Source: Escherichia phage HC12. From it: a stretch of 39,342 bases of DNA. The notes below the pieces were generated by a model. That model had not been told where the DNA came from and did not search any database. It saw only the letters and a list, made by a program, of their open reading frames with translations. Of this stretch, positions 1 through 39,342 are shown in pieces. Numbering within the stretch: position 1 is the stretch's first letter; each line of letters starts with the position of its first letter. The position numbers and the translations under genes were made by a program. The stretch is taken from the sequence record OL362275.1; one strand, given 5' to 3'.

Positions 1-208
1 TCTCACAGTTCAAGAACCTCAAGTCTCCCCATAGGCCCTCTTTCAGTCAGACTCAAGGCCCTACCCGTTACTGCTCCTTGCAGTCACAGCCAGTCTATCA
101 TAAGGTTGGACCGATGGTCAAGACGTCAGGTCAACGATAGGTCTAGGCTATGGCTTAGGGAAGGACGATAGGTAGGGACTATTGGTCTTCTTTGAGTCTC
201 TATCTGTA
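1..208. repeat. Left genome terminus; probable copy of the direct terminal repeat
   Basis: Window starts with TCTCACAGT, the left-end sequence of T7-group genomes. No ORFs. Segment ends near TTTGAGTCTCTATCTGT, resembling the T7 terminal-repeat boundary. The second copy is not at the right end of the window, so the length is unverified. Confidence 0.35.
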
Positions 209-345
209 TAACCATAAGTCACAACCATAGGTCACAGCCTACCTCTCACAACCATAAGTCATAACCTACAGTCTCACTAACCTACAGTCTCAACCATAAG
301 ACACCAACACCTACAGTCATAGACCTACAGTTAATAGACACAAGG
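209..345. repeat. Array of about 9 imperfect 13-bp direct repeats (ACCATAAGTCAC / ACCTACAGTC units)
   Basis: Tandem near-repeats visible directly. Position matches the short repeat array next to the T7 terminal repeat (concatemer junction/packaging region). Confidence 0.6.
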
Positions 346-583
346 CTATAGACTTAAGGTCTAAGACATGTTAGTCAAAGACTATATCCTCTTACACCAT
401 GGGGCCGACGATAGCTTAATCAATATTATTTCAAATTACCTATTGACTATAGGTCCAGACTATGGCCTAATAGCTTCCGTCAACACGACACGGCAACAAC
501 CGGATAGTGAAGACGCCGGGTCATCCCGGTTAAGTAGACAGCCTGATAAGTCATACGAACAACAGGCAGATGACAGAAAGTAG

Positions 584-613
584 TTGACAAGATGTACCGA
601 CTTAAAGTAGTAT
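584..613 (+). promoter_or_regulatory. Host sigma70-type early promoter, T7 A3-like
   Basis: TTGACA at 584-589, 18-bp spacer, TAGTAT at 608-613. Flanking sequence (GTACCACAT...CTCTTTAACAATCTGG) parallels the T7 A3 promoter / R0.3 region. Confidence 0.55.
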
Positions 614-738
614 GTACCACATCAACACGAAACAACGGTGACGACCAACACTGAAACGGTCTACCTGAAGTCCTCTGACTGAAGGGAATGCTCTTTAACA
701 ATCTGGATAAACTCTTAATGTGCGCCGATAGCGACTAA

Positions 739-789
739 CTACAGGGCCTTTGAGTCTACATCTGAAGGCCCTGACTGATAGTCACTAAC
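739..789 (+). promoter_or_regulatory. Early intergenic hairpin element, RNase III-type processing site candidate
   Basis: CTACAGGGCCTTT...AAGGCCCTGACTGATAGTCACTAAC: 7-bp inverted repeat GGGCCTT/AAGGCCC followed by the recurrent CTGACTGATAG motif. Lies just upstream of the first early gene. Confidence 0.4.
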
Positions 790-805
790 TTAAAGGATGG
801 ACACT

Positions 806-1051
806 ATGAAACACTTAAGCACAATCACTAATCGCAATGAAGTATTCGTGAACACTAAAGGTTATGCGTGGATTCAGCTTAAAGAGATGACAGGAGCGCG
901 TCACCGTGTGGTAGTGCGCAAGGTATCAAGCAAGCAGTTCAGCAACTACAGCGTCGATACTGTGCGTATAGACAACGAGACATACCTGATAGACTCGCAG
1001 ATAACCGTGAGTCCTACAGTGGGCGTCTCAGCTCCTTATTTCGCTAACTGA
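806..1051 (+). CDS. Hypothetical early protein (first early gene)
   Basis: ORF 797..1051 in the track; AAAGGA Shine-Dalgarno favours the second ATG at 806. No motif recognised. Confidence 0.6.
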   Translation: MKHLSTITNRNEVFVNTKGYAWIQLKEMTGARHRVVVRKVSSKQFSNYSVDTVRIDNETYLIDSQITVSPTVGVSAPYFAN

Positions 1052-1061
1052 GAGTGATTAA

Positions 1062-1106
1062 CTACAGGTCGTTAGACTGATAGCGGCCTGACTGATAGTC
1101 ACTAAC
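1062..1106 (+). promoter_or_regulatory. Early intergenic hairpin element, RNase III-type processing site candidate
   Basis: CTACAGGTCGTTAGACTGATAGCGGCCTGACTGATAGTCACTAAC, second copy of the CTACAGG...GGCCTGACTGATAG...TAAC element, immediately upstream of the ocr-like gene. Confidence 0.4.
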
Positions 1107-1134
1107 ACATAATTAACTTTGAGAGGATATAACT

Positions 1135-1641
1135 ATGGAACGTAATGCTAACGCATACTATGAGCTGCTGGCTGCAACCGTTGAGGCATTTATCGAGCGT
1201 ATTCAGTACGACCACCTGACTCAAGATGACGACTACAGCACTGCGCTGCATGAGGTCGTAGACGGTCAGGTTCCACACTATTACCACGAGATTTTTACGG
1301 TGATGGCTGCTGATGGTATAGACAACGAGTTCGAAGACTCTTGGATGATACCTGAAACCAAGGACGTAACGCGTATCCTACAAGCTCGCATCTATGAGGC
1401 GCTTTATAACGATGTGTCTAATAGCTTGGATGTAGTCTGGTTTGAGGATGAAGAGGCAGACGAAGAGGATGAATATTGGGTAGTTGACGCTAAAACAGGC
1501 GCAATAATCATGCAAGCTGTAGCTCTTGAGGTCGCTACTGCATGTGCCAAGGTTAACTATGCGGCAGGTCGCCACCTGAAGGTGGAAGACATCAATGATA
1601 ACGTAGTGTTCGACCCTGCGGCTGAGGACTGCGAGCGATGA
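1135..1641 (+). CDS. ocr: Ocr-like DNA-mimic anti-restriction protein (gene 0.3 homolog) with C-terminal extension
   Basis: Strongly acidic. Core [45 protein letters not shown] aligns closely with T7 Ocr ([45 protein letters not shown]). Good RBS GAGAGGA. 168 aa versus 117 aa in T7. Confidence 0.85.
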   Translation: [168 protein letters not shown]

Positions 1642-1787
1642 TAACTTACGGTTTATGCCAGCACCACGTCACTAACGCCCGGCTTATGGTCAAGACCGGG
1701 CAGTTAAACCACGATGCGACTATGCGTCACCTGAAAGCGGTCTACGAGGGCCGCAAGCGTATACACGACAGTTTACACGCTAAGTGA
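1638..1787 (+). CDS. Hypothetical small protein (49 aa), start coupled to the ocr stop (ATGA overlap)
   Basis: Hand-translated ORF MITYGLCQHHVTNARLMVKTGQLNHDATMRHLKAVYEGRKRIHDSLHAK. Absent from the track (under 60 aa). No independent RBS. Confidence 0.3.
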   Translation: MITYGLCQHHVTNARLMVKTGQLNHDATMRHLKAVYEGRKRIHDSLHAK

Positions 1788-1791
1788 CAGA

Positions 1792-1835
1792 CTACAGGTC
1801 ATCAATGCTGGTGGCCTGACTGATAGGCATTAACA
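1792..1835 (+). promoter_or_regulatory. Early intergenic hairpin element, RNase III-type processing site candidate
   Basis: CTACAGGTCATCAATGCTGGTGGCCTGACTGATAGGCATTAAC, third copy of the element; AGGTCAT...TGGCCT imperfect stem. Confidence 0.4.
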
Positions 1836-1850
1836 ACTGAGAGGGAAGAT

Positions 1851-2078
1851 ATGAACACAATCACTGGTGCCATAACCAAAGGTTTTCGAGCAATTTTCGG
1901 TGAAACGCAAGAAGTATGCACCAATCATAAATTCGTACTTTCTTGCGTAGCAGGTGACGAGTTTGACGGGTTCGATAAACTGGTGGTTTGCGACCATTGC
2001 GGACAAGAGGCTATCCAACACTCAAACGGTAAATTTGAATTAATAGACGATAGCCTTACAGAAGGAGACGGCGAGTAA
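1851..2078 (+). CDS. Hypothetical early protein with four cysteines (possible zinc ribbon)
   Basis: RBS GAGAGGGAAG then ATG. 75 aa with C23, C32, C47, C50 (VVCDHCGQ). Confidence 0.65.
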   Translation: MNTITGAITKGFRAIFGETQEVCTNHKFVLSCVAGDEFDGFDKLVVCDHCGQEAIQHSNGKFELIDDSLTEGDGE

Positions 2079-2210
2079 CCTACATAAACAGGAGAGAACC
2101 AAATCATAGCTTGACCATAACACTGACGTGATGGTACTGAGTGATAGACGAGAGGTCATCGACTGATAGGTGGCCTCAAAGATTACCACTTACATTGATA
2201 GGAGTTAACT

Positions 2211-2315
2211 ATGAGCACTGCAATCATCTGGACTATCTCAGGCTTCGTAGCGTGGGGAATGTTTACTCTAGTCTGCAAACTACCGGTCCTTACTCAACTG
2301 TTATGGGGCTTATGA
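2211..2315 (+). CDS. Hypothetical small hydrophobic peptide (34 aa)
   Basis: GGAG RBS 7 nt upstream of ATG. Hand translation MSTAIIWTISGFVAWGMFTLVCKLPVLTQLLWGL. Its stop overlaps the next start as ATGA. Confidence 0.4.
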   Translation: MSTAIIWTISGFVAWGMFTLVCKLPVLTQLLWGL

Positions 2316-2515
2316 CTGTGAGTATCGCACTATTGATAGCCATAGGCTATGGACTTATCGCCTACGTGCTGGTGAGAGACATCAACAAAGCGCGTAAAGT
2401 CTACAAATTCAACTATGTACGTCTGGGTAGCTGGACTGTACGTCAACCTAACGGACGATTCATGCGTAACTTAGCGAACGTCTGGGATATAGCAACACTT
2501 GGGAGCAAACTGTAA
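2312..2515 (+). CDS. Hypothetical early membrane protein (one predicted TM helix)
   Basis: In-frame part of track ORF 2141..2515, which begins with GTG inside the upstream element. ATG at 2312 overlaps the preceding stop. Hydrophobic N-terminus MTVSIALLIAIGYGLIAYVLV. Confidence 0.5.
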   Translation: MTVSIALLIAIGYGLIAYVLVRDINKARKVYKFNYVRLGSWTVRQPNGRFMRNLANVWDIATLGSKL

Positions 2516-2841
2516 TGAACAAGTCATACGGGATTAATCTGGTACACTCTATGGACGCAGACATGCAAATGTTAAGCCTACTGGCTACCGGGTATCGTCA
2601 CGGAACGTCAAGTCACTCCGCACGTCAACAGCAGGAGCGGGACCGGGTACTGCAAGCAAGACTCCGGGCTGAGGGCCATATATACGAACTGATGAGTCTG
2701 GCGTATGGTGGACGACCAATCACTGACGATGGTAAACTTTTAGTCTCAGGCTGGAAGGCGATAGACCAACGGTCAACCATCAAGCACACGACTCATGGTG
2801 ACTTCAGTCATCTTCACGCTAACCCACTGATATGCAAGTGA
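2515..2841 (+). CDS. Hypothetical early protein (108 aa), sits where the gene 0.7 kinase lies in T7
   Basis: ATG overlaps the previous stop (TAATG). No kinase motifs seen. Last ORF before the RNA polymerase gene. Confidence 0.6.
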   Translation: MNKSYGINLVHSMDADMQMLSLLATGYRHGTSSHSARQQQERDRVLQARLRAEGHIYELMSLAYGGRPITDDGKLLVSGWKAIDQRSTIKHTTHGDFSHLHANPLICK

Positions 2842-2846
2842 TTCTG

Positions 2847-2869
2847 ACTTAACTATCACTATAGGACTC
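2847..2869 (+). promoter_or_regulatory. Phage RNA polymerase promoter (ACTTAACTATCACTATAGGACTC) upstream of gene 1
   Basis: Matches the 11-copy phage promoter family (CACTATAGG core, +1 G at 2864). Confidence 0.65.
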
Positions 2870-2938
2870 AAGGTCTAAGACTCCAAGTGAAAGACCAAAG
2901 AGACTCTAAGTGAAAGACTAATAACAAGGACTTTAAGT

Positions 2939-5620
2939 ATGAGCGTCATCTCTATTGACAAGCACGACTTCTCTGATGTGTCGAACGCCATTGAGCCGTT
3001 TAACCTACTGGCTGACCACTACGGGCAAGACCTTGCAGTCAAACAGCTTCAGCTTGAGCACGAGGCATACACTGAAGGCGAGCGACGTTTCATCAAGAAC
3101 CTTGAGAGACAGACTGAGCGAGGGGAACTGGCAGACAATCAGGTCGCCAAGCCTTTGATGCAGACTCTGGTCCCTAAGATTGCGCAAGCCGTCATGGAGT
3201 GGCACGAAGGCCTAGACGGGAAGCTGTCAACCTCGCGTCCTAGTGTAGCGTTCACCATGTTGAGCACTGAAGAGAAGGCCGTAAAGGACCGCTCTATGCG
3301 CATCTCCTGTGAGTCCGCTGCGGTTATCATACTGAAGGTCATACTCTCCAAGCTGGTCAAGCCTGAAGGGATACCGATTACACCGATGGCCTCCGCGATA
3401 GGTCGCACACTTGAGGACGAAATCCGCTTCGGTCGCATCCGTGACAAGGAGAAAGAGCACTTCAAGAAGGCGATAGCTGATAACCTGAATAAGCGGACCG
3501 GGGCGTCATACAAGAAAGCCTACATGCAAGCGGTCGAGGCGTCCATGCTGGAGCAAGGCCAACTGGAAGATGCGTGGGGGACTTGGAGTCCTACAGAGGC
3601 TGTCCACGTTGGCATCAAGATGCTCGAGATTGTCATCCAGTCAACACAACTGGTCGAGCTTAAGCGGTACGGTGCTGGCAATGCAGCGGCTGATGTAGAG
3701 ATGGTCCACCTGTCAGACTTCTGGGTCAAGAAGATGGCACAACGAGGATTCAGCCTTGCGGGTATAGCTCCAGTCTACCAGCCTTGCGTCGTTCCACCTA
3801 AGCCGTGGACTGGTGTCGTAGGCGGTGGGTACTGGGCCAAAGGACGCAGACCATTACCACTGATTCGCTTAGGGTCTAAGTCTGCGGTAGCACGCTACGA
3901 AGACGTGTATATGCCTGAAGTCTATGACGCTGTGAACATCATTCAGAATACACCTTGGAAAGTGAACAAGAAGGTTCTGGAAGTGGTGAACATGGTCGAG
4001 AAGCTGAACAACACGCCTATTGATGACATCCCTCAGATGGAACCGCTGAAGCCTGAGGACTATGCGGGTGAGACTGAAGAAGAACTCAAGGCATGGAAGA
4101 AGGCTGCTGCTGGTATCTATCGCCGCGAGAAGGCCAGACAGTCACGAAGATTATCACTGAGCTTTATCGTTAACCAAGCAAACAAGTTCTCTCAGTTCAA
4201 GGCCATCTGGTTCCCGTACAACATGGATTGGCGAGGTCGTGTCTACGCTGTCCCGATGTTCAACCCTCAGGGTAACGACATGCAGAAGGGCCTCCTGACT
4301 CTGGCAGTCGGCAAGCCTATTGGTGCTGACGGTTTCAAATGGCTGAAGGTCCACGGTGCAAACTGTGCGGGTGTCGATAAAGTCACCTTCGATGAGCGCA
4401 TCAAGTGGGTGGAAGACAACCACGAAAACATCATGGCTGCTGCTAAGGCACCGATGGATAGTATTGAGTGGTGGGGCAAGTTAGACTCTCCGTTCTGTTT
4501 CCTTGCGTTCTGCTTCGAGTATGCTGGCGTAATGCACCACGGCCTGTCTTACTCTTGTTCGCTACCGATAGCGTTCGATGGGTCCTGCTCTGGGATTCAG
4601 CACTTCAGCGCGATGCTTCGTGACCACATCGGTGGACATGCAGTAAACCTGACGCCATCCGGTAAGGTCCAAGACATCTACCGCATCGTGTCTGACAGCA
4701 TTGAGGAGGAGCTTAAAGTCCTGCTGATTAACGGCACTAACAACGAGATGGTCACTCACGAGGATAAGAAAACTGGTGAGATTACCGAACGTATCAAGCT
4801 GGGGACACGAGAGCTGGCCCGTCAGTGGCTGACATACGGTATGTCACGCAAGGTCACTAAGCGTTCAGTCATGACTCTGGCATACGGGTCGAAAGAGTAC
4901 GGCTTCGCAGACCAAGTTTACGAGGACATCGTGATGCCAGCGATTGACTCAGGGTCTGGCGCTATGTTCACTGAACCAAGCCAAGCGTCTCGCTTCATGG
5001 CTAAGATGATTTGGGAAGCTGTGAGTGTGACCGTAGTTGCTGCGGTTGACGCGATGAAATGGCTTCAGGGTGCTGCCAAGCTGCTTGCTGCTGAAGTGAA
5101 GGACAAGAAGACTGGCGAAATCCTGAAGCCATGCCTTCCGGTACACTGGGTAACACCTGATGGTTTCCCTGTCTGGCAGGAATACCGCAAGAAGGATACC
5201 ACTCGTCTGAACCTGATGTTCTTAGGGTCATTCAACATTCAGCCTACCGTCAACAGAGGTACGAAGAAAGAGCTGGACAAGCACAAGCAGGAGTCAGGCA
5301 TTAGCCCTAACTTCGTCCACTCACAAGATGGTAGCCACCTGCGGAAGACTGTAGTCCACACTCACCGCAAGTATGGCGTGATGTCATTCGCAGTGATTCA
5401 CGATAGCTTCGGGACCATACCTGCTGACGCTGAGTATCTGTTCCGTGGTGTCCGTGAGACGATGGTCGAGACATACCGCGATAACGATGTGCTGCTTGAC
5501 TTCTACGAGCAGTTTGAATACCAGCTTCATGAAAGTCAGCGCGACAAGTTGCCTGAGCTTCCGAAGAAAGGTAAACTGAATATCGAAGACATCTTGTCTT
5601 CAGACTTTGCATTCGCTTAA
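2939..5620 (+). CDS. 1: DNA-directed RNA polymerase, single-subunit T7-type
   Basis: 893 aa, colinear with T7 RNAP. Conserved blocks WFPYNMDWRGRVYAV, FDGSCSGIQHFSAMLRD, HDSFGT and C-terminal DFAFA. Specificity-loop region reads RLNLMFLGSFNIQPT. Confidence 0.97.
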   Translation: MSVISIDKHDFSDVSNAIEPFNLLADHYGQDLAVKQLQLEHEAYTEGERRFIKNLERQTERGELADNQVAKPLMQTLVPKIAQAVMEWHEGLDGKLSTSRPSVAFTMLSTEEKAVKDRSMRISCESAAVIILKVILSKLVKPEGIPITPMASAIGRTLEDEIRFGRIRDKEKEHFKKAIADNLNKRTGASYKKAYMQAVEASMLEQGQLEDAWGTWSPTEAVHVGIKMLEIVIQSTQLVELKRYGAGNAAADVEMVHLSDFWVKKMAQRGFSLAGIAPVYQPCVVPPKPWTGVVGGGYWAKGRRPLPLIRLGSKSAVARYEDVYMPEVYDAVNIIQNTPWKVNKKVLEVVNMVEKLNNTPIDDIPQMEPLKPEDYAGETEEELKAWKKAAAGIYRREKARQSRRLSLSFIVNQANKFSQFKAIWFPYNMDWRGRVYAVPMFNPQGNDMQKGLLTLAVGKPIGADGFKWLKVHGANCAGVDKVTFDERIKWVEDNHENIMAAAKAPMDSIEWWGKLDSPFCFLAFCFEYAGVMHHGLSYSCSLPIAFDGSCSGIQHFSAMLRDHIGGHAVNLTPSGKVQDIYRIVSDSIEEELKVLLINGTNNEMVTHEDKKTGEITERIKLGTRELARQWLTYGMSRKVTKRSVMTLAYGSKEYGFADQVYEDIVMPAIDSGSGAMFTEPSQASRFMAKMIWEAVSVTVVAAVDAMKWLQGAAKLLAAEVKDKKTGEILKPCLPVHWVTPDGFPVWQEYRKKDTTRLNLMFLGSFNIQPTVNRGTKKELDKHKQESGISPNFVHSQDGSHLRKTVVHTHRKYGVMSFAVIHDSFGTIPADAEYLFRGVRETMVETYRDNDVLLDFYEQFEYQLHESQRDKLPELPKKGKLNIEDILSSDFAFA

Positions 5621-5635
5621 CAGGAGGAGAAGTAT

Positions 5636-5866
5636 ATGTCAATGAAACTTGTAGCACACAACAGGACATACAACGATGGGTCGGGACGTTGCCATGTAGA
5701 GCTGACTTATAAGGATTTAGTCATTCTCCGAGACAGATTACAAGCGGGTGTGACTGGATGGATTCAACCTAACGAGTACAACCTTATAGCTTCGATTGAT
5801 GAAGTGCTTAACGCGTGGATGGAAGACGAGCGCATTCAGTATCCGTCATTCCCTCTAATTAGATAA
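5636..5866 (+). CDS. Hypothetical protein
   Basis: RBS AGGAGGAG then ATG. 76 aa ORF between RNAP and the phi1.1-type promoter. Confidence 0.6.
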   Translation: MSMKLVAHNRTYNDGSGRCHVELTYKDLVILRDRLQAGVTGWIQPNEYNLIASIDEVLNAWMEDERIQYPSFPLIR

Positions 5867-5876
5867 GGAGAGAGTT

Positions 5877-6092
5877 ATGAAATTTGCACACAAGCATACT
5901 GGCGTTAATGGTGGGACTCAAATCGTGACCGTAACAGAACACAACGGCAAGGGTCTGGTGAAGACCACGGTCATCCCTACAGAGATGTCCAAGCAGCTTA
6001 ACATCCCGTTCAAGACTCTTGTATATCTGGTCGAGTCCAGCCACGAGAAGTACCTGAAGGACGCAGTGTCCAAGCTGGGGAAGGACAAATGA
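5877..6092 (+). CDS. Hypothetical protein
   Basis: RBS AAGGAGAGAG then ATG. 71 aa ORF. Confidence 0.6.
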   Translation: MKFAHKHTGVNGGTQIVTVTEHNGKGLVKTTVIPTEMSKQLNIPFKTLVYLVESSHEKYLKDAVSKLGKDK

Positions 6093-6166
6093 CAGACATA
6101 CAGTTACTGGCCCTGTGGCTGGGAGCACTCGCAGTATTCACTTTAATCCAACGCAGAAGAGGTTAA
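6089..6166 (+). CDS. Hypothetical small hydrophobic peptide (25 aa), ATGA-coupled to the preceding gene
   Basis: Hand translation MTDIQLLALWLGALAVFTLIQRRRG. Very short, no independent RBS. Confidence 0.25.
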   Translation: MTDIQLLALWLGALAVFTLIQRRRG

Positions 6167-6167
6167 C

Positions 6168-6190
6168 CCTAAACTATCACTATAGGATTA
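6168..6190 (+). promoter_or_regulatory. Phage RNA polymerase promoter (phi1.1-like)
   Basis: CCTAAACTATCACTATAGGATTA, promoter family member, +1 G at 6185. Confidence 0.7.
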
Positions 6191-6232
6191 GACTCAAGGT
6201 CATGACTCAAAGTCGTGGCCTTCATGATTAAC
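6188..6232 (+). promoter_or_regulatory. RNase III-type processing hairpin (R1.1-like)
   Basis: TTAGACTCAAGGTCATGACTCAAAGTCGTGGCCTTCATGATTAA. Same conserved element recurs at 13046 and 36348, at the positions of T7 sites R1.1, R4.7 and R18.5. Confidence 0.55.
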
Positions 6233-6263
6233 CCTAAATAAACACTACTGGAGATTTAACCGT

Positions 6264-6443
6264 ATGTATCAGAACACTATCAACTTCGAGCGCATCCGTG
6301 AACGTCAGCAGACTGAAGGTTACATCCCTAAGGGCCGCAAGCTAAACAAGACCAAGCGTGGCGGTGGTGTCAAGGGTGCTTTCCGTAACGCTGAAGGCAA
6401 AGACTCTATGGTCAACCAAGAGAAGTATTTCGTAGGAGCGTAA
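6264..6443 (+). CDS. 1.1: gp1.1-like small basic protein
   Basis: Hand-translated 59-aa ORF MYQNTINFERIRERQQTEGYIPKGRKLNKTKRGGGVKGAF...; contains GRKLNKTKR as in T7 gp1.1. Absent from the track (under 60 aa). Confidence 0.65.
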   Translation: MYQNTINFERIRERQQTEGYIPKGRKLNKTKRGGGVKGAFRNAEGKDSMVNQEKYFVGA

Positions 6444-6446
6444 GAC

Positions 6447-6698
6447 ATGAGCAGACGTTGGGTATTCGATGCGTCAACCAGCCAGTGGTCATCGTTAGGC
6501 CGGACACACCGCGAGCTGAGTGAGGCAGGACTTGAGGTCAGAATGGATGTCCTGCCGTGCTCCGGAAAGACTCTGGTCCTAATCATTGAAGCAGACGGTT
6601 GGAGGATTCTGGTATCCCGCGAATTTACCAAAGATGAAATCTTTAGCTGTGAGCAATGGTGCTTACAACAATTGAACGCTTATAGGAGCTGGAAATAA
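6447..6698 (+). CDS. 1.2: gp1.2-like protein (in T7 an inhibitor of host dGTP triphosphohydrolase)
   Basis: RBS AGGAG. 83 aa. Immediately precedes ligase as in T7. Sequence similarity to T7 gp1.2 is only loose; the call rests mainly on position. Confidence 0.6.
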   Translation: MSRRWVFDASTSQWSSLGRTHRELSEAGLEVRMDVLPCSGKTLVLIIEADGWRILVSREFTKDEIFSCEQWCLQQLNAYRSWK

Positions 6699-7771
6699 TG
6701 ACAACTATTAAAACTAACCCGCACCGCGCTGTAGATTACTCTGAGTCAGGAGTTACGAAAGCACTGGCAGCAGCCGGGTCGCTGGAAGCTGAAGTGAAGT
6801 ATGATGGTGTGCGGCTGAACCTCCCGGTCTTCCCTACTGGTGAGACACAATGGTTGAGCCGTGAGTCTAAACCTCTCCCAGCCCTTGAGTGGCTGTCAGT
6901 CCTTACCAACATCGACAACATCGTCAGGGACCAGCAAAAAGCTAGCGACTGGCGGTGGTTCCTGAAGCAGGCTGGCTACGAAGGCACTGGCCTGATGATT
7001 GACGGTGAGGTCATGGTAAAAGGAGTGGACTTCAATACGTCTTCAGGTCTAGTCCGTACCATGTGGTCAGACACTAAGAACTACGCTTGGAATGGCAACC
7101 CAGATGCTGACATCGACACCAAGAAGAAGCATAAGGTCCCTTTCCATCTGGCAACCGACTACATACGCGTGGTTGTCTACGGTATCGTGGACCTTAACGT
7201 CATCCTTGACCCGAAATCCGAAGGTCCTATTCATAGCGTCACACGCCTGAAGGCCGAAGCTATCGTCCCTCTCCTCCAGAAATACTTCCCGGAAATCGAC
7301 TGGGTTCTGTCTGAGTCACACACGGTCTATGACCTTGAGTCGCTCAACTCCCTGTACGAACAGAAGCGTCTGGAAGGACACGAGGGTCTGGTAGTCAAGG
7401 ACCCGCTTGGTAAATACAAGCGAGGCAAGAAGTCTGGCATGTGGAAAATGAAGCCTGAGGAGACCATCGACGGGACCGTGTGTGGCCTCGTGTGGGGGAC
7501 TCCGGGTAAGGCCAACGAAGGTAAGGTGATTGGCTTTGAGGTTCTGCTTGAGGATGGCATGGTGGTTAACGCCTGTGGTCTGACTGAAGAACAGAAGGAT
7601 GAGTTTACGGAAGCCTGTAACACTGATACATATATTCTCGGTGGAATCAATCCATACGAAGGCTGGCAGTGTGAAGTCCTCTTCATGGAGCGCTTCCCTG
7701 ATGGTTCCCTTCGTCACCCTAGCTTCAAGTGCTGGCGCGGGACGGAAGACAATCCAACCGTTAAGAGTTAA
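6698..7771 (+). CDS. 1.3: ATP-dependent DNA ligase
   Basis: 357 aa. Active-site KYDG (AEVKYDGVR), plus EGHEGLVVKDP and KRGKKSGMWKMKPE aligning with T7 ligase. Confidence 0.95.
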   Translation: MTTIKTNPHRAVDYSESGVTKALAAAGSLEAEVKYDGVRLNLPVFPTGETQWLSRESKPLPALEWLSVLTNIDNIVRDQQKASDWRWFLKQAGYEGTGLMIDGEVMVKGVDFNTSSGLVRTMWSDTKNYAWNGNPDADIDTKKKHKVPFHLATDYIRVVVYGIVDLNVILDPKSEGPIHSVTRLKAEAIVPLLQKYFPEIDWVLSESHTVYDLESLNSLYEQKRLEGHEGLVVKDPLGKYKRGKKSGMWKMKPEETIDGTVCGLVWGTPGKANEGKVIGFEVLLEDGMVVNACGLTEEQKDEFTEACNTDTYILGGINPYEGWQCEVLFMERFPDGSLRHPSFKCWRGTEDNPTVKS

Positions 7772-7854
7772 CTAAATGTCAACCCAGTGGTCTTCGGACT
7801 GCTGGGTTTCTTTGCTTTGTGCTAGAAAGCTATCGTCTGGGCCACCAGCATGAC

Positions 7855-7877
7855 ACTAAGCTATCACTATAGGAAAA
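7855..7877 (+). promoter_or_regulatory. Phage RNA polymerase promoter
   Basis: CACTAAGCTATCACTATAGGAAA, +1 G at 7872. Confidence 0.65.
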
Positions 7878-7903
7878 CCATAACTCGACCTAAGGAGGCC
7901 GAT

Positions 7904-8164
7904 ATGTTTAAGAACTTAATGTTCAATCGTTATACCAGTACATTCCACCTGTCTAACAACCCGTTCGCTTGCATTAAGCGCAACGAGAAGCTGGGATACT
8001 TCGGGAAGGCCGTTAAGCTGTCACCTACAGTCTATGCTCTGATTACTCACGGCAAAGCTGAAGAGGCTCGCCAGAAGCGTGATACCGACGTACCTGTGGT
8101 ATACACCAAGTGGCCTCGCGTTCGTCTGTTTATTGAGTTCGTGAAGGAGGTGATCAATGGTTAA
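7904..8164 (+). CDS. Hypothetical protein (gene 1.6 position)
   Basis: In-frame ATG with AAGGAGG RBS downstream of the promoter; the track start at 7850 lies inside the promoter. Confidence 0.6.
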   Translation: MFKNLMFNRYTSTFHLSNNPFACIKRNEKLGYFGKAVKLSPTVYALITHGKAEEARQKRDTDVPVVYTKWPRVRLFIEFVKEVING

Positions 8165-8600
8165 GGTGGGGGATACAGTTAACTATGTTGGACCAGTTGG
8201 AGCGCACGCGGGACGCTCCTGTGGCAAGGTGATATTGGTTAAGAATGAGCATGTAGCTGTTGTTAAGTGGCCCCGTTTATCTGAACCACTCACTCACTCC
8301 ATTAGTTCCTTAAGTATTACCAAGCAGGCGCAGTCCGAGCCGACAACCATAGGTCAGGAAGATAGCGTCCGTAAGCCATCTCACTATCAGGTCTTTGACG
8401 GCGTGGAGTCCATTGAGATTATCGCTCGGTCCATGACTGTCAGTGAGTTCCGTGGCTTCTGCATGGGTAACGTCCTTAAGTATCGACTCCGGGCTGGTAA
8501 GAAGTCAGAGCTGGCGACTATGGAGAAGGACCTGAACAAAGCTGCCTTTTATCAGGAGCTGTTCGACCTACATAAAGGTAAGTGCTATGCTGCCGAGTGA
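8157..8600 (+). CDS. 1.7: gp1.7-like protein (nucleotide kinase family in T7)
   Basis: C-terminal 75 aa [73 protein letters not shown] align almost residue-for-residue with the T7 gp1.7 C-terminus. N-terminal half is different and shorter than in T7. Confidence 0.8.
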   Translation: MVKVGDTVNYVGPVGAHAGRSCGKVILVKNEHVAVVKWPRLSEPLTHSISSLSITKQAQSEPTTIGQEDSVRKPSHYQVFDGVESIEIIARSMTVSEFRGFCMGNVLKYRLRAGKKSELATMEKDLNKAAFYQELFDLHKGKCYAAE

Positions 8601-8682
8601 GTGGTGCGAGCGTAAATTTGAGGAGACAGGTAACGTCGATTACCTTCAGCTCTACAACTTATGGAAGGAGCGTGGTCTATGA
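8587..8682 (+). CDS. Hypothetical small protein (31 aa; gene 1.8 position)
   Basis: Hand-translated [31 protein letters not shown]. Stop overlaps the gp2 start. Confidence 0.3.
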
Positions 8683-8837
8683 CTGACGTAGAGAAGAAAT
8701 ACATCGTTGAGCTTGAGGGTCGCGTTCAGTCCTTCGAGGTTCCGTTGTACGCAAAGTCTCTAGAAGAGGCTACCCTGAAGTCCCAAGAGTATGAGGACGC
8801 TGGTTTTGTGGTCGGACGGATTCGTCCTGAGACCTAA
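8679..8837 (+). CDS. 2: Gp2-like inhibitor of host RNA polymerase
   Basis: Hand-translated 52-aa [55 protein letters not shown]. Aligns with T7 Gp2 ([34 protein letters not shown]). Absent from the track (under 60 aa). Confidence 0.75.
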
Positions 8838-8855
8838 ACTATCACTGTAGGACAG
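8833..8855 (+). promoter_or_regulatory. Phage RNA polymerase promoter (phi2.5-like), variant CACTGTAGG core
   Basis: CTAAACTATCACTGTAGGACAGA; -3 is G instead of A. Confidence 0.6.
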
Positions 8856-8895
8856 ACGTCCAGTTAGTAACTTTTAAATTAGGAGATTTACACCG

Positions 8896-9588
8896 ATGGC
8901 TAAAGAGCAACTGAAGACTTTCACCACTCCGGTAGCTGGTATCGTTGAGCCTTACGCATGGCTGAACAAAGCAGACACCAAGTTTAATGAACGTGGTGAG
9001 CATAAGGTTAACCTGACGTTCGACCTGAGCGACCCGAAGGTCCGTAAGATGATTGATGTCTTACAGAAGATTCACGACGATGCGTATGCGAAAGCACTCG
9101 CAGACCACGAGAAGAACCCACCTCAGGTTCAGCGTGGCAAGAAGCCTATTGAACCACGTGAAGGCGACATGCCGTGGATTGAGAATGGTGACGGTACTGT
9201 TACCCTTAAGTTTAAATGCTTTGCGTCTTACCTGAAAGACGGCAAGTCCGAGCCTATCTTATTACGGTTCTACGACACCGATGCTAAACTCATCCGTGAC
9301 GTCCCGAATATTAGCGCTGGCTCCAAACTGAAGGTCAAGTTTAAAGTCCTGCCGTTCAAGTGGAACGCTGCGACCGGTGCAAGCGTTAAGCTCCAGCTTG
9401 AGTCCTGCCTTCTTGTAGAACTGAAGGAGTGGAAAGGTGCTGGTGGTGATGGTGGCTGGGGTGATGATGAAGACCTTGGTACTGGCTACAAAGCGCCAAC
9501 CGATGGTGACTTCGGGTCTGATGCCTTCGGTGACGATGGTTCCGAAGGTGGTGACGACTCCAGCTCTGGTGGCGATTACGACTTCTAA
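8896..9588 (+). CDS. 2.5: Single-stranded DNA-binding protein
   Basis: 230 aa aligning with T7 gp2.5 (AEPYA..., GKKP..P.EGDMP, KLKVK, ASVKLQLES) with acidic C-terminal tail ending in F. Confidence 0.95.
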   Translation: MAKEQLKTFTTPVAGIVEPYAWLNKADTKFNERGEHKVNLTFDLSDPKVRKMIDVLQKIHDDAYAKALADHEKNPPQVQRGKKPIEPREGDMPWIENGDGTVTLKFKCFASYLKDGKSEPILLRFYDTDAKLIRDVPNISAGSKLKVKFKVLPFKWNAATGASVKLQLESCLLVELKEWKGAGGDGGWGDDEDLGTGYKAPTDGDFGSDAFGDDGSEGGDDSSSGGDYDF

Positions 9589-10040
9589 TGGCCCAATGGT
9601 CTGCAAAACGGGGGCACTCTGTGGGTGCCTACCGCTCTGGACTTGAAGCCAAGAACCAGCAGTGGCTGGAACAGAACGGCGTCAAAGCGGAGTACGAAAG
9701 CCATTATATCAACTATGTGATTCCGGCTTCCGACCACAAGTACACACCAGATTTTATCCTTCCTAACGGTATCATCGTGGAGACCAAAGGTATCTTCGAT
9801 AGTGATGACCGTAAGAAGCACCTTCTGGTACGAGAACAGCACCCAGAGTTAGACATCCGTTTCGTGTTCTCAAGTTCACGCTCCAAGTTATACAAAGGGT
9901 CTCCAACCACGTATGGCGCATGGTGCGAAAAGAACGGCTATAAGTATGCCGATAAATTCATCCCGGTTGAGTGGCTTAGAGAGGCGACTGTACGTCTGCC
10001 TTCAGGTATACTCATCCCCAAGAAGAAAGGAGTTAAGTGA
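9588..10040 (+). CDS. 3: Endonuclease I (Holliday junction resolvase)
   Basis: 150 aa, near-colinear with T7 gp3: YTPDFILPNGIIVETKG (PD...ExK), HLLVREQHPELDIRFVFSSSRSKLYKGSPTTYG. Confidence 0.95.
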   Translation: MAQWSAKRGHSVGAYRSGLEAKNQQWLEQNGVKAEYESHYINYVIPASDHKYTPDFILPNGIIVETKGIFDSDDRKKHLLVREQHPELDIRFVFSSSRSKLYKGSPTTYGAWCEKNGYKYADKFIPVEWLREATVRLPSGILIPKKKGVK

Positions 10041-10531
10041 TGAGCAAGAAGTTTAAACTGTTAGTAGATGCGCATGGCTGGCCTAGTGGGACTATAGTTA
10101 CCAAGTGTGAGAATGACCCCGTACCAGATTCAAGAATGACCCTAGTTGAGTGCCAGATTCCAGGCGCATACAAACATGGGTCTAACGGCTGCAATACTCA
10201 GCCTGAGGGTATGTGGGGAGCATGGGTCCTTAATTGGAAACTTGAGGAAATCAAGCCGGAAGAGAAACTCACTGGTGTCCAAACCACTCAAGTCCTGCCA
10301 GCTTCGAGCGTACCGCCTGTGACTTTGAAGCGTGAAGTCCTGACCATCGACAAGATTGGTGTAGGCCAGACGTTCATCGTCCATGGAAAGCCTGAAGAAG
10401 TTTACGTGAAGATTAGCAACTCACACGTCTTCAACCATAAGCATCTCCAGATGCACACCACGGACGCACAACGCTTCACCCAGCACCTGAATCTGGTTGT
10501 CGTAGAATTGGTGGTGTACAATGGTAAGTAA
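10040..10531 (+). CDS. Hypothetical protein inserted between endonuclease I and lysozyme
   Basis: 163-aa ORF; ATG overlaps the gene 3 stop (TGATG). No counterpart at this position in T7. No motif recognised. Confidence 0.65.
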   Translation: MSKKFKLLVDAHGWPSGTIVTKCENDPVPDSRMTLVECQIPGAYKHGSNGCNTQPEGMWGAWVLNWKLEEIKPEEKLTGVQTTQVLPASSVPPVTLKREVLTIDKIGVGQTFIVHGKPEEVYVKISNSHVFNHKHLQMHTTDAQRFTQHLNLVVVELVVYNGK

Positions 10532-10979
10532 GGTACAGTTCAATCCACGGTCCCGGACCGACGCTATCTTCGTACACTGTTCGGCTACCAAGCCAGAGAT
10601 GGACATCGGGGTAGAGACCATCCGTATGTGGCACAAGCAGCAAGGCTGGCTGGACGTAGGCTACCACTTTATCATCAAGCGCGATGGCACTGTGGAAGAG
10701 GGACGCCCGGTCAATGTCGTAGGGTCACACGTTAAGGACTGGAACTCACGGTCTGTAGGCGTCTGCCTTGTAGGTGGAATTGACGCTAAGGGCAAGTTTG
10801 AAGCTAACTTCACTCCGGCCCAGATGAACTCCCTGCGCAACAAGCTGGCTGACCTGAAGGACTTGTATCCTCAGGCAGAAATCAAATCACATCATGACGT
10901 AGCACCAAAGGCGTGTCCAAGTTTCGACTTGCAACGCTGGCTGTCTACCAATGAACTGGTCACTTCCGACCGAGGCTAA
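10521..10979 (+). CDS. 3.5: N-acetylmuramoyl-L-alanine amidase (T7 lysozyme)
   Basis: 152 aa, near-colinear with T7 gp3.5: TDAIFVHCSATKP, GWLDVGYHFIIKRDGTVE, HHDVAPKACPSFDL, C-terminal ELVTSDRG. Confidence 0.95.
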   Translation: MVSKVQFNPRSRTDAIFVHCSATKPEMDIGVETIRMWHKQQGWLDVGYHFIIKRDGTVEEGRPVNVVGSHVKDWNSRSVGVCLVGGIDAKGKFEANFTPAQMNSLRNKLADLKDLYPQAEIKSHHDVAPKACPSFDLQRWLSTNELVTSDRG

Positions 10980-10997
10980 ACTATCACCGTAGGGATG
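10975..10997 (+). promoter_or_regulatory. Phage RNA polymerase promoter, variant CACCGTAGGG core
   Basis: GCTAAACTATCACCGTAGGGATG; two core substitutions relative to the consensus. Confidence 0.55.
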
Positions 10998-11042
10998 AGA
11001 CCACGAGTCTTGTCCCTTTGTTCGCATTTGAGATTAAGAAAT

Positions 11043-11121
11043 GTCTCCATAGCTCAAACGGTAGAGCGGCGGGTCGTGATGGCCTATTGCGATTAGGGTT
11101 CGAATCCCCGTGGAGACGCCA
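11043..11121 (+). tRNA. tRNA-like element (canonical acceptor, D and T arms, encoded CCA; anticodon arm non-canonical)
   Basis: GTCTCCA...TGGAGAC perfect 7-bp acceptor stem. D arm GCTC-AAACGGTA-GAGC with G18G19. T arm with GGTTCGAATCC. Discriminator G then CCA. The 26 nt between the D and T arms do not form a clean 5-bp anticodon stem; best fold gives loop GTCGTGA (anticodon CGU, Thr) with an imperfect stem. Confidence 0.45.
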
Positions 11122-11132
11122 CTAAGGAGTGA

Positions 11133-12836
<1,704 letters not shown>

Positions 12837-12878
12837 TCGGGACATCGCTGACTATAAGAATTTTACGGAGGACCGTTA

Positions 12879-13043
12879 GTGTTAAAGAAACTTAAAGCTC
12901 GCTACCATCGGTTCATGTACAAATGGTGGAGCGACGAAGCAACCTGCCTGTCGAACATTCTGGGAGACCAGCGGTTCAACTCTGAGGCATGGAAGAAAGC
13001 TAACCGGAAGTTCATGTATCACTTCTTGCGTACAGACTTCTAG
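12879..13043 (+). CDS. Hypothetical small protein (54 aa, GTG start)
   Basis: GGAGGA RBS 6 nt upstream of GTG. Hand translation (M)LKKLKARYHRFMYKWWSDEATCLSNILGDQRFNSEAWKKANRKFMYHFLRTDF. Position of T7 genes 4.3/4.5. Confidence 0.45.
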   Translation: MLKKLKARYHRFMYKWWSDEATCLSNILGDQRFNSEAWKKANRKFMYHFLRTDF

Positions 13044-13045
13044 GT

Positions 13046-13090
13046 CTAGACTCAAGGTCATTCACATAGAGTGGCCTTTATGATTAGACT
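13046..13090 (+). promoter_or_regulatory. RNase III-type processing hairpin (R4.7-like)
   Basis: CTAGACTCAAGGTCATTCACATAGAGTGGCCTTTATGATTAGAC, second copy of the conserved element, upstream of the DNA polymerase gene. Confidence 0.55.
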
Positions 13091-13106
13091 AAACGGAGGA
13101 TTAACC

Positions 13107-15278
13107 ATGTTTGACCTTAAGAGTATCTGGGGTTCTGACATCGAGACCAACGGTCTCCTTGATACAGTCTCCCAGTTTCACTGTGGGGTCCTGATTAACG
13201 CCGAGTCGAATGAGACCCTTAAGTATGGGGTAGCTCCGATGGTCGGTATCGTCGGTGGCTTCAAAGAGTATGTGCAGAAGGTGGAAGAGATTGCCGCATC
13301 ACCTGATGGTATGCTGGTATTCCACAACGGTATCAACTATGACGTCCCGGCTATTGACAAGCTGAAGCGTCTGTACTTCGGGAAACGCTTTAACTTCCCG
13401 AAACACAAGATGATTGATACCTTGGTGCTGGGTCGCTTGATGTATCCCAACATTAAGTTCTCAGACATGGGCGCGGTGAAAGCTGGTCGTCTGCCTCCTA
13501 AGATGATGGGACGCCAGTCTCTTGAGGCTTGGGGTTATCGTCTCGGTGAGATGAAGGGTGAGTACAAACACGATTACGTTGCCAAGTGCAAGGCAGAAGG
13601 TATCGAATATAAGGCTGGGGACGAATGGTTGTTCCCGTCTCAGGAGATGCTGGACTATAACGTTCAGGACGTTGTGGTCACACTGGCGTTGTTCAAGAAG
13701 TTCCTGACTGACAAGTATTACTTCCAGTCTGAACAGTTCGCTTTCGACCAGATTTATGCGTTGCGTCTGGAACATGATGCTGCGTGGACCTGTGCGAAGA
13801 TGGAACGTAACGGCTATCCGATGAACACCGAGATGGTCGAAGGTTTATATCGTGAACTCACCGTCAAACGTGCAGAGCTGTTGGACAAGCTGCGTTCGAC
13901 TTTCGGCAGCTGGTACGCACCAAAGGGAGGCAAGGAGTTCTTCAAGCACCCACGGACAGGCAAGGACCTTCCGAAGTATCCGCGAGTCGTGTATCCTAAG
14001 GTCGGGTCAGTATTCAAGAAGCCGAAGAACAAAGCTCAACGCTTAGGTCTGGAGCCTTGCGAGTTCGACTCACGAGACACGATGGAAGGAGCACCGTTCA
14101 CGCCAATCACTTACGTTGAGTTTAATCCGGGAAGCGGAGACCACTTAGCGAAAGTCTTGATGGAGCGTGGTTGGGAGCCTGTGGACTTCACTGACACTGG
14201 GAAACCTGTAGTCGATGACGAGACGTTAGAACACGTTAAGCTACCAGACGCAGAGGCTCAGGCTTGCGTAGAGCTGGTCCGTGAGTATCTGGTAGTCCAG
14301 AAGCGCATCGGTCAGGCGGCTGAAGGTAAGAACGCATGGTTGAAACTTGTAGGTCCAGACGGACGTATGCACGGCTCAATAAACCCATGCGGGGCAGTAA
14401 CCGGACGTGCGACCCATAGTTCACCAAACATGGCTCAGGTACCTGCTAACGGTGCTCCGTATGGTGAGACTTGCCGTGGTGCTTTCGGTGCAGCGTGGAA
14501 CAAGAAGGACGGCAAGCCAGACCCTTGGATTCAAGTTGGTGTGGATGCCTCAGGTCTTGAGCTTCGTTGTCTTGGGAACAGAGCGGCTCCGTTTGATGGT
14601 GGTGCCTATGCGAAGACTGTGGTCGAAGGTGACATCCACTGGGCCAACGCAGTAAACGCTGGGTTAGCACCTAACGTCCAACGCGATAAGTCTAACCACG
14701 ACCATGAGGCTTTCCGTAACAACGCTAAGACGTTCATCTACGCGTTCCTGTATGGTGCAGGGGCCGCTAAGATTGGACTGATAGTAGGCGGTGGTAAGAA
14801 GGAAGGTTCAGCGCTCATGAAGAAATTCATTGAGGGTACACCAGCTATCAAGGACCTCAGGGAAGCTGTGCAGAACACGCTCATCTCTGAGTCCAAATGG
14901 GTAGACGGTGAGAACATCGTGAAGTGGAAACGCCGCTGGCTGAAAGGTCTGGACGGTCGACGCATCCACATCCGGTCGCCACACTCAGCACTGAACGCCT
15001 TACTTCAAGGTGATGGTGCGGTAGTCTGTAAGCACTGGATTGTTGAGACTGAACGTATGCTTGAAGCCGAAGGATATGTCCACGGCTGGGATGGAGACTT
15101 TGCGTACATGGCATGGGTGCACGATGAGCTACAAATTGCCTGTAAAAACAAGGACTTAGCAGAACGCGTAGTAGAAATTGCTCAACTTGCTATGCGTAAG
15201 GTTGGTGAGTTCTATAACTTTAAATGTGTGTTAGACACGGAGGGTAAAATTGGACCAACGTGGAAAGAATGCCATTGA
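13107..15278 (+). CDS. 5: DNA polymerase (family A, T7-type)
   Basis: Colinear with T7 gp5: exo motif DIETNGL, FHNGINYDVPA, pol motifs GRATHSSPNMAQVP and VHDELQ. Start set to ATG 13107 (GGAGGA RBS); the track start at 13071 is GTG inside the hairpin. Confidence 0.97.
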   Translation: MFDLKSIWGSDIETNGLLDTVSQFHCGVLINAESNETLKYGVAPMVGIVGGFKEYVQKVEEIAASPDGMLVFHNGINYDVPAIDKLKRLYFGKRFNFPKHKMIDTLVLGRLMYPNIKFSDMGAVKAGRLPPKMMGRQSLEAWGYRLGEMKGEYKHDYVAKCKAEGIEYKAGDEWLFPSQEMLDYNVQDVVVTLALFKKFLTDKYYFQSEQFAFDQIYALRLEHDAAWTCAKMERNGYPMNTEMVEGLYRELTVKRAELLDKLRSTFGSWYAPKGGKEFFKHPRTGKDLPKYPRVVYPKVGSVFKKPKNKAQRLGLEPCEFDSRDTMEGAPFTPITYVEFNPGSGDHLAKVLMERGWEPVDFTDTGKPVVDDETLEHVKLPDAEAQACVELVREYLVVQKRIGQAAEGKNAWLKLVGPDGRMHGSINPCGAVTGRATHSSPNMAQVPANGAPYGETCRGAFGAAWNKKDGKPDPWIQVGVDASGLELRCLGNRAAPFDGGAYAKTVVEGDIHWANAVNAGLAPNVQRDKSNHDHEAFRNNAKTFIYAFLYGAGAAKIGLIVGGGKKEGSALMKKFIEGTPAIKDLREAVQNTLISESKWVDGENIVKWKRRWLKGLDGRRIHIRSPHSALNALLQGDGAVVCKHWIVETERMLEAEGYVHGWDGDFAYMAWVHDELQIACKNKDLAERVVEIAQLAMRKVGEFYNFKCVLDTEGKIGPTWKECH

Positions 15279-15666
15279 CGGAAAGTCCCTGCATTATACA
15301 GGTGCTGCGAGCGAGTTGTATGCGAGCTACCGACTGACGGCTATGGGACACCAAGTCTTCCTACCTGCGTTCACCCAGTCCAAAGCGGACTTAGTGGTGG
15401 ATATCAACGGGACCCTTATGAGGGTTCAGGTGAAAACTGGGACCAAGCTGAAGAACTGTAATAGCATTCAGGTCCGGCTTGGTGGGTGCGGTAAGCCAAC
15501 TTACAGTCCTGGAGACATCGACCTACTAGCGGTTGTCTATCAGGATTTGCTCTGGCTTATACCGTTCACTGAAGAGGTTAGAGTCAAGACCTCTATGTGT
15601 ATAAACTTAACGTCTGACAAGAAGTACGGACAATTTAAACAGGAGAAGACTAATGGCTATTACTAA
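15250..15666 (+). CDS. Hypothetical protein, possible PD-(D/E)xK-like nuclease fold
   Basis: 138-aa ORF overlapping the last 29 nt of gene 5. TTG start with GGAGGG RBS (alternative internal ATG at 15343). Segment ADLVVDINGTLMRVQVKTG resembles the D...(E/Q)xK core of Hjc-type resolvases; weak by-eye inference. Confidence 0.5.
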   Translation: MDQRGKNAIDGKSLHYTGAASELYASYRLTAMGHQVFLPAFTQSKADLVVDINGTLMRVQVKTGTKLKNCNSIQVRLGGCGKPTYSPGDIDLLAVVYQDLLWLIPFTEEVRVKTSMCINLTSDKKYGQFKQEKTNGYY

Positions 15667-15937
15667 ACGTATTCGTGTGAGTTTTGATCTGAAGATGGTT
15701 GTTAACTCAAAGGAAGAAGATACCATGTGTCGCCAACTGGCTGAGATGACTAAAGCCTACGCTGAGGGTGAGGAGCTGGATGGTCTTCAGTTGGCTATGG
15801 TAAAAACCGCAATCGAGTCAGGCCCTGAGTCTGCCCTTGAAATTGCCCTCAAGAAGACCATCAAGGAGGAGCTGGTAGACGACTTTGGTTATGGCCAGTT
15901 CGGAGTATCTAACCTGCGATTCGAGGTCAAGCAATGA
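15653..15937 (+). CDS. 5.5: gp5.5-like protein
   Basis: RBS AGGAG. N-terminus MAITKRIRVSFDL resembles T7 gp5.5; position conserved. Confidence 0.65.
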   Translation: MAITKRIRVSFDLKMVVNSKEEDTMCRQLAEMTKAYAEGEELDGLQLAMVKTAIESGPESALEIALKKTIKEELVDDFGYGQFGVSNLRFEVKQ

Positions 15938-16143
15938 GTGAATACTTACGGGTCCTAGCGGCCCTTAAGTCCTGCCCGAAGACCTTCCAGTCCAACTACG
16001 TGCGCAACAATGCGGCACTGGTGGCTGAGGCTGCGAGTCGTGGACATCTGAGCTGTCTGTCTATGGACGGGCGTAACAACGGTGCGTGGGAGATTACCGC
16101 TGCTGGCACCAAGTTCCTGAACCAACATGGAGGATGCCTGTGA
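15934..16143 (+). CDS. 5.7: gp5.7-like protein
   Basis: 69 aa, near-colinear with T7 gp5.7: LKSCPKTFQSNYVRNNAALVAEAASRGHLSCL...GAWEITAAGTKFL. Confidence 0.85.
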   Translation: MSEYLRVLAALKSCPKTFQSNYVRNNAALVAEAASRGHLSCLSMDGRNNGAWEITAAGTKFLNQHGGCL

Positions 16144-17006
16144 GCGAAAAGAAAATAGCTCTGGTTCTTGATGGTGACTATCTGGTCTTCTCTTCTATGG
16201 CTGCTTCCGAGGACGAGACTGACTGGGGCGATGACATCTGGACCCTTATCTGCGACCATGAGAAGGCTCGTCGCATCCTTGAGAACACCATCGCTGAAAT
16301 CGTTAAGAAGCGCAAGGCGTGGAAAGACGCTAAGATTGTGATGTGCTTCACTGACGATTACAACTGGCGTAAGGACGTCCTGCCTACCTATAAGGCCAAC
16401 CGTAAAGGTTCTCGCAAGCCTGTAGGTTACAAGAAGTTCGTAGCCGAAGTGATGGCTGACCCACGGTTCAACAGCTTCCTGCGTCCTACGCTTGAAGGCG
16501 ATGATTGTATGGGTATCATCGGGACCAGACCTCAGATTGTAGGCTGTGACCATGCTGTTCTGGTGTCCTGTGATAAGGACTTCAAGACCATCCCGAACTG
16601 TGAGTTCTTCTGGTTAACCACTGGTGAAATCCTGAGTCATACGACTGCTGAGGCAGACTACTGGCACATGGAGCAAACCATCAAGGGTGACACCACAGAT
16701 GGCTACGGTGGCATTCCGGGGATGGGTGAGGATACCACACGCGCGTTCCTTGACGAGCCGTACTACTTCGTACAGGAGAGCCGTGAGCTTAAGACTGGTA
16801 AGAACAAAGGCCAGATTAAGACTGAGTGGAAGAAGTATCCAAAGCGTGACGACATGACGCTGTGGGACTGCATGGTGACTCTGGCTGCTAAAGCTGGGAT
16901 GACCGAGGAGGAACTTCTTGTCCAAGCTCAGGTCGCTCGTATTTGTCGAGCCTCCGACTACGACCCTAAGTCCAAGGAGGTCATCCTATGGACACCATCC
17001 ATGTGA
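16134..17006 (+). CDS. 6: 5'-3' exonuclease
   Basis: Colinear with T7 gp6: LVLDGDYLVF, KANRKGSRKPVGY, SCDKDFKTIPNCEFFWLTTG, IKGDTTDGYGGIPG, WDCMVTLAAKAGMTEEEL. Start is ATG 16134 or GTG 16140 (GGAGG RBS favours GTG, overlapping the gp5.7 stop). Confidence 0.93.
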   Translation: MPVSEKKIALVLDGDYLVFSSMAASEDETDWGDDIWTLICDHEKARRILENTIAEIVKKRKAWKDAKIVMCFTDDYNWRKDVLPTYKANRKGSRKPVGYKKFVAEVMADPRFNSFLRPTLEGDDCMGIIGTRPQIVGCDHAVLVSCDKDFKTIPNCEFFWLTTGEILSHTTAEADYWHMEQTIKGDTTDGYGGIPGMGEDTTRAFLDEPYYFVQESRELKTGKNKGQIKTEWKKYPKRDDMTLWDCMVTLAAKAGMTEEELLVQAQVARICRASDYDPKSKEVILWTPSM

Positions 17007-17080
17007 TTTACTGGGCCGGACTTCTGGCCCTTTACTGCATGTACAAGTGGTTCGGGTCAAACAACCGTCCTAAACACTGA
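17003..17080 (+). CDS. Hypothetical small hydrophobic peptide (25 aa, GTG start overlapping the gene 6 stop)
   Basis: Hand translation (M)IYWAGLLALYCMYKWFGSNNRPKH. Speculative. Confidence 0.2.
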   Translation: MIYWAGLLALYCMYKWFGSNNRPKH

Positions 17081-17132
17081 GTCTAACCGATAGTCATATC
17101 CTATCAATCCAACAGTCATCCATAGGTGAAAC

Positions 17133-17155
17133 ACTAAACTATCACTATAGGGACT
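17133..17155 (+). promoter_or_regulatory. Phage RNA polymerase promoter (phi6.5-like)
   Basis: CACTAAACTATCACTATAGGGAC, +1 G at 17150. Confidence 0.7.
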
Positions 17156-17216
17156 TTATGACCTAAGATATGACTATAAGATATACTTTAGTCTTAACTT
17201 AAAGAGGAGATTCAAG

Positions 17217-17489
17217 ATGGCGATTAATGCTATTGAAAACGTTGTTAAGCAGTTACAGGAAGAAAGACTTGATGTCCCGAACATCTCACAGTCTGCCATC
17301 CAGTTCCTGCACGTATTGTTCAACGCAAGCTACGCTGAGAAGATGGGCGTTATCAGTCTCCTCAAGCAGCAAGGCTACAGCGATGCGTTCATTGCCGGGT
17401 TCATCAAGGGTCTCCAGTATTGCTCTGACACTCTCGACTCTGCGGTTGCTATGCGTCGTGAGCTGAAAGATACCGTTCAGTTTGATTAA
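17217..17489 (+). CDS. Hypothetical protein (gene 6.5 position)
   Basis: RBS AGAGGAG. 90-aa ORF directly after the promoter. Confidence 0.65.
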   Translation: MAINAIENVVKQLQEERLDVPNISQSAIQFLHVLFNASYAEKMGVISLLKQQGYSDAFIAGFIKGLQYCSDTLDSAVAMRRELKDTVQFD

Positions 17490-17503
17490 CTGTAGGAGGG
17501 ACT

Positions 17504-17728
17504 ATGTGTTTCAGTCCAAAGATTAGCACTCCGAAGCCTTCGGTCCAAGCACCTGAACCAGCACCCCTGAGTGAGGAAGTTGCGTCAGTTGACATCGGGG
17601 CTGAATCGGATGTGGACACCAACGAGACCAAAGGTATCAAAGACCTGAAGGTCAAGAAGGAGTCTGCACCTAAAGATAAATCGTCAGTTAGCCGCGCTAT
17701 GCGAGCCTCTGGCGTCAACATGGGGTAA
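17504..17728 (+). CDS. 6.7: gp6.7-like virion protein
   Basis: N-terminus MCFSPKISTPKP and EPAPLSEEV match T7 gp6.7 (MCFSPKIKTPK...EPAPLTQEV). RBS GGAGGG. Confidence 0.8.
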   Translation: MCFSPKISTPKPSVQAPEPAPLSEEVASVDIGAESDVDTNETKGIKDLKVKKESAPKDKSSVSRAMRASGVNMG

Positions 17729-17732
17729 GACA

Positions 17733-18155
17733 ATGCTACCATATCTCAACTCACGCGAAGGTCGCCACATGTGCGCTTGTCTCCTCTGGGAAGACGGGCA
17801 GTCTAACTTCAAGTCATTCGAGGACTTCAAGGCTCATACTTACCGTATGGCTGACGAGTTCGAGGGTGAAGAGTACACAATCTACGATGTCTCAGGCCAA
17901 CCAGTAGCGTATCTCTACATGCTGGCTACCACATCTTGGCACCGACCGACTCCCGGTCTTGACCTTTCAATAGTCGCTATTCGTCGTGACTCGCAGTCCT
18001 CCCGCAAGGTTCTTGAGACTGTCAGACACATCATAGACGAAGAGTGCAAGCGTTGGGGTCTGGGCTGGTATTCTCGTGTCAAGCATGTTTCCGGGTCGGT
18101 AGACATCGTAACAACCAAGTGCGTTAGCACGAACAAGGAGATTAATCGTGGGTAA
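17733..18155 (+). CDS. Hypothetical protein (gene 7 position)
   Basis: 140-aa ORF between 6.7 and 7.3. No motif recognised. Confidence 0.6.
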   Translation: MLPYLNSREGRHMCACLLWEDGQSNFKSFEDFKAHTYRMADEFEGEEYTIYDVSGQPVAYLYMLATTSWHRPTPGLDLSIVAIRRDSQSSRKVLETVRHIIDEECKRWGLGWYSRVKHVSGSVDIVTTKCVSTNKEINRG

Positions 18156-18396
18156 ATCAATCAGTAAGGCCTTCAGTAAAGTAGTAAAAGGTGCTTTAGG
18201 TACCGTTGGTCTTGGTTCTAACGATGCACCTAAGGTTGTTGAGGCTCAGACCCCAGCAGCACCAGTGGAAGTACCGAACGACAAAGTGGAGGATGTGGAT
18301 ACTGAAACAACCGCATCTAACGAGAAGAAAGTGAAGCGCTCCGGTAAGCGTAGCCTTCAGGTCTCTCGTACATCTGGTGGCGGTATTTCTATTTAA
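18148..18396 (+). CDS. 7.3: gp7.3-like tail/virion protein
   Basis: GTG start with AAGGAG RBS. N-terminus MGKSISKAF and C-terminus SGGGISI parallel T7 gp7.3 (MGKK...SGGGINI). Confidence 0.8.
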   Translation: MGKSISKAFSKVVKGALGTVGLGSNDAPKVVEAQTPAAPVEVPNDKVEDVDTETTASNEKKVKRSGKRSLQVSRTSGGGISI

Positions 18397-18407
18397 GGAG
18401 GTGATGA

Positions 18408-19976
18408 ATGGCTGAACGTGAAGGGTTCGCTGCTGAAGGAGCCAAAGCGGTCTATGACCGACTTAAGAACGGTAGACAGCCATATGAGACACGCGCTCAG
18501 AACTGTGCTGCTGTCACTATCCCGTCACTGTTTCCTAAGGAGTCCGACAACTCGTCTACTGAGTACACAACTCCGTGGCAAGCTGTGGGTGCTCGCTGCT
18601 TGAACAACTTGGCTGCAAAGCTGATGTTGGCATTATTCCCTCAGTCACCGTGGATGCGACTAACAGTCTCAGAATATGAGGCCAAGACCTTGAGTCAGGA
18701 CTCAGAGGCAGCTGCTCGTGTTGACGAAGGGCTGGCTATGGTCGAGCGTGTGTTGATGGCCTACATGGAGACCAACAGTTTCCGTGTGCCATTGTTCGAA
18801 GCTCTGAAGCAGCTTATCGTCTCCGGTAACTGTCTGCTTTACATTCCAGAGCCTGAACAGGGTACTTACAGTCCTATGCGAATGTACCGCTTAGTGTCCT
18901 ACGTTGTTCAACGTGATGCTTTCGGTAATATCTTGCAGATTGTAACTCTCGACAAGGTAGCGTTTAGTGCTCTACCGGAAGACGTTAAGTCACAGCTCAA
19001 CGCAGACGACTATGAGCCTGACACAGAGCTGGAAGTATATACGCACATCTACCGTCAAGACGACGAGTATCTACGTTATGAGGAAGTGGAAGGCATTGAG
19101 GTAGCAGGGACCGATGGTTCATACCCACTGACTGCATGTCCATACATCCCGGTACGAATGGTTCGACTGGATGGTGAAGACTATGGTCGTTCTTACTGCG
19201 AGGAGTATCTGGGTGACCTGAACTCGCTGGAGACGATTACAGAAGCTATCACCAAAATGGCTAAGGTAGCCTCCAAGGTGGTGGGCCTCGTTAACCCGAA
19301 CGGTATCACGCAACCTCGTCGTCTGAACAAGGCGGCTACAGGTGAGTTCGTTGCCGGTCGCGTTGAGGACATCAACTTCCTGCAACTGACTAAGGGTCAG
19401 GACTTTACGATTGCCAAGTCGGTGGCTGATGCTATCGAGCAACGTTTAGGCTGGGCCTTCCTTCTTAATAGTGCTGTTCAGCGCAACGCCGAGCGAGTCA
19501 CTGCTGAAGAGATTCGTTATGTTGCTGGCGAACTGGAGGCGACCTTAGGTGGCGTGTACTCAGTACAATCCCAAGAGCTTCAGTTACCTATCGTCCGTGT
19601 GCTGATGAACCAACTTCAGTCTGCTGGCATGATTCCTGACCTTCCGAAAGAAGCGGTAGAGCCTACTGTCTCAACTGGTCTGGAAGCTCTGGGCCGTGGT
19701 CAGGACTTGGAGAAGCTGACTCAGGCGGTTAACATGATGACTGGTCTTCAGCCGCTATCTCAGGACCCGGACATCAATTTGCCGACCCTTAAGCTGCGAC
19801 TCCTGAACGCTCTGGGTATCGACACCGCTGGCCTACTCCTGACGCAAGACGAGAAGATTCAGCGCATGGCTGAGCAGTCGTCACAACAGGCAGTTGTCCA
19901 AGGTGCTAGTGCTGCTGGTGCTAACATGGGTGCTGCTGTAGGTCAGGGAGCTGGTGAGGACATGGCTCAGGCTTAA
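18408..19976 (+). CDS. 8: Head-to-tail connector (portal) protein
   Basis: 522 aa, colinear with T7 gp8: YETRAQNCA, TPWQAVGAR, YRLVSYVVQRDAFGN, RMVRLDGEDYGRSY, VTAEEIRYVAGELE. Confidence 0.97.
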   Translation: MAEREGFAAEGAKAVYDRLKNGRQPYETRAQNCAAVTIPSLFPKESDNSSTEYTTPWQAVGARCLNNLAAKLMLALFPQSPWMRLTVSEYEAKTLSQDSEAAARVDEGLAMVERVLMAYMETNSFRVPLFEALKQLIVSGNCLLYIPEPEQGTYSPMRMYRLVSYVVQRDAFGNILQIVTLDKVAFSALPEDVKSQLNADDYEPDTELEVYTHIYRQDDEYLRYEEVEGIEVAGTDGSYPLTACPYIPVRMVRLDGEDYGRSYCEEYLGDLNSLETITEAITKMAKVASKVVGLVNPNGITQPRRLNKAATGEFVAGRVEDINFLQLTKGQDFTIAKSVADAIEQRLGWAFLLNSAVQRNAERVTAEEIRYVAGELEATLGGVYSVQSQELQLPIVRVLMNQLQSAGMIPDLPKEAVEPTVSTGLEALGRGQDLEKLTQAVNMMTGLQPLSQDPDINLPTLKLRLLNALGIDTAGLLLTQDEKIQRMAEQSSQQAVVQGASAAGANMGAAVGQGAGEDMAQA

Positions 19977-19993
19977 CTATCACTATAGGAACA
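19971..19993 (+). promoter_or_regulatory. Phage RNA polymerase promoter (phi9-like)
   Basis: GCTTAACTATCACTATAGGAACA, overlapping the portal stop. Confidence 0.7.
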
Positions 19994-19995
19994 AC

Positions 19996-20089
19996 TAGAG
20001 CCACTCAAAGTGGGACTTACTGTAGCGCAAACAATGACAGTTGGCATTGATCCTAAGTCATCCTACAGGTCCTACTTTGAGTGGCTCTA
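19996..20089 (+). promoter_or_regulatory. Long inverted repeat forming a roughly 22-bp stem in the gene 9 leader
   Basis: AGAGCCACTCAAAGT at 19997-20011 is the exact reverse complement of ACTTTGAGTGGCTCT at 20074-20088; pairing extends with G-U pairs to about 22 bp around a loop of about 48 nt. Confidence 0.6.
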
Positions 20090-20119
20090 CCTATTAACGA
20101 CTTAAAGGAGAATGACTTA

Positions 20120-21004
20120 ATGTCTCAATCAGTTTATGCCGAGTTCGGCGTTAGCTCTAATGCAATCACTGGTTCCGTTGAGGACCTGAACGAACACCAG
20201 AAGTCTATGCTTGAACAGGACGTAGCTGTTCGTGATGGCGATGACGCTATTACCTTCAAGCAACTGGAAGCCGAAAACGAAGAGGCGACAGAAGAAGACG
20301 AGAACGTCGAAGAGACTGAGGGTGATGAAGACAACGAGTCCGATGACGAAGAGTCTGAGACCGATGGTGAACAACCTGAGTTCGTCGAACTTGGTGATGC
20401 ACCTAAAGAGCTGACCGAAAGTGTCACAGCTCTGGATGAAAACGAAGCTGCATTTGACGACATGGTGTCTTCTGCTGTAGAAGCTGGCAAGGTCACTGCT
20501 GATGAAATTACCGCTATCAAGGCTGAATACGCCAAGGACGGTAAGCTGTCTGACGCATCCTACGCTAAGTTGCAGGAAGCAGGTTACACCAAGCGCTTCG
20601 TAGATTCGTTTGTCCGTGGTCAGGAAGCTCTGGCTGAACAGTATGCCGCTGGTGTGGTTCGCTACGCTGGTGGTGCTGAACAGTTTAATCGCATCCTGTC
20701 ACACCTTGAGTCCAACGACCCGTCAACTCGTGAAGCACTGGAAGCTGCTATCGTTCGTAAGGACATTGCTACTACCAAAGCTCTGCTGAATCTGGCTGGC
20801 AAGACTCTGGGTAAAGCTGTGGGTGTTAAACCTCAGCGTACCATCACCACTCAGGCTAAACCTGTGGTCGCACCTAAGGCTCCTCAGACCGAAGCATTCA
20901 GCTCCAAGGCTGACATGATTAAGGCTATGAGTGACCCGCGATACCTGCGTGACGCTAAATACACGATGGAAGTTCGCGCTAAGGTAGCTGCCTCAAGCCT
21001 GTAG
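20120..21004 (+). CDS. 9: Capsid assembly (scaffolding) protein
   Basis: Acidic protein. N-terminus MSQSVYAEFGVSS...SMLEQDVAVRDGDDAI aligns with T7 gp9. AAGGAG RBS; the track start at 20081 is GTG inside the hairpin. Confidence 0.93.
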   Translation: MSQSVYAEFGVSSNAITGSVEDLNEHQKSMLEQDVAVRDGDDAITFKQLEAENEEATEEDENVEETEGDEDNESDDEESETDGEQPEFVELGDAPKELTESVTALDENEAAFDDMVSSAVEAGKVTADEITAIKAEYAKDGKLSDASYAKLQEAGYTKRFVDSFVRGQEALAEQYAAGVVRYAGGAEQFNRILSHLESNDPSTREALEAAIVRKDIATTKALLNLAGKTLGKAVGVKPQRTITTQAKPVVAPKAPQTEAFSSKADMIKAMSDPRYLRDAKYTMEVRAKVAASSL

Positions 21005-21005
21005 G

Positions 21006-21028
21006 ACTAAACTATCACTATAGGGAGA
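21006..21028 (+). promoter_or_regulatory. Phage RNA polymerase promoter (phi10-like), full consensus ending GGGAGA
   Basis: ACTAAACTATCACTATAGGGAGA, best copy of the family, upstream of the major capsid gene. Confidence 0.8.
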
Positions 21029-21130
21029 CCAAGAGAAAGACTCAAGGTTTCCCTATTACTTCAGTCCATACGGATTGGGCGTACAGCAAGTAATAAACTT
21101 TATCTTTCAATTGAATAGGAGAATTATCAT

Positions 21131-22180
21131 ATGGCAAACGTTCCGGGTCAGAAAGTTGGTACAGACCAAGGTAAAGGCAAATCTGGTTCCGACGCTCTGG
21201 CGTTGTTCCTGAAGGTCTTTGCTGGCGAAGTCCTGACAGCATTCACTCGCCGCTCTGTAACTGCTGACAAGCATATTGTCCGTACCATTCAGAACGGTAA
21301 GTCTGCTCAGTTCCCGGTCATGGGTCGCACCTCTGGTGTGTATCTGGCTCCGGGTGAGCGACTGTCCGATAAGCGTAAAGGTATCAAACATACCGAGAAA
21401 GTGATTACCATTGATGGTCTGCTGACTGCCGATGTGATGATTTTCGACATTGAAGACGCGATGAACCACTATGACGTGGCTGGCGAGTACTCCAACCAGT
21501 TGGGCGAAGCTCTGGCTATCGCTGCCGATGGTGCGGTACTGGCTGAGATGGCTATTCTGTGTAACCTACCGGCTGCATCTGATGAAAACATCGCTGGTCT
21601 TGGCAAAGCGTCTGTGCTGGAAGTTGGTACTAAAGCAGACCTGAACACTCCGGCTAAGCTGGGTGAAGCAATCATCGGTCAACTGACCATTGCTCGTGCG
21701 AAGCTGACATCCAACTACGTTCCTGCTGGCGACCGTTACTTCTACACCACGCCGGACAACTACTCTGCAATCCTCGCGGCTCTGATGCCGAACGCTGCTA
21801 ACTATGCTGCGCTGATTGACCCAGAGACTGGTAACATCCGTAACGTAATGGGCTTCGTGGTTGTTGAAGTCCCACACTTGACTCAGGGTGGTGCTGGGGA
21901 AACTCGTGGTGCCGATGGTATCACTATTGCGACTGGTCAGAAGCACGCCTTCCCAGCTACTGCTACTGGTGATGTTAAAGTTGCTCTGGACAACGTTGTG
22001 GGCCTGTTCTCTCACCGTTCTGCTGTAGGTACTGTTAAGCTGCGTGACTTGGCGCTGGAACGTGACCGTGACGTCGATGCTCAGGGCGACCTGATTGTTG
22101 GTAAGTACGCTATGGGTCACGGTGGTCTGCGTCCAGAAGCAGCAGGCGCACTGGTTTTCAGCCCAGCAGCAGCGGGTTAA
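21131..22180 (+). CDS. 10A: Major capsid protein
   Basis: 349 aa, colinear with T7 gp10A: LALFLKVFAGEVLTAF, HTEKVITIDGLLTADV, MPNAANYAALIDPE, KLRDLALER, AMGHGGLRPEAAG. Confidence 0.97.
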   Translation: MANVPGQKVGTDQGKGKSGSDALALFLKVFAGEVLTAFTRRSVTADKHIVRTIQNGKSAQFPVMGRTSGVYLAPGERLSDKRKGIKHTEKVITIDGLLTADVMIFDIEDAMNHYDVAGEYSNQLGEALAIAADGAVLAEMAILCNLPAASDENIAGLGKASVLEVGTKADLNTPAKLGEAIIGQLTIARAKLTSNYVPAGDRYFYTTPDNYSAILAALMPNAANYAALIDPETGNIRNVMGFVVVEVPHLTQGGAGETRGADGITIATGQKHAFPATATGDVKVALDNVVGLFSHRSAVGTVKLRDLALERDRDVDAQGDLIVGKYAMGHGGLRPEAAGALVFSPAAAG

Positions 22181-22443
22181 TGACCTTCAGGACTCTCTCT
22201 ACTGAGGGTCCTACCTTTGAAACCTTGGAGTCCTCAGTTGGTGTCAGTCTTAAGGTTGACTTCCCTGAGCTGGCAGATGTGACCGACTGGTCTCTGCTGG
22301 ATGTAACCATGCCGGATGGTGTGAGCTACTCTCGTAGAACTTCAAGTCTCTACTTCAAGGCCACCGATGCTGTGACAGGTCTTGTAACTGTTGGATATGA
22401 CGGGTCTACCGTTGGGTCATTCAACGTTTCGTTCACAAACTAA
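21131..22443 (+). CDS. 10B: Minor capsid protein 10B, predicted product of a -1 programmed frameshift near the end of 10A
   Basis: The -1 frame is open from 22105 to 22443 and overlaps the 10A terminus. G GTT TTC at 22153-22159 is the same heptamer as at the T7 10A/10B frameshift site. Confidence 0.5.
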
Positions 22444-22446
22444 TTG

Positions 22447-22487
22447 AAACCCCTTGGGTGCCTTCGGGTGCTTGAGGGGTTTTTTGC
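22447..22487 (+). terminator. Tphi-like intrinsic terminator
   Basis: AACCCCTTGGGTGCC-TTCG-GGTGCTTGAGGGGTT followed by TTTTTTG; close to the T7 Tphi terminator sequence. Confidence 0.85.
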
Positions 22488-22504
22488 TTAAAGTGAGGAT
22501 GATT

Positions 22505-22594
22505 ATGTTTTACTTACTTACAGCCTTGGGACTATTTGTTAGTTTCTGGGCGATTATATTATTAACCGGACCATGCAGTCCTTACGACAGATAG
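22505..22594 (+). CDS. Hypothetical small hydrophobic peptide (29 aa) downstream of Tphi
   Basis: GTGAGGA RBS 6 nt before ATG. Hand translation MFYLLTALGLFVSFWAIILLTGPCSPYDR. Under 60 aa, so absent from the track. Confidence 0.4.
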   Translation: MFYLLTALGLFVSFWAIILLTGPCSPYDR

Positions 22595-22602
22595 GAGGGA
22601 GT

Positions 22603-23169
22603 ATGGCTCAATACATTCCACTGAATGCTAACGATGACTTAGACGCTATCAACGATATGTTGGCTGCTATCGGTGAACCAGCAGTCCTACAACTTGACGA
22701 GGGGAACGCTGACGTCTCGAACGCTCAACGCATCCTGCATCGTGTCAATCGTCAGGTCCAAGCTAAAGGCTGGAACTTTAACATCAACGAAGCTGCTGTC
22801 CTGACACCTGATGTCCAAGACAATAGGATTCGATTCTTGCCGTCATACCTTCGCGTAATGACCGCTGGGGCCACCAGCTACTACAGTAACATGGGCGGAT
22901 ACCTGTACGACCTATCCACTCAGTCAACCACTTTCACCGACCCTATCACGGTAGAGCTTGTGGAGATGAAGCCATTCTCCGAGATGCCTGTGGTCTTCAG
23001 GGACTACATCGTTACCAAGGCTAGCCGTGAGTTCAACGCTAAGTTCTTCGGTAGCCCAGAGTCTGAACTGTACCTTCGTGAGCAGGAAGCAGAACTCTAC
23101 CAGCAGGTCATGGAATACGAGATGGATACTGGTCGCTACAACATGATGTCTGACATCGGGAGGGACTAA
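22603..23169 (+). CDS. 11: Tail tubular protein A
   Basis: Colinear with T7 gp11: DDLDAINDMLAAIGEP, RGWNFNI, YIVTKASREFNAKFFGSPE, MEYEMD. Start at ATG 22603 with GGAGGG RBS. Confidence 0.95.
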   Translation: MAQYIPLNANDDLDAINDMLAAIGEPAVLQLDEGNADVSNAQRILHRVNRQVQAKGWNFNINEAAVLTPDVQDNRIRFLPSYLRVMTAGATSYYSNMGGYLYDLSTQSTTFTDPITVELVEMKPFSEMPVVFRDYIVTKASREFNAKFFGSPESELYLREQEAELYQQVMEYEMDTGRYNMMSDIGRD

Positions 23170-23396
23170 TGGCTAGTCACAACCTGAAGATTCACCGCCA
23201 GCACTTTGGTCCGGTACAACTAGGTCTAAAGACAGCAGAGCTGAGACTTAACGACCGGGACTTTAAGGTTGGCGACTGGCTTATCCTGAATGAGTGGGAC
23301 AACGGGTATACTGGACAACAGGTAGCACGTAAGGTTGTCCACATTGCTGACGTTGGTGACATCGCTGAGGGATACGTCCTAATGAGTATGATTTAA
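23169..23396 (+). CDS. Small PUA/ASCH-like protein inserted between genes 11 and 12
   Basis: 75 aa MASHNLKIHRQHFGPVQLGLKTAELRLNDRDFKVGDWLILNEW...; the K.H...F......K..E.R.NDRDF.VGD.L.L.E pattern matches, from memory, small phage PUA-like domain proteins. TAATG coupling to gene 11. Confidence 0.65.
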   Translation: MASHNLKIHRQHFGPVQLGLKTAELRLNDRDFKVGDWLILNEWDNGYTGQQVARKVVHIADVGDIAEGYVLMSMI

Positions 23397-23405
23397 GGAG
23401 GGCAT

Positions 23406-25763
23406 ATGCCGCTTATTACGCAAAGCATAAAAAATCTTAAGGGTGGCATTAGCCAACAGCCTGACATCCTGAGGTTCTCAGACCAAGGCGAGGCCCAAGT
23501 TAACTGCTGGTCATCCGAGAGTGATGGCCTCCAGAAGCGTCCACCTACAGTCTTCAAGAGACGTATTAACATCGACGTTGGGAGCAACCCTAAGTTCCAC
23601 CTGATTAACCGTGACGAGCATGAGCAGTATTACATCGTGTTCAACGGGTCAAACATTCAGGTAGTTGACTTGAGTGGTAATCAATACTCAGTTTCCGGTG
23701 CGGTAGATTACGTTAAGTCGTCCAACCCGCGAGATGACATCCGTGTCGTTACTGTTGCAGACTATACGTTCATCGTGAACCGTAAGGTTGTCGTTAAAGG
23801 TGGAAGCGAGAAGTCACACTCTGGTTATAACCGCAAAGCACGAGCTTTAATTAACCTGCGTGGCGGACAGTATGGTCGAACCCTTAAGGTGGGAATCAAC
23901 GGTGGCGTTAAGGTCTCGCATAAGCTACCAGCAGGTAATGATGCCGAGAATGACCCACCTAAGGTGGACGCTCAAGCCATCGGTTCAGCTCTGAGAGACC
24001 TTCTTGTTGCTGCTTACCCTACCTTCACGTTCGACCTTGGGTCTGGATTCCTGTTAATCACTGCCCCTTCAGGGACTGACATTAACTCAGTGGAGACGGA
24101 GGATGGCTATGCTAACCAGCTAATCAGCCCAGTACTCGACACGGTGCAAACAATCTCTAAGTTGCCTCTTGCAGCTCCAAATGGGTACATCATTAAGATT
24201 CAAGGTGAGACCAACAGTAGCGCCGATGAATATTACGTGATGTATGACTCCAACACTAAGACGTGGAAGGAGACAGTAGAGCCGGGAGTGGTCACTGGGT
24301 TCGATAACACCACAATGCCTCATGCTCTGGTGAGACAATCTGACGGCTCCTTTGAGTTCAAGACTCTGGACTGGTCTAATCGTGGTGCTGGTAATGATGA
24401 CACAAACCCTATGCCTAGCTTCGTGGATGCTACGATTAACGATGTGTTCTTCTACAGGAATAGGCTGGGGTTCTTGTCAGGCGAGAACGTAATCATGAGC
24501 CGTTCAGCCAGCTACTTTGCGTTCTTCCCTAAGAGTGTGGCTACACTGAGTGATGATGATCCTATTGACGTAGCTGTAAGTCATCCTAGAATCTCAATCC
24601 TTAAGTATGCCGTTCCGTTTAGCGAGCAGCTACTACTTTGGTCGGATGAGGTGCAGTTCGTGATGACAAGCTCTGGGGTCCTTACCTCGAAGTCTATCCA
24701 GCTTGATGTAGGCTCAGAGTTTGCCCTAGGTGACAATGCCAGACCGTTCGCTGTAGGACGCTCAGTCTTCTTCTCAGCACCTCGTGGGTCATTCACCAGC
24801 ATTAAGAGATACTTCGCTGTAGCAGATGTGTCTGACGTGAAGGATGCCGATGATACCACTGGACACGTACTGTCCTATATCCCTAACGGGGTGTTTGACA
24901 TTCAAGGTACAGGGACTGAGAACTACATCTGCGTCAACTCTACAGGTGCATACAACCGAATCTACATCTACAAGTTCTTGTTTAAGGACGGCGTACAGCT
25001 TCAAGCCTCTTGGTCACACTGGGAGTTCCCTAAAGATGATAAGATTCTGGCGTCTGCTTCTATTGGCTCTACCATGTTCATCGTTCGTCAGCACCAAGGC
25101 GGAGTGGACCTTGAGCACCTTAAGTTCATCAAAGAGGCGACTGACTTTCCGTCAGAGCCGTATAGACTCCACGTTGACTCCAAGGTGTCTATGGTCATCC
25201 CAATTGGCTCGTTTAATGCTGACACATATAAGACTACGGTTGACATTGGTGCTGCTTATGGTGGTAATGCCCCGTCTCCCGGTCGGTACTATCTGATTGA
25301 CAGTCAGGGTGCTTATTTGGACCTTGGGGACTTGACCAGTATCTCTACTGTGATTACCCTCAACGGCGATTGGTCAGGACGTACAGTGTTCATCGGGCGG
25401 TCCTATCTGATGTCCTACAAGTTCTCACGGTTCCTGATTAAGATTGAAGATGATAGTGGCACCCAGTCTGAAGACACTGGTCGTCTACAGCTTCGTCGGG
25501 CTTGGGTCAACTACAAGGACACTGGAGCTCTGAGACTCATTGTCAGAAACGGTGAGCGAGAGTTCGTTAACACCTTTAATGGGTACACCCTTGGTCAGCA
25601 GACCATAGGGACTACTAACATTGGTGACGGGCAGTATCGCTTCGCTATGAATGGTAACGCATTGACCACGAGTCTAACCTTAGAGTCCGACTATCCTACC
25701 CCGGTGTCCATCGTTGGGTGTGGCTGGGAGGCGTCATACGCTAAGAAAGCTCGTTCCGTCTAA
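23406..25763 (+). CDS. 12: Tail tubular protein B
   Basis: 785 aa, colinear with T7 gp12: SQSIKNLKGGISQQPDILR, INRDEHEQYY, FFYRNRLGFLSGENVI, DDDPIDVAVS, GRLQLRRAWVNY, GCGWE. Confidence 0.97.
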   Translation: MPLITQSIKNLKGGISQQPDILRFSDQGEAQVNCWSSESDGLQKRPPTVFKRRINIDVGSNPKFHLINRDEHEQYYIVFNGSNIQVVDLSGNQYSVSGAVDYVKSSNPRDDIRVVTVADYTFIVNRKVVVKGGSEKSHSGYNRKARALINLRGGQYGRTLKVGINGGVKVSHKLPAGNDAENDPPKVDAQAIGSALRDLLVAAYPTFTFDLGSGFLLITAPSGTDINSVETEDGYANQLISPVLDTVQTISKLPLAAPNGYIIKIQGETNSSADEYYVMYDSNTKTWKETVEPGVVTGFDNTTMPHALVRQSDGSFEFKTLDWSNRGAGNDDTNPMPSFVDATINDVFFYRNRLGFLSGENVIMSRSASYFAFFPKSVATLSDDDPIDVAVSHPRISILKYAVPFSEQLLLWSDEVQFVMTSSGVLTSKSIQLDVGSEFALGDNARPFAVGRSVFFSAPRGSFTSIKRYFAVADVSDVKDADDTTGHVLSYIPNGVFDIQGTGTENYICVNSTGAYNRIYIYKFLFKDGVQLQASWSHWEFPKDDKILASASIGSTMFIVRQHQGGVDLEHLKFIKEATDFPSEPYRLHVDSKVSMVIPIGSFNADTYKTTVDIGAAYGGNAPSPGRYYLIDSQGAYLDLGDLTSISTVITLNGDWSGRTVFIGRSYLMSYKFSRFLIKIEDDSGTQSEDTGRLQLRRAWVNYKDTGALRLIVRNGEREFVNTFNGYTLGQQTIGTTNIGDGQYRFAMNGNALTTSLTLESDYPTPVSIVGCGWEASYAKKARSV

Positions 25764-25787
25764 CTTATTGAAGGGCCTATAGATTTA

Positions 25788-25810
25788 CCTTAACTATCAC
25801 TATAGGGACT
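25788..25810 (+). promoter_or_regulatory. Phage RNA polymerase promoter (phi13-like) flanked by a 12-bp inverted repeat
   Basis: CCTTAACTATCACTATAGGGACT. AAGGGCCTATAG at 25771-25782 is the exact reverse complement of CTATAGGCCCTT at 25809-25820. Confidence 0.7.
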
Positions 25811-25839
25811 ATAGGCCCTTAAGGTTATAAGGAGACTTT

Positions 25840-26310
25840 ATGTATATTCGCAAGGCTACGGAACAGGATGTCCGCTACTTTCTGTGGCATCTTTCAGCAG
25901 ATGATGTTAATGAGTGCAAAGCAAACTATGGGTCAACCGTTGGTCTCTCTGAAAGACTGCTTAAGCATCTATCTCCGTCATCTGTGGTTTTAACGAATGG
26001 TGTAGGCGAAGTGTTTGCCTATGGTGGAAACCAAGGGGATAACGTATGGTTCTTGACTTCCGGTATTGTCCATAAGCTGAGACCTAAAGAGAAGCGGGAG
26101 TTTATAAAGCGTATCTCTGAGTACAGGGACTTAATGTTAGACCAATACGGGACCATCTGGAACTACGTGTGGTCAGGCAATAAGTCTCACATTAAATTCT
26201 TGAAGTTGCTTGGGGCTAAATTCCATGATGATTGGACTATAAGCCCAGTAACTGGTGATCGTTTTCAACTATTCACTATCTCTAAGGAGGACGTATGTGC
26301 GAGCCAGTAA
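25840..26310 (+). CDS. 13: Gene 13-position protein (internal virion/assembly protein by synteny)
   Basis: 156-aa ORF with AAGGAG RBS directly after the promoter and before gp14. Assignment by position only. Confidence 0.6.
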   Translation: MYIRKATEQDVRYFLWHLSADDVNECKANYGSTVGLSERLLKHLSPSSVVLTNGVGEVFAYGGNQGDNVWFLTSGIVHKLRPKEKREFIKRISEYRDLMLDQYGTIWNYVWSGNKSHIKFLKLLGAKFHDDWTISPVTGDRFQLFTISKEDVCASQ

Positions 26311-26882
26311 GTATCGGCATGGGTATCATGGCTGTAGCCGGGGCCACTATGTCCGCATCTCAACAGGCAAAGGCTGAGGGTGCTGCTATCGACGCTCAGA
26401 ACCGGCAGGCTCAGGAGATGATTAAACAGATGAACTACTCTGACGCCAACCTGAGGATGCAGGAGAGGGACCTGAAGGAGCAGCAGATGGCTGAACTGAC
26501 AGAGACCACGTTAAACGGTATCCGCAATCAGGGTATGGTCAGAGCTGCGGTAGCTGAGTCCGGTCTGGAAGGTAACTCTATGGACAGGATTGAACGTCAG
26601 GTCGAGGGAGACACAGTAAAGGAGAGAGCAGGGATTACCGAAAGCTACAACCGTGACTATGCGGCTATCTTCGGGAACCGTATCGCCAACATTGAGAACA
26701 CCAAGTCTGCTATCCGTGGTCAGGGTAAAATCATCAAGACCAGCCCACTGGCTCATGCACTTAATGTTGCTACCGCCGGGATGCAAGGTTACGCCGCTGG
26801 TAAGTCAATCTCTGGAGCGTCCAGCTCTGGCGGTGCTGCACCAATTAGTGCTGCTAAAGGTACACCTACAGGTCATAGCTAA
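26295..26882 (+). CDS. 14: Internal virion protein B
   Basis: 195 aa; starts MC..., Gln/Ala-rich, EGNSMDRIER aligns with T7 gp14 (EGSSMDRIKR), C-terminal AAKGT.TG. Confidence 0.85.
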   Translation: MCEPVSIGMGIMAVAGATMSASQQAKAEGAAIDAQNRQAQEMIKQMNYSDANLRMQERDLKEQQMAELTETTLNGIRNQGMVRAAVAESGLEGNSMDRIERQVEGDTVKERAGITESYNRDYAAIFGNRIANIENTKSAIRGQGKIIKTSPLAHALNVATAGMQGYAAGKSISGASSSGGAAPISAAKGTPTGHS

Positions 26883-26893
26883 GAGGAGGACTA

Positions 26894-29176
26894 ATGGCTA
26901 GTAATATTGAATCAGCTCTGGCTAATCGGACTATGGGTCGTGGCAGAGCGCCTGGTAAAACTATCGCCGTCAACTATCAAGCAGCCAGCGTTCAGGCTCC
27001 AACTGGCGACTCCGGTCTGGCTCGTGCGTTAACCAACTTCGTTGAGTCTGGGACAGGATTGTACAAGCAGTTCAAGGACGATGAGAAGACCAGAGCTGAC
27101 GAGCGGTCTAACGAGATTATCCGTAAGCTGACACCCCAGCAAAGACGTGAGGCTATCCAGAACGGCACATTGCTGTATCAGGATGACCCTTACGCTATGG
27201 AAGCACTTCGAGTCAAGACTGGTCGTAATGCTGCCTTTGCTGTAGACGACGAGATTAACGTTAAGATTCAGAACGGTGAGTTCCGTACACGTCAGGACAT
27301 GGAAGAGTATCGTCACCAGCGACTTCAGGACGCCGCTAAGTCATATGCTGAAGAGGCGGGTATTAACCCTACAGACGAGTTCTTCCAGCGTGGGTTCAAC
27401 GATAACATCACAGACCGCAACATCGCTATCTATGGGTCTTTCAATAAGTATTTCAGCAAGCAGTCTGAAGAGACAGCAATGTTGAACACCCGTATTGAGA
27501 TGAACTCATTCCTGAACGATGGCGACCTGATGCGTTCACCTGAGTCTGGCAAGACCTTCATGGCCTACCTTCGGGATGGACTAACGACTGCTGCTATCCC
27601 CTCGGACCAGCGAGCGCGGGAGGTCATTGCCCAGACGGTCCGTGACGCAATCCAGAAGTCAGGCGGCTCAAACTTCCTACAGCAAGTACGAGGCGAGCGA
27701 ATCACCCTTAACGGCGTGGATGCTACAGTCGAAGAGATTGTAGGACCTGATGTCTTCAACGCTGCTATTGTTGAGGCACAAGGAACTGAGTACAAGCTGG
27801 TGGCTAAGTATCAGGAAGACTTAGCGTTAGGCGTGCAGTCTGCGATTCTTCAGGACGACCCAACCATCGGTCTGGCCCAGATTCAAAAACTCAAGGAGCA
27901 GAACAACCTGCTTCAACCGGGTGAAGAACTCACACCTCAGCGTCAGATGCTTATTAATGCCGAAGCCAGCTTACTGGAAGCGGTAAAGCGTAAGTCTGCT
28001 GAACAGGCGAAGGAGAACACGAAGTTAATCCAGACCCAGAACAAGCAACTGGTCATTGACCAAGTGTATCAGCGACGTCTGGCTGGAGACAACGTGTCCA
28101 CCAACTATGAGGACCTTCCGGTCTCTGAAGCCACAGGAGAGTTCAAGCGTTCAGACATGAACAACTATGCGTCTTCTAAGCTACAGCAGATTGACCAGAT
28201 GGACATCCCTGAGGCTGCTAAGGACGCACAGAAGGTTGCATTATTAAGAGCTGACACTAACAACGGTCCGTTCCGTAATGCCTTTCAAACGCTTACTCAG
28301 GACGCTGCTGGTGAGTGGCAAGCTGCGGTCATCCGTGGGCAGTACGACCCAGACAAGCTGCAACGCTTCGAATCTCTTCGTCGTGCCTACACTCAGGACC
28401 CTTCAAGTTTCGCTGCTCTGTATCCTGACCAAGCTCAGTTGTTCTCTACGTTCGACCAGATGGACAAGATGGGTCTGGACCCTCAGACGATGATTGAAGC
28501 TGATAAGCAAGCTGCAAGTCAAAGCCGTGAGATGCGCATGGAGTCAGACAAGGCGTGGCAGGAGTTGAAGAACGACTCTCGGAATAAGGACCTTTCGCGT
28601 CTTCCTACGTCTCTAGACTCAAGTGCTCGTAAGGTCTGGGACTCATGGTACTATCGTACAGGTAACGCTGACGCTGCAACGCAGCAGACTCAACGCTGGC
28701 TGAATGAGAACACCGTAACGTTCCAGTCTGAAGGTTCTGACGGTAAGTCCATCGGCATGGTGTCCAAACACCAGCTTATGGTCGGGGATAACCCAGAGTC
28801 GTGGCAGGTGGGTCGAGACATTATCGACACCGCTCGTAAGCAGCTCATTAAGGCCAACCCTTGGGTAGTGAACTCTCAGTTGTCCGTTGTTGAACAGAAC
28901 GGCTCTATCTTCCTCCAAGACGCTACGGGGACTATTCGTATTCGATACGATAAAGAACTTGTAGGTAAACTCTACCGCGAACAACAGCAGAAGGTACAAG
29001 ATGCCGCATATGCTCAGGCAGAACGTGACGCTAACAAGCGAGCGCGTATCGTCGGGACTAAAGCTGCTGGTGACAAACGTCGAGCTGACCGAGAGGCCAA
29101 CATCGAGAAGCGCGGTGGGATGTACAATGATGTCTCACTGGAGGGTATCGCAAACACCTTAATCGGTAAGGAGTAA
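26894..29176 (+). CDS. 15: Internal virion protein C
   Basis: 760-aa ORF between gp14 and gp16, size and position as T7 gp15. RBS GAGGAGG. Confidence 0.85.
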   Translation: MASNIESALANRTMGRGRAPGKTIAVNYQAASVQAPTGDSGLARALTNFVESGTGLYKQFKDDEKTRADERSNEIIRKLTPQQRREAIQNGTLLYQDDPYAMEALRVKTGRNAAFAVDDEINVKIQNGEFRTRQDMEEYRHQRLQDAAKSYAEEAGINPTDEFFQRGFNDNITDRNIAIYGSFNKYFSKQSEETAMLNTRIEMNSFLNDGDLMRSPESGKTFMAYLRDGLTTAAIPSDQRAREVIAQTVRDAIQKSGGSNFLQQVRGERITLNGVDATVEEIVGPDVFNAAIVEAQGTEYKLVAKYQEDLALGVQSAILQDDPTIGLAQIQKLKEQNNLLQPGEELTPQRQMLINAEASLLEAVKRKSAEQAKENTKLIQTQNKQLVIDQVYQRRLAGDNVSTNYEDLPVSEATGEFKRSDMNNYASSKLQQIDQMDIPEAAKDAQKVALLRADTNNGPFRNAFQTLTQDAAGEWQAAVIRGQYDPDKLQRFESLRRAYTQDPSSFAALYPDQAQLFSTFDQMDKMGLDPQTMIEADKQAASQSREMRMESDKAWQELKNDSRNKDLSRLPTSLDSSARKVWDSWYYRTGNADAATQQTQRWLNENTVTFQSEGSDGKSIGMVSKHQLMVGDNPESWQVGRDIIDTARKQLIKANPWVVNSQLSVVEQNGSIFLQDATGTIRIRYDKELVGKLYREQQQKVQDAAYAQAERDANKRARIVGTKAAGDKRRADREANIEKRGGMYNDVSLEGIANTLIGKE

Positions 29177-29181
29177 TAATA

Positions 29182-29631
29182 ATGAAGAACGGGACAGCCA
29201 GTGAGAGACTGGCAGAACTGTCAGTAGCTGAAGAGTCTGGCTGTATCCGATTCACAGGCCACTTAGACGGAGAAGGATACGGAAGGATAATGGTCAACAG
29301 GGTCAAATACAGAGCGCATAGACTTGCTTACGAGCTTGCTAACGGTCCTATACCCGATGGCTACGTTGTTCGCCATAAGTGCGACAACCCGTCCTGTATA
29401 AACCCAAGCCACCTTGAAGTCGGCACCCAAGCTGATAACATAAAGGATAAGGTGACTAGAGGTCGCCAAGCGTTAGGACGCTTCGTAGGATCGTCTAAGC
29501 TCACTGAGGAAAGTGTGCGTGATATAAGGTCCAGCGACCTAAAGGTTTCACTCTTGGCTGAACGCTATGGAGTGAGTACGGTTTCTATTAGAAATATCTT
29601 GAGGAGAAAGACATGGCGACACGTGGAGTAA
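29182..29631 (+). CDS. HNH homing endonuclease (free-standing), inserted between genes 15 and 16
   Basis: GYGRIMVNRVKYRAHRLAYELANGPIPDGYVVRHKCDNPSCINPSHLEVGTQADN is a classic HNH motif; C-terminal helix-turn-helix-like LAERYGVSTVSIRNILRRK. Overlaps the gene 16 start by 19 nt. Confidence 0.85.
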   Translation: MKNGTASERLAELSVAEESGCIRFTGHLDGEGYGRIMVNRVKYRAHRLAYELANGPIPDGYVVRHKCDNPSCINPSHLEVGTQADNIKDKVTRGRQALGRFVGSSKLTEESVRDIRSSDLKVSLLAERYGVSTVSIRNILRRKTWRHVE

Positions 29632-32600
29632 GGAACTCAAACCCCGGGAACCTCCGTAAGTCCAAAGACCAATGGGAAGGTGCTATAGGTGATGATGGCG
29701 AATTCGTTATCTTCGACAGTCCTGAATCTGGCGTCCGAGCCTTAGCGAAAAACCTTCAAAGCTACGGTCGCCAAGGTTATGACTCCATCGAGAAGATTAT
29801 CAACCGATGGGCACCTCCGAGCGAGAACGACACTAAGTCCTACATCGACTCAGTGGTGGCTGCGACTGGTATCCCTGCCACCCAGAGTCTCGACCTATCG
29901 GACCCTGACACCCTGTCTTCTCTGGCTCAAGCTATCAGCTTCCATGAGACAGGCTCCCGGTACGACCCTGAAGTCTATCAGAAGGGAGTCGCACGAGCAC
30001 TCAATGGCATTAGCCCAAAGACTCCACCAGTAAGCGCTAACGTATTTGACGCACTCACGGAAGGACTCAAGGCTAAACCTAAAGTAGCTCTGGGTGAGAA
30101 CCTTCCGACCGCTGCTGGTCTAAACATTGAGGGTCAAGCACCTGAATCTCCCAACGAATCGTTCGGTGAGATGTTCTATAAGTCTACTGGCGAGACCATG
30201 AAGGAACGAGAGGACCGCTCTACGTGGTTCGGTTTCGGTGAGGCTACAAAAGCTGAAGTGAAGAACTCTATGATCGGCGTGGCTATCCGCGCTGGTCAGA
30301 CCGAGGACTCACTGGATGTCATTGGCGATGTGTTCAACCCAACCCGATGGAACAACCATAAGTGGTCTCGTGAGGAGCTGGACCAGATTCGTAACGCTGG
30401 GGTTCTTCCTCAGTATTACGGAGTCATTACTGGTGGTTCTCCTCAGAACCTGACCGAGCTTATTAACTTGGCGCTTGAGAACCAGAAGTTGGATCAAGAG
30501 AAGGCCAAGGCTGGGACTGGTGCTCAGTTAGCCGCTGGTGTGATTGGCGCTGGTGTGGACCCTCTGACCTACGTCCCTATTGCTGGACAGGTTGGTAAGG
30601 GCGGTAAGCTGGTCAATAAGATGTTCACCGTGGCTGCTCAATCTGGAGCACTGGCTGGTGTGTCTGAGATGGCCCGTACCTCAGTGGCTGGTGGTGATGC
30701 TCATGTGGCTGAAGCTATCCTTGGTGGCGCTCTCTTCGGTGGTGGTATGACTGCTATCGCTGATGGACTAGGCAGAGCCTTAGGCCGAAACACTAATGAG
30801 TTTGCTGGTCCAGCTACCCGTCTGGAAGCTCGTGAGACAGCTCGCAACACTGATGGTCAGGACCTGTCTCGTCTACCTATTCAGGATGGTGAGCAGACAT
30901 TTAGTCATCAAGGAGTTAAGTTCGCTAACGTTCCAAACGAGCCGGGTAGTGTACGATTAGAAGATGGTTCAATCCTGATTGGTGAGAACCCTCTGAACCC
31001 TAAGACACGTAAGGTCTTTGACGAAGTGATTGAGCCTGAACGTGCCGCTGCGGGTGTGAACCTTGGTGGCCTGACTGAGATTGGCCTGAAGCTGCTTCGG
31101 TCTGAGAACCCTGAGATTCGTGGAGTAGCTGCTGACTTAGTGCGTTCACCGACTGGTATGCAGTCTGGGGCCTCAGGTAAAATCGGGACCACTGCGTCAG
31201 ACGTATTCGAGAGACTTCGTGCTGTGGACCATCGGTTCTACAACGACATCGACGAAGCGGTTACTGAGGCGCTCAAGGACCCATACTTCCAGACAGCATT
31301 CTGGCGAGACTCTGGCGCATTCCGTCAGGACATCTACCAGCGTGTGTCTATGGCTATTGAAGACGGAAGTGGGAACCTGAAGGCTGAACTGACTCCGGGA
31401 GAACTGAAAGTCTATGACCTGCTGAAGAACCAGTTTGACGCCAAGCGTGAGATGATGGAGAACCCGGCGATGTTTGGTCGTCCAGACGCTCAGTCTATCT
31501 TTCCGGGCAGCCGCTTCAAGGGAACCTACGTCCCGCATGTGTATAGCAACCAGATGAAGAAGCTGTACATCAAGGAGCTTGGGAGTCCAGAGGCGTTGCA
31601 GGAGGCCATCAAGAAGTCATGGTTGACCAGCTATGCGTCTCGACCTGAAGTCAAGAAACGCGTGGACGAGGCACTCTTAGAGGCTGACCCTACGTTGACT
31701 CCAGAAGGACTTGCGGCTGCGGTCGATAAGTACGCCAACGATAAGGCTTATGGTATCTCTCACACCGAGCAGTTCGAGCGTTCATCCGTAATGGAAGAGA
31801 ACATCAATGGTCTGGTAGGTCTGGAGAACAACAGCTTCCTTGAGGCTCGTAACCTGTTCGATAGCGATATGTCAATCGTCCTACCTAACGGTCAGACCTT
31901 CAGTGTCAACAACCTGCGTGAGTGGGACATGGACAAGATTGTCCCGGCCTACAACCGTCGAGTTAATGGCGATATTGCTATCATGGCTGGTACAGGCAAG
32001 ACCACGAAGGACATGAAGGACTTGGTTGAGACCCTGATGAACAAGGCTGGGGATGACGGTAAGTTGAAAGGTGAAGTATCTACCTTACGTGACACTTTGA
32101 AGATTCTAACTGGTCGTGCTCGACGTGATGGTGCTGATGATGCGGCCTTCGCTACCGTGATGCGCACAATGACAGACCTATCGTTCTTCGCTAAGAATGC
32201 CTACATGGGTGTTCAGAACTTAACGGAGATTGGTGGTATGCTGGCTCGTGGTAACGTTCGTGCAATGCTTCATGGAGTCCCAATTTTCCGTGACCTAGCC
32301 TTCCGTAACAAGAAGGTTGGGGCCTCAGAGATTAAGGACCTGCACAATGTTATCTTCGGTAAGGAACTGGATGACTCAATCCGTCCGTCTAAACAGGATG
32401 TCATTGACCGTCTGCGATCTTACAGTGACCTAGGTCGTGGTACAGCTACAGCTCTGGGGACTGCCAAGTATTACACTGGCGAACTTGCAGTACGCTCTCC
32501 GTTCACTAAAGTCCTCAACGGTACGACCAACTACCTGTTAGATGCTGGACGTCAGGGCTTCCTGTCTGACATCGTGGAGCATAGCCTGACTGGTAGTAAG

Positions 32601-33500
32601 CGTAAGTTCGATGACCGCTGGCTGAAGACCGCTGGTATCTCTGACGAGCAGTGGAAGGGCATTAAGTCCCTAATCCGTGAGTCAGTGACTCGTGGTCCAG
32701 ACGGGAAGTACACCATCAAGGATAAGAAGGCGTTCAGTCAGGACCCAAGGGCTATGGACCTCTGGCGTATGGGTGACACCATCGCTGATGAGACCCTGCT
32801 CCGTCCCCACAAGCTGAGCAACATGGACGCCAAGGCTTATGGTCCGATAGCGAAGACTGTCTTGCAGTTTAAGAACTTCGTTATCAAGTCTATCAACGGT
32901 CGAACCATGCGTACCTTCTACAATGCCACCAAGAACAACCGAGCTATGGACGCTGCGCTGTCAACGGTTATGTCTATGGGTCTGGCTGGAATGTACTACA
33001 TGGCTCAGGCGCACATAAAGGCTTACGCTATGCAGGACGGGCGTGACCAAGAGTATCTGAAGCAAGCCCTTAACCCAACAATGATTGGCTATGCGGCGCT
33101 GTCCCGTAGCTCCCACTTAGGTGGTCCTCTTGGGGTCGCCAACATTCTGGGTGGAATCGCTGGGTATGAGGACACTAAGATGCTCCGCTCGTCAATCCTT
33201 CCGCGCTCACCTACCGAGAAGACGGAGAAGCCAATCGCCTTTGGTGCTGCTTCCAGTGGTCCGGTAATGAATGTGGTCGGCAACTTCCTTGAGCAGGTCC
33301 CGGCTTTCGGCTATGCTGCTAACGTTGGTGCTACGGCTTACAACTTGGCGGGATACCTCAAGGCTGATACCCGTGTCAACGAGCGAGACTACATGACCGG
33401 GATGTATAACACGTTCCGTGAACTTGTACCGAATGACCCGATTACCCAGAAGTTGCTGCTTGGAACGTTTGAGGAGCAGGGCATCCACATCAAGGACTAA
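29613..33500 (+). CDS. 16: Internal virion protein D (ejection protein), N-terminal domain unlike the T7 transglycosylase domain
   Basis: 1295 aa. From about residue 230 colinear with T7 gp16 (TRWN..W..EEL..IRN, SPTGMQSGASGK, YGISHTEQFE, NSFLEARNLFDSD, FFAKNAYMG, DPTMIGYAALSRSS, KELVPNDP). N-terminal 130 aa (NSNPGNLRK...RWAPPSENDT) is different. Confidence 0.93.
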   Translation: MATRGVRNSNPGNLRKSKDQWEGAIGDDGEFVIFDSPESGVRALAKNLQSYGRQGYDSIEKIINRWAPPSENDTKSYIDSVVAATGIPATQSLDLSDPDTLSSLAQAISFHETGSRYDPEVYQKGVARALNGISPKTPPVSANVFDALTEGLKAKPKVALGENLPTAAGLNIEGQAPESPNESFGEMFYKSTGETMKEREDRSTWFGFGEATKAEVKNSMIGVAIRAGQTEDSLDVIGDVFNPTRWNNHKWSREELDQIRNAGVLPQYYGVITGGSPQNLTELINLALENQKLDQEKAKAGTGAQLAAGVIGAGVDPLTYVPIAGQVGKGGKLVNKMFTVAAQSGALAGVSEMARTSVAGGDAHVAEAILGGALFGGGMTAIADGLGRALGRNTNEFAGPATRLEARETARNTDGQDLSRLPIQDGEQTFSHQGVKFANVPNEPGSVRLEDGSILIGENPLNPKTRKVFDEVIEPERAAAGVNLGGLTEIGLKLLRSENPEIRGVAADLVRSPTGMQSGASGKIGTTASDVFERLRAVDHRFYNDIDEAVTEALKDPYFQTAFWRDSGAFRQDIYQRVSMAIEDGSGNLKAELTPGELKVYDLLKNQFDAKREMMENPAMFGRPDAQSIFPGSRFKGTYVPHVYSNQMKKLYIKELGSPEALQEAIKKSWLTSYASRPEVKKRVDEALLEADPTLTPEGLAAAVDKYANDKAYGISHTEQFERSSVMEENINGLVGLENNSFLEARNLFDSDMSIVLPNGQTFSVNNLREWDMDKIVPAYNRRVNGDIAIMAGTGKTTKDMKDLVETLMNKAGDDGKLKGEVSTLRDTLKILTGRARRDGADDAAFATVMRTMTDLSFFAKNAYMGVQNLTEIGGMLARGNVRAMLHGVPIFRDLAFRNKKVGASEIKDLHNVIFGKELDDSIRPSKQDVIDRLRSYSDLGRGTATALGTAKYYTGELAVRSPFTKVLNGTTNYLLDAGRQGFLSDIVEHSLTGSKRKFDDRWLKTAGISDEQWKGIKSLIRESVTRGPDGKYTIKDKKAFSQDPRAMDLWRMGDTIADETLLRPHKLSNMDAKAYGPIAKTVLQFKNFVIKSINGRTMRTFYNATKNNRAMDAALSTVMSMGLAGMYYMAQAHIKAYAMQDGRDQEYLKQALNPTMIGYAALSRSSHLGGPLGVANILGGIAGYEDTKMLRSSILPRSPTEKTEKPIAFGAASSGPVMNVVGNFLEQVPAFGYAANVGATAYNLAGYLKADTRVNERDYMTGMYNTFRELVPNDPITQKLLLGTFEEQGIHIKD

Positions 33501-33518
33501 ACTATCACTATAGGAAAC
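33496..33518 (+). promoter_or_regulatory. Phage RNA polymerase promoter (phi17-like)
   Basis: ACTAAACTATCACTATAGGAAAC, overlapping the gene 16 stop. Confidence 0.7.
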
Positions 33519-33564
33519 TGGAGGCGCTACCATAGGTCTCCGTTTAAATCACAAAGGAGGCATA

Positions 33565-35745
33565 ATGTCCACGATTACACAATTCCCTTCAGGAAACACT
33601 CAGTACAGGATAGAGTTCGACTACCTAGCCAGAACGTTTGTTGTTGTTACGCTGGTGAATAGCTCTAACCCTACCCTGAACCGTGTACTGGAAGTTGGTA
33701 GAGATTACCGATTCCTTAATCCAACGATGATTGAGATGTTGGCTGACCAATCAGGTTTCGACATCGTTCGTATTCACCGTCAGACTGGAACTGACTTAGT
33801 GGTAGACTTCAGGAATGGCTCAGTGTTGACGGCTAGTGACCTGACCAATTCAGAGCTTCAGGCTATCCATATTGCAGAAGAAGGTCGAGACCAAACGGTT
33901 GACTTAGCGAAGGAATATGCCGATGCTGCTGGTAGCTCTGCTGGCAACGCTAAGGATAGCGAGGACGAAGCACGACGAATGGCGGCGAGTATCAAGGAAT
34001 TTGGTAAAATTGGCTATATTACCCGTCGCTCCTTCGAGAAAGGCTTCAACGTTACAACATGGAACGAGGTCCTGCTATGGGAAGAGGATGGTGCTTATTA
34101 CCGCTGGGATGGTACGCTTCCAAAGAACGTTCCCGCTGGTTCAACTCCTGAATCATCTGGTGGTATTGGGCTGAGTGCGTGGGTTAGTGTTGGTGATGCG
34201 TCACTTAGAGCAAACCTGTCTGATAGTGATGGCGCTAAATACATAGGCAGTGGAGAAAGGACATTACTTGAGCACAACAATGATGTTTTGCACTCAAAAG
34301 ACTTCCCAACACTGCAGGCAGCTATAGATGCATCTTTGCAAAAAAATGATCTACTGGTGTCTCCTGGAAATTATACTGAAAAAGTTACTATTGGAAACGC
34401 GCAGTTAAAAGGTGTTGGCGGGGCCACGGTACTAAAAACTCCGGCAGACTTTACAAACACTGTTCAGGTTAATTTAGCTACACCTAATTGGCAATTCCGC
34501 CATAGTGGTGGTTTTGCTATAGATGGTTCCGGGACAACCGGGGCCGTAGGTATTAGTTTTGACCCGTCAGACCAATATTCCGGACGTCATAATTTTAGTG
34601 ATGTATACATCCACAACATCAACAAGGCCATTCAGAAGCCTTCCGGGAACATCGGCAATACTTGGAGAAATATTGGGATATCTACGTGTGATTGGGGGTA
34701 TTACGCGATTAGTGGCTCAGAGATGCATTGCGGGGCCGATACCCTCTACAATATCCACTTCGATGGCATCTCCACCTATGCAGTCTATCTAGACGGCACT
34801 GTCGATAATGGCGGGGTGGGCGCATGGTGGCTTAAAGACTCCATTATTGAGGCTTCCGGAGGTGGCGGGATATACTTAAAAAGTAAATCGGGCGACTGTC
34901 CTACATCTCCATGCGGGGTATCCAATATATGGATGGAAGCGATCGCAACATCACCGGCTGTTCAGGTAGACGGCGTGGCGCAAAAACCGCGAGTTCTCAA
35001 GTTGGTAGACACAGCGATATTCTTTGCTGAGTATTCTTATCTCAACAACATCGAGCTATCCAACTCCAACTTAGTAACTTATGGTTGCCGTTTTGACAAC
35101 GCTGATGGTAATCAGGATATTGTCGTGGATGCACAAAGTACCATTGTAGCCCATGACGTGTATTTAAACGGCAGTTCTGGAAAGGACGTTATTGTGGAGT
35201 CCGTCGCATCGCAATCTGCAACTATAGCTACCACAAACTTATCTCTGAGGGGCAACTTAACAAGAGGGAGAGTATTTAATACGCCGACAGGGAATAAATT
35301 AATGGCTATCACATTTGACTCAGGTAGCCATAAGTTTTCTGGCAGCGGCACCGTTAACGGTTCGACTGTATCTGACGGACTTCACGCCGCTACATGTACC
35401 GAATTTTCATTCCCCGGAGCCGGTTTATATGAAATGGTAGCGACAAGAACAACCATTACATCCGGTAGATGGTACGTGTGGGGAGTTAACTCACGCCTAC
35501 AATCTGGCTCGGCGGATATTAGTATAACGTCAGGTATTACCATGGGTAGTGTTTACACAAAGCCGGGGGAGTGGATTAGCACTTTCGGTGTAGGAAAGGC
35601 ATCTACCACTGGCACTGTAGCGCTATACGTTTCCACAGGAGGAGGTTCGGGAGCTACGGTCAGATTCAGTGACTTTTTCATCGCTGAGTTTACGACGCAA
35701 GCTCAGGCTTTAGCTTTCGCCAATTCAAGGATGTCGTTATCATAA
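33565..35745 (+). CDS. 17: Tail fibre / tailspike: conserved T7-type N-terminal adapter, divergent C-terminal receptor-binding domain
   Basis: N-terminal 150 aa (FDYLARTFVVVTL, DYRF, LVVDFRNGSVLTASDL, IHIAEEGRD) align with T7 gp17. Remainder unrelated to T7, Gly/Ser/Thr/Asn-rich with repetitive beta-strand-like segments. DNA becomes AT-rich from about 34200. Confidence 0.9.
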   Translation: MSTITQFPSGNTQYRIEFDYLARTFVVVTLVNSSNPTLNRVLEVGRDYRFLNPTMIEMLADQSGFDIVRIHRQTGTDLVVDFRNGSVLTASDLTNSELQAIHIAEEGRDQTVDLAKEYADAAGSSAGNAKDSEDEARRMAASIKEFGKIGYITRRSFEKGFNVTTWNEVLLWEEDGAYYRWDGTLPKNVPAGSTPESSGGIGLSAWVSVGDASLRANLSDSDGAKYIGSGERTLLEHNNDVLHSKDFPTLQAAIDASLQKNDLLVSPGNYTEKVTIGNAQLKGVGGATVLKTPADFTNTVQVNLATPNWQFRHSGGFAIDGSGTTGAVGISFDPSDQYSGRHNFSDVYIHNINKAIQKPSGNIGNTWRNIGISTCDWGYYAISGSEMHCGADTLYNIHFDGISTYAVYLDGTVDNGGVGAWWLKDSIIEASGGGGIYLKSKSGDCPTSPCGVSNIWMEAIATSPAVQVDGVAQKPRVLKLVDTAIFFAEYSYLNNIELSNSNLVTYGCRFDNADGNQDIVVDAQSTIVAHDVYLNGSSGKDVIVESVASQSATIATTNLSLRGNLTRGRVFNTPTGNKLMAITFDSGSHKFSGSGTVNGSTVSDGLHAATCTEFSFPGAGLYEMVATRTTITSGRWYVWGVNSRLQSGSADISITSGITMGSVYTKPGEWISTFGVGKASTTGTVALYVSTGGGSGATVRFSDFFIAEFTTQAQALAFANSRMSLS

Positions 35746-35889
35746 AAACAACCTCAGCCGAATCGGGTTATTTATCATCAGAACGGTATTGAATAATCGA
35801 AGGTTGTGGAGGTAGAGGATAACTACACGTTGACCAACGTATGATAACAACTTTGGGTCACGGACGACCCGCTTTAAACTGGAGGTTTT

Positions 35890-36084
35890 ATGATTGAGTT
35901 AGACTTCAAGAATGAGGTCCTCAAAGCCTCGCCTATCGTCGGGACCGCTGCGGCTGATGGTGCCAGTCGGTTCTTCTTTGGGCTAACGCTCAACGAATGG
36001 TTCTACGTCGCTGCTATCGCGTACACCGTGGTGCAGATTGGCGTCCTAATTTACAAGACGATTAAGAGCGGAGGTAAGACATGA
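35890..36084 (+). CDS. 17.5: Holin (class II)
   Basis: 64 aa, near-colinear with T7 gp17.5: LDFKNEVLKASPIVGTAAADGASRFFFGLTLNEWFYVAAIAYTVVQIG. Confidence 0.9.
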   Translation: MIELDFKNEVLKASPIVGTAAADGASRFFFGLTLNEWFYVAAIAYTVVQIGVLIYKTIKSGGKT

Positions 36085-36344
36085 CGCAGATGGACTTAGA
36101 GAAGTTCCTGTTAATGCTGGACACAGAACGTGCTAGACTAATGCTGCAAGACCTGCGGGATGACTCTAAGCGTTCGCCCCAGCTCTACAACGCCATTGAG
36201 AAACTGCTTGCTCGACACAACTTTGTGTTAAGCAAGGTGTCTGTGGACGAGAAGACGCTGGCGGATATGGAGGCCTTGAACGCAGAGTACGATAAGGTGC
36301 TTTCAGCTACTGAGGATAATGACACCGGGTATGGTGTTCAATAA
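36081..36344 (+). CDS. 18: Terminase small subunit
   Basis: 87 aa; FLLMLDTERARLMLQDLRDDSKRSPQLYNAIEKLLARH aligns with T7 gp18. Confidence 0.9.
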   Translation: MTQMDLEKFLLMLDTERARLMLQDLRDDSKRSPQLYNAIEKLLARHNFVLSKVSVDEKTLADMEALNAEYDKVLSATEDNDTGYGVQ

Positions 36345-36347
36345 GTG

Positions 36348-36390
36348 TTAGACTCAAGGTCATCGTCAGGTGGCCTTTATGGTTAACACT
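36348..36390 (+). promoter_or_regulatory. RNase III-type processing hairpin (R18.5-like)
   Basis: GTTAGACTCAAGGTCATCGTCAGGTGGCCTTTATGGTTAAC, third copy of the conserved element, at the position of T7 R18.5. Confidence 0.55.
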
Positions 36391-36440
36391 GACTAGTGGA
36401 GGCGACTCTACGTTAAATCTGATAAACCGGGAGGGCAACT

Positions 36441-36890
36441 ATGCTCGAATTTTTAAAGAGAGCGGCTCCGTGGTTACTTGCAGCAGTGATGTTTGCTGGT
36501 GGCTACCACACCGCTAACAATAAGTGGGAGGCTAAGGTCAATGCAGAATACACCTCGAATCTTAAGGCATCGGAAGATACAAGGCTTGCTGTCCAAGCTG
36601 AAGTCAACAAAGTGTCCAAACGGTTTCAGGACGAAATGTCCTCGCTGGAAGGCAGCACTGATAGGATTATTGCTGACCTTCAGTCTGACAATAAGCGGTT
36701 GCGCATCCGAGTCAAACCAACGAGTGGAACCACGCAAAGTGACGGTCGATGCTTCATTGATGGTTACGCCGAACTTGACGAACGAGATGCTAAACGTCTT
36801 ATCGCCATCGGAGTGAAAGGAGACAAGTGGATTAAGGCCCTTCAAGACACTGTGAGAGCCTTACAGCAAGAGAAGGAGGTGACGCATTGA
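36441..36890 (+). CDS. 18.5: Rz-like i-spanin
   Basis: 149 aa, N-terminal TM segment; MLEFL..., [53 protein letters not shown] align with T7 gp18.5. Confidence 0.9.
36541..36816 (+). CDS. 18.7: Rz1-like o-spanin lipoprotein embedded in the +1 frame of Rz
   Basis: Embedded +1-frame ORF with hydrophobic stretch [13 protein letters not shown] followed by lipobox ISGC. ATG 36541 has a GGAGG RBS but gives a 53-residue pre-Cys leader; true start uncertain. Confidence 0.5.
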   Translation: MQNTPRILRHRKIQGLLSKLKSTKCPNGFRTKCPRWKAALIGLLLTFSLTISGCASESNQRVEPRKVTVDASLMVTPNLTNEMLNVLSPSE

Positions 36891-38650
36891 GTAAAGACTT
36901 AGTGGCGCGTCAGGCGCTAATGACTGCACGTATGAAGTCAGACTTCGTGTTCTTCCTGTTCGTCCTGTGGAAAGCTCTGTCGCTCCCAGTCCCGACTCGC
37001 TGTCAGATTGACATGGCGAAGAAACTATCGGCTGGGGACAACAGGCGCTTCATCCTACAGGCGTTCCGTGGTATAGGGAAGTCCTTCATTACGTGTGCCT
37101 TCGTTGTCTGGAAGCTATGGAACAACCCAGACTTGAAGTTCATGATTGTGTCGGCCTCAAAGGAGCGAGCCGATGCTAACTCCATCTTCATCAAGCGAAT
37201 CATCGACCTCATGCCTCAGCTTCAGGAACTCAAACCTAAGCAGGGACAGCGAGATGCGGTTATTAGCTTCGACGTGGGACCTGCCAAGCCAGACCACTCA
37301 CCTTCGGTTAAGTCCGTTGGTATCACTGGTCAGTTGACTGGTAGTCGTGCTGACATCCTGATTGCCGATGACGTGGAGGTTCCGAACAACTCAGCGACTC
37401 AGGCTGCACGAGACCGTCTATCAGAGCTTGTGAAAGAGTTCGACGCTATCCTGAAGCCGGGAGGTACGATCATCTATCTGGGTACTCCTCAGAACGAGAT
37501 GACCCTGTACCGTGAGCTGGAAGGTCGTGGGTACACCACTACTATCTGGCCCGCTCGTTATCCACGCGACAGGAAGGACTGGCAGTCTTACGGCGACCGT
37601 CTGGCTCCTATGCTTCAGGAAGAGCTGGAAGAGGACCCTGAGTCCTTCTACTGGCGTCCGACTGATGAAGTACGCTTCGATGATACGGACCTGAAGGAAC
37701 GTGAGCTGTCCTACGGTAAAGCTGGCTTCGCTCTACAGTTCATGCTTAACCCGAACCTGAGTGATGCCGAGAAGTACCCTCTTAAGCTCCGTGACCTTAT
37801 CGTAGCCGACTTGGACCCAGCGTCCAGCCCAATGGTCTACCAATGGTTGCCGAACCCTCAGAACAAGCGTGAGGACGTTCCTAACGTTGGACTCATGGGT
37901 GACTCGTACCACACGTATCAGACTGTAGGTTCTGCCTTCAGCTCATACACCCAGAAGATTCTGGTCATTGACCCTAGTGGTCGTGGTAAGGATGAGACTG
38001 GTTATGCGGTACTGTACCAGCTCAACGGCTACATCTTCGCTATGGAAGTTGGTGGTATGCGTGGTGGGTATGAAGACTCTACGCTGGAAGCACTGGCTAA
38101 GATTGGCCGTAAGTGGAAGGTCAACGAATACGTCATTGAGGGTAACTTCGGTGATGGTATGTACCTTGAGCTATTCAAGCCTGTAGCGGCCCGTATACAT
38201 CCTGCTGCTGTAACTGAAGTGAAGAGTAAGGGTCAGAAAGAACTCCGCATCTGTGACGTTCTGGAGCCTATCATGGGGTCTCACCGACTTATCATCAACG
38301 CTGCTGCTATCGTCCAAGACTACCAGTCGGCCTCTGATAAGGATGGTGTTCGTAACCCTATCTACTCTCTCTTCTACCAGATGACACGTATCTCTCGTGA
38401 ACGTGGAGCCTTGGCACACGATGACCGACTTGATGCGCTGGCTATCGGTGTACAGTTCTTCGTTGAGTCTATGGCTAAGGATGCCAACAAAGGCGAACGT
38501 GAAGTCACTGAGGAGTGGCTGGAGGAACAGATGGAGAACCCACGAAAAGGCTTCGAGTCCATCCACACTGAGTTCTGGGACAATGGGGTCCGGGTAACTC
38601 ACGATACGGACGACGAGCTGGGACTAGGGTCATACGTTACGTTCCACTAG
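36887..38650 (+). CDS. 19: Terminase large subunit
   Basis: 587 aa, colinear with T7 gp19: [109 protein letters not shown] start with AAGGAGGT RBS. Confidence 0.97.
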
Positions 38651-38744
38651 CTGAATGAATAACTATAGGCGAAAACTGAGTTAATAAGCAGTTAGTAACC
38701 TATAGTTACTACCAGTCTAACCTACTGTTTTACAAGGAGTTTGG

Positions 38745-38767
38745 ACTTAACTATCACTATAGGGAAG
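38745..38767 (+). promoter_or_regulatory. Phage RNA polymerase promoter near the right end (phiOR-like)
   Basis: ACTTAACTATCACTATAGGGAAG, +1 G at 38762. Followed by AT-rich sequence with CTATAG-containing repeats. Confidence 0.7.
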
Positions 38768-38946
38768 ACCCCCGGTTACTTATAGTATTACTATAGTGAA
38801 TATACATATGCAGACTTTATGCAAGACCTTAGGAGGCAGACTCCGAGTTCTTACCTAAGGCTTGCACCGATGGGAGGAGGTGATATTAATCATAATACCT
38901 CCAATACAGATAGTCACAGACCATAGATACAGGAGGTATGTAGCAT

Positions 38947-39105
38947 ATGGCAAAGACCAAAGCTGTACTTAAAGCTCTGGCGACCAATCGAGCTACATAC
39001 AGGTTTCTTGCTGCTGTTCTACTTGCTGCTGGCTCTACTGCTGGAAGTCAGTGGGTTGGGTGGGTCGAGACTCTCGTATGTTCTCTGGTGTCTGAGTGTC
39101 GTTAA
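38947..39105 (+). CDS. Hypothetical small membrane protein (gene 19.5 position)
   Basis: AGGAGG RBS. Hand-translated 52-aa ORF MAKTKAVLKALATNRATYRFLAAVLLAAGSTAGSQWVGWVETLVCSLVSECR with a hydrophobic core. Confidence 0.5.
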   Translation: MAKTKAVLKALATNRATYRFLAAVLLAAGSTAGSQWVGWVETLVCSLVSECR

Positions 39106-39136
39106 CGCCGTAATGGTAACAATCAACGAAAGTAAG

Positions 39137-39180
39137 ACCTAAGGTCAGTTCATAGCTGACGCTACTCTACTGACCTTAGC
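39137..39180. repeat. Inverted repeat CTAAGGTCAGT / ACTGACCTTAG (11 bp arms, 19-nt spacer) near the right end
   Basis: Exact reverse-complement arms in the sequence; non-coding right-end region. Confidence 0.5.
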
Positions 39181-39265
39181 TACTGTAGTCAAGGACTTTA
39201 GGTAACACCTTAATAGAAGCTCACTTAGGGTCATCCTACTTATTGGTCTATCCTAGTGTCGCCTG

Positions 39266-39310
39266 ACCTACGGTCCTTGACCTACAGTGGCTGTGGCCTA
39301 CAGTAGTGAC
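39266..39310. repeat. Short direct repeats of CCTACAGT-type units at the right end
   Basis: CCTACGGTCC, GACCTACAGTGG, GGCCTACAGTAGTGAC; same unit family as the left-end array at 209-345. Confidence 0.5.
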
Positions 39311-39342
39311 GATGAGTTTTGGACCAAAAGTTTGAGACCACA

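Follow-up and report, generated by a model that had tools for sequence, protein, structure and literature searches.

The window, a stretch of 39,342 nucleotides from Escherichia phage HC12 (OL362275.1), represents a K1F-like phage of the T7 group and is 100% identical to Escherichia phage 6925 across the 1.4 kb searched. The 138-aa ORF singled out in a sequence-only reading of this DNA was confirmed at 15250–15666 on the plus strand, and the peptide quoted from it, ADLVVDINGTLMRVQVKTG, corresponds to residues 46–64 (nt 15385–15441). As an ORF it is far beyond chance expectation. The upstream DNA polymerase gene (pol) ends at 15278, so that the small ORF, read in the +1 frame, overlaps it by 29 nt. 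The gene order pol, 5.3, 5.5, 5.7, exonuclease is common to the window and T7, and in L092, a distant T7-like contig, the syntenic gene downstream matches PF11247 (Phage_T7_55). The features of the locus are as follows.

13107–15278, plus strand: DNA polymerase (gene 5), upstream neighbor; an ORF, annotated in ON637250 at 13276–15447 (equal to window 13107–15278)
15239–15244, plus strand: Shine-Dalgarno sequence GGAGGG for the TTG start, occupying the pol codons T-E-G
15250–15278, plus strand: 29-nt pol/gp5.3 overlap; it spans the 9 terminal sense codons of pol plus its stop and, in the +1 frame, gp5.3 codons 1–10, which encode the leader MDQRGKNAID
15250–15666, plus strand: gene 5.3 ortholog, predicted 138-aa PD-(D/E)xK endonuclease of the PF11645/I-Ssp6803I family, from the ORF, Pfam, the 2OST profile match, Foldseek and identity to T7 gp5.3
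15313–15315, plus strand: Glu22, predicted acidic catalytic residue of helix 1 (within predicted helix 19–31), invariant in 80 homologs
15388–15390, plus strand: Asp47, the D of D...QxK, invariant in 80 homologs and matching the Asp of the 2OST segment DLVFD in the alignment
15427–15435, plus strand: Gln60-Val61-Lys62, QxK replacing (D/E)xK; Q60 is invariant, V61 and K62 are at least 90% conserved, and QVK is identical in I-Ssp6803I
15640–15656, plus strand: 3' junction CAGGAGAAGACTAATGG, where gp5.3 ends, gp5.5 has its RBS and ATG, and the cassette-less pol terminus AAGGAGTGTCACTAATGG recurs as a diverged copy; from alignment of occupied and empty sites
15653–15937, plus strand: gp5.5-like gene, downstream neighbor by annotation, overlapping the gp5.3 gene by 14 nt

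Around the gp5.3 gene, neither a sigma-70-like promoter nor an intrinsic terminator was found. A repeat search gave no significant flanking repeats, and the diverged duplicate of the pol terminus is visible only against empty sites; the SFPH2 segment CAGGAGTAACACTAATGG matches the empty-site pol terminus at 15 of 18 positions. Loss of one base at the 3' junction has removed the TAA stop of gp5.3 in the window, adding the tail EKTNGYY (about 6 residues). Endonuclease I is also encoded in the window, at 9588–10040 (Pfam Phage_endo_I), in agreement with the proposal that the small ORF would be a second nuclease of this phage.

The TTG start at 15250 lies 5 nt downstream of GGAGGG. It is the first possible start, because an in-frame TAG at 15232–15234 closes the frame upstream, and it is kept in all four intact relatives examined; the TTG with a strong RBS proposed for this ORF is upheld. 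The G at 15239 and the G at 15242, both synonymous changes in pol that create GGAGGG, are restricted to phages whose endonuclease cassette starts with TTG. Phages lacking a cassette carry C and A at these positions, with one exception at 15242. The terminal codons of pol likewise differ at synonymous sites, reading AAA GAA TGC CAT TGA in the window and AAG GAG TGT CAC TAA in cassette-less phages. In L092 this overlap module is also present, but its start codon is ATG.

Translation from the sole internal ATG (codon 32), or as a pol fusion by +1 frameshifting, was considered as an alternative. The ST16, ST17 and ST29 records annotate the internal ATG, the YZ1 record leaves the ORF unannotated, and the +1 frame and overlap with pol are what a fusion would use. 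Nevertheless, codon 32 is Lys in YZ1 and SFPH2, and the family-invariant residues G18 and E22 lie upstream of it and would be missing from the shorter product. Selection is equally strong over codons 11–31 (dN/dS 0.02–0.12), and the substitutions that create the Shine-Dalgarno sequence co-occur with the cassette. Moreover, in the homologs of T7, Kvp1 and L092 the corresponding N-terminus is preceded by an RBS and begins with an ATG of its own. Both forms of this alternative were rejected as extremely improbable. Among the records examined, annotation needs correction where the ORF is labeled 'hypothetical protein' (phage 6925, SFPH2), is uncalled (YZ1) or starts at the internal ATG, which truncates the active site (ST16, ST17, ST29).

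The protein matches Pfam PF11645 (PDDEXK_5) with 40.5 bits (E = 3.4e-10; gathering cut-off 26.1 bits), with residues 15–124 aligned on profile positions 4–122 of 138, and it matches phrog_5018 with E = 5.7e-29. NCBIfam gave no match for either the window protein or T7 gp5.3. A word-indexed protein search returned only 11 relatives, and an exhaustive search was needed to reveal the family (277 clusters at E ≤ 0.001). The only sequence match in the PDB was I-Ssp6803I (2OST; phmmer E = 0.009), and hmmsearch with the family profile matched 2OST over chain residues 3–136 with E = 6.9e-14. The AF2 model, of moderate confidence and built from a shallow alignment of 8 sequences (pLDDT 72.8, pTM 0.71, core blocks 69–89), shows a helix followed by strands, as is typical of the PD-(D/E)xK core. 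A Foldseek search, which had been suggested as a check on the predicted structure, returned the four 2OST chains at ranks 1–4 (E 4.9e-8 to 1.5e-6, TM 0.60–0.62; top match E = 4.9e-8, TM 0.60), with Hjc and the SPARDA nuclease domain ranked behind them. Membership of PF11645 and the PD-(D/E)xK fold that had been proposed by eye are therefore secure.

In 80 diverse homologs, G18, E22, D47 and Q60 are invariant. The alignment to 2OST pairs D47, Q60 and K62 with the D, Q and K of DLVFDVEGILLKVQVK; residue-level statements on I-Ssp6803I refer to this sequence alignment. Compared across the family, Q60 in place of an acidic residue is the norm and not a mark of decay, and gp5.3 has the complete family-typical active site E22, D47, Q60-x-K62. 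The sequence-only reading had taken the Gln as the sign of a degenerate nuclease or a DNA-binding derivative. A catalytically dead protein that only binds DNA would fit a Gln at the canonical acidic position of (D/E)xK. This reading is nevertheless improbable, as Q60 is invariant together with E22 and D47, with K62 nearly so, and the characterized homing endonuclease I-Ssp6803I (PMC3384342) has the same D-x12-QVK. Retention of the full catalytic constellation in 80 divergent sequences would be unexpected of a dead enzyme. The Gln in D...QxK thus gives no sign of lost function in PF11645, and gp5.3 is probably an active nuclease.

The possibility that the phage has in gp5.3 a second enzyme for Holliday junctions, an Hjc-type resolvase that works on branched DNA together with endonuclease I, was judged still less probable than a dead enzyme. 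The resemblance to Hjc noted earlier holds at the level of fold: Hjc gave the next-best matches after 2OST (Foldseek E 5e-4 to 3e-3, TM 0.41–0.51), I-Ssp6803I and Hjc are known structural neighbors (PMC3384342), and the archaeal resolvase shares the minimal PD-(D/E)xK core and a similar size with gp5.3. It does not extend to family membership. The Pfam Hjc-resolvase family gave no match to gp5.3 at E ≤ 1, the match to I-Ssp6803I is far better (E 5e-8, TM 0.60), and the catalytic set of Hjc is E-D-E-K rather than E-D-Q-K, with an invariant Gln at the third position in the gp5.3 family. Hjc is a core recombination enzyme, whereas the gp5.3 gene is patchy and dispensable, and the phage already has endonuclease I.

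T7 gp5.3 (NP_041983, 118 aa) is 47% identical to the window protein over 106 aa (E = 5e-32). Homology to a non-nuclease protein of the T7 group had been named beforehand as a finding that would count against a nuclease; the homology found supports the nuclease reading, because T7 gp5.3 is itself a member of PF11645. The two proteins also share the slot between DNA polymerase and gp5.5 and the E...D...QxK residues, and by these comparisons the window ORF is the K1F-group positional ortholog of T7 gene 5.3. T7 gp5.3 begins at its own ATG 15 nt past the pol stop and has no N-terminal leader, whereas the window gene starts with TTG inside pol and encodes 14 extra N-terminal residues in addition to the C-terminal tail that follows its lost stop. 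In T7, gp5.3 is dispensable (PMC9825161, PMC12153263).

I-Ssp6803I, a characterized PD-(D/E)xK homing endonuclease (PMC3384342), resembles the window protein in its PF11645 membership, size, full-length profile match, D-x12-QVK motif and fold, although the two share only about 22% identity. It is encoded by a group I intron in the tRNA-fMet gene of Synechocystis, while the window gene is free-standing and belongs to a virulent phage. The tetramer and the long pseudo-palindromic target belong to the I-Ssp6803I side of this comparison. In addition, the position of E22, invariant in the phage family, is occupied by Gln in I-Ssp6803I, so the two active sites are not identical.

The distribution of the gene was examined in 20 Kayfunavirus-like IMG/VR genomes. 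The pol/gp5.5 junction was empty in 10, held gp5.3 in 3 and an HNH_3 endonuclease in 3, and carried an unrelated small ORF in the other 4. Among more distant IMG/VR relatives, gp5.3 followed pol in only 3 of 60. Several copies are damaged: Penshu1 has lost about 270 bp from within the gene, the ST17 and ST29 copies are frameshifted, and those of P0007 and P0010 have internal deletions. Patchy presence at one precise site among close relatives, which is a mark of homing genes, is therefore observed, as are the degenerate copies that go with it. As for intron-encoded homing genes, no intron family was detected in the window at Rfam gathering thresholds, and the ORF has a coding gene on either side and overlaps both.

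The HNH genes of these phages provide a second comparison. In K1F and CLB_P1 they are intron-encoded and lie inside pol; the CLB_P1 gene is annotated as an HNH homing-endonuclease gene within a joined polymerase CDS, and its K1F equivalent is a putative group I intron (PMC4925675). In L028, L030 and L031 the HNH genes are free-standing and sit at the same pol/gp5.5 junction as gp5.3, with presumably the same selfish lifestyle. Those of L028 and L030 have the same TTG and an LDQ(R/H)GKSAID leader. The HNH genes differ from gp5.3 in fold (HNH_3, E = 1.6e-18).

Intact gp5.3 copies showed dN/dS values of 0.03–0.09 in frame, while calculation in the wrong frame reversed the pattern (dS below dN). 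Divergence of gp5.3 and of its flanks was discordant in several pairs. For YZ1 and SFPH2, dS was 0.64–0.68 in pol and 0.09 in gp5.3; for ST16 and L027, the pol segments gave 0.25 and 0.68 and gp5.7 gave 0.06, against 1.61 for gp5.3. Such discordance does not call for an endonuclease, because T7-group genomes are mosaic in general and their ordinary recombination could give the same result. Within pol, only the last ~46 nt contain nucleotides linked to the presence of the cassette.

Taken together, gp5.3 is best read as the K1F-group ortholog of gene 5.3, a catalytically competent, dispensable, free-standing endonuclease that is probably of the homing or selfish type, a reading that we hold with moderate confidence. 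Phages provide established cases of free-standing endonucleases that home without an intron (PMC3984707). The gene is transcribed with the class II DNA-metabolism genes and translated from the TTG by means of the RBS within the last pol codons. From the comparisons above, we infer nuclease activity, homing and the location of the target as follows. By analogy with I-Ssp6803I, the protein would cut double-stranded DNA in a metal-dependent and sequence-tolerant manner. Short 3' overhangs would be expected from enzymes like I-Ssp6803I. In a mixed infection it would cut cassette-less relatives near the pol/gp5.5 junction, and the broken genome, repaired on a cassette-bearing template, would thereby acquire a ~420-bp unit spanning roughly 15230 to 15652.

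In the main competing reading, the PD-(D/E)xK nuclease is active but serves the phage instead of its own spread; it was inherited vertically from a Studiervirinae ancestor and lost repeatedly where it was not needed. Its possible roles include cutting the DNA of the host or of competitor phages, acting on replication or recombination intermediates and interacting with host defense. The position after pol is the same in T7, Kvp1, KP32-type phages, L092 and K1F-type phages, with 47–57% identity, and old vertical inheritance with repeated loss fits this cross-genus pattern as well as homing does. The long and strong purifying selection (dS up to ~1.6 with dN/dS <0.1) exceeds what a short cycle of invasion and decay predicts and could reflect a function useful to the phage. 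Moreover, the title of Xu et al. (Mol Cell 2026, cited in PMC13223576) implies DNA cleavage by Gp5.3 during infection, with the Ppl defense sensing the ends. Immunity of the target site is not the only explanation of the recoded pol terminus, which may reflect that the overlapping frame has to encode the conserved gp5.3 N-terminus (NAID). Nevertheless, most close relatives lack gp5.3 or have broken copies, and the same slot alternatively holds an HNH homing-type endonuclease, which indicates a niche for selfish genes. Benefit to the phage is thus a serious but clearly less probable explanation than a homing or selfish gene.

A search of the empty junction for a palindromic target of gp5.3 found TAATGGCTATTA, palindromic at 10 of 12 positions. 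It is not proposed as the target, because the same sequence persists in cassette-bearing genomes. The last 750 nt of pol were also scanned, with the K1F intron site (polymerase motif C, near 15104) as a candidate target; association with the cassette was weak at that site, 0.30 compared with 0.50 in the last 50 nt.

As a more speculative extension of the homing interpretation, which we offer tentatively, the K1F-like pol/gp5.5 junction might be a contested landing site for selfish nucleases. Two unrelated families, PD-(D/E)xK and HNH, would share there an RBS-TTG-MDQRGK-AID module lying within the final pol codons and displace each other, and gp5.3 would spread by cleaving junctions that lack the cassette, homing without an intron. 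The resulting ends, with 3'-OH overhangs, may be what a defense such as Ppl detects. If this is true, no PD-(D/E)xK homing endonuclease of the free-standing type would have been shown in a virulent phage before gp5.3.

As a protein assignment there is little new here: the family is curated in Pfam, the T7 ortholog has been catalogued since the sequencing of the T7 genome, and some databases already label homologs 'PD(D/E)XK endonuclease'. The finding is real but ordinary, because the odd-looking Gln is normal for the family. The junction itself is a small, naturally occurring model for studying how free-standing endonuclease genes compete and, should gp5.3 be selfish as proposed, how such a gene makes the final codons of an essential gene serve its own translation start.

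The polymerase gene of this phage, a T7-group member of the genus Kayfunavirus (K1F-like), is overlapped at its end by a small ORF. The ORF claimed there by the sequence-only reading is present with exactly the proposed limits:

15250-15666, + strand: gp5.3 ORF, 138 aa

The peptide quoted for it, ADLVVDINGTLMRVQVKTG, corresponds to residues 46-64, and the polymerase ORF stops at 15278, leaving 29 nt common to both genes, with gp5.3 in the +1 frame. Over the surrounding 1.4 kb (14800-16200) the window shares 100% identity with Escherichia phage 6925 (ON637250), where the same ORF with the same limits is labelled 'hypothetical protein' (UTI75159.1), and 99.9% with phage HC13. Since no sigma-70-type promoter or intrinsic terminator was found near the gene, it was assigned to the polymerase transcription unit.

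The polymerase start differs between a mechanical ORF call (GTG at 13071, 735 aa) and the matching GenBank record (13107, 723 aa, 36 nt later). Further upstream, the 156 nt separating the amidase/lysozyme gene from the primase/helicase gene contain a tRNA-like element (11043-11121, + strand). It scored 36.7 bits (E = 2.8e-4) against Rfam tRNA and was called tRNA-Thr with anticodon CGU by ARAGORN. T7-group phages do not usually carry tRNA genes; the element may be a genuine tRNA, a structure resembling one, or a fold that arose by chance.

The gp5.3 protein matched Pfam PF11645 'PDDEXK_5' (40.5 bits, cut-off 26.1, E = 3.4e-10) and phrog_5018, a family of unknown function (E = 5.7e-29). By sequence it matched a single PDB entry, 2OST, that of the PF11645 homing endonuclease I-Ssp6803I. 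When 1.8 billion representative proteins were searched exhaustively, 277 clusters were found at E ≤ 0.001, mostly of 120-150 aa and single-domain, and a profile built from 80 homologs matched 2OST over chain residues 3-136 (E = 6.9e-14). The AlphaFold2 model, computed from a shallow input alignment, had a mean pLDDT of 72.8 and a pTM of 0.71, with 10-residue block means of 69-89 over residues 11-120 and floppy ends. In the model a helix precedes a series of strands, as is typical of PD-(D/E)xK cores. The top PDB matches to the model were four 2OST chains (E 4.9e-8 to 1.5e-6, TM about 0.60), followed by archaeal Hjc resolvases (E 5e-4 to 3e-3, TM 0.41-0.51) and the SPARDA nuclease domain. The predicted structure thus recovers the restriction-endonuclease-like PD-(D/E)xK fold, with 2OST as best match. 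The Hjc-like core proposed earlier holds at the level of fold but not of family, which is that of the homing endonuclease I-Ssp6803I. Despite the structural matches to Hjc, a second junction resolvase is unlikely: gp5.3 had no match to the Pfam Hjc-resolvase family at E ≤ 1, endonuclease I (9588-10040) is present in the phage as well, and the gene is dispensable and patchily distributed.

Residues G18, E22, D47 and Q60 are invariant across the 80-sequence alignment, and V61, K62, G33, P39 and P105 are conserved at 90% or more; this conservation gives a family signature of E...D-x12-Q-x-K. The glutamine had been read as pointing to a degenerate nuclease or a DNA-binding derivative. That reading is not supported, because Q60 is invariant in the 80 homologs and the same QVK occurs in I-Ssp6803I, a homing endonuclease already characterised and known to bind a divalent metal ion (PMC3384342). 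Like gp5.3, I-Ssp6803I has D-x12-QVK at exactly aligned positions; unlike the phage proteins, it has Gln where those have the invariant E22. The glutamine of gp5.3 is a family hallmark and no mark of decay, and a dead DNA-binding derivative is improbable.

T7 gp5.3 (NC_001604, 16483-16839), also a PF11645 member, is 47% identical to the window protein over 106 aa (E = 5e-32) and lies in the same place, between genes 5 and 5.5. This position is likewise held by Kvp1 '5.3', KP32 gene 22 and a homolog on the unrelated T7-like contig L092. By these comparisons T7 gp5.3 has its Kayfunavirus ortholog in the window gene. T7 gene 5.3 is dispensable (PMC9825161, PMC12153263). One title in the reference list of PMC13223576 includes 'Gp5.3-Cleaved', words that are missing where this DOI is cited elsewhere; such a title is no more than a lead towards a phage Gp5.3 with demonstrated DNA cleavage.

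The proposed TTG start with a strong RBS was borne out. TTG at 15250 follows GGAGGG at 15239-15244 with a 5 nt spacer, and an in-frame TAG (15232-15234) precludes any start further upstream. Annotations vary: SFPH2 is started at the TTG, ST16, ST17 and ST29 at an internal ATG (codon 32), and the gene is uncalled in YZ1. Translation from that ATG, or as a frameshift fusion with the polymerase, is nevertheless unlikely, and the evidence favours TTG. The codon is kept in 4/4 intact copies examined (window, YZ1, SFPH2, ST16), while codon 32 is Lys instead of Met in YZ1 and SFPH2. Codons 11-31 have dN/dS of 0.02-0.12, with 5-13 synonymous versus 2-3 non-synonymous differences in divergent pairs, and the invariant G18 and E22 sit 5' of codon 32. 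Two synonymous polymerase changes (15239, 15242) convert CGAAGG to GGAGGG and, with one exception at 15242, are seen only with TTG-started cassettes: 15239 is G in 12/12 cassette-bearing phages and C in 17/17 others, and for 15242 (G versus A) the figures are 12/12 versus 16/17. The homologs in T7, Kvp1 and L092 begin at their own ATG, placed at the equivalent N-terminus.

Occupancy of the junction was surveyed in 80 IMG/VR genomes retrieved by polymerase C-terminus, 20 Kayfunavirus-like and 60 more distant.

Occupancy of the polymerase/gp5.5 junction in Kayfunavirus-like loci
10/20: empty, polymerase TAA overlapping the gp5.5 ATG (AAGGAGTGTCACTAATGG)
3/20: gp5.3 (PD-(D/E)xK)
3/20: HNH_3 endonuclease (Pfam E = 1.6e-18)
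4/20: unrelated 52-aa Cys-rich ORF (MAKTYSEQEVKDLMRSAWWCGHEESRYSPNLSGSC...), at 2975-3140 in loci L018, L019 and L025 and 2570-2735 in L022

Only 3/60 of the more distant genomes carried gp5.3 after the polymerase. The Cys-rich ORF had no Pfam match, and Dev2 has a fourth alternative, an unrelated 75-aa gene (gp5.1). In CLB_P1 (L003, 1906-2403) and K1F the polymerase gene is interrupted 174 nt from its end, at about window 15104, by an insertion with an HNH homing endonuclease, described in K1F as a putative group I intron (PMC4925675). Rfam detected no intron in the window, where the polymerase gene is uninterrupted. Counting this insertion and the junction cassettes, phages of this genus harbour mobile nuclease genes of at least three kinds in a region made up of the final 200 nt of the polymerase gene and the junction.

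At the left side of the junction the polymerase gene ends in AAA GAA TGC CAT TGA in cassette-bearing phages versus AAG GAG TGT CAC TAA in cassette-less ones. This recoding might protect against self-cleavage. A simpler reason would be coding need in the overlapping gp5.3 frame, in which each synonymous polymerase change is non-synonymous (KNAID versus RSVTN). 'NAID' or 'VID' is a native N-terminal part of distant homologs (P0011, MNAIDAHYTG; P0008, MSVIDGTTQHYTG), and contig L092 has the same GAATGCCATTGA overlap but an ATG start. Because gp5.3-frame coding suffices to explain the recoded terminus, no target site is claimed. On the right side, the last part of the cassette duplicates, with some divergence, the end of the polymerase gene in cassette-less phages (SFPH2 CAGGAGTAACACTAATGG versus empty site AAGGAGTGTCACTAATGG, 15/18 identical), and this copy supplies the gp5.5 RBS. 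The window (15640-15666) and YZ1 have one base fewer in CAGGAG(T)AA than SFPH2 and ST16; the TAA stop is therefore lost, and the ORF continues 14 nt into gp5.5, giving 138 aa instead of 132. The resulting C-terminal tail, EKTNGYY, is predicted to be disordered.

Differences among the intact copies are mostly synonymous (dS 0.08-1.3, dN/dS 0.03-0.09), and a wrong-frame comparison reversed the pattern, with dS below dN. Broken copies also occur. In Penshu1 (L002, 1977-2083) the annotated 'intergenic' spacer between the polymerase gene and gp5.5 is what is left of gp5.3 after the internal loss of about 270 bp: ~40 nt from its start and ~90 nt from its end. The gene is frameshifted by a single base in ST17 and in ST29, where shortened ORFs are annotated, and the metagenomic proteins P0007 and P0010 have lost internal segments. 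In two phage pairs the divergence of gp5.3 is discordant with its flanks.

Synonymous divergence (dS) of gp5.3 and flanking genes
YZ1 / SFPH2: polymerase 0.64-0.68; gp5.3 0.09; gp5.7 0.11
ST16 / locus L027: polymerase 0.25 and 0.68 (two segments); gp5.3 1.61; gp5.7 0.06

Nucleotides statistically associated with the cassette are limited to the last ~46 nt of the polymerase gene (15230-15277), so that the exchangeable unit is about 420 bp, from the RBS in the polymerase gene to the gp5.5 start.

The gp5.3 protein is most likely a small endonuclease that depends on metal ions, cuts double-stranded DNA and probably forms oligomers, with a predicted active site of E22/D47/Q60/K62. It would be made in modest amounts, its TTG start being weak, when infection is in the DNA-metabolism phase. 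Its patchy distribution, broken copies, short linkage block, discordant divergence and the HNH genes in the same slot fit a free-standing homing endonuclease, which would spread via intronless homing, an established pathway for phage endonucleases (PMC3984707). A role of benefit to the phage is the less likely reading, though the constant position across genera and the long and strong purifying selection speak for it. The original observation is confirmed and its interpretation supported in part.

The I-Ssp6803I family was already known, and the window gene, as a further member, is of low significance in itself. The most noteworthy by-product is a TTG leader common to two unrelated nuclease families at one junction. 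The HNH_3 cassettes occupy 2949-3300 in loci L028 and L030 and about 2985-3300 in L031, equivalent to window 15250-15652. In L028 and L030 the HNH gene, like the PD-(D/E)xK gene, is in the +1 frame, and it shares with that gene a TTG and leader, LDQ(R/H)GKSAID, within the end of the polymerase gene; in L030 and L031 the 3' end of the cassette is an exact copy of AAGGAGTGTCACTAATGG. This arrangement suggests replacement of one nuclease body by the other behind a retained expression leader.

Follow-up and report, generated by a model that had tools for sequence, protein, structure and literature searches.

The leader of gene 9 in Escherichia phage HC12 (OL362275.1) holds a long inverted repeat, placed between a phage promoter and the start codon of the scaffolding gene, and the question that this locus raises is whether the repeat acts as RNA and what it would do to the transcripts that carry it. 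The window analysed here is the whole stretch of 39,342 nucleotides of that record. It is a Kayfunavirus (K1F-like, T7 group), and the region of the repeat matches 221 phage records, nearly all of them Kayfunavirus, the top match being Escherichia phage 6925 (98.4%).

The hairpin in the gene 9 leader

The features of the region are the following.

18408-19976: gene 8 (portal/connector), whose stop TAA (19974-19976) lies inside the phi9-type promoter
19971..19993, + strand: phi9-type phage RNA polymerase promoter (-17 to +6), with a match to the consensus CTATCACTATAGGAA at 19977-91
19990..19995, + strand: AACAAC, which together with GG 19988-89 is an unpaired 5' tail in phi9-initiated RNA and an asymmetric bulge in read-through RNA
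19996..20016, + strand: 5' arm of the 21-bp stem, TAGAGCCACTCAAAGTGGGAC, seen as inverted repeat and in the fold
20006-20010, + strand: box CAAAG within the 5' arm, resembling the proximal box of RNase III sites
20017..20019, + strand: UUA bulge of 3 nt between the 21-bp base and the upper stem
20020..20068, + strand: apical domain of the fold, with upper helix segments and a variable tip (20039-20056)
20069..20089, + strand: 3' arm of the 21-bp stem, GTCCTACTTTGAGTGGCTCTA, seen as inverted repeat; its U20076 covaries with A20009
20090..20119, + strand: conserved unstructured leader CCUAUUAACGACUUAAAGGAGAAUGACUUA, from the alignments and the leader list, common to almost all cassette types
20107-20110, + strand: Shine-Dalgarno sequence GGAG of gene 9, within the conserved leader
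20120..21004, + strand: gene 9, capsid assembly (scaffolding) protein of 294 aa, an ORF from ATG 20120 identified by homologue annotation

The promoter consensus CTATCACTATAGGAA was found at 11 sites in the window against 0.9 expected, and in phage ASO2B the equivalent of the 19977-91 site is annotated as a K1F-type promoter. By analogy with T7, +1 of the phi9-type promoter would be G19988 and the stem would then begin at +9. It is preceded by 8 unpaired nucleotides (+1 to +8, GGAACAAC), and the pairing probability of nucleotides +1 to +6 was 0.05.

Between the arms 19996-20016 and 20069-20089, which stand 52 nt apart, there are 21 contiguous pairs, of which G20012.U20073 is a wobble; 16 nt make up the exact Watson-Crick core, and the central pair of the stem is C20006:G20079, with 10 bp on either side. 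Above the UUA bulge the fold pairs CUGUAG with CUACAG (20020-25 with 20063-68) and G20027 with C20062, and then AUGAC with GUCAU (20034-38 with 20057-61). The whole hairpin has about 32 bp with one interruption, that is, the 21-bp base, the 3-nt bulge and 12 further pairs. An earlier note on this DNA had put the stem directly after a phi9-type promoter, which is borne out by the promoter match at 19977-91 and the start of the stem at 19996. The exact 15-mer complement that it gave (19997-20011 with 20074-20088) is correct and lies within the 16-nt core, its pairing of about 22 bp comes to 21 contiguous pairs with one G.U, and its distance of 30 nt between the end of the 3' arm and the gene 9 start is exact, with the ATG at 20120.

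The RNA folds at -51.6 kcal/mol, compared with -27.6 +/- 3.6 in dinucleotide shuffles (z = -6.7), and 0 of 200 shuffles equalled it. The segment 19996-20089 is the window's sole inverted repeat of at least 20 nt with at least 95% complementarity within 150 nt. Its 16-nt exact core is also the longest in the window; first-order Markov simulations (n = 200) gave a maximum of 15, once, and never 16. The stem persists when it is folded in a 321-nt read-through context, and according to the fold prediction it leaves the ribosome-binding region of gene 9, which is conserved in sequence, unpaired. A search of Rfam at the gathering score gave no match to the hairpin; at E <= 10 there were only generic long-hairpin models (microRNA precursors, HIV pol-1 stem loop), with 15-30 bits against thresholds of 51-100.

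Other features were seen elsewhere in the window. At 5059-5132 there is an inverted repeat with 29-nt arms, 76% complementary, and a 16-nt loop, which is situated upstream of the 6174 promoter and probably falls in a coding region. Two nested inverted repeats (20-nt arms, 75%; 16-nt arms, 88%) lie at 39169-39317, near the right genome end and downstream of the last promoter (38751). A tRNA-like gene at 11043-11121 (+ strand) was detected by ARAGORN as tRNA-Thr with anticodon CGU and scored 36.7 bits on the Rfam tRNA model. It occupies the gap that separates an amidase-like ORF at 10521-10979 from the primase/helicase ORF at 11136-12836, and follows closely on a phage promoter at 10981-95 and a 5' hairpin of 10 bp. 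The 136-nt tRNA-like region is present in 68 kayfunavirus records, some of which annotate tRNA-Thr, one a pseudo-tRNA and many nothing; tRNA genes are unusual in T7-group phages.

Considering that the hairpin is very stable and intergenic, it could serve to terminate or attenuate transcription between genes 8 and 9. However, there is no U-run 3' of the stem (CUCUACCUAUUAAC; 3' flank CCUAUUAAC), a terminator scan of 19700-20400 found no terminator-like site, and the hairpin stands downstream of a promoter whose only purpose is the transcription of gene 9. The late terminator of T7 follows gene 10, which also counts against this function, and we regard it as very improbable.

The same segment overlaps a small reading frame:

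20010..20105, + strand: spurious small ORF, from GTG 20010 or ATG 20034 to TAA 20103-05, with a very weak gene-caller score

If translated, it would give a small leader peptide, of 23 aa when started at ATG 20034 and of 31 aa when started at GTG 20010, translationally coupled to gene 9. The stop TAA 20103-05 adjoins the gene 9 Shine-Dalgarno sequence, two relatives carry the annotation 'hypothetical protein', and four substitutions that separate the window from most relatives are at third codon positions of this frame. Nevertheless, the ATG frame has an in-frame TAG after five codons in the contig locus L039, the GTG frame is broken by a 1-nt insertion in EcL30g, the frame is without a Shine-Dalgarno sequence of its own and both start codons are inside the helix, to which the weakness of the gene-caller score is added. 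With the frames broken in L039 and EcL30g, a protein-coding ORF was rejected, and a leader peptide is hardly credible.

The pairing was then compared among 11 homologues (9 distinct sequences). All 300 of 300 pair cells form standard pairs, and 34 of the 36 pairs are invariant. The pair A20009-U20076 changes to G-C on both sides (4 versus 5 sequences), and G20012.U20073 alternates with G-C among the homologues, a G.U wobble being tolerated in the + strand RNA only. Except for A20009, the 5' arm is invariant in the 9 distinct homologues; sequence variation is found mostly in the apical tip, and the paired apical columns are invariant. In L039 (IMG/VR contig 3300045988_000155) a TAA insertion complementary to the UUA bulge yields a perfect 30-bp helix, which folds at -65.8 kcal/mol (z = -9.6). 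This conservation pattern fits, thinly, selection for pairing. The covariation consists of one pair, with a score that was reached by 5 of 500 shuffles, and in the tool's trials with related sequences evolved without structural constraint 5-25% of the alignments match the covariation score. Templated 'quasipalindrome correction' in DNA palindromes could mimic covariation.

Exchange of cassettes in the slot before gene 9

The 94-nt hairpin cassette was found in 13 of the 221 related GenBank records (12 phages), once in each and always at the same site, and also in 2 IMG/VR contigs. The hosts listed for the carriers are Escherichia, Citrobacter, Enterobacter, Klebsiella, Providencia and one 'Acinetobacter' as deposited. 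This last record (L005, PV615262.1), deposited as 'Acinetobacter phage', is nearly identical to the E. coli phage PV615263.1 of the same submission, and Acinetobacter is an unexpected host for Kayfunavirus. A metagenome scan with the 15-mer TARGTCATCCTACAG gave no new cassette copies among the matches listed, which were screened for the flanking motifs; the probe is short and chance matches occur. On viral contigs the same 15-mer found only the 2 already known copies among 35 chance hits. A dispersed or mobile repeat was ruled out, with a single copy in each genome and no others in the collections covered (phage, IMG/VR and sampled metagenomes).

In K1F and its close relatives the gene 8/gene 9 flanks are 96-99% identical to the window and an unrelated 52-nt segment replaces the 94-nt hairpin; this K1F leader folds no better than shuffles (z = -0.8). 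Conversely, SH3, RDN8.1, IME278 and EcL30g have a hairpin cassette 90-95% identical to that of the window, with gene 8 3' ends just 75-80% identical. Because cassette identity and flank identity disagree both ways, the hairpin cassette moves between relatives by recombination at conserved flanks. The conserved flanks that bound the gene 8-gene 9 spacer are CACTATAGGAACA ... CCTATTAAC.

Among 25 IMG/VR relatives, at least nine unrelated cassette types of 27-105 nt occupy the slot between the phi9-type promoter and gene 9 (loci L017-L040), which is flanked by GGAACA(A/C)C upstream and (A/U)CCUAUUAAC...AAAGGAG downstream. The other kayfunavirus cassettes (the K1F type and at least seven others) share with the hairpin cassette the slot between GGAACAAC and CCUAUUAAC..AAAGGAG and the outer closure; they differ from it in being of unrelated sequence, 25-75 nt shorter and with folds indistinguishable from those of shuffles. 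Their enclosing stems have 5-10 bp and z values of -0.3 to -2.4, compared with -6 to -9.6 for the hairpin cassette. The K1F-type enclosing stem has a compensatory change of its own, ACAAC/GUUGU to ACAGC/GCUGU. The hairpin cassette is dispensable, since most kayfunaviruses, K1F included, do without it.

Taking into account this mosaic and rare distribution (13 of 221 records) and a spacer that tolerates at least nine unrelated sequences, the repeat could be a neutral or selfish DNA palindrome, that is, a recent inverted duplication in a tolerant spacer, spread by recombination, whose pairing is kept by quasipalindrome mutation and not by selection on the RNA. The covarying pair is single, and the L039 copy is a perfect 30-bp inverted repeat, as would be expected of a young duplication. 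On the other hand, the carriers span at least five host genera and gene 8 flanks as low as 75-80%, and yet the variation is in the tip, with hardly any in the stem columns. The occurrence of one copy per genome and none elsewhere does not correspond to a mobile repeat, and the G.U state is compatible with pairing in the + strand RNA. We consider the palindrome unlikely, and a lineage-restricted leader cassette that acts as RNA is the best explanation of the hairpin.

Closing helices and the comparison with T7

When 25 nt of upstream context were included in the fold, another helix appeared below the stem:

19985..19989, + strand: 5' strand AUAGG of an outer 5-bp helix, pairing with CCUAU at 20090-20094

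The AUAGG/CCUAU helix stacks directly beneath the 21-bp stem on the 3' side. AUAGG spans -3 to +2, and because three of its bases precede +1 the full helix would form only in read-through transcripts. With the same 25 nt of upstream context, nearly all kayfunavirus cassette types are predicted to be closed by AUAGG/CCUAU or by a longer version of it.

The earlier note had described the stem as having no T7 counterpart. Folded from +1, the T7 phi9 leader has a closing helix of 8 bp, GGGAGACC/GGUCUUCC, which with 25 nt of upstream sequence becomes one of 13 bp, CUAUAGGGAGACC/GGUCUUCCUGUAG (T7 locus L016, about 161-173 with 209-221). Like the kayfunavirus closures, the 13-bp T7 helix would be complete only in RNA read through from upstream promoters. 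The description therefore does not stand for position and topology, and it does for length. On these predicted folds, what is new about the phi9-leader stem is that it is long, not that it exists. A leader of the phi10 type, at 21023, has the same promoter-borrowing design, GGGAGACC...GGUUUCCCUAU. Closures that borrow promoter bases suggest that the leader structures of the T7 group are selected in polycistronic, and not only in promoter-initiated, transcripts.

In the T7 phi9 leader the first six bases are paired with a probability of 0.98, above all 200 core shuffles, and the T7 phi9 leader and three other cassette types pair their 5' ends. Sequestration of the 5' end as a general rule of phi9 leaders was dropped, as it was significant in 4 of 11 types only. 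The hairpin was also compared with the 5'-terminal stabilisers (T7 phi10 and phi9 leaders, E. coli ompA 5' UTR), with which it shares a stem-loop that starts the mRNA and an open ribosome-binding site downstream. The T7 phi9 leader, however, pairs its first 8 nt, whereas the stem described here is 2-3 times longer and has an 8-nt single-stranded 5' end. Emory, Bouvet and Belasco reportedly found in 1992 that a stabilising hairpin must be near-terminal. A 5'-terminal stabilising stem-loop of the ompA/T7 phi10 type was set aside as poorly placed, the stem starting at +9 after 8 unpaired nucleotides.

Considering that an enclosing helix occupies this position in the other cassette types and in T7, the hairpin may be an uncleaved structural leader or insulator, an over-long version of the enclosing stem that would fold the variable spacer away, so keeping the ribosome-binding region single-stranded, and may slow mRNA decay. 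Downstream, the ribosome-binding region is conserved and, by prediction, open; the stem falls outside the canonical RNase III sites, and its C-G at position 4 and G-C distal box could weaken RNase III binding or cutting (PMC1540722; PMC3867540). Nevertheless, a perfect helix of 21-30 bp far exceeds what is needed to close a loop, for which the other cassettes manage with 5-10 bp. With 8 unpaired 5' nucleotides (pairing probability 0.05), it would not be expected to stop decay that depends on the 5' end; simple stem-loops reportedly hinder RNase E scanning to a negligible degree (PMC11194081), and regular double-stranded RNA of such length is generally degraded by RNase III (PMC3867540). An uncleaved leader is thus possible, although we find it rather doubtful.

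RNase III sites of the phage and possible processing of the gene 9 leader

A covariance model of the canonical T7-type RNase III sites was made by aligning 7 T7 sites and 3 look-alikes from the window. The model recovers T7 R6.5, which is absent from the training set and has a large apical insertion with a promoter in the apical loop. In the window it detected 7 canonical sites with 33-66 bits:

729-790, 1052-1107, 1782-1835 and 2139-2194, + strand: canonical RNase III sites of the early region
6183-6239, + strand: canonical RNase III site after the promoter at 6174
13041-13095 and 36343-36394, + strand: later canonical RNase III sites

No canonical site was detected by the model between 13095 and 36343. 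Given the 7 canonical sites, the mRNA of this phage is processed by RNase III. In T7, which the earlier note had said to be without an RNase III site before gene 9, the model agrees, with no canonical site near phi9. The SH3 paper makes no mention of RNase III sites or of a leader stem.

The phi9-leader stem shares with the canonical T7-group sites (T7 R0.3, R0.5, R1, R1.1, R1.3, R4.7 and R18.5, and the 7 of the window) the intergenic + strand hairpin, often after a promoter, the 5' motif ACUCAA(A/G)G and a box of the AAGG/CCUU type, and the same host enzyme is plausible for both. In the canonical sites an asymmetric internal loop (ACUC versus UAUGA) separates an upper stem of 10 bp from a lower stem of 9 bp, and there is a single nick; cutting is limited to one strand because ACUC faces UAUGA in the internal loop. 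The phi9-leader stem, in contrast, is a regular 21-bp helix with a 52-nt apical domain, and the 3' consensus GGCCUUUAUGA is absent. Against 19996-20089 and the same element in L006, L020 and L039, the covariance model gave no hit at E <= 10. A canonical T7-type site was rejected for this stem, with no model match and with the loop positions fully Watson-Crick paired as ACUC/GAGU. The 5' half of the canonical motif ACUCAAGGUC ... GUGGCCUUUAUGA is present (ACUCAAAGU in the window, ACUCAAGGU in relatives) and the 3' motif is not; the chance of such a 9-mer match is low, yet the motif also occurs in the leaders at 2866 and 21040, which are not sites.

Just above the centre of the stem, the box CAAAG/CUUUG (CAAGG/CCUUG in most relatives), with ACUC before it, resembles ACUCAAGG of the canonical sites of this phage. 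By the box rules of the enzyme, proximal position 2 should be A-U or U-A, position 4 should be neither G-C nor C-G, and the distal box should be UA/UG; G-C at position 2 is inhibitory and C-G at position 4 is a catalytic antideterminant (PMC1540722). In one register the window has an ideal AAAG proximal box, but the relatives have G-C at position 2. In the canonical register C-G occupies position 4, and both registers have a distal box rich in G-C.

For RNase III from E. coli, the idealised substrate is a 22-bp regular helix of which both strands are cut, and long regular double-stranded RNA is broadly degraded (PMC3867540). The stem has the length of such a two-turn helix (20-22 bp or more), with 21 contiguous pairs, 30 in L039 and about 32 when stacked across the bulge. 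In R1.1[WC], a variant engineered from T7 R1.1 to be fully Watson-Crick paired, cutting takes place at two sites and releases the upper stem-loop (Pertzev and Nicholson 2006, PMC1540722). This RNA is like the phi9-leader stem in that the internal loop is replaced by regular pairs, as with ACUC/GAGU here, and differs from it in being synthetic and short and in having a tetraloop and another distal-box sequence.

Helices that use promoter sequence are present in T7 R6.5 and R13, which like the AUAGG/CCUAU closure are full only in read-through RNA. In R6.5 the whole promoter is in the apical loop, whereas here 5 promoter bases take part and the main stem is wholly downstream of +1. The coordinates of R13 and R6.5 are said to come from Dunn and Studier (1983). 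At 17080-17103 with 17164-17187 the window also has a 24-nt inverted repeat, 79% complementary, with the promoter at 17139-17153 between its arms. This repeat is similar to T7 R6.5, which holds the phi6.5 promoter in the loop of an RNase III helix, and the canonical-site model gives no match to the repeat.

The earlier note had proposed an RNase III substrate or a regulator of transcript stability or of scaffold-gene translation, a view that the present data support in part. Our best explanation, held tentatively, is that RNase III cuts both strands of the phi9-leader stem as a non-canonical substrate, by which the gene 9 mRNA would be trimmed to a conserved leader of about 40 nt. Host RNase III would bind the 21-bp helix, whose length is about that of the idealised two turns, and would cut each strand close to the central pair (about 20005-20008 on one side, 20079-20082 on the other), in the manner of R1.1[WC] and not of the singly nicked canonical sites. 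The gene 9 mRNA would be separated in this way from the gene 8 RNA and the 5' leader and would be left monophosphorylated, with its conserved unstructured leader of about 40 nt, and an apical hairpin of about 75 nt would be released. The predicted spacing is comparable to the median of 58 nt between the cuts of in vivo double-cleavage targets (PMC6212723). The cleavage, the cut positions and any effect on gene 9 expression are what we infer from these data. We favour the substrate because the structure is beyond chance, the pairing is conserved, the cassette keeps 93-95% identity between phages with neighbouring gene 8 3' ends of 75-80%, the geometry is that of two turns, the box is canonical-like and the phage has other sites, and also because RNase III helices adjacent to promoters or embedding them are a known T7 design. 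It is weakened by the lack of a covariance-model match, the mixed box rules, the single covarying pair and the dispensability of the cassette.

The apical hairpin of about 75 nt (roughly 20008-20080) might in addition be released as a discrete, stable and abundant late small RNA with a job of its own, which we regard as highly unlikely. It could serve as a decoy or competitor directed at the host's RNA-sensing defences or at host factors that bind double-stranded RNA, and if this were true the turnover of cassettes would reflect host-driven diversifying selection rather than neutral drift.

The hairpin cassette overturns no current understanding and is a fairly ordinary variant. The broader pattern, in which at least nine unrelated spacers occupy one slot with closures that borrow promoter bases, may be of more use than the stem itself. 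In phage engineering, the slot could apparently serve as a tolerant insertion point, with the hairpin cassette as a natural candidate for an insulator or processing module. If the stem is cleaved as we propose, the T7-group repertoire would gain an RNase III site in the late region ("R9") whose architecture differs in being fully paired and cut on both strands. It would also follow that processing sites can be acquired as exchangeable cassettes, set between a promoter and a ribosome-binding site that both stay fixed.

Follow-up and report, generated by a model that had tools for sequence, protein, structure and literature searches.

The -1 frameshift by which gene 10 of phage T7 yields the capsid proteins 10A and 10B was reportedly described by Condron, Atkins and Gesteland in 1991. 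The slippery site of T7 gene 10 is G_GU U_UUC, and the terminator, which lies over 200 nt further downstream, contains a CCCC run that is involved in the frameshifting in a way which is unexplained (Atkins 2016 review, PMC5009743). In T7, about 10% of the translations shift, whereas the bare heptamer taken out of its context gives less than 1% (Slootweg 2006). The 10B protein of phage T3 carries an Ig-like extension, which is made by -1 frameshifting (PMC5009743), and junction peptides of the 10B protein of the Kluyvera phage Kvp1 have been identified by mass spectrometry, with a -1 shift at TTTTCA (PMC2579914). In phage K1F, 10b has 44 added triplets, and a g10b::gfp construct gave stable, fluorescent and viable phages with an assembled 10B-GFP fusion (PMC6277420).

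The stretch of DNA analyzed here (39,342 nt from Escherichia phage HC12, OL362275.1; called the window below) carries a locus which very probably corresponds to the programmed -1 ribosomal frameshift of gene 10A/10B of the T7-family phages, in the genus Kayfunavirus. Judging from the sequence, this interpretation was supported in every computational test that might have failed it. The frameshift is real but already known, both in kind and in this phage clade.

The phage and its major capsid gene

The region around the frameshift site shares 99% identity with the Kayfunavirus genomes EcoIv1_Emlis and vB_Eco_ZCEC02, and about 95% with many others, which makes the phage a Kayfunavirus, that is, a K1F-like phage of the T7 family (Autographiviridae, Studiervirinae). 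The gene hosting the site is the following:

21131..22180, + strand: gene 10A, major capsid protein (349 aa, 36.3 kDa), zero frame, from the list of open reading frames

The 10A stop is the TAA at 22178-22180. The encoded protein is a T7-like gp10 major capsid protein: it matches the Pfam family PF21703 (Gp10A-like) with an E-value of 1e-104, the T7 gp10A structures match it with an E-value of 1.6e-145, and its residues 1-346 are matched by the PDB capsid chains 9vvq_I, 7y23_G and 2xvr_A.

The slippery heptamer

22153..22159, + strand: slippery heptamer G GTT TTC, found in the sequence at the 10A codons CTG GTT TTC

22159..22443, + strand: 10B-specific coding part, translated in the -1 frame, 94 codons (QPSSSG...SFTN) plus TAA

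The heptamer is in register with the zero frame and precedes the 10A stop by a few codons. As had been claimed, it is that of T7. Its register and the codons which it occupies, towards the 3' end of a homologous capsid gene, are also the same in both phages. The original prediction also placed it rightly just upstream of the stop, but the distance was given as 20 nt, and the actual gap amounts to 18 nt, or six codons. Read from 22153, the -1 frame includes 96 sense codons (GFQPSSSGLMTFRTLST...SFNVSFTN) and is closed by the TAA at 22441-22443; the 95 further codons announced earlier are those counted from the F residue. The extension had likewise been expected to end just before the terminator Tphi, and two bases lie between its TAA and a Tphi-like hairpin starting at 22446. 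In T7, the 10B frame also ends just before Tphi, although the shift site is about 200 nt from the terminator in T7 versus about 290 nt in the window.

Two properties of the locus were dropped as evidence. The heptamer GGTTTTC occurs 3 times in the window versus 3.6 times expected, which is not a significant enrichment. As regards the length of the open -1 frame, other stops in the window show similar or longer open frames; these are common because neighbouring genes overlap in this compact genome. The count of heptamers is not above the chance level; the evidence for the site consists in its conservation across relatives.

Conservation of the site

T7, K1F, CR8, two Przondovirus phages and 13 Kayfunavirus loci all have the identical heptamer at this position, read in the same register. 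Scanning IMG/VR with a profile of the extension yielded 58 further loci with a homologous extension. In all 58, the extension is in the -1 frame relative to 10A and shares 34-88 nt with its end, and this overlap includes NGTTTTC in register, in the form of GGTTTTC (55 loci), CGTTTTC (2 loci) or AGTTTTC (1 locus). Among 59 unique sequences, there is no variation at the third positions of GTT and TTC (0 bits of entropy), the four preceding four-fold sites show 0.73-1.51 bits, and the base following the heptamer is A in 58 cases. At the sequence level, the invariant core is therefore best written GUU UUC A. This pattern would fit a slip of the A-site tRNA-Phe from UUC to UUU as the essential event, in which the first G may help but would be dispensable.

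One might suppose that no recoding takes place, the Val-Phe pair being kept for the capsid structure, GTT and TTC being preferred codons and the downstream frame being a relic. The residues around the heptamer are indeed conserved at the protein level, and the heptamer is not over-represented in the window. This explanation is nevertheless extremely unlikely, since the four-fold Val codon is invariant while the four neighbouring four-fold sites vary, the downstream frame has pN/pS values of 0.2-0.4 and folds into a confidently predicted domain (see below), and mass-spectrometry and GFP-fusion data are available in relatives.

The 10B protein could also be obtained without any shift of the ribosome if the phage RNA polymerase added an extra U at the T4 run in a minority of the mRNAs, which would then carry the extension in frame, because one U inserted in GGUUUUC gives exactly the same protein sequence. 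T7-type polymerases do slip on homopolymer runs, but efficient slippage normally needs runs much longer than four T's. In addition, the unit conserved in the relatives goes beyond a mere run of T's, as it consists of GTTTTC and the following A in a fixed register, and T7 gene 10 is treated as a case of ribosomal frameshifting in the review mentioned above (PMC5009743). Transcriptional slippage is accordingly regarded as highly improbable, and ribosomal frameshifting is the reading retained here.

As to the place of the ribosomal shift, an alternative site at G GGT TAA, beside the stop, was rejected: the GGG is missing from the Przondovirus and CR8 groups and disrupted in one locus (L034). In some loci, as few as three codons lie between the heptamer and the stop, so that the heptamer is the sole candidate shift site there.

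Coding status and start of the -1 frame

In 10 Kayfunavirus-type sequences, the region on the 3' side of the 10A stop shows, when read in the -1 frame, a pN/pS ratio of 0.23, versus about 1.8 (1.77) in the other two frames, and the variable columns at the first, second and third codon positions of the -1 frame number 18, 13 and 53 of 86, respectively. The ratio is also low in the linker (codons 11-30 of the -1 frame), with values of 0.25 in 15 Kayfunavirus-type sequences and 0.35 in 40 Przondovirus-type sequences. The values obtained in the selection test range from 0.23 to 0.37, in the -1 frame only. These ratios indicate that the extension, linker included, is under purifying selection in the -1 frame only, in two diverged groups. 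Selection on the site itself is seen in the invariant third positions of the heptamer. The claim that a conserved frameshift site gives rise to an extended capsid protein is thus backed by the frozen heptamer, by the selection acting on the -1 frame and by annotated relatives.

These relatives are the Escherichia phage Peacock, which belongs to the same genus, the Citrobacter phage CR8, and the Escherichia phage Pisces. All three carry the same heptamer and an extension of the same family, about 76% identical to that of the window in Peacock (74-80% in 12 Kayfunavirus relatives) and 45-46% identical in CR8 and Pisces, and are annotated as having -1 frameshift products in GenBank. The Peacock record joins the CDS by a -1 frameshift, and in the CR8 record 10B bears the mention 'matches in mass spectrometry analysis'. 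No difference in kind was found between these phages and that of the window, which belongs to the same set. In most of the other records of the clade, the tail is listed as a separate hypothetical protein.

That annotation corresponds to a different explanation, in which the 87-codon ORF at 22180-22443 is a small gene of its own, translated by termination-reinitiation at TAATG to give a free 9-kDa protein, without any fusion to the capsid protein. The ATG at 22180 does overlap the TAA at 22178-22180, overlapping stop and start codons are a common coupling motif in phages, and a separate CDS is listed in ZCEC02, the closest annotated relative. However, the overlap occurs only in the window and its nearest relatives, and this ATG is replaced by ACG in most of the relatives with the same extension. 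No Shine-Dalgarno sequence was found for the ATG of the window, and no conserved start codon was found for the extension: an ATG is present before the domain in 10 of the 60 unique loci, scattered over five different codons, and 2 of the 60 have no start codon at all for the extension. The starts chosen by gene callers for this 'protein' are inconsistent, being located at many points, some of which are within the domain. The ORF always reaches back over the heptamer in the -1 frame, which is open from the heptamer onward and has no start signal of its own.

Since there is neither a conserved ATG nor a conserved Shine-Dalgarno sequence, and since the -1 overlap always extends over the heptamer, entry from the capsid frame is the only conserved route to the extension. 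A separate gene is therefore very unlikely, although a free 87-aa product may be made in minor amounts by termination-reinitiation at TAATG in the phage of the window.

Proposed mechanism

With the programmed frameshift, most of the ribosomes would stay in the zero frame on G GUU UUC and reach the stop six codons further on, giving the 10A protein of 349 aa. A minority would slip back by one base on the heptamer, the main event presumably being the re-pairing of the A-site tRNA-Phe from UUC to UUU along with that of the P-site tRNA-Val from GUU to GGU. These shifted ribosomes would translate 94 more codons in the -1 frame up to the stop located just before Tphi, and would thus give a minor capsid protein, 10B, of 437 aa. 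In this protein, the complete shell domain of 10A would be followed by some 20 residues of flexible linker and by an Ig-like beta-sandwich of about 73 residues, exposed on the outer face of the head. By analogy with the phages described above, the slippage is expected to occur at a rate in the per-cent range, and 10B is expected to be assembled into the virions.

Candidate stimulatory elements

The site does not have the features of a canonical -1 cassette of the dnaX/IS3 type. The heptamer departs from a perfect X XXY YYZ in that G GU re-pairs imperfectly, and neither a stimulatory structure at 5-9 nt nor a conserved Shine-Dalgarno-like element upstream is present. A small stem at +2 to +18 (dG -6.5 kcal/mol), tried as the canonical stimulator 5-9 nt downstream, is not kept in the relatives, and the AGG at -10 to -8, tried as an upstream Shine-Dalgarno-like stimulator, rests on a variable third position. 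No family matches were obtained in an Rfam search for an RNA element. Since the bare T7 heptamer gives less than 1%, the rate in the phage of the window depends on further context, and the candidates for raising it are a hairpin situated after the 10A stop and the CCCC run of Tphi:

22189..22212, + strand: RNA hairpin AGGACUCUC-UCUACU-GAGGGUCCU, 9 bp, folding energy dG -14.3 kcal/mol

22446..22485, + strand: Tphi-type intrinsic terminator directly after the 10B stop, 17 bp and six T's, found by a terminator scan

The hairpin is separated from the heptamer by a 29-nt spacer and starts 8 nt past the 10A stop. The 40-nt segment around it ranks 11th of 39302 in terms of stability, and about 1.2% of the 36-nt neighbourhoods in the window reach the stability of this hairpin. 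It is kept in 92% of the alignment cells in the Kayfunavirus group, in which no covariation was detected, as the changes are all one-sided and there are no double changes. Hairpins of different sequences occur at the same place in two other groups. In the CR8 group, the stem is 12 bp long and is capped by a UUCG loop, and the hairpin of the Przondovirus group has 18 bp, paired in 99% of the cells. In the latter case, two adjacent pairs switch from A-U to G-C and from C-G to U-A in 13 and 11 of the 38 sequences, respectively; the covariation score was reached in none of 500 shuffles, and the compensatory changes alter the encoded amino acids. Across the three lineages, the base of the hairpin lies 19-29 nt past the heptamer and 1-9 nt past the 10A stop. 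No hairpin of comparable stability was found in K1F.

Classical stimulators have shorter spacers than these 19-29 nt. The occurrence of three unrelated sequences forming a hairpin at one position tentatively suggests a long-spacer stimulator setting the 10B:10A ratio, which we consider possible rather than probable, and the hairpin may act jointly with the CCCC element of Tphi. If this is so, the hairpin would help to explain why gene 10 frameshifting in T7-type phages relies on a distant 3' sequence, which has long been unexplained.

No other 40-nt fold in the window is as stable as the hairpin of the Tphi terminator, which has a dG of -25.2 kcal/mol. The terminator is unvaried in 10 relatives, and its arms are the same as those of T7 Tphi, including the CCCC run, which is located at 22450-22453 in the window. 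No conserved partner of this run was found near the shift site in the aligned groups: a pairing with the spacer (GGGUU in the window) was rejected because it is not kept across groups. A long-range stem involving columns 29-35 and 100-106 of the Kayfunavirus alignment was set aside as uninformative, since these columns are invariant.

The predicted 10B protein and its extension

The predicted 10B protein consists of residues 1-343 of 10A followed by 94 residues, which amounts to 437 aa and 45.9 kDa, i.e. 9.6 kDa more than 10A. Its tryptic junction peptide is YAMGHGGLRPEAAGALVFQPSSSGLMTFR. A minority of the ribosomes would in this way add an 88-residue surface domain to the capsid protein, and the added domain is probably antibody-like according to the structural model. 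Its two parts are:

22159..22221, + strand: linker of the tail, predicted to be disordered (AlphaFold2 pLDDT about 50, residues 1-22 of the extension)

22222..22440, + strand: C-terminal domain of about 73 residues, seven beta strands, predicted Ig-like beta-sandwich (phrog_7473)

The first 22 nt of the linker are dual-coding with the end of 10A. In the AlphaFold2 model of the extension, built from 30 sequences, 22 disordered residues are followed by a seven-strand beta-sandwich with a pLDDT of about 85, which gives Ig-like fold matches and corresponds to an appended domain with a predicted Ig-like fold. The PDB sequence search yielded no solved structure containing the tail, and no Pfam match was obtained for the extension at E<=1. 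An exhaustive profile search beyond the phage tails gave a few multi-repeat proteins carrying Big_2, Big_1, Big_3 or BACON. The family of the tail is phrog_7473, to which no function is assigned and which is present in about 450 phage records. Its members show 74-97% identity with the tail of the window in Kayfunavirus, and 40-50% in Przondovirus and in Pectobacterium, Dickeya, Serratia and Raoultella phages.

In T3 and phiYeO3-12, a capsid protein of this family likewise acquires about 85-95 residues at its C-terminus through a -1 shift near the 10A stop, and the T3 extension is an Ig-like domain. However, the slippery site of T3 is C CCA AAG, at a Lys codon, instead of G GTT TTC, at a Phe codon, and the T3 domain belongs to the Pfam family Big_2 (E-value 4.7e-10), whereas the domain of the window has no Pfam match. 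Big_2 (PF02368) was thus rejected as the family of the latter, and a profile comparison between the two tails detected no similarity (hhalign probability 0.1); the only link between the window's domain and Big_2 is that of the distant profile hits to multi-repeat proteins which also carry Big_2. As regards Kvp1, the TTTTCA motif is also present in the window, but this phage is T3-like and has a different extension.

The extension of T7 is 58 codons long from the heptamer and Ala/Glu-rich and, according to PMC5009743, is not Ig-like, whereas that of the window has 96 codons, is predicted to fold into a beta-sandwich and has no sequence similarity with it. The tails of T7 and K1F share a TRAAN motif, which is not present in the tail of the window, and the T7/K1F type of tail (motif ...EETLTP.Q.AARTRAAN...) was rejected for the window, as its extension shares nothing with those of T7 and K1F. 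The original prediction omitted this point, namely that the extension is a different module, which the model predicts to be folded, and not a tail of the T7/K1F type.

K1F is the type species of the genus and has the same heptamer. Its 10A DNA is 84-99% identical up to 11 nt past the heptamer, but from that point to the start of gene 11 it is unrelated to the window, and its tail is a short Ala/Glu-rich one of the T7 type, with 50 codons from the heptamer. In this comparison, the tail and the terminator make up a cassette, the exchange of which takes place right at the slip site.

Significance

Since the frameshift is textbook biology for T7-like phages, the main practical value of the present analysis is correct annotation: instead of 10B, most of the records of the clade list a major capsid protein plus an orphan hypothetical protein, the starts of which are inconsistent. 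As to what sets the shift rate, the hairpin with its conserved position offers a lead which is cheap to test. The C-terminus of 10B is a natural site for display and engineering, which has already been used in T7 and K1F. At least three unrelated tails are present on homologous capsid genes, namely the T7/K1F type, the Big_2 type of T3 and the family found in the window (phrog_7473); the tail is a swappable cassette with its recombination boundary at the slip site. In the case of the phages carrying the latter family, an Ig-like domain is predicted to be displayed on a minority of the capsid subunits.

RNA structures around the slip site and gene 10

A stable hairpin was predicted by RNA folding downstream of the slippery heptamer G GTT TTC (22153-22159) in the capsid gene 10A:

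22189-22212, stable hairpin beyond the 10A stop codon

Stable hairpins were also found in the Przondovirus loci (L017 and L018) and in those of the CR8 group (L016, L032, and L036). In these three groups, the hairpin begins 19-29 nt after the heptamer and 1-9 nt past the 10A stop. The three hairpin sequences are mutually unrelated, and yet they share the same position relative to the slip site. The Przondovirus hairpin shows two compensatory base-pair switches, both of which alter the encoded amino acids.

Upstream of gene 10, the phage-polymerase promoter-like sequence ACTATCACTATAGGGAGA occurs at about 21006-21028. The leader downstream of it folds strongly, with the 40 nt at 21018-21057 (MFE -19.6 kcal/mol) ranking fifth in stability in the whole window; the promoter-like sequence and the folded leader together resemble the T7 phi10 leader. 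In stability, the Tphi terminator is followed by three further 40-nt windows, near 20639, 30266, and 18755 (-20 to -21 kcal/mol), the next most stable in the genome.

Heptamer variants and annotation of the 10B tail

The heptamer starts with C or A rather than G in four of the loci compared, which have all retained GTTTTC and the -1 frame tail specific to 10B:

L019, L075, and L079, Dickeya phage JA10 and two IMG/VR loci
L037, Pectobacterium-phage-like locus

Since C or A is tolerated at this position while GTTTTC and the tail persist, these sequences suggest that the re-pairing of the P-site tRNA-Val is dispensable. The tail is annotated inconsistently in the GenBank records of the relatives (PV833354, MT862763, MN715150, and NC_047969, for example): it is labelled either as a separate "hypothetical protein" or as a "minor capsid protein," and the start codon varies between records. 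The name "minor capsid protein" has also been given to proteins of 10A length, in vB_EcoP-U8 (350 aa) and PDB 9vvq (347 aa).

Gene content and exchange downstream of the slip site

Two ORFs were identified in the region of genes 11 and 12, which encode the tail tube proteins:

22496-22594, small ORF between Tphi and gene 11, preceded by GAGGA and encoding the hydrophobic product MIMFYLLTALGLFVSFWAIILLTGPCSPYDR
23169-23396, 75-aa ORF inserted between genes 11 and 12, matching Pfam DUF3850 (E 1.9e-19) and an ASCH domain

The small ORF is missing in most relatives, where the ribosome-binding site of gene 11 lies directly 3' of Tphi. The 131 nt carrying it were found in 14 phage records with at least 99% identity, mostly without any annotation. 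The 75-aa ORF separates genes 11 and 12, whereas these genes abut in K1F.

Although K1F belongs to the same genus, its tail-to-gene-11 stretch differs entirely: from 11 nt past the heptamer to the start of gene 11, the two sequences are unrelated (window 22160-22602 versus 866-1073 of the K1F locus L015), whereas the flanks are 84-99% identical. Based on this comparison, the 10B tail and the terminator behave as an exchangeable cassette, the boundary of which is at the slip site.

Follow-up and report, generated by a model that had tools for sequence, protein, structure and literature searches.

Between the terminator Tphi and gene 11, Escherichia phage HC12 has a short open reading frame that raises two questions, namely whether it is a gene and, if so, what its product does. 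The whole stretch of DNA analyzed here (39,342 nucleotides, hereafter the window) is a Kayfunavirus (K1F-like Studiervirinae), and its left 20 kb are 98% identical to Escherichia phage 6925. An earlier note on this DNA had called attention to the frame as one of several predicted single-helix peptides in the genome, which could be membrane peptides (modulators or toxins) or annotation artefacts.

Position and transcription of the small ORF

Translation from the ATG (22505-22507) to the TAG (22592-22594), based on the sequence and the frame list, returned exactly the coordinates and the 29-codon peptide of the earlier note. The features of this locus are as follows:

21007-21026, + strand: phage-RNAP late promoter (consensus CTAAACTATCACTATAGGGA) 5' of gene 10, the nearest one upstream of the small ORF
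22446-22485, + strand: intrinsic terminator homologous to Tphi, with a 17-bp hairpin, a UUCG-type loop and then a T-run
22495-22499, + strand: Shine-Dalgarno sequence (SD) of the small ORF, GAGGA, separated by 5 nt from the ATG at 22505
22505-22594, + strand: small ORF of 29 codons plus TAG, translated as MFYLLTALGLFVSFWAIILLTGPCSPYDR
22594-22601, + strand: SD of gene 11, GGAGGGAG, which shares one base with the end of the small ORF's TAG
22603-23169, + strand: gene 11 (tail tubular protein A), which adjoins the small ORF downstream in every carrier genome

The sequence surrounding the small ORF in the window is GGGGTTTTTTGCTTAAAGTGAGGATGATTATGTTTTAC. A second in-frame ATG is found at 22499, where it overlaps the SD of the small ORF, but it is missing in relatives (L013 reads GAGACTTATG); since it has no counterpart there, 22505 is the conserved start. 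The SD was rightly described as good, and the placement of the frame between terminator and gene 11 was likewise borne out. Specifically, the hairpin (22446-22483) and its T-run align base for base with T7 Tphi (AACCCCTTGGG...CTTGAGGGGTTTTTTGCT), the terminator also aligns with those of K1F and Przondovirus, and sites homologous to it carry a "terminator" annotation in other records. The small ORF begins 20 nt past this terminator and its stop lies 8 nt before gene 11, a distance of 9-11 nt in other Studiervirinae alleles; in the Molineuxvirinae group the small ORF and the start of gene 11 overlap, by 32 nt. T7, as had been claimed, has no gene here: its record places Tphi at 24210 and the gene 11 start at 24228.

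The window contains 11 promoters of the CTAAACTATCACTATAGGGA type (at 2848, 6169, 7856, 8834, 10976, 17134, 19972, 21007, 25789, 33497, and 38746), and a scan of the window for phage promoters found none between 21007 and 25789. A possible internal phage promoter at 22580-22601, suggested by the likeness of TACGAC...ATAGG to T7-type promoters, was rejected because the phage's own consensus is unmatched there even with three mismatches. On the + strand, no sigma-70-like site was detected ahead of the small ORF, nor does a terminator follow it. With the next phage promoter only at 25789, transcription of the small ORF and of genes 11 and 12 would depend entirely on read-through of the terminator, and the promoter map implies that the region from the terminator to gene 12 is reached in this way alone, as in T7. 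The small ORF is the first cistron past the terminator on the read-through RNA.

Homologues and selection on the frame

Taken alone and in a single genome, the small ORF is only mildly improbable by chance: 2.3% of shuffles of 22487-22602 yield an ATG-initiated ORF of at least 29 codons, and of 94 short ORFs in a six-frame translation of the window, 4 are equally hydrophobic. Its significance comes from conservation among divergent genomes. A tblastn search against 50,697 phage records recovered homologues that fall into the following groups:

Kayfunavirus allele A: 14 records with a peptide identical or near-identical to that of the window (MFYLLTALGLFVSFWAIILLTGPCSPYDR and MCYLLIALGLFVSFWVTMLLTGPCSPYDR)
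Kayfunavirus allele B (LM33_P1-like): about 47 records, 52-59% identical to allele A (peptide pattern M[FV]LIYT[GW]L[AV]LFVLFW[AS]YLL[PS]SSPSS[PAL]YD[RHC])
Przondovirus: 6 records at the same slot (MFIVLSAVSLAVATMLYVVVTGPCSPYDK and variants)
Klebsiella/Proteus Molineuxvirinae: 17 records at the same slot (MYYLLCVTLLLFASFWCYVLATGPVSVAERRDNANSK, 37 aa, with a tail that overlaps the gene 11 start)

In pairwise BLASTP, the window peptide matched those of Przondovirus and Molineuxvirinae with E values of 6e-11 and 2e-8, respectively. Judging from these alignments, the small ORFs would constitute a family of about 85 members, with four sequence groups in three lineages, always located between Tphi and gene 11. 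The ORF was intact in 21 of the 22 carrier sequences that were read at the slot. In MZ234011, from the allele B lineage, a 1-nt deletion in codon 26 alters the last residues and leaves a frameshifted tail; the ORF of phage SR04 proved intact on reading, although it was apparently truncated in tblastn. All carrier sequences read have an SD of the AAGGAGG, GAGGAG or GAGGA type 5-8 nt before the start, and in all of them the ORF follows the terminator directly and ends at or within the ribosome binding site (RBS) of gene 11. Conservation of the reading frame in related phages, on which the earlier note had staked its proposal, was thus found: frame, 29-codon length, SD and hydrophobic helix are kept in about 84 further genomes.

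The pattern of substitutions was also analyzed. Between alleles A and B, pS reaches 0.84-0.96, at which synonymous sites are saturated, versus a pN of 0.31-0.35. The pN/pS ratio between the window and other Kayfunavirus sequences ranges from 0.29 (against L013) to 0.42, and within Przondovirus it is 0.32-0.33, with none of the 14 variable columns at a second codon position. The five other frames are closed by stops in nearly all homologous sequences. In allele B, non-synonymous changes predominate and cluster in the tail (P26A/L, R29H/C), and several pairs have a pN/pS of about 1, a value that derives from very few changes. Constraint on the tail motif is therefore relaxed or diversifying in allele B.

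Searches of Pfam, PHROGs v4, NCBIfam, PADLOC, Rfam, and PDB gave no significant match for the small ORF, the best being generic helices with E values of at least 0.2, and a full-text literature search returned no description of it. A 46-aa form extended to a TTG start had no match in large protein databases, and a 31-aa form matched only one spurious repeat protein among 1.84 billion representatives; these large collections probably hold no 29-mers. A degenerate DNA scan for the tail motif TGPCSPYD gave three true matches and two off-frame chance matches in IMG/VR, and in metagenomes 2 of 56 matches were true, both on T7-like contigs of 38-39 kb. Among 185,579 bacterial species genomes none of the 27 matches was true, which argues against a host or prophage copy bearing TGPCSPYD, and a DNA-level search of 5,426 E. 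coli genomes found no match to the small ORF. GenBank annotation of the frame is uneven. Several records list it as a 90-nt "hypothetical protein", many others skip it, and that of phage Pipis annotates a different, overlapping frame instead. Small phage proteins are systematically under-annotated, and this ORF has been called, skipped or misframed, depending on the record.

Presence, absence, and exchange among phages

We compared the gene content of the window with that of seven complete Kayfunavirus genomes. The ORF is present in three of them (vB_EcoP_F, 6925, and LM33_P1) and absent from the other four (K1F, SH3, GA2A, and IMM-002), and most relatives in IMG/VR lack it as well. With or without the small ORF, six of the seven genomes encode a gp11 with 97-100% identity, and IMM-002 one with 89%. 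No gene co-varied with the presence of the ORF in this small sample of seven genomes. Since many relatives with a gp11 97-100% identical do without it, the ORF is accessory, and its frequent absence shows that phages can grow on laboratory hosts without it. The 29-codon ORF, found at one and the same spot in about a hundred T7-like phage genomes of three lineages, is thus almost certainly a genuine phage gene, though a dispensable one.

In many close relatives the terminator is joined directly to gene 11, either as GCTTAAAGTGAGAGGAGACTTATGGCT (K1F and others) or as GCTTAAGGAGGGCCTATGGCT (others), and in these ORF-less phages the same leader and ATG serve gene 11 directly. As the leader up to the ATG is common to carriers and non-carriers, the difference between them is an exact ATG-to-ATG block of about 98 nt, in which 28 codons and a stop are followed by a new SD and a spacer. 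The junctions on either side of this block are direct repeats in Przondovirus (AGGAGGCTTTATGTT), which would permit clean loss or gain through recombination. Gain or loss of the ORF therefore looks like an exact ATG-to-ATG event between duplicated RBS-ATG junctions.

Divergent alleles occur inside genomes that are otherwise 97-100% identical. Between the window and phage 6925, the flanks are 97-100% identical versus only 66-80% for 22100-22600, a segment that is a mosaic patch, the two genomes carrying different alleles. Exchange has also crossed subfamilies. The peptides of the window and of KPN7 (Molineuxvirinae) are 53% identical, as compared with 25% for gp10 and 21% for gp11, and this far greater similarity implies lateral transfer between Studiervirinae and Molineuxvirinae into the same slot. 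A polymorphism of alleles plus a null state would be typical of host-interaction genes. A conserved, selected and laterally exchanged gene of this kind represents a new, unnamed family in the Autographiviridae pan-genome.

The predicted peptide and its mode of action

The peptide consists of an uncharged N-terminal helix of about 20 residues, a Gly-Pro break and an 8-residue polar tail, which are encoded as follows:

22508-22567, + strand: predicted transmembrane helix (codons 2-21)
22565-22591, + strand: membrane-adjacent polar tail TGPCSPYDR (codons 21-29)

The best 19-residue Kyte-Doolittle window scores 2.31 in the window peptide and 2.1-2.6 across all homologues. A single-sequence AlphaFold2 run predicted one helix (residues 2-23 of the 31-aa form) with a pLDDT of 94-96 up to the Gly-Pro, followed by a tail of lower confidence. 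Between groups, 9-15 of the 19 helix residues (47-79%) are replaced without the gain of a charged or amide residue, the sole exception among these replacements being a Pro at the helix boundary. An uncharged helix of this kind is what a predicted single-pass membrane micro-protein should have. The tail follows the pattern [TS][GS]PxS(P)YD[RK] throughout the family, of which it is the only sharp motif; P23 and S25 are invariant in the alignment, and TGPCSPYD is identical in Kayfunavirus A and Przondovirus, where the last residue is R or K. At the nucleotide level, the window and Przondovirus are 83% identical over the last 30 nt versus 45% over the first 60 nt. The most likely topology is N-out/C-in, as suggested by the charge distribution of one homologue group, because the longer tail of the Molineuxvirinae peptides is net positive. 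Of the two possibilities raised by the earlier note, the conserved helix and the AlphaFold2 model thus favor a single-helix peptide, and an annotation artefact was rejected on the strength of the frame's retention in relatives.

Taking the sequence evidence together, we predict with good confidence that the small ORF is an accessory late gene that is translated into a single-pass micro-protein of 29 residues, which resides in the inner membrane and acts in trans. Transcription would be late only, through read-through of Tphi by the phage RNAP, on an mRNA shared with the tail genes 11 and 12. For its own start the small ORF would take the strong SD and ATG that belong to gene 11 in relatives without it, and it would provide gene 11 with another SD, placed across the small ORF's stop. 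Ribosomes could then pass straight on to gene 11, and the peptide would be made late, at a level roughly like that of gp11. Once inserted in the inner membrane, most likely N-out/C-in, its conserved membrane-adjacent tail would act in trans on a membrane-associated partner of host or phage origin. Candidate effects include the tuning of envelope or lysis physiology, exclusion, and the countering of membrane-based host defence.

Other readings of the locus were weighed against this one. The frame might be a chance ORF or an artefact of gene callers, the DNA or RNA serving only as a spacer (for terminator spacing, as a processing site or as a recombination hot spot). The 2.3% of shuffles that yield a frame as long and the roughly 4% of short ORFs in the window that are as hydrophobic would allow for this, as would the fact that Prodigal-type callers take exactly the 90 nt, and the frame is unannotated in many records or, in Pipis, displaced by a different one. 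Nevertheless, frame, start, length and SD stay the same between sequences with differences at 39 of 87 nt, whereas the other frames contain stops. Synonymous changes are in excess, and allele A has stops in the frame that the Pipis record annotates. The region has no Rfam match, no significant RNA structure and no phage promoter. Conservation has largely refuted the idea of a chance ORF already, and we give it very little probability. An RNA element was rejected too, there being no Rfam match, a fold with z = -1.5 and a gene 11 RBS that is not sequestered. A different explanation accepts translation but has it act in cis: translation of the small ORF would itself gate gene 11, either through termination-reinitiation or through ribosomes that stall at the stop, and so set the amount of gp11 after read-through. 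Predicted accessibility of the gene 11 SD and AUG (0.39-0.51 with the ORF versus 0.31-0.53 without it, and 0.63 in T7) and the ordinary RNA folding of the region (z = -1.5) lend this no support, and gene 11 has an equally strong SD in ORF-less relatives. What makes gating attractive is the conserved geometry of tight coupling, with the stop over the gene 11 SD and 8-11 nt to its ATG, or with the 32-nt overlap of Molineuxvirinae. The C-terminal position of the conserved residues would likewise parallel the arrest peptides TnaC and SecM, which have their key residues at the C-terminus. Gating would have no need for an uncharged 20-residue helix kept through 47-79% replacement, however, and a 29-residue peptide should still be inside the ribosome tunnel at termination, where it could not sense membrane insertion. 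We therefore consider control of gene 11 in cis improbable as the main role, although coupling to gene 11 may be a secondary effect. An arrest or leader peptide of the SecM, TnaC or MifM type was rejected as a class, since the gene 11 RBS is not sequestered and its accessibility is equal with and without the ORF.

Alternatively, the peptide might be exported and processed, its N-terminus acting as a signal and its C-terminus (CSPYDR or SSPYDR) being released as a lipopeptide (through Cys24) or as an arbitrium-like signal. Its hydrophobic N-terminus and conserved polar C-terminus of 6-8 residues would resemble signal-peptide precursors, and Cys24 follows L-T-G-P in allele A and Przondovirus. 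This too seems highly improbable. The n-region has no positive charge, the hydrophobic stretch of about 20 residues has the length of a membrane helix and exceeds that of a signal-peptide h-region, and there is no AxA-type cleavage site. Moreover, no receptor-like gene co-varies with the ORF among the seven genomes, and the carrier phages are strictly lytic. A lipoprotein was rejected because the sequence L-T-G-P-C, with Pro at -1, departs from the lipobox [LVI][ASTVI][GAS]C, the n-region is not basic, and neither allele B nor the Molineuxvirinae group has the Cys. A frameshift fusion of the transmembrane segment to gp11 was also discarded: the frame of gene 11 is open back to 22573 in the window, but in allele B it is closed by a TGA (within TATGAC), so the open frame is not conserved.

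The single-pass inner-membrane micro-protein that we favor can be compared with several known systems. Enterobacteria have small inner-membrane proteins that bind larger membrane proteins, such as KdpF (29 aa), AcrZ, MgtS, PmrR, and MgrB. The small ORF resembles them in size (25-50 aa), in having one uncharged helix with a short polar tail and a strong SD, and in being linked to an operon, but it is phage-encoded and late and has no sequence similarity to any family in NCBIfam or Pfam. By analogy, proteins of the KdpF/AcrZ type could provide a working model of how the peptide acts. Type I toxin peptides (TisB, with 29 aa, Ibs, ShoB, Ldr, and Hok) share with it the length and the single hydrophobic helix. 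Unlike them, the small ORF has a strong and unobstructed SD and is located in the late structural operon of a lytic phage, and we detected neither an antisense RNA nor a cognate promoter. The minus strand offers just one sigma-70-like site, a weak one (9/12 match) within gene 11 at 22652-22625, and the Rfam search gave no match. The sequence analyses of the small ORF yielded nothing that favors toxicity, the other activity suggested for such peptides by the earlier note.

Likeness to phage lysis and envelope peptides (the holin gp17.5, the spanins gp18.5/18.7, and the lysis peptides of ssRNA phages) lies in late expression and membrane targeting, and the candidate functions of the peptide include one in the timing of lysis. 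The window has the following lysis genes:

35890-36084: class II holin of the gp17.5 type (64 aa)
36441-36890: Rz-like spanin

Holin and spanin are found in all seven compared genomes. The small ORF itself was rejected as a holin, as it has no Pfam or PHROGs match and a gp17.5-type holin and a spanin are present with or without it; the class II holin of the window has 64 aa, in contrast to the 29 aa and single helix of the small-ORF peptide. With morons, on the other hand, the ORF shares its place between conserved structural genes, its dispensability, patchy distribution and lateral transfer. It differs in having no promoter or terminator of its own and in taking over the RBS of gene 11 while supplying a new one, and classical morons are far larger than the 98-nt insertion. 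Thus, it is an accessory insertion between core genes, as morons are, but not an autonomous transcription unit, and was not classified as a moron proper.

A more specific version of the trans-acting peptide can be imagined, which we regard as rather unlikely. The ORF and its replacement RBS would constitute a laterally mobile "micro-cassette" that passes from one subfamily of T7-like phages to another and always enters one exact slot. The conserved tail of the peptide would dock on a specific inner-membrane machine of Enterobacteriaceae, and the two divergent alleles and the null state within near-identical genomes would reflect an arms race with it. The target might then be an effector of defence or abortive infection anchored in the membrane, an enzyme of envelope biogenesis, or the holin of the phage itself.

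Near-isogenic phages with allele A, allele B or the exact null provide a natural experiment in which the function of the gene is directly testable, and such comparisons could address the candidate functions, which are in the timing of lysis, in host range or the evasion of defences, and in exclusion. Several carriers, specific for K1, O25b or Klebsiella capsules, are candidates for therapy, so a putatively membrane-active gene that has gone unrecognised matters when they are characterised. No new principle is involved here, small membrane peptides with a single pass being familiar as a class; the small ORF is worth annotating, and will not surprise a specialist.

The other small ORFs that had been listed along with this one, at 2211, 6089, 17003, and 38947, all exist, but the start at 17003 was misplaced and the actual frame is 16988-17080:

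2211-2315: small ORF (34 aa)
6089-6166, + strand: small hydrophobic ORF (25 aa)
16988-17080, + strand: small hydrophobic ORF (30 aa)
38947-39105, + strand: small hydrophobic ORF (52 aa)

By inspection only, the ORF at 22505 has no apparent sequence likeness to the three other hydrophobic ORFs. Like it, these three are short, lie on the + strand and encode a single hydrophobic stretch, but they belong to the core, being present in all seven Kayfunavirus genomes, whereas the ORF at 22505 is present in three.

Conservation of the small hydrophobic ORFs

The 29-codon hydrophobic ORF between the Tphi terminator and gene 11 (22505-22594, + strand, hereafter the small ORF) was compared with the other small hydrophobic ORFs of the window across seven Kayfunavirus genomes (vB_EcoP_F, 6925, LM33_P1, K1F, SH3, GA2A, and IMM-002).

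Other small hydrophobic ORFs of the window
2211-2315, +, 34 aa, overlapping the 5' part of a GTG-started ORF (2141-2515)
6089-6166, +, 25 aa, listed in the earlier note
16988-17080, +, 30 aa, overlapping the end of gene 6
38947-39105, +, 52 aa, listed in the earlier note

The small hydrophobic ORFs that the earlier note had placed at 6089, 17003, and 38947 do exist, the one at "17003" being the ORF that starts at 16988. All three were retained in every one of the seven genomes (72-100% identity) and are therefore core small genes. In contrast, the small ORF at 22505 is not core. Relatives of the 2211-2315 ORF were detected in 6925 and LM33_P1 only, and the gene status of this ORF is doubtful. 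As for the GTG-started ORF that it overlaps, the ATG-started portion (2303-2515) was kept in 7/7 genomes.

Variable and accessory ORFs among the structural genes

Additional ORFs of the window
22180-22443, +, 87 aa, in a different frame from gene 10A and overlapping its stop (ATGA)
23169-23396, +, 75 aa, between genes 11 and 12, Pfam match to DUF3850/ASCH (E 2e-19)
29182-29631, +, 149 aa, flanked by internal-virion genes 15 and 16, homing-endonuclease-like (HNH_3 / His-Me finger)

The 87-aa ORF had no match in Pfam and is probably a 10B-type capsid extension reached via frameshifting. It is variable, with identities of 80% to 6925 and 47% to GA2A, and among the compared genomes it was missing from K1F, SH3, and vB_EcoP_F, which carry another C-terminal extension. 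When the window was aligned to phage 6925, identity fell sharply to 66-80% at 22100-22600 and to 77% at 22900-23000, against 97-100% in the surrounding sequence. These stretches are recombination patches that take in one segment of gene 11 along with the small ORF and the 10B-like ORF.

The 75-aa ORF, at a position where T7 has no gene, joins the small ORF as a second accessory insertion among the tail genes. It was found in vB_EcoP_F, 6925, LM33_P1, and GA2A, and was missing from K1F, SH3, and IMM-002; RefSeq labels its homologues in relatives "RNA-binding protein". Only GA2A among the seven carried a relative (57%) of the 149-aa ORF, in the same position, and this ORF is probably a mobile homing endonuclease.

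The small-ORF locus in ZG49 and Pipis

In phage Pipis (PV714130), a curated 34-aa "single transmembrane domain" CDS (370-474) overlaps the terminator and also, in another frame, the conserved 29-codon ORF (401-490). That frame is closed in the window's version of the locus (allele A), and the CDS looks like a mis-call of the small-ORF locus. In phage ZG49 (IMG/VR 2974604219, 1840-1900), the small ORF and its Shine-Dalgarno sequence are retained, but the Tphi hairpin is largely gone (...CGCCTGAGTGGTTTTTTTTGCTT...), so that transcription of the small ORF and gene 11 would escape attenuation.

Follow-up and report, generated by a model that had tools for sequence, protein, structure and literature searches.

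This locus raises the question of why a small open reading frame (ORF) stands between two tail genes that are adjacent in T7, and whether its product has anything to do with the tail. The window, that is, the whole stretch of 39,342 nucleotides of Escherichia phage HC12 (OL362275.1) that was analysed, is of the T7-like genus Kayfunavirus (Autographiviridae, Studiervirinae), and the record nearest to it is that of Escherichia phage 6925, with 97.3% identity over 98% of the right 24 kb. The ORF encodes 75 amino acids, with the translation MASHNLKIHRQHFGPVQLGLKTAELRLNDRDFKVGDWLILNEWDNGYTGQQVARKVVHIADVGDIAEGYVLMSMI. Judged from their sequences, the genes that flank it are the homologues of T7 gp11 and gp12 (Table 1); T7 and K1F have the same flanking genes in the same order, but none between genes 11 and 12. 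We placed the start of gene 11 at the codon that opens MAQYIPLN, which is most probably the correct one rather than the first in-frame ATG at 22573, because the annotation of EcoDS1 and K1F gives a gene 11 of 567 nt.

The DNA of this locus reads GGGAGGGACTAATGGCT. The stop codon TAA of gene 11 (23167-23169) and the ATG of the ORF (23169-23171) overlap as TAATG, with one base common to both; ahead of this ATG, at a distance of 5 nt and still within gene 11, is a GGAGG core. These coordinates bear out the TAATG overlap of the original prediction, and, by analogy with T7, translation of the ORF would be coupled to that of gene 11. In K1F-type genomes, as seen in the junction alignment, the counterpart of the same GGAGG at the end of gene 11 serves gene 12. 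At its other end, the stop codon TAA of the ORF (23394-23396) is overlapped by the ribosome-binding site of gene 12, and 9 nt lie between the stop and the gene 12 start.

Table 1. Features in and around the interval between genes 11 and 12, in coordinates of the window
Feature	Position	Strand	Basis
Phage-RNA-polymerase promoter, phi10 equivalent, before gene 10	21008..21024	+	EcoDS1 promoter core TAAACTATCACTATAGG, 0 mismatches
Intrinsic-terminator-like hairpin and T-run after capsid gene 10, T-phi equivalent	22461..22488	+	Terminator scan
Gene 11, tail tubular protein A (gatekeeper/adaptor)	22603..23169	+	Pfam Tube E 4.2e-46; PHROG 446 'tail protein'
GGAGG ribosome-binding core near the end of, and inside, gene 11; 5 nt ahead of the ATG of the ORF	23159..23163	+	Sequence and junction alignment
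75-aa DUF3850/ASCH gene	23169..23396	+	Pfam, PHROG, PDB, AlphaFold2, Foldseek, homologue alignments, dN/dS
237-bp presence/absence cassette: ORF and 9-nt spacer with a new gene 12 Shine-Dalgarno site	23169..23405	+	Junction comparison
Coding stretch of the octapeptide G19-L-K21-T-A-E24-L-R26	23223-23246	+	Within the 75-aa ORF
AAGGAGG, ribosome-binding site of gene 12, overlapping the ORF stop codon	23395..23401	+	Sequence
Gene 12, tail tubular protein B (nozzle)	23406..25763	+	Pfam Phage_nozzle 1098 bits, E 0; PHROG 457
Next phage promoter, phi13 equivalent, before gene 13	25790..25806	+	Core match; EcoDS1 annotates phi13 at the matching place

The ORF would also share its transcription signals with its neighbours. 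In the window, 11 copies of the promoter core were counted where chance would give 0.07; upstream of the ORF, the phi10 equivalent is the nearest phage promoter, the core scan of the window found no phage promoter from 21024 to 25790, and the phi13 equivalent marks the downstream limit of the transcription unit that holds gene 11, the ORF and gene 12. All three genes lie downstream of the hairpin that follows gene 10, which is matched in position by an annotated terminator of EcoDS1, and they would be transcribed late by read-through; the read-through is taken from T7 biology and the late timing from the promoter positions. The product of the ORF would then be made late, alongside the tail-tube proteins. 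A scan for sigma-70 promoters and terminators between 22100 and 26000 gave counts no higher than in shuffled sequences and none adjoining the ORF, and a search of the whole window against Rfam gave no match in or near it. The single Rfam match in the window is a tRNA-like element at 11043.

That the ORF is a gene at all is supported by its conservation. Among 17 distinct alleles from related phages, the 75-codon frame is kept in every one, and the median pairwise dN/dS is 0.11 (Nei-Gojobori), with values of 0.11-0.15 against the most distant alleles (dS 0.8-2.0). Because of this median, the ORF can be regarded as a coding gene under selection. Its GC content (0.487, against 0.50 in the neighbouring core genes) and codon index (0.686, against 0.683-0.716) were also compared, and the possibility of recognising a foreign origin by composition was rejected, as GC, GC3 and codon index match those of the neighbouring core genes and give no signal. 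Taking these data with the fold described below, we consider it almost certain that the ORF is a real coding gene with a DUF3850/ASCH fold.

The gene is also widespread in the genus. The stretch from gene 11 through the ORF to gene 12 is 95-96% identical to those of vB_EcoP_F, EcoDS1, PE3-1, ST31 and many others, and tblastn found 154 phage records with a protein at least 80% identical at the site between genes 11 and 12, several of them 100% identical. The same gene is present in EcoDS1 (YP_002003774, 'unknown product' or 'RNA-binding protein'), PE3-1, ST31, LM33_P1 and vB_EcoP_FFK3 ('DUF3850 domain-containing protein'), at the same position, with the same TAATG coupling, 75 amino acids long and 96-100% identical; compared with these carriers, the window is a distinct isolate whose ORF shows no substantial difference. 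Existing annotations call the protein 'hypothetical', 'RNA-binding protein', 'DUF3850 domain-containing protein' or 'activating signal cointegrator'. The gene is not new: public annotation already has it, together with where it lies and the family to which it is assigned. In all, about 150-180 Kayfunavirus records have the ORF, versus about 50 without it, so that carriers make up about three quarters. The original prediction was right that the ORF lies between genes that are adjacent in T7, but its place there, which had been called unusual, is the ordinary one, since about three quarters of Kayfunavirus records carry the ORF at that site.

Other records of the genus lack the gene. In K1F, PR_Kaz2018 and PhiNW-B1 the ORF is absent and the ATG in the TAATG of gene 11 is the start of gene 12, so that genes 11 and 12 of K1F overlap precisely where the ORF of the window begins; the difference from these three phages is an indel of exactly 237 bp, defined to the base within a 3-nt ATG repeat. 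A second type of junction without the ORF, with an 11-nt spacer, is found in SFP21A, SH3, SH4, SH5, Dev2 and others. Junction-spanning queries counted about 26 records with the uninterrupted K1F-type junction and about 26 with the SFP21A/Dev2 type. Presence of the ORF does not track the similarity of the flanks: those of K1F, which lacks it, are as close to the window (96.5% for gene 11 and 95.7% for gene 12) as those of carriers such as EcoDS1 (97.0% and 92.2%), or closer. Moreover, an endonuclease VII-like gene lies between the ORF and gene 12 in KM02, Hafnia phage Ca/yong1 and B1. Given this presence and absence and the additional endonuclease genes, the junction of gene 11 with gene 12 is a site where insertions are tolerated, and the natural absence of the ORF from close relatives means that it is dispensable for making tails.

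These data bear directly on the idea that the protein is a tail-assembly factor or a minor virion protein acting with gp11 and gp12. The position of the ORF, its coupling to gene 11 and an expression time shared with the tail proteins are all that could suggest such a role. Against it, some 50 Kayfunavirus records do without the gene, including the type phage K1F with flanks 96% identical, so that the position in itself is no evidence for a structural part, and the ORF is not conserved together with gp11 and gp12, being absent from T7, K1F, Dev2, SH3-5, SFP21A, PR_Kaz2018 and PhiNW-B1. In addition, searches with the 75-aa protein found no match to structural PHROG or Pfam families, and its homologues are found among genes for replication and regulation, as described below. 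Published virion proteomics offers little here: for the ORF-bearing phage B1 it covered eight gel bands only, in which even the tail-tube proteins went undetected, and SH3 and SH4, which also have published virion proteomics, carry no ORF. Because of the natural deletions, a structural role is nearly excluded, and we rate it as very improbable. It is very likely that the ORF is both dispensable and not a part of the virion.

The same distribution could be produced by a selfish or hitch-hiking cassette that passes from one co-infecting phage to another by recombination in the conserved genes 11 and 12, or along with homing endonucleases nearby, and brings little benefit to the phage. Presence and absence with exact boundaries, whatever the similarity of the flanks, agree with this, as do the endonuclease VII-like gene directly after the ORF in the three phages named above and the HNH gene that the window has between its genes 15 and 16. 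However, the adjacent endonuclease is missing from most carriers, composition and codon usage are indistinguishable from those of the core neighbours, and purifying selection (dN/dS 0.11) persists at a dS of about 2. The protein itself has no nuclease or mobility domain: in Pfam, where nuclease and recombinase domains were looked for, it matches DUF3850 and ASCH only. Strong purifying selection and the lack of a mobility domain thus make a purely selfish cassette unlikely, and we regard it as an improbable explanation of the locus. The ORF is rather a non-structural accessory gene of the moron type, under selection.

What kind of protein this accessory gene encodes is clear from several comparisons. 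The Pfam family DUF3850 (PF12961) is matched over its full length (residues 4-73 on profile positions 2-76 of 77) with an E-value of 1.9e-19 and 70.1 bits against a cut-off of 22.9, and the ASCH family of the PUA-like clan (PF04266) with an E-value of 1.4e-5 and 26.2 bits against a cut-off of 21.2, the latter profile being covered only at positions 2-61 of 103. The protein also matches PHROG 986 (E 2.8e-35), whose label is 'RNA-binding protein' and whose category is DNA, RNA and nucleotide metabolism. In the PDB it matches 3IUW, with an E-value of 1.2e-10 as a single sequence and 4.6e-19 as a profile; this entry, the one relative with a solved structure, is the structural-genomics structure of an 'activating signal cointegrator' of Enterococcus faecalis V583 (NP_814290, DUF3850), which is 36-39% identical to the phage protein and, like it, has the motifs K-T-x-E-x-R-x-N-D-R and G-D, although it comes from a Gram-positive host. 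An NCBIfam search with the protein gave no match, and the PADLOC defence library gave a single non-significant one (E 0.007, 14 bits).

An AlphaFold2 model built on 22 homologues (mean pLDDT 84) superposes on 3IUW with a TM-score of 0.88 and an rmsd of 1.4 A (Foldseek probability 1.00), followed in the Foldseek order by YqfB (9KYF), YTH domains and then the ASCH proteins 2P5D, 2DP9 and ASC1 (8ALZ). Its elements are E3-9, H10-17, E23-26, E37-43, E47-61 and E69-74, and, set against the description of the ASCH fold in PMC7641849, the model has the fold of this superfamily, with YqfB, YTH and ASCH proteins, all of the PUA-like fold, as its neighbours. Thus the PUA/ASCH resemblance that had been proposed is confirmed by two Pfam families above their gathering scores, by 3IUW and by the model. 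The product belongs to the family DUF3850 and is a minimal ASCH/PUA-like beta-barrel that stands alone.

Within this fold a polar motif is sharply conserved. The ASCH octapeptide G-x-K-x-x-[E/T/S]-x-R, as defined in bioRxiv 10.64898/2026.02.27.708502, is present as G19-L-K21-T-A-E24-L-R26. Across the 22 homologues K21, T22, E24, R26, N28, D29, R30, G35, L40, E42, G49 and S73 are invariant. In a set of 98 distant multidomain homologues, mapped onto the numbering of the 75-aa protein, the invariant residues are H4, K21, E24, R26, D29, R30, D36, L40, G49 and L71; all 98 contained DUF3850 when scanned. Residues 21-30 are the most conserved segment, yet they are the least confident in the model (mean pLDDT 62).

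Searched with the family profile, 1.84 billion cluster representatives yielded 16,078 DUF3850 members at E <= 1e-3, and the phages that carry the domain include, among others, Kagunavirus, Drexlerviridae, P2-like phages (where it adjoins replication gene A) and phages of Listeria, Enterococcus and Clostridium. Outside Kayfunavirus, the nearest relatives, from enterobacterial siphoviruses and small viral contigs, are about 60% identical, and the gene probably came to its place between genes 11 and 12 when Kayfunavirus genomes exchanged DNA with other phages of enterobacteria. In a survey of 121 neighbouring genes at 56 non-T7 viral loci, the commonest neighbour families were the replication protein GPA, N6/N4 and D12 DNA methylases, HTH and sigma-r4 regulators, NinB, NinG, DEAD helicase, HNH and Mu Gam, and no head or tail family was among the top 25. 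Indeed, in siphoviruses, myoviruses and P2-like phages alike, DUF3850 homologues sit in replication and regulation modules. Fusion partners of the domain include DUF551, HTH and dATP/dGTP pyrophosphohydrolase; in the best 98 multidomain homologues the partner is mostly DUF551 or has no Pfam domain, which says little on function. The family thereby belongs to nucleic-acid transactions and not to virion structure, and the position of the gene in the tail module of Kayfunavirus is an accident of insertion.

Within nucleic-acid transactions, the reading that we prefer centres on the octapeptide. Residues G19, K21, E24 and R26, together with H4, N28-D29-R30, D36 and E42, would form a cleft that might take up a base, probably a modified one, flipped out of RNA or DNA. 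K21 and E24 may act as a Lys/Glu dyad, as in ASCH proteins of the 'GKER' type, and this dyad could strip the N4-acetyl group from N4-acetylcytidine (ac4C), in tRNA or as the free nucleoside. Late in infection, this small protein would then read or erase a modified base of the cytosine type in the nucleic acid of the host or of the phage. The proposal draws on recent biochemistry: in a 2026 preprint (bioRxiv 10.64898/2026.02.27.708502), each of the 19 ASCH proteins tested is reported to lower tRNA ac4C, Glu-type GKER proteins included, and TthASCH, EOLA1 and TRIP4 are reported to require the Lys and Glu of their octapeptide. None of the 19 is from a phage or is a DUF3850 protein, and free ac4C was left unhydrolysed by two of the GKER proteins, ZmASCH and TRIP4. 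The 75-aa protein carries the GKER signature, with the Lys and Glu that these deacetylases require present as the invariant K21 and E24. It has both the PUA-like beta-barrel and the GxKxxExR motif in common with the GKER-type proteins TthASCH (2DP9), EOLA1 and the ASCH domain of TRIP4, whereas the assayed proteins are about 100-120 residues or longer with extra helices, the C-terminal helical part is missing from the phage protein, and the model reaches a TM-score of only 0.61 against 2DP9. The literature on DUF3850 and 'gp11.5' mentions the family and reports no functional test of any DUF3850 protein.

Another ASCH enzyme offers an alternative, namely that the protein is an N4-acetylcytidine amidohydrolase of the YqfB type, for nucleoside salvage. 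E. coli YqfB (1TE7, 9KYF) hydrolyses N4-acetylcytidine via Lys21, Thr24, Arg26 and Glu74 (PMC9599836), has the ASCH fold, is the third-best structural match of our model and shares with the phage protein the octapeptide positions Lys21 and Arg26; more widely, G19, K21, T22, R26, F32 and G35-D36 align with G19, K21, T22, R26, F33 and G36-D37 of YqfB. Nevertheless, the phage protein has Glu in the place of Thr24; the two align no further than residue 47 of 75, with an hhalign probability of only 21%, and the C-terminal region that bears Glu74 in YqfB is missing. Two of the four defining residues (Thr24 and Glu74) fail, and this identity was rejected as extremely unlikely.

The main rival to a base-binding enzyme is a non-catalytic reader of methylated DNA. 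Such a protein would bind modified DNA (N6-methyladenine or N4-methylcytosine) or the ends of the phage DNA, and would hydrolyse nothing; its part would be that of a regulator or a shield, for instance against restriction systems that depend on modification. PUA-like domains such as SRA, EVE, YTH and ASCH do read modified bases, and comparative genomics has repeatedly linked ASCH to N6A methylases (PMC4738411, PMC7641849). Near DUF3850 genes elsewhere, our survey likewise found three N6_N4 methylases and one D12 methylase as well as replication proteins, and ParB-CTPase-DUF3850 fusions enriched in prophages have been reported (PMC12704722); these share a phage-enriched domain with the 75-aa protein, which in turn stands alone, without a ParB/ParA partner, in a lytic T7-like genome. 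On the other hand, methylases make up only 4 of the 121 neighbours, no DNA-modification gene adjoins the ORF in the window, and the invariant K21, E24, R26, D29, R30, H4 and E42 resemble a catalytic centre more than a binding surface. A non-catalytic reader is a possibility that we would hold only tentatively.

Returning to the base-binding cleft that we prefer, its parts deserve different degrees of trust. Binding of a nucleic-acid base in the octapeptide cleft is somewhat more probable than not, and the whole explanation, up to and including that binding, stands in our view at an even balance. Specific hydrolysis of ac4C is a good deal less secure and, if anything, unlikely. In E. coli, ac4C occurs at a single site, in elongator tRNA-Met, and a phage would have little obvious benefit from erasing it. 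The methylase and replication neighbourhoods of the family point to DNA at least as much as to RNA. More speculatively still, the 75-aa DUF3850 protein, produced late in infection, might be a minimal phage 'eraser' that removes a cytosine N4-acyl or similar group from host tRNA or RNA, or that reverses a base modification placed by a defence system; we think this doubtful.

To conclude, the feature is an ordinary one for the genus, and the wider question is what DUF3850 does. Among small phage domains it is a very common one; its structure has been solved, its polar motif is sharply conserved, and recent ASCH biochemistry offers a concrete activity for which it can be tested. Kayfunaviruses with and without the clean 237-bp cassette form a natural experimental pair, in an easily engineered T7-like phage. 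If the 'eraser' reading were true, the widespread small DUF3850 proteins would make up a new class of counter-defence or translation-reprogramming enzymes.

Some relatives of HC12 carry an extra endonuclease VII-family gene at the junction of genes 11 and 12, which encode the tail tubular proteins A and B; it lies between the DUF3850 ORF and gene 12 and overlaps the gene 12 start. This gene was found in phage KM02 and also in Hafnia phage Ca/yong1 (ORF37) and Enterobacter phage B1 (ORF41). This junction has therefore received a second insertion. The DUF3850 ORF itself varies in two IMG/VR Kayfunavirus contigs, one allele (L016, 3001-3228) bearing R30L at an otherwise conserved motif residue and the other (L014, 589-816) bearing D31G at a nearly invariant position. 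Each substitution is represented by a single allele and may reflect either an error in sequencing or a rare, relaxed copy of the ORF.

Coordinates of the features in the window and in the KM02 locus (L002)
Feature	Location	Strand	Evidence
tRNA-like gene	window 11043-11121	+	Rfam, ARAGORN
PD-(D/E)XK endonuclease-family ORF, 138 aa	window 15250-15666	+	PDDEXK_5, E 3.4e-10
87-aa ORF, PHROG 7473	window, listed 22180-22443; frame open 22105-22443	+	PHROG match
Genes 13 / 14	window 25840-26310 / 26295-26882		direct overlap
HNH_3 homing-endonuclease ORF, 149 aa	window 29182-29631	+	Pfam, E 2e-17
Endonuclease VII-family gene	L002 2836-3276		Pfam, E 2e-20

Upstream of the junction, gene 11 has a further 10 open codons (22573-22602) 5' of the start at 22603 (MAQYIPLN). 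The corresponding start is used for gene 11 in EcoDS1 and K1F, relatives with and without the DUF3850 ORF, respectively, and counting from the first ATG, which gives 198 aa, probably makes the protein too long. The 87-aa ORF that follows capsid gene 10A had no match in Pfam; it is in the -1 frame relative to 10A, its ATG shares one base with the 10A stop, and this frame is already open within the 3' end of 10A. The annotation of EcoDS1 at the corresponding place reads "region of similarity to gp10B". The arrangement has the look of a T7-style 10B frameshift extension and not of a separate gene.

T7-like phages seldom have tRNA genes. The tRNA-like gene of HC12 is flanked by a phage promoter-like site (10977-10993) on its 5' side and by gene 4 (ATG at 11136) on its 3' side; its Rfam tRNA match scored 36.7 bits, above the gathering threshold, and ARAGORN assigned it to tRNA-Thr(CGT). 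The 166-bp stretch containing it is present in only 35 phage records, among them LM33_P1 with a 100% match, and is labelled tRNA-Thr, labelled pseudo-tRNA or left unannotated, depending on the record.

The window itself carries nuclease-family ORFs. The HNH_3 ORF is an insertion between genes 15 and 16, both for internal virion proteins, and it extends into the start of gene 16; the 3' end of the DNA polymerase gene overlaps with the PDDEXK_5 ORF. In EcoDS1 and Hafnia phage Ca, genes 13 and 14 are separated by an endonuclease VII gene (13.5), whereas the window lacks it; gene 13.5 is another presence/absence difference within the structural module.

Follow-up and report, generated by a model that had tools for sequence, protein, structure and literature searches.

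A promoter-enclosing inverted repeat between genes 12 and 13 of a K1F-like phage is a probable R13-type RNase III processing site

In phage T7, promoters commonly come paired with an RNase site, the transcription start lying upstream of the cut, and R13 is among the ten known RNase cleavage sites of this phage (PMC6938266). At T7 R13, the sequences UUCUCCCUGUGGUG / CACUAUAGGGAGAA enclose promoter phi13 at 27274; the arms around the promoter can also be read as TTCTCCCTGTGGTG...CACTATAGGGAGAA, and the stem contains two G-U pairs. Dunn and Studier are said to have placed the T7 cut, in 1983, at 27281, one nucleotide 3' of the stem. In the RefSeq record of phage T3 (NC_003298), a stem_loop at 25443-25480 is annotated as "RNase III recognition site R13" and encloses promoter phi13 (25457-25479). 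The 3' arm of T3 R13 is the promoter core itself (about -6 to +8; arms GUCUCCCUGCGGUG / CACUAAAGGGAGAC, with a 2-nt internal mismatch), and the upstream half of the promoter alone lies in the loop. T3 R6.5 has a similar construction at another junction, with a stem_loop at 17135-17206 that encloses the phi6.5 promoter (17160-17182). For the host enzyme, the E. coli RNase III minimum is an 11-bp helix between cut and loop, and with coaxially stacked helices and internal loops the enzyme cuts once and leaves a protective 3' hairpin (PMC1540722). Our literature search returned no report of cleavage or of transcript ends for any K1F-type phage.

We analysed the 39,342-nt sequence of Escherichia phage HC12 (OL362275.1; the whole stretch is called the window below), a complete or near-complete K1F-like genome (genus Kayfunavirus, subfamily Studiervirinae). 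Over the 2 kb that surround the hairpin described here, identity with phages SR04, 6925, Mt1B1_P3 and K1F is 96-97%. According to the gene map and homology, gene 12 (tail tubular protein B; 23406-25763, + strand) is the upstream cistron and gene 13 (internal virion protein A; 25840-26310, + strand, ATG at 25840) the downstream one, and the non-coding gap of 76 nt between them holds two complementary arms and a promoter. The 5' arm AAGGGCCTATAG (25771-25782, + strand) starts 8 nt past the gene 12 stop codon, is non-coding, and occupies -34 to -23 relative to the promoter start. The 3' arm CTATAGGCCCTT (25809-25820, + strand) corresponds to +5 to +16 of the phi13-initiated transcript, and the 26-nt loop between the arms (25783-25808, + strand) contains promoter positions -22 to +4. 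The initial annotation had described a perfect 12-bp inverted repeat flanking a phi13-type promoter, and this description was confirmed, the two arms being 100% complementary. With this placement the arms enclose at least the upstream, specificity half of the promoter, and promoter-initiated RNA is thus without the 5' arm. The Shine-Dalgarno sequence of gene 13, AGGAGAC, was read from the sequence at 25830-25836 (+ strand).

This is the sole perfect inverted repeat of at least 12 bp with a loop of at most 60 nt in the whole window. Nevertheless, when random sequences with the length and composition of the window were simulated by a first-order Markov model and searched with loops of 3-60 nt, 30 of 200 (about 15%) contained at least one perfect 12-bp inverted repeat, so the repeat by itself has no significance and the case depends on its placement and on comparison with relatives. 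It is the intergenic placement around a promoter, within a gap of 76 nt, together with the conservation in relatives, that lifts the repeat above chance. Other perfect repeats are found at the right genome end, namely the 10-bp repeat TAACTATAGG/CCTATAGTTA (38660-38708, + strand), whose 29-nt loop contains CTATAGG, and the 11-bp repeat CTAAGGTCAGT/ACTGACCTTAG (39139-39179, + strand), with a 19-nt loop and an AAGGTC...GACCTT base.

The phi13-type promoter for the phage RNA polymerase, CCTTAACTATCACTATA followed by GGGACT (25788-25810, + strand), probably starts transcription at G25805. It matches the 14-nt core ACTATCACTATAGG with 0 mismatches, and the site carries a K1F-consensus promoter annotation in a close relative, phage ASO2B (MZ726794). 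Eleven +-strand matches to this core, eight of them exact, were detected in the window, and among these 11 promoters an enclosing perfect helix is present at phi13 only. At the promoter with +1 = 8850, an upstream complement of 10 bp, some of them G-U pairs (8803-8853, + strand; GUUUUGUGGU at -47 to -38 with ACUGUAGGAC at -6 to +4) may form another promoter-overlapping hairpin in a T7-like register. The lowest fold z-score among the promoter regions tested (-4.4) belonged to a long hairpin in the leader of the scaffolding-protein gene (19995-20089, + strand; -47 kcal/mol), which begins 8 nt past promoter +1 = 19988 and has a near-perfect lower stem of about 20 bp, UAGAGCCACUCAAAGUGGGAC / GUCCUACUUUGAGUGGCUCUA. 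The length of this hairpin suffices for an RNase III substrate, and it lies outside the site positions annotated in T3. The transcript of the capsid-gene promoter carries a 5' stem-loop GGGAGACC...GGUUUCCC at its start (21023-21053, + strand), which resembles the leader of T7 phi10.

The 96-nt hairpin region has a minimum free energy (MFE) of -27.8 kcal/mol (z = -2.7 against shuffles). In the MFE fold, the 12-bp upper stem, which has zero G-U pairs in this genome, is followed by an asymmetric internal loop AUUG / A (4/1 nt) and a 6-bp lower stem formed by UAACUU (25761-25766, + strand), which includes the gene 12 stop codon, and AGGUUA (25822-25827, + strand). An upper stem of 12 bp with a lower stem of 6 bp is long enough for E. 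coli RNase III, which needs no fewer than 11 bp from cut to loop and about two helical turns when stacked helices are counted together (PMC1540722). No intrinsic terminator was found between 25600 and 26000, where AAGGUUAUAAGG directly follows the stem, and a reading of the hairpin as a Tphi-type terminator was rejected, as it is not a G+C-rich hairpin with a U run. After the capsid gene, at 22447-22485 (+ strand), a G+C-rich hairpin is followed by a U run and is Tphi terminator-like. An Rfam scan of the whole window gave no family that reached its gathering score at the gene 13 hairpin, its sole match being a tRNA at 11043-11118. This tRNA gene (11043-11121, + strand; Rfam tRNA 36.7 bits; tRNA-Thr with anticodon CGT according to ARAGORN) is located about 50 nt downstream of promoter +1 = 10992 and just ahead of the primase/helicase gene. 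The tRNA stretch occurs in just 35 phage records, the best being LM33_P1 with 100% identity, and a few of them annotate tRNA-Thr or tRNA-OTHER.

By junction position and transcribed strand, the hairpin is the positional homolog of the annotated T3 R13, and as in T3 it is built around phi13 and leaves promoter-started RNA without the 5' arm. The geometry is different, because here the 3' arm does not coincide with the promoter core and the loop contains the whole promoter rather than its upstream half, and the K1F-type arms are perfect and unrelated in sequence to those of T3 R13. T7 R13 has the same promoter-in-hairpin layout, and its geometry differs from that of the K1F-type element in the way that of T3 does. 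The complete promoter in the loop, the two stems and the AAGG...CCUU base of the upper stem are features shared with T3 R6.5, although R6.5 has canonical flanks, ACUCAAGG...CCUUUAUGAUU, which are absent from the gene 13 hairpin. The analysed genome also has its own counterpart of T3 R6.5/phi6.5, a phi6.5-type promoter-in-hairpin at 17080-17187 (+ strand; +1 = 17150). Its 24-nt arms (17080-17103 and 17164-17187) are 79% complementary and contain an 11-bp perfect core, AUAGUCAUAUC/GAUAUGACUAU.

To compare the hairpin with canonical RNase III sites, defined as a lower stem, an ACUC-UAUG internal loop and an AAGGUC...GGCCUU upper stem, a covariance model was derived from 7 annotated T3 sites together with 3 from the window. 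The model found seven canonical RNase III-type sites in the window (26-65 bits), all on the + strand: 729-787, 1052-1104, 1782-1832 and 2139-2191 in the early region, 6183-6236 after the promoter at 6185, 13041-13092 ahead of the DNA polymerase gene, and 36343-36391 ahead of the 18.5-type gene. Given these seven model matches, use of RNase III-type sites by this genome is clearly indicated. The gene 13 hairpin shares with the canonical T7-type sites (R0.3, R0.5, R1, R1.1, R1.3, R4.7 and R18.5) two stems, lower and upper, separated by an asymmetric internal loop, with the upper stem starting A-U, A-U, G-C, G-C, but its loop has 26 nt instead of 4-9 nt, the sequence of its internal loop is different and its lower stem has just 6 bp. 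No match to the model was obtained at 25761-25827 at E <= 10 with the filters off. Consequently, the AAGG...CCUU base, which had made the hairpin a candidate canonical site, was downgraded to a weak resemblance, and the hairpin is a non-canonical member, as are T3 R13 and R3.8.

Conservation within the K1F clade was examined by comparing twenty distinct gene 12/13 junctions, taken from IMG/VR and GenBank, and a further 13 metagenomic copies. Across these junctions the arm cores GGCCTATAG...CTATAGGCC are kept, the exceptions being isolated substitutions of one base in the 5' arm, each in one sequence (A>G in L004, which yields a G-U pair, and G>T in L154), and the 3' arm is unchanged in every K1F-type junction compared. 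An exact-pattern scan of IMG/VR for these cores gave 25 matches, of which 22 were the gene 12/13 junction of K1F-type contigs and the remaining three (L036, L054 and L057) were unrelated hairpins. The 5' arm varies in its outer 3 nt, and in subclades other than that of K1F it reads AATGGCC, ATTGGCC or ATGGGCC against a constant GGCCCTT, giving one or two mismatches. This drift means that the perfect 12 bp are specific to the K1F subclade, where alone the outer three pairs are perfect, and from these sequences pairing in the outer part may be free of selection. In three subclades, seen in the K1F-type contigs L019, L024 and L026 from IMG/VR, the arms and the CACTATAGGGA core are retained while the specificity region of the promoter (-17 to -8) is swapped for alternative versions (AAACTATTACACCCT..., AAATATTTAACACT...), three in all between fixed arm cores. 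The specificity of the RNA polymerase and its promoter has, by implication, switched within the genus while the hairpin stayed.

Across 13 distinct K1F-type sequences, 91.5% of the cells in the pair count are paired and three changes, each one-sided, lead to G-U or away from it; the lower stem reaches 89%, its changes being one-sided only. Compensatory double changes within the clade number 0 for the 19 pairs in these 13 distinct sequences, and the 13 metagenomic copies add none. The within-genus comparison is compatible with a selected hairpin, short of proof, and the conserved 3' arm could alternatively owe its constraint to belonging to the 5' leader.

The comparison was then extended over Studiervirinae with 80 gene 13 loci collected from IMG/VR by a gp13 profile, and the 105 nt upstream of each were folded. 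These loci gave 61 distinct usable gene 12/13 junctions, and in 61 of 61 the upstream part or the -10 region of the promoter is enclosed by a helix of 7 bp or more. Compensatory changes are visible between genera, in counts taken from related sequences that are not independent events: the pair at promoter position +7 is G-C in 14, C-G in 9 and U-A in 10 sequences, and that at +6 is U-A in 21 and C-G in 8 across lineages. In L094, the initiation region TATTAGCCCAAC is wholly different, as is the 5' arm, and 15 of 15 positions are paired. Furthermore, positions -4 and -2 have G-U in place of A-U in most sequences, and RNA of the + strand is more stable than that of the - strand in 60 of the 61 junctions, with a mean margin of 8.6 kcal/mol; in the genome analysed here the gap is small (-27.8 vs -24.5 kcal/mol). 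The between-genera pattern thus fits an RNA structure of the + strand and not a symmetric site at the DNA level. In T7, T3, K11-type phages, Berlinvirus and MmP1, and also in L022, a divergent Kayfunavirus-like contig, the 3' arm consists of the promoter core and the initially transcribed sequence (about -9 to +8). The K1F clade departs from this, its 3' arm lying downstream of the promoter core, at +5 to +16.

The initial annotation had suggested that in RNA reading through from upstream the arms would pair and create an R13-like processing site. The T3 R13 annotation, the T7 layout and the helix in 61 of 61 junctions agree with this suggestion, and the compensatory changes between genera and the G-U asymmetry between strands carry it further; from these we infer the cleavage itself, the position of the cut and a stabilising effect. 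The inverted repeat is therefore probably the R13-type site of the K1F clade, at which host RNase III would cut read-through transcripts and no others. Late transcripts from upstream that read through gene 12 would contain both arms and would fold into the 12-bp upper stem with the 26-nt promoter loop, stacked on the 6-bp lower stem. Host RNase III would recognise the quasi-continuous helix of 12 + 6 bp. Taking T7 R13 as the model, the expected cut lies on the 3' side of the upper stem, close to its base, at about 25819-25823. The upstream product would be a gene 11-12 message ending in a protective 3' hairpin. The downstream product would be a message from gene 13 onward whose 5' end lies about 16 nt from the start used by phi13 itself, so the leader of gene 13 would be near-identical by either route. 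Transcripts started at phi13 (25805) have no 5' arm and thus would form no hairpin and would not be substrates. T7 is able to grow without RNase III (PMC6938266), so any effect of the hairpin is expected to be modulatory only.

The main alternative to R13-type processing is that the hairpin forms in read-through RNA and stays uncut, serving as a barrier against 3' exonuclease or RNase E for the gene 12 mRNA, as a gate that hides the ribosome-binding site of gene 13, or as both, with gene 13 translated mainly from phi13-initiated RNA. The MFE fold of the read-through RNA pairs UUCC (25754-25757) with GGAG (25831-25834) of the Shine-Dalgarno sequence, and similar helices closing the ribosome-binding site with the gene 12 3' end are predicted at the T7, T3 and Berlinvirus junctions. 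The phi13-initiated leader is almost without structure (-7.1 kcal/mol), and the failure of the canonical model to match the hairpin also suits an uncut structure. However, the Shine-Dalgarno pairing is short, it is lost or altered in close relatives (TTCC>TTCA; 10-nt insertion variants) and in the Przondovirus junctions, and the homologous elements of T7 and T3 are recorded as cleavage or recognition sites. Pairing of the gene 12 3' end that would mask the Shine-Dalgarno sequence is predicted here and in several genera but is short and unconserved, and it was accordingly kept as a minor rival only. A structural hairpin that is not cut would be compatible with the missing covariation within the clade, the drift of the outer pairs and the size of the loop; we consider it possible but unlikely.

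The unusual position of the 3' arm has a visible counterpart in the sequence, where ACTATAGGG is followed directly by ACTATAGGC as a 9-nt tandem repeat (25799-25816, + strand). The second copy supplies the inner half of the 3' arm, which thereby repeats promoter positions -4 to +3, and the 5' arm has two pairing options, 7 bp with the CTATAGG of the promoter itself and 12 bp with the distal copy. Judging from this arrangement, a tandem duplication of 9 nt in the initiation region most likely displaced the 3' arm off the promoter to +5 to +16, which places the entire promoter in the loop. The duplication would have freed the initially transcribed GGGA from serving as a strand of a G+C-rich stem, the promoter keeping its consensus GGGA start and the stem its GGCC/GGCC core. 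A bolder and rather doubtful extension is that the two registers, the ancestral T7-like 7 bp and the 12 bp, uncoupled the strength of the promoter from that of the hairpin and could gate gene 13, read-through RNA depending on RNase III and phi13 RNA being constitutively open.

The same tandem repeat also admits a functionless reading, in which the 3' arm is a relic of the 9-nt duplication beside an older and redundant upstream arm and is kept by the low divergence of the clade. The zero count of within-clade covariation, the decay of the outer arm positions and the frequency of perfect 12-bp repeats in simulated sequences are consistent with such a relic. Against it, the arm cores are fixed while the promoter region, the 3' end of gene 12 and the downstream leader have diverged or been replaced, and a promoter-enclosing hairpin is present at this junction in every genus sampled, which makes a relic quite improbable.

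A function at the DNA level would make the palindrome a protein-binding site, as the initial annotation had proposed as its alternative, in particular one for a dimeric protein, or a cruciform or single-strand hairpin that affects the promoter or replication or is sensed by defences. The arms are perfect and single-stranded DNA also folds here (-11.4 kcal/mol, z = -3.5), but the arms are 26 bp apart, with half-site centres 38 bp apart, which is atypical of an operator, and neither a sigma-70 promoter signal nor a terminator was found at the hairpin. T7-group late promoters are not known to have a regulator of the dimeric operator type. Some T7 promoters double as secondary replication origins, and this role was rejected for phi13, as phiOR and phi6.5 are the ones named (PMC8373140). 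The Lamassu DdmABC defence can take palindromic T7 RNase III sites as DNA hairpin signals (PMC11707656), but detection by a defence system is a cost and not a function. The pairing in the family tolerates G-U, which exists in + strand RNA only and would count as a mismatch in the opposite strand or in symmetric DNA. The protein-binding proposal found no support, and a DNA-level function is very improbable.

The element between genes 12 and 13 represents the K1F clade in the R13/phi13 promoter-in-hairpin class. The principle is already known from the T7 and T3 genome analyses, and the element opens no new question. In the K1F-type GenBank and RefSeq records compared, the hairpin is without annotation, and it is worth annotating in these genomes, whose phages are candidates for therapy against E. 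coli K1. For genome refactoring or promoter borrowing, the flanks of phi13 carry an RNA signal, and palindromes of this kind are also readable as DNA hairpins by Lamassu-type defences (PMC11707656). If the two-register reading is true, the duplication would document an evolutionary route out of a conflict between promoter and RNA structure. For the subfamily, the promoter-in-hairpin at gene 13 is a rule that has survived the replacement of both promoter specificity and stem sequence, and K1F-type phages obey it with a shifted stem.

Follow-up and report, generated by a model that had tools for sequence, protein, structure and literature searches.

Gene content and layout of the gene 15/16 junction

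The window, by which we mean the whole stretch of DNA analysed here (39,342 nt, from Escherichia phage HC12), is a complete T7-like genome of Kayfunavirus (K1F group, Studiervirinae). The record closest to its first 25 kb is that of Escherichia phage 6925, with 97.5% identity, followed by HC13 and LM33_P1, and a whole-genome BLAST shows the window and 6925 to be collinear from end to end. Between the internal virion protein genes 15 and 16 the window carries a short open reading frame for an HNH protein (Table 1). A sequence-only reading of this DNA had placed the gene there and had described a 19-nt overlap with the start of gene 16. Both statements are borne out by the gene boundaries, and the HNH stop codon TAA arises within codons 6-7 of gene 16 (GTA AGG). 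The gene has its own reading frame and is free-standing, outside any intron or intein.

Table 1. Features at and around the gene 15/16 junction (positions in the window)
Feature	Position	Strand	Basis
Gene 15, internal virion protein C, upstream neighbour	26894..29176	+	PHROG_1339; annotation of relatives
Foreign (co-conversion-like) tract around the HNH gene, 2.26 kb, relative to 6925	28814..31076	+	mismatch density
AAGGAG ribosome-binding site inside the end of gene 15	29168..29173	+	sequence, junction alignment
HNH open reading frame, free-standing, ATG start, 149 aa, equivalent to CR44b gene 7.7C	29182..29631	+	ORF, Pfam, PHROG, AF2
Predicted conserved RNA stem-loop, arms 29187-29201 / 29237-29253	29187..29253	+	consensus fold
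HNH catalytic core, aa 43-86 (H46, H65, C67, D68, N69, C72, N74, H77, N86)	29308..29439	+	Pfam
Predicted C-terminal three-helix (HTH-like) DNA-binding module, aa ~106-140	29497..29601	+	AF2, CR44b annotation
GAGGAG ribosome-binding site for gene 16, inside the HNH 3' end	29601..29606	+	sequence
Gene 16, downstream neighbour, internal virion protein D whose N-terminal domain is non-SLT and endolysin-like	29613..33500	+	PHROG_342 (internal virion protein with endolysin domain)
19-nt overlap of the HNH 3' end and the gene 16 start	29613..29631	+	sequence
Hyper-divergent patch, gene 16 codons 8-26, candidate recognition/immunity region	29632..29690	+	comparison with 6925

In the HNH-less relatives 6925, IME177, LM33_P1 and SH3 the junction reads ...GGTAAGGAGTAA-CATA-ATGGCGAC..., and the sequence ...GGTAAGGAGTAACATAATGGCGACTCGTGGTATTCGCAATAACAATCCGGGTAACATCCGGGTAAGTAAGGACC... 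is contained in the junction of 6925 or LM33_P1. Only 4-5 nt separate the gene 15 stop from the gene 16 ATG in HNH-less phages, and it is exactly between this stop and this ATG that the window has its 431 extra nucleotides. The junction alignment furthermore indicates that the AAGGAG motif serves the HNH gene in the window and gene 16 in the HNH-less phages. The GAGGAG motif is kept in all alleles found at the 15/16 slot, the truncated ones included. At the very end of gene 15 (29155-29173) we also observe a ACACCTTA variant that is common to the window, HC13 and Pipis. It changes the end of the gene 15 protein, which reads IANTLIGKE and not IANVLIGKE, and it can pair with the TAAGG of the HNH ribosome-binding site, although this may be chance.

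The core of the phage promoter, AACTATCACTATAGG, occurs in 11 copies in the window. The copies nearest to the HNH region precede gene 13 (25792) and gene 17 (33500), and the core scan of the window detects none between them. In a scan for sigma-70 promoters and terminators, nothing exceeded the shuffled expectation. With neither a promoter nor a terminator of its own, the element is inferred to be expressed within the late 13-16 transcript. No Rfam family was found in 28800-30000, and a tblastn search of the window for paralogues of the HNH protein returned only the HNH gene itself.

Domain composition and predicted fold of the HNH protein

An HNH motif and a C-terminal helix-turn-helix had both been claimed for this protein. 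The motif sequence quoted at the time, RHKCDNPSCINPSHLEVGTQADN, is present in the reading frame, and the protein matches the Pfam family HNH_3 (PF13392) over residues 43-86 with an E-value of 2e-17 and 63 bits (cut-off 24.8). There is also a weak Pfam match to zf-His_Me_endon and a match to PHROG_59 'HNH endonuclease' (E=1e-37). Across 70 aligned homologues the residues R47, H65, C67, D68, C72, H77, G81 and N86 are invariant, and H46 and N69 are near-invariant. At the 15/16 slot, H46, H65, C67, D68, N69, C72, H77 and N86 are invariant in 11 of 11 alleles and N74 is found in 10 of the 11.

The AF2 model, built on the alignment of the 70 homologues, has a mean pLDDT of 91.7. It has a beta-rich N-terminal part and a beta-beta-alpha core of two strands (62-65 and 78-81) and the helix that follows them (83-92). 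The helix-turn-helix is supported by three further helices at residues 109-117, 122-129 and 133-140, modelled with a pLDDT above 90 (~96 for the module), and by the annotation of the equivalent CR44b protein, in which a HTH is predicted at aa 106-127. A sequence search of the PDB with the HNH protein gave nothing significant, its weak match being to the HTH of MarA at E 0.5, and a fold search was therefore needed. In Foldseek against solved structures I-HmuI (1U3E) is the top match (E 6e-4, probability 1.00, 145 columns) and I-PpoI the second, while resolvase and Tc3 HTH-containing chains are weak, non-significant matches (E 0.6-1). By profile, conserved residues and the predicted beta-beta-alpha-metal fold, the protein is assigned to the HNH nucleases (His-Me finger, HNH_3). 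The dN/dS values between slot alleles range from 0.07 to 0.22, which indicates that the intact alleles are under purifying selection.

Distribution, alleles and decay among related phages

For a census of relatives we took the phage records matching window positions 28000-31000, about 221 in number, and searched for HNH homologues with tblastn. The records come from the INPHARED phage collection, since a scan of IMG/VR with the conserved 5' 24-mer had yielded two contigs only (39,207 and 40,470 bp). Most of the 221 matching records align as two pieces with ~430 nt skipped. A full-length HNH gene of 149 aa is found at the 15/16 junction in 23 of the ~221 records, which correspond to 20 phages, or ~10%. 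The closest genome overall, 6925 (~97%), is without it, and its alignment to the window breaks cleanly at 29184|29613; the gene is also cleanly absent from IME177, LM33_P1 and SH3. Presence of the gene is hence sporadic at one fixed site among close relatives. With some 10% of the slots occupied, the rest empty and the closest genome among the empty ones, this comparison favours mobility.

The alleles found in the slot are all exactly 450 nt long, occupy the same position and are identical at both ends. Between them they form deeply diverged groups, with 99-82% and 56-58% protein identity to the window. Synonymous sites are saturated between these groups, whereas the flanking virion genes are only a few percent apart. 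The allele of SD6 is a mosaic (locus L007, 7182-7631), in which the first ~110 nt are those of the window and the remainder is only ~70% identical, which indicates recombination breakpoints within the nuclease gene.

Several alleles are damaged. A truncated allele of 90 aa (P0051) results from a deletion of 1 nt, GATAAGGTG -> GATAA-GTG. It retains the catalytic core, has lost the HTH and leaves the gene 16 ribosome-binding site downstream intact. This allele is found in at least 24 ENA metagenome contigs, most of them ~39 kb, and at the same 15/16 slot in all three loci examined (L021, L022 and L023, 2501-2773). The alleles P0043-47 have frameshifted C-termini. In HC13 (L017, ~2660-2700) the site is empty with HNH-type sequence on both sides, including the TAA of the HNH stop, and MirsaeidiM_Esher6 and Esher7 are HNH-less with HNH-type sequence on the gene 16 side, the only side checked. 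The latter two are probably empty sites with HNH-type flanks. All three junctions look like either a precise loss between two ATGs or an ancestral empty version of the haplotype. Judged from these sequences, stages of both decay and loss of the HNH alleles appear to exist among the relatives.

A conserved RNA stem at the 5' end of the HNH gene

The consensus fold of the slot alleles predicts a stem-loop at the beginning of the HNH gene. Its 15-bp outer stem is predicted in 11 of 11 alleles, with variation in the apical region and at the bulged positions, and in some alleles the stem extends to the UG of the AUG. Six alleles folded as single sequences have z-scores between -3.0 and -3.9. At the DNA level, all alleles agree over the first 33 nt of the reading frame except at one position. 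The conservation also exceeds what is seen in the rest of the gene: where two alleles encode the same amino acid, the codon itself is the same in 73% of cases in codons 1-25 and in 34% in codons 26-143 (Fisher p 0.001-0.008 per pair). Changes in the stem arms among the 11 alleles are limited to G.U>A-U and G-C>G.U, and no double compensatory change was found in the outer stem. The arms otherwise keep their nucleotides even between alleles with a protein identity of only 56-58%. The homologous part in Vibrio phage 1.191.O is internal to an ORF of 226 aa and is therefore uninformative on the 5' stem.

One possible function of the stem would be to attenuate translation of the nuclease, whose gene lies in an operon transcribed at a high level. 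Similar control by hairpins is known for T4 I-TevI and Aeh1 mobE. A competing explanation for the conservation is that recombination starting from the conserved flank in gene 15 has homogenised this part of the alleles.

A foreign tract around the HNH gene and a divergent patch in gene 16

Outside the tract listed in Table 1 the backbone of the window is 99.4-99.6% identical to 6925, with 0.4% mismatch in 25700-28813 and 0.6% in 31077-35000. Within the tract, the mismatch density rises to 5.2% in 28814-29181, 31% in 29613-29690 and 10% in 29691-31076. The tract takes in ~370 nt at the end of gene 15 and ~1.46 kb at the beginning of gene 16, and this pattern suggests that the local gene 15/gene 16 allele travelled with the HNH gene. 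With the genomes compared here, the difference between the window and 6925 at the slot may be either a gain in the window or a loss in 6925.

The relationship to Citrobacter phage CR44b points the same way. There are 4 mismatches between the window and CR44b in 29184-29776, that is the insert and the first ~165 nt of gene 16 (99.3% identical). In 29182-29800 there are 9 mismatches in 619 positions, against 5.4-6.3% in the flanks, which are ~94% identical (Fisher p=2e-7). The similarity of the element is incongruent with that of its flanks, as in co-conversion, but mosaic patches are common genome-wide: 26% of the 200-nt bins between the window and 6925 are less than 97% identical. The tract by itself is for this reason no proof of an endonuclease-driven conversion.

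Further patches that diverge sharply from 6925, or cannot be aligned to it, lie at window positions 7775-8360, 10980-11120 and 24200-25600. These appear to be additional mosaic exchange points, and no HNH homologue of the same family was found within the three.

The most divergent part of the tract adjoins the insert. Of the 59 nt in codons 8-26 of gene 16, 24 are different in 6925, compared to 141 of 1386 elsewhere in the tract (Fisher p=3e-9). Among the changes here are 3-nt synonymous swaps, for example of the Ser codons TCC and AGT, and the protein is hardly altered. Such largely protein-preserving recoding is as expected if the target site sits in this patch, which we consider a candidate for the recognition site and which would then be recoded to resistance in the carriers. 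Two variants of the first 120 nt of gene 16 occur across the database, one of which is linked to the presence of the HNH gene. The HNH carriers listed are mostly 80-100% identical to the window in this stretch, and ~175 records, HNH-less wherever checked, are at 60-80% (74-79% among those listed). The HNH-type variant is also found in three HNH-less records, so that it may predate the insertion rather than confer immunity.

The N-terminal domain of gp16

In the sequence-only reading, the N-terminus of gp16 was noted to be replaced relative to T7, and it was proposed that this replacement and the HNH gene arrived together. The first part of this holds. BLASTP aligns the two proteins only from window aa 125 (T7 aa 152) onwards, with 53% identity, and T7 gp16 matches Pfam SLT in residues 15-127 whereas the first 200 aa of the window gp16 have no Pfam match. 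The proposed joint arrival is contradicted by the HNH-less Kayfunaviruses, which have the non-SLT N-terminus as well, and we reject it. The HNH-less relative checked was phage 6925, whose gp16 is 93% identical to that of the window over the first 200 aa. The gp16 N-terminus also matches a solved chain of 1295 aa, Gp29 (PDB 9vvp_L); wherever the window and 6925 differ, the first 150 residues of Gp29 have the HNH-less-type residues. The non-SLT N-terminus therefore looks like a genus-wide property and not like something brought in by the HNH gene. As a separate observation, aa 1-~125 of gp16 (29613-29990) are endolysin-like and match the PDB entry 7q47 'Endolysin' (170 aa) with an E-value of 1e-13.

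Comparison with known homing systems

The closest described counterpart of the HNH gene is gene 7.7C of CR44b (CDM21574.1), annotated as a 'predicted homing endonuclease', with 99.1% nucleotide and 98.7% amino acid identity to the window. It occupies the same 15/16 slot, is likewise 450 nt long and has the same 19-nt overlap with gene 16. The backbones of the two phages differ, that of the window being closest to 6925, which is without the gene; we see no other substantive difference. The gene is furthermore found in the phages U8, EPr2 and 101118UKE1. The window protein is two residues apart from each of those of CR44b, U8 and EPr2 (98.7%), and near-identical copies in EPr2, U8 and others are annotated as HNH nuclease or hypothetical protein. 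The gene is therefore already known from CR44b, and in several Kayfunavirus genomes it carries the annotation HNH endonuclease.

CR44b has five predicted homing endonuclease genes, whereas the window has one. Two of the CR44b proteins, 7.7 and 7.7B, have 48% identity to the window HNH protein, and T7 gp7.7 has 52% identity over aa 21-148; like the window protein, these combine HNH_3 with a C-terminal HTH. The CR44b genes 7.7B and 7.7 are also free-standing, located just upstream of and overlapping an essential gene, but their insertion slots are different, namely upstream of gene 5 and gene 8, respectively. All 15/16-slot alleles have an N-terminal extension of 20 aa that is absent from T7 gp7.7 and from CR44b 7.7 and 7.7B, which are themselves uncharacterised HNH proteins.

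I-HmuI (PDB 1U3E) of the Bacillus phage SPO1 has the same layout, with a beta region at the N-terminus, then the HNH core and a HTH at the C-terminus. It is an intron-encoded, strand-specific nicking enzyme, while the gene in the window is free-standing. The likeness between I-HmuI and our model is a fold-level match only, with 14% sequence identity and a TM-score of ~0.4.

A parallel for the genetic arrangement is given by the T4-type free-standing enzymes MobE, SegB and SegF/SegG, for which intronless homing, co-conversion of the flanks and a resistant carrier site are described (PMC2790892, PMC2330249, PMC2988022). The tract in the window and the site variant linked to the gene fit this pattern. 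There are also differences: homing has been demonstrated experimentally for the T4 enzymes and is only predicted for the window gene, the Seg enzymes are GIY-YIG proteins, and the window belongs to the T7-like and not the T4-like phages. The location of free-standing homing endonuclease genes beside essential phage genes, with recombination boundaries at these genes, has been reported before (PMC10448857, PMC2790892, PMC2330249).

Two other comparisons were discarded. The homing endonuclease gene of Hafnia phage Ca (PMC8861465) is a different one and is found at the lysis/terminase junction. A packaging role as in HNH-terminase pairs was set aside because the gene does not adjoin the terminase and because, to our knowledge, T7-like phages have no cos-type packaging.

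Discussion

We set out here what the HNH gene at the 15/16 junction most likely is and how it may have come to be there. The idea of a mobile HNH insertion into an otherwise conserved junction was part of the sequence-only reading, and the comparison with relatives argues for it, through the sporadic occupancy of the slot, the empty site in 6925 and the foreign tract that surrounds the insert. We consider it likely that the gene is a mobile free-standing homing endonuclease gene, whose predicted protein has a layout like that of I-HmuI.

In such a scenario the insert would seize the AAGGAG of gene 16 and supply the replacement GAGGAG within its own 3' end, and its transcription, like that of genes 13-16, would start at the late phage promoter at 25792. 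In a mixed infection the enzyme might nick or cut the empty 15/16 junction of an HNH-less relative, the likeliest cleavage site being in the first ~80 nt of gene 16. Recombination off the HNH-carrying genome would then repair the break and copy the HNH gene and its gene 15/16 flanks together with the cleavage-resistant site variant. Over longer times the alleles could pass through a cycle of spread, purifying selection while active, decay into truncated forms and loss. A literature search found no cleavage, target or homing assay and no cross for the HNH gene or its closest relatives.

Another reason for the presence of the nuclease could be that it is kept for the benefit of the phage, as a weapon against HNH-less co-infectors, for marker exclusion or for other DNA processing. 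The low dN/dS values would be expected from this, as would the catalytic residues that stay invariant in alleles down to 56% identity, and a competitive gain from a phage endonuclease has a precedent (PMC11620839). Yet ~90% of the related phages manage without the gene, and alleles truncated to lose the DNA-binding module are found in high-coverage complete genomes. We regard a phage benefit as the main explanation as rather unlikely; mechanistically it overlaps with homing and does not exclude it. A smaller chance still is given to an ordinary accessory gene, inserted once in an ancestor and since then subject to vertical descent, general recombination and repeated deletion, with no part played by the endonuclease in its spread. 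The shared length, position and identical ends of the alleles fit a single original insertion, mosaic patches are common (the 26% of bins against 6925), and precise empty sites of the HC13 type show that deletion is possible. Against this, the insert and ~165 nt of gene 16 are far closer to CR44b than their flanks are, the link between the HNH gene and the hyper-divergent patch adjoining it is strong across the database, and known homing enzymes belong to the same family and share the fold. That the window copy is an inactive relic heading for loss seems very improbable to us. Decayed alleles do occur in related genomes, but the window copy is full length, is only two residues away from the CR44b, U8 and EPr2 proteins (98.7%) and retains all conserved catalytic and zinc-type residues in a family under purifying selection.

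Returning to homing as the preferred reading, the deeply diverged alleles lead to a more speculative hypothesis. The 15/16 slot might be a cassette of mutually replacing HNH alleles, each accompanied by its own version of gene 16, synonymously recoded over the first ~25 codons, and with expression throttled by the stem at 29187-29253. We hold this only tentatively and would sooner doubt it than rely on it. If it is true, targets and immunity would be specific to the allele.

Free-standing homing endonuclease genes beside essential phage genes are well described, and the discovery value of one more is small. What the comparison adds is a well-defined recombinant tract, a patch in gene 16 predicted to be the target, examples of allele decay and loss, and a stem that may be regulatory. 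Together, tract and patch provide concrete predictions of the target site. The window, 6925 and CR44b furthermore form a natural trio for homing tests, as recombinant, recipient-like backbone and donor-like cassette, and our literature search found no experimental study of such homing in T7-like phages. Exchange driven by homing endonuclease genes in the ejectosome genes 15 and 16 would bear on the phylogeny of Kayfunavirus and on the engineering of therapeutic phages.

Follow-up and report, generated by a model that had tools for sequence, protein, structure and literature searches.

Gene 17 of Escherichia phage HC12 is a mosaic of a conserved docking front end and an exchangeable receptor-binding module. 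Its product is very probably a modular tailspike, in which the docking end of a Kayfunavirus carries a circulating, O25b-binding and probably hydrolytic beta-helix module. This account of module exchange in gene 17 is correct and ordinary, and has already been documented for the near-identical phage LM33_P1.

The window analysed here is the whole sequenced stretch of 39,342 nucleotides, and the features of gene 17 within it are collected in Table 1. The gene is flanked by the gene for internal virion protein gp16 and by a holin gene, as seen from open reading frame order and the LM33_P1 annotation; the gene order is T7-like, with gene 17 between the gp16 gene and the holin/packaging genes. LM33_P1, HC13 and 22664BS1 have tail fibre genes that are 99.1–99.2% identical to gene 17 in DNA. 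The window and LM33_P1 are approximately 98–99% identical over the parts compared (98.3% for positions 31000–38000), the LM33_P1 record being 38,979 bases long. LM33_P1 Gp17 (Kayfunavirus LM33P1; LT594300 / NC_031937) has 99.1% DNA identity across the entire gene and the same gene neighbours; it differs by only a few substitutions, and the two products are effectively the same protein.

Table 1. Features of gene 17 and its surroundings, in coordinates of the window
Feature	Position	Strand	Basis
Gene 17, tail fibre/tailspike, 726 aa	33565..35745	+	Single open reading frame
T7-type tail-attachment adaptor, residues 10-115	33592..33909	+	Pfam PF03906 Phage_T7_tail
Tail_spike_N, second conserved adaptor domain, residues 154-211	34024..34197	+	Pfam PF18668
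Left recombination junction, residues 214-221, LRANLSDS	34204..34227	+	IMEP24 homology stops at 34203, Golestan homology starts at 34228
Exchangeable receptor-binding module, residues 222-726, opening with the conserved DGAKxIGSG linker	34228..35745	+	88% DNA identity to Golestan tailspike
Predicted right-handed parallel beta-helix, ~residues 261-600	34345..35364	+	Secondary structure of the model; boundaries approximate
Candidate sugar-binding/catalytic groove, invariant carboxylates D425, E429, E458, D511, D522	34837..35130	+	Alignments
Predicted C-terminal beta-sandwich domain, residues 611-726	35395..35742	+	Strands and terminal helix in the model
Right junction, 50-nt spacer 3' of the stop codon	35746..35795	+	Alignment with Golestan runs to 35747, that with IMEP24 restarts at 35796

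Docking end, junctions and base composition

The T7-type adaptor matches its Pfam model with 59.8 bits (gathering cut-off 25.2), and the T7 gp17 chains in the PDB (7boz, 8dsp) align to residues 6–116 only. An earlier note on this DNA had limited the likeness to T7 gp17 to the first 150 residues; it is indeed confined to the N-terminus, but the conserved front end extends to about residue 213, because the Tail_spike_N domain follows the T7-like part and precedes the swapped module. This second domain, of the CBA120 TSP1 / G7C gp66 type, scores 70 bits (cut-off 25), is 95% identical to that of Kayfunavirus IMEP24, and has as its PDB matches the N-terminal regions of CBA120 TSP1, TSP3 and TSP4. 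Residues 1 to ~213, comprising both domains and conserved across the genus, would attach the protein to the Kayfunavirus tail.

Up to nucleotide 34203 the DNA is 93–97% identical to other Kayfunaviruses. The alignment with IMEP24, at 93%, ends precisely there and is picked up again from 35796, while the tailspike gene of Kagunavirus Golestan, an unrelated siphovirus, aligns at 88% DNA identity over 34228–35747. Protein identity to IMEP24 accordingly stands at 95–97% for residues 1–213 and at 37–44% for residues 226–726. A mosaic with a break at about 34200, as the earlier note had proposed, is therefore confirmed by the end of one homology and the beginning of the other. Immediately upstream, the segment 34159..34206 (+ strand) has up to 26 of 30 nucleotides in common with the N4-like phage L007, whose anchor otherwise differs. 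The same segment corresponds in position to 'motif one', a 44-nt sequence proposed as a recombination hotspot by Pas et al. 2023 (PMC10408124). At the right junction, a simple scan of 35746–35889 found no terminator or promoter.

Base composition does not mark the exchange. The DNA had been described as visibly AT-richer from about 34200, yet GC content is 48.5% before the junction (33565–34203) and 46.3% after it (34204–35745), an insignificant step (z=0.94, p=0.35); nowhere within gene 17 does a GC change point reach z=1. What had been seen is a local trough of 42% at 34200–34499, from which GC content is back up to 52% by 34700–34999. Third-position GC is 0.448 before the junction and 0.436 after it, where ~0.54 is expected from the codon usage of the genome (z=-3.0 and -5.0); since synonymous sites are as GC-poor before the junction as after it, it is the whole gene that is AT-rich and not the swapped part alone. 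The small difference between the halves is located at codon position 1 (0.548 before the junction, 0.473 after), which points to amino-acid composition as its source. The AT-rich unit comprises the entire gene with its flanks (33489–35913, 46.4% GC); gene 16 (52.6%, z=4.2) and the downstream genes (51.4%, z=-3.1) are both significantly richer in GC. Given the insignificant step, the equally low GC3 values and the position-1 effect, GC content and codon usage were rejected as markers of the swapped part, and the check that had been suggested across gene 17 does not distinguish swapped from conserved DNA. The C-terminal part is rich in Gly, Ser, Thr and Asn, as had been observed: these make up 38.0% of it, against 30.8% of the N-terminal part and 24.1% of the other proteins of the window.

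Spread and patchwork structure of the module

Homologues of the module occur behind five or more other N-terminal anchors. The carriers include Kagunavirus, Kuravirus ES17, Nouzillyvirus XT34, Matsuvirus pYD6-A, a 47-kb siphovirus, an N4-like phage of 69 kb, and a P22-like prophage adjoining an integrase in an E. coli chromosome. The last is the only prophage copy found (L005), in a draft assembly with a flank 100% identical to five E. coli strains among the matches listed; blastn against 5,426 complete E. coli genomes returned no prophage copies. The family as a whole comprises 295 clusters at 50% identity (E<=0.001), and its matches begin at widely differing offsets in proteins of ~500–1000 aa. 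In line with a circulating module, its GC content stays at ~46–48% in backbones of 50%, 52% and 42%. Because 88%-identical DNA occurs in unrelated phage backbones, we conclude that the module is exchanged horizontally, and the earlier proposal that the host-recognition module was acquired in this way holds. It moves by recombination among unrelated phages whose hosts are O25/O25b E. coli.

The module in turn is pieced together from shorter recombination tracts. The stretch at nt 34240–34329 is 98% identical to fFiEco03 and only 75% identical to Golestan, the core at 34510–35120 is 90–98% identical to Golestan, and the identity of both N4-like L007 and ES17 falls to ~45% from about nt 35200. 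These abrupt steps bear on the alternative that the C-terminal part diverged rapidly in place under diversifying selection, with the anchor conserved and nothing acquired horizontally. Divergence within one family does occur, given that the C-terminal part of IMEP24 is a distant homologue belonging to the same family (37–44% identity). As an account of gene 17, however, divergence in place has a negligible chance of being right: the siphovirus module is 88% identical at the DNA level while positions 31000–38000 of the window and 9.5 kb of Golestan otherwise share nothing, and P22-type, N4-type and Kuravirus anchors carry the module too. The Golestan comparison, the identities among carriers and the stepped profile together refute it, and they likewise contradict a module tree congruent with backbone phylogenies.

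Fold, receptor and probable chemistry

In the predicted monomer model, the module is a self-contained unit, in which a right-handed parallel beta-helix lies between an N-terminal cap and a C-terminal beta-sandwich. The repeated short beta-strand-like segments noticed earlier correspond to ~40 short strands in this model, and the suggestion of a beta-helical tailspike is upheld by the modelled right-handed helix and by Foldseek, with strong structural similarity to known pectin-lyase-like tailspike members. The C-terminal domain matches the carbohydrate-binding modules CBM22, CBM6 and CBM16 in Foldseek (TM 0.54–0.63, normalised to the target) and is the most divergent part among carriers, with 48–65% identity compared to 88% for the proximal part. 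An enzyme family could not be assigned by sequence: searches of Pfam, NCBIfam, PHROGs and the PDB (phmmer/hmmsearch) produced phrog_27367 as the only family match of the module, residues 226–726 matching no Pfam or NCBIfam model, including curated beta-helix families such as Pectate_lyase_3 and Beta_helix, and a profile of the receptor-binding domain finding no sequence-level relative among solved structures at E<=10. Nor is the reaction assignable from the fold, because fold similarity stands at 10–17% identity. Five carboxylates within the helix (Table 1), their positions confirmed, stay constant or almost so across alignments that go down to 31% identity, and E489 and D514, nearly invariant, belong to the same cluster, which may form a sugar-binding or catalytic groove.

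Residues 226–726 have 98.6–99.2% protein identity to LM33_P1, 22664BS1, 101136BS1 and 101118UKE1, and 89.6–92.2% to the Kagunavirus copies, which places gene 17 in the O25/O25b-associated module type, defined by at least ~90% protein identity to the tailspikes of O25b-isolated phages. As background that forms no part of the case, infection by LM33_P1 is reportedly blocked by O25b LPS extract. The title of Dufour 2016 describes LM33_P1 as an ST131-O25b:H4 phage. O25b-positive strains were the isolation hosts of Kayfunaviruses 22664BS1, 101136BS1 and 101118UKE1 and of Kagunavirus 22664BS2 (PMC8614997), and most of the strains lysed by Kagunaviruses phiEc3 and phiEc4 are O25 (PMC8285336). These published host ranges make the O25b O-antigen the likely receptor, and the earlier note was likely right to point to a surface polysaccharide. 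Against O25 specificity, phiEc3 and phiEc4 also attack a few strains of O75 and O8 (PMC8285336), and a GenBank record with a 98.7% identical gene gives K-12 MG1655 as host, K-12 strains being without O-antigen (PMC10578602). A capsule (K antigen) of ST131 strains might instead be the receptor and the module a capsule depolymerase, which we consider highly unlikely: host association tracks the O25/O25b serogroup in two independent studies, and the likeness to K5 lyase is at the level of fold only (13% identity). The module would instead bind the O25b O-antigen along its beta-helix.

Having bound the O25b O-antigen, the module would probably cut it as an endoglycosidase, that is, as a hydrolase and not a lyase, and cleavage would open a path for the phage down to the outer membrane; both the cleavage and the catalytic residues are putative. 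Beta-elimination lyases require uronic acid. The O25B repeat unit consists of Glc, Rha, Rha2Ac and GlcNAc and contains no uronic acid (PMC8260533); it offers no lyase substrate, if O25b is the receptor, which makes a hydrolase the more plausible enzyme. In the literature we found no report of host polysaccharide cleavage by the gene 17 protein or a close homologue, a depolymerase activity that the earlier note had raised as a possibility. Only heparan sulfate binding was detected with the purified tail fibre of ES17, at 64% identity the closest homologue studied by experiment (PMC7885116). This result, and the absence of sequence matches to characterised enzyme families, would be expected of a tailspike that only binds, attaching reversibly along its beta-helix to O25b O-antigen or some other glycan and leaving it uncleaved, with the conserved carboxylates serving sugar binding. 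We regard such a tailspike as somewhat unlikely, although not strongly so, since the best structural matches of the module include many proven tailspike hydrolases and lyases, and five carboxylates that stay invariant down to 31% identity suit an active site better than a binding surface that has to vary with serotype.

A third kind of chemistry, in which the module is not a glycosidase but a carbohydrate esterase removing the 2-O-acetyl group from rhamnose, a feature by which O25b differs from O25a, is very improbable. In its favour, O25B carries approximately one O-acetyl per repeat unit, on Rha (PMC8260533), and there are weak hints from a BLAST match to a 'putative pectinesterase' reported by Green et al. 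(E=7e-3; PMC7885116), a Foldseek match to pectin methylesterase 2ntb (E=4.8e-4) and a match of one profile (A1) to pectinesterase 8tne (E=0.23). More speculatively, as the 64%-identical ES17 homologue binds heparan sulfate, binding to mammalian heparan sulfate or to mucosal glycans, in addition to O25b, might also be a property of the LM33_P1-type module and so hold the phage at epithelia; or, as the module has no Pfam model, no solved sequence relative and 295 matching clusters, it might found an unclassified enzyme family of glycosidases or O-acetyl esterases. We think this unlikely. The hydrolytic, O25b-binding module remains our preferred reading.

Comparison with known tailspikes

Gene 17 resembles T7 gp17 in its N-terminal tail-attachment domain (residues ~6–116) and in gene position. 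The likeness ends at about residue 116, after which T7 gp17 continues as a coiled-coil shaft and a small tip domain without an enzymatic beta-helix, whereas the remainder of gene 17 is Tail_spike_N and beta-helix. With neither a T7-like shaft nor a C-terminal tip domain, gene 17 is of the T7 gp17 type for its adaptor only. The beta-helix tailspike enzymes of solved structure from CBA120 (TSP2; 5w6p/6w4q), Sf6 (2vbk), HK620 (2vji) and P22 have only 8–14% sequence identity to the module, without a sequence-level match.

Much closer are the tailspikes of Kagunaviruses Golestan, phiEc3/phiEc4, 22664BS2 and fEg-Eco06, in which the module has 89.6–92.2% protein and 87–89% DNA identity and the same O25/O25b host association as in LM33_P1-type carriers. 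They differ in having another anchor (661 aa in all, with Tail_spike_N only and no T7 adaptor), siphovirus backbones, and ~23 additional residues separating the anchor motif from the DGAK linker. The module decides which E. coli strains the phage can attack, and the pandemic multidrug-resistant ST131 clone carries O25b as its O-antigen. With its junctions mapped to 34204–34227 and just 3' of the stop codon, such a portable O25b-recognition module could be employed in retargeting phages or tailocins and in detection reagents.

The relationship between these proteins has been noticed before. The Golestan paper already reports 88% identity to the LM33_P1 tail fibre (PMC7203180), and Green et al. 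noted a domain common to ES17, LM33_P1 and Golestan, ES17 and LM33_P1 both targeting ST131 (PMC7885116). The C-terminal 500 residues of ES17-TFP are 64% identical to the module overall, with 70–86% in the proximal helix; the protein differs in its length of 1021 aa, its Kuravirus anchor and a distal third that is 40–54% identical to the module. Its heparan sulfate binding was demonstrated by experiment (PMC7885116). On a broader scale, Pas et al. 2023 described modular, O-antigen-specific tailspikes exchanged among Kayfuna-, Kaguna-, Gamaleya-, Kutter-, Lederberg- and Uetakeviruses (PMC10408124). Neither O25 nor LM33_P1 is mentioned there (0 occurrences), and the O25 module thus adds a further serogroup to this pattern. 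LM33_P1 and its relatives, the sharing of a domain with Golestan and ES17, and the exchange of modular tailspikes with conserved junction motifs are all already published, and gene 17 of HC12 takes its place among them.

Position of gene 17 and limits of the exchange

The tail fibre gene (gene 17) lies in a T7-like genomic setting, flanked on one side by the gene for a large internal virion protein and on the other by the holin, small terminase, Rz and large terminase genes. Gene 17 shares 99.1–99.2% DNA identity with its counterparts in three Kayfunavirus phages, LM33_P1, HC13 and 22664BS1, and LM33_P1 is 98.3% identical to the window over nt 31000–38000. Hence, this is an LM33_P1-type phage, and the gene 17 protein is essentially LM33_P1 Gp17.

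Another Kayfunavirus, IMEP24, is 93% identical to the window up to nt 34203, resuming at 35796, while the siphovirus Golestan (Kagunavirus) is 88% identical across 34228–35747 and has no other match in the stretches compared. Protein identity to IMEP24 is 95–97% through residue 213 and 37–44% beyond residue 226, and identity to Golestan shows the reverse pattern. Since one homology stops where the other begins and protein identity switches there, the left junction is confined to a few codons (see table), almost exactly at the break near nt 34200 proposed in the earlier note. The linker DGAKxIGSG opens the exchanged module (residues 222–726) in all carriers. The conserved stretch upstream corresponds in position to the 44-nt 'motif one', a proposed recombination hotspot (Pas et al. 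2023, PMC10408124).

The earlier note rightly confined likeness to T7 gp17 to the N-terminus, as gp17 aligns to residues 6–116 only in a PDB search; its estimate of 150 residues for the conserved front end, or anchor, was too short, because a second adaptor domain, Tail_spike_N, belongs to it. In the same search, CBA120 tailspikes align to residues about 151–230, and 9vvr, a Kayfunavirus-type tailspike, is nearly identical over residues 1–225 and unrelated beyond. Residues 226–726 have no match in Pfam.

Features of gene 17 and its junctions
Feature	Nucleotides	Strand	Protein	Remarks
Gene 17 ORF	33565–35745	+	726 aa	Contains the whole finding
T7 tail-fibre N-terminal domain			Residues 10–115	Pfam
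Tail_spike_N domain (PF18668)			Residues 154–211	Pfam
Conserved stretch upstream of left junction	34159–34206		GGIGLSAWVSVGDASL	DNA shared with an N4-like phage having a different anchor
Left junction	34204–34227		Residues 214–221, LRANLSDS	Limits of IMEP24 and Golestan homology
Right junction	35746–35795			50-nt spacer 3' of the stop codon

After gene 17, IMEP24 has a gap of 373 nt (locus positions 6185–6557) against 144 nt in the window; a small ORF absent from the window (7069–7344) separates its small terminase and Rz genes. In OR594184.1 (vB_EcoM_SHAK9454) the tail-fibre match is annotated as terminase large subunit, Rz-like spanin and terminase small subunit, and the feature table appears to be offset relative to its sequence.

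Distribution and internal structure of the module

Homologues of residues 226–726 are joined to several different N-termini, in proteins of 661 aa in Kagunavirus carriers (Tail_spike_N only), 644 aa in carriers with the P22 head-binding domain (PF09008), and 696, 748 or 842 aa in other forms. Their contexts include a 47-kb siphovirus, a 69-kb N4-like phage and a P22-like prophage in an E. coli chromosome, accompanied by gp7, gp20 and gp16 ejection proteins, an antirepressor and an integrase. Among GenBank phages, tblastn matched Kagunavirus fFiEco03 (65%), Kuravirus ES17/myPSH1131 (64%), Gamaleyavirus Bp4/PD38 and Nouzillyvirus XT34 (both 41%) and a marine Matsuvirus (31%). Among 1.84 billion representative proteins, 295 clusters matched at E<=0.001, 74 of them at E<=1e-30, with matches beginning at widely varying offsets in proteins of about 500–1000 aa. 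This variety of N-termini, backbones and offsets firmly supports horizontal exchange of the module, and excludes divergence of the C-terminal part in place.

Several individual records deserve comment. A blastn search of 5,426 complete E. coli genomes detected no homologue of the module; the P22-like prophage copy (82% protein identity) comes from a draft E. coli assembly and adjoins the yfdC/mlaA/fadL/fadIJ region. The 24.9-kb record MZ417522.1 ('UNVERIFIED: Mycolicibacterium phage J1') is assigned to Microviridae and lists Mycolicibacterium as host; it contains a long tail gene that, across 73% of its length, is 71% identical to the E. coli tailspike module, and the record is probably mislabelled or contaminated. 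In Escherichia phage Bp4 (KJ135004.2, Gamaleyavirus) the homologue is annotated as two ORFs and matched in two pieces by tblastn, which suggests a frameshift or sequencing error.

The module is itself a patchwork. Identity was profiled between window positions 34240–35745 and five other loci (L003, L009, L014, the P22-like prophage L005 and the N4-like phage L007). The 90 nt at 34240–34329 are 98% identical to fFiEco03 and only 75% to Golestan, while the core (34510–35120) is 90–98% identical to Golestan. Over 34420–34940 the N4-like phage is about 86–94% identical and ES17 more variable (57–90%); both drop to about 45% from about nt 35200, in the distal third. Divergence is greatest in the C-terminal domain for P22-like and N4-like carriers, but not for Golestan or IMEP24.

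Base and amino-acid composition

The earlier note had also described a step to AT-rich DNA at about nt 34200, and this was not borne out: GC content is 48.5% upstream of the junction and 46.3% downstream (z=0.94, p=0.35), and every candidate change point within gene 17 stays below z=1. The difference between the two halves sits at codon position 1, so amino-acid composition lies behind it. Codon usage carries no mark of the swap, GC3 being low on both sides (0.448 in the anchor, z=-3.0; 0.436 in the module, z=-5.0) against about 0.54 expected from genome codon usage; the anchor (33565–34227) is thus unusual in GC3 although outside the module. The AT-rich unit is the entire gene with its flanks (33489–35913, 46.4% GC), significantly below both gene 16 and the downstream genes. 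The region under study falls within the lowest 1.3% of same-length windows; lower values occur only at the early left end of the genome, and it is there, not in gene 17, that the most AT-rich tract lies (180–2575, 45.5% GC). Module GC stays at 46–48% in backbones of 50%, 52% and 42%, which favours a travelling module. Enrichment in Gly, Ser, Thr and Asn was real, these residues making up 38.0% of the module, 30.8% of the anchor and 24.1% elsewhere. Of the earlier observation, the mosaic with its boundary, the bias in amino acids and the beta-strands therefore stand, and the AT-rich step falls.

Predicted fold, receptor and relation to known systems

An AlphaFold2 model of residues 226–726, built from 40 homologues (mean pLDDT 92.8, pTM 0.88), comprises about 40 short strands, in keeping with the repeated segments noted earlier, with a short helical cap and a terminal helix. 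Foldseek ranked tailspikes highest (CBA120 TSP4, Klebsiella K2-2 TSP and Sf6), and model and matches together confirm the predicted beta-helical tailspike; the last ~115 residues matched CBM22/CBM6/CBM16-type beta-sandwiches. As identities to known structures are 7–17%, and a profile of the receptor-binding domain alone drew no PDB match at a cut-off as loose as E<=10, the type of reaction is not readable from homology.

The receptor is most likely the O25b O-antigen. Three Kayfunaviruses (22664BS1, 101136BS1 and 101118UKE1) and a Kagunavirus (22664BS2) that carry the module were all isolated on O25b-positive hosts (PMC8614997), the isolates lysed by Kagunaviruses phiEc3 and phiEc4 were mostly O25 (PMC8285336), and the title of Dufour 2016 presents LM33_P1 as an ST131-O25b:H4 phage. 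Two observations speak against strict O25 specificity: a small number of O75 and O8 strains were likewise lysed by phiEc3 and phiEc4 (PMC8285336), and one GenBank record gives K-12 MG1655 as host. The O25b repeat unit, an O-acetylated pentasaccharide, is neutral and made up of Glc, Rha, Rha2Ac and GlcNAc (PMC8260533); it contains no uronic acid, and a lyase mechanism is therefore implausible. Our best guess is a putative endoglycosidase, for which D425, E429, E458, D511 and D522, invariant down to 31% identity, would be the obvious active-site candidates. Against enzymatic activity, ES17-TFP, the only close homologue studied in purified form, is reported by its authors to have given binding only, to heparan sulfate (PMC7885116). 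The earlier interpretation, a horizontally acquired, beta-helical host-recognition module with a surface polysaccharide as its likely receptor, is supported by its presence in unrelated backbones, the beta-helix model and the O25/O25b hosts, respectively.

The module family is widespread, with neither a Pfam model nor a solved structure. Pas et al. described receptor-binding domain exchange with conserved junction motifs among Kayfuna-, Kaguna-, Gamaleya-, Kutter- and P22-like viruses, O25 not being covered (PMC10408124); Green et al. recognized a domain common to ES17, myPSH1131/2311, Golestan and LM33_P1 (PMC7885116); and the Golestan paper had recorded the 88% identity of the LM33_P1 Gp17-type protein to its tail fibre (PMC7203180). 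The mosaic in gene 17 is hence correct and well localised, and already known both in kind and in its LM33_P1 instance.
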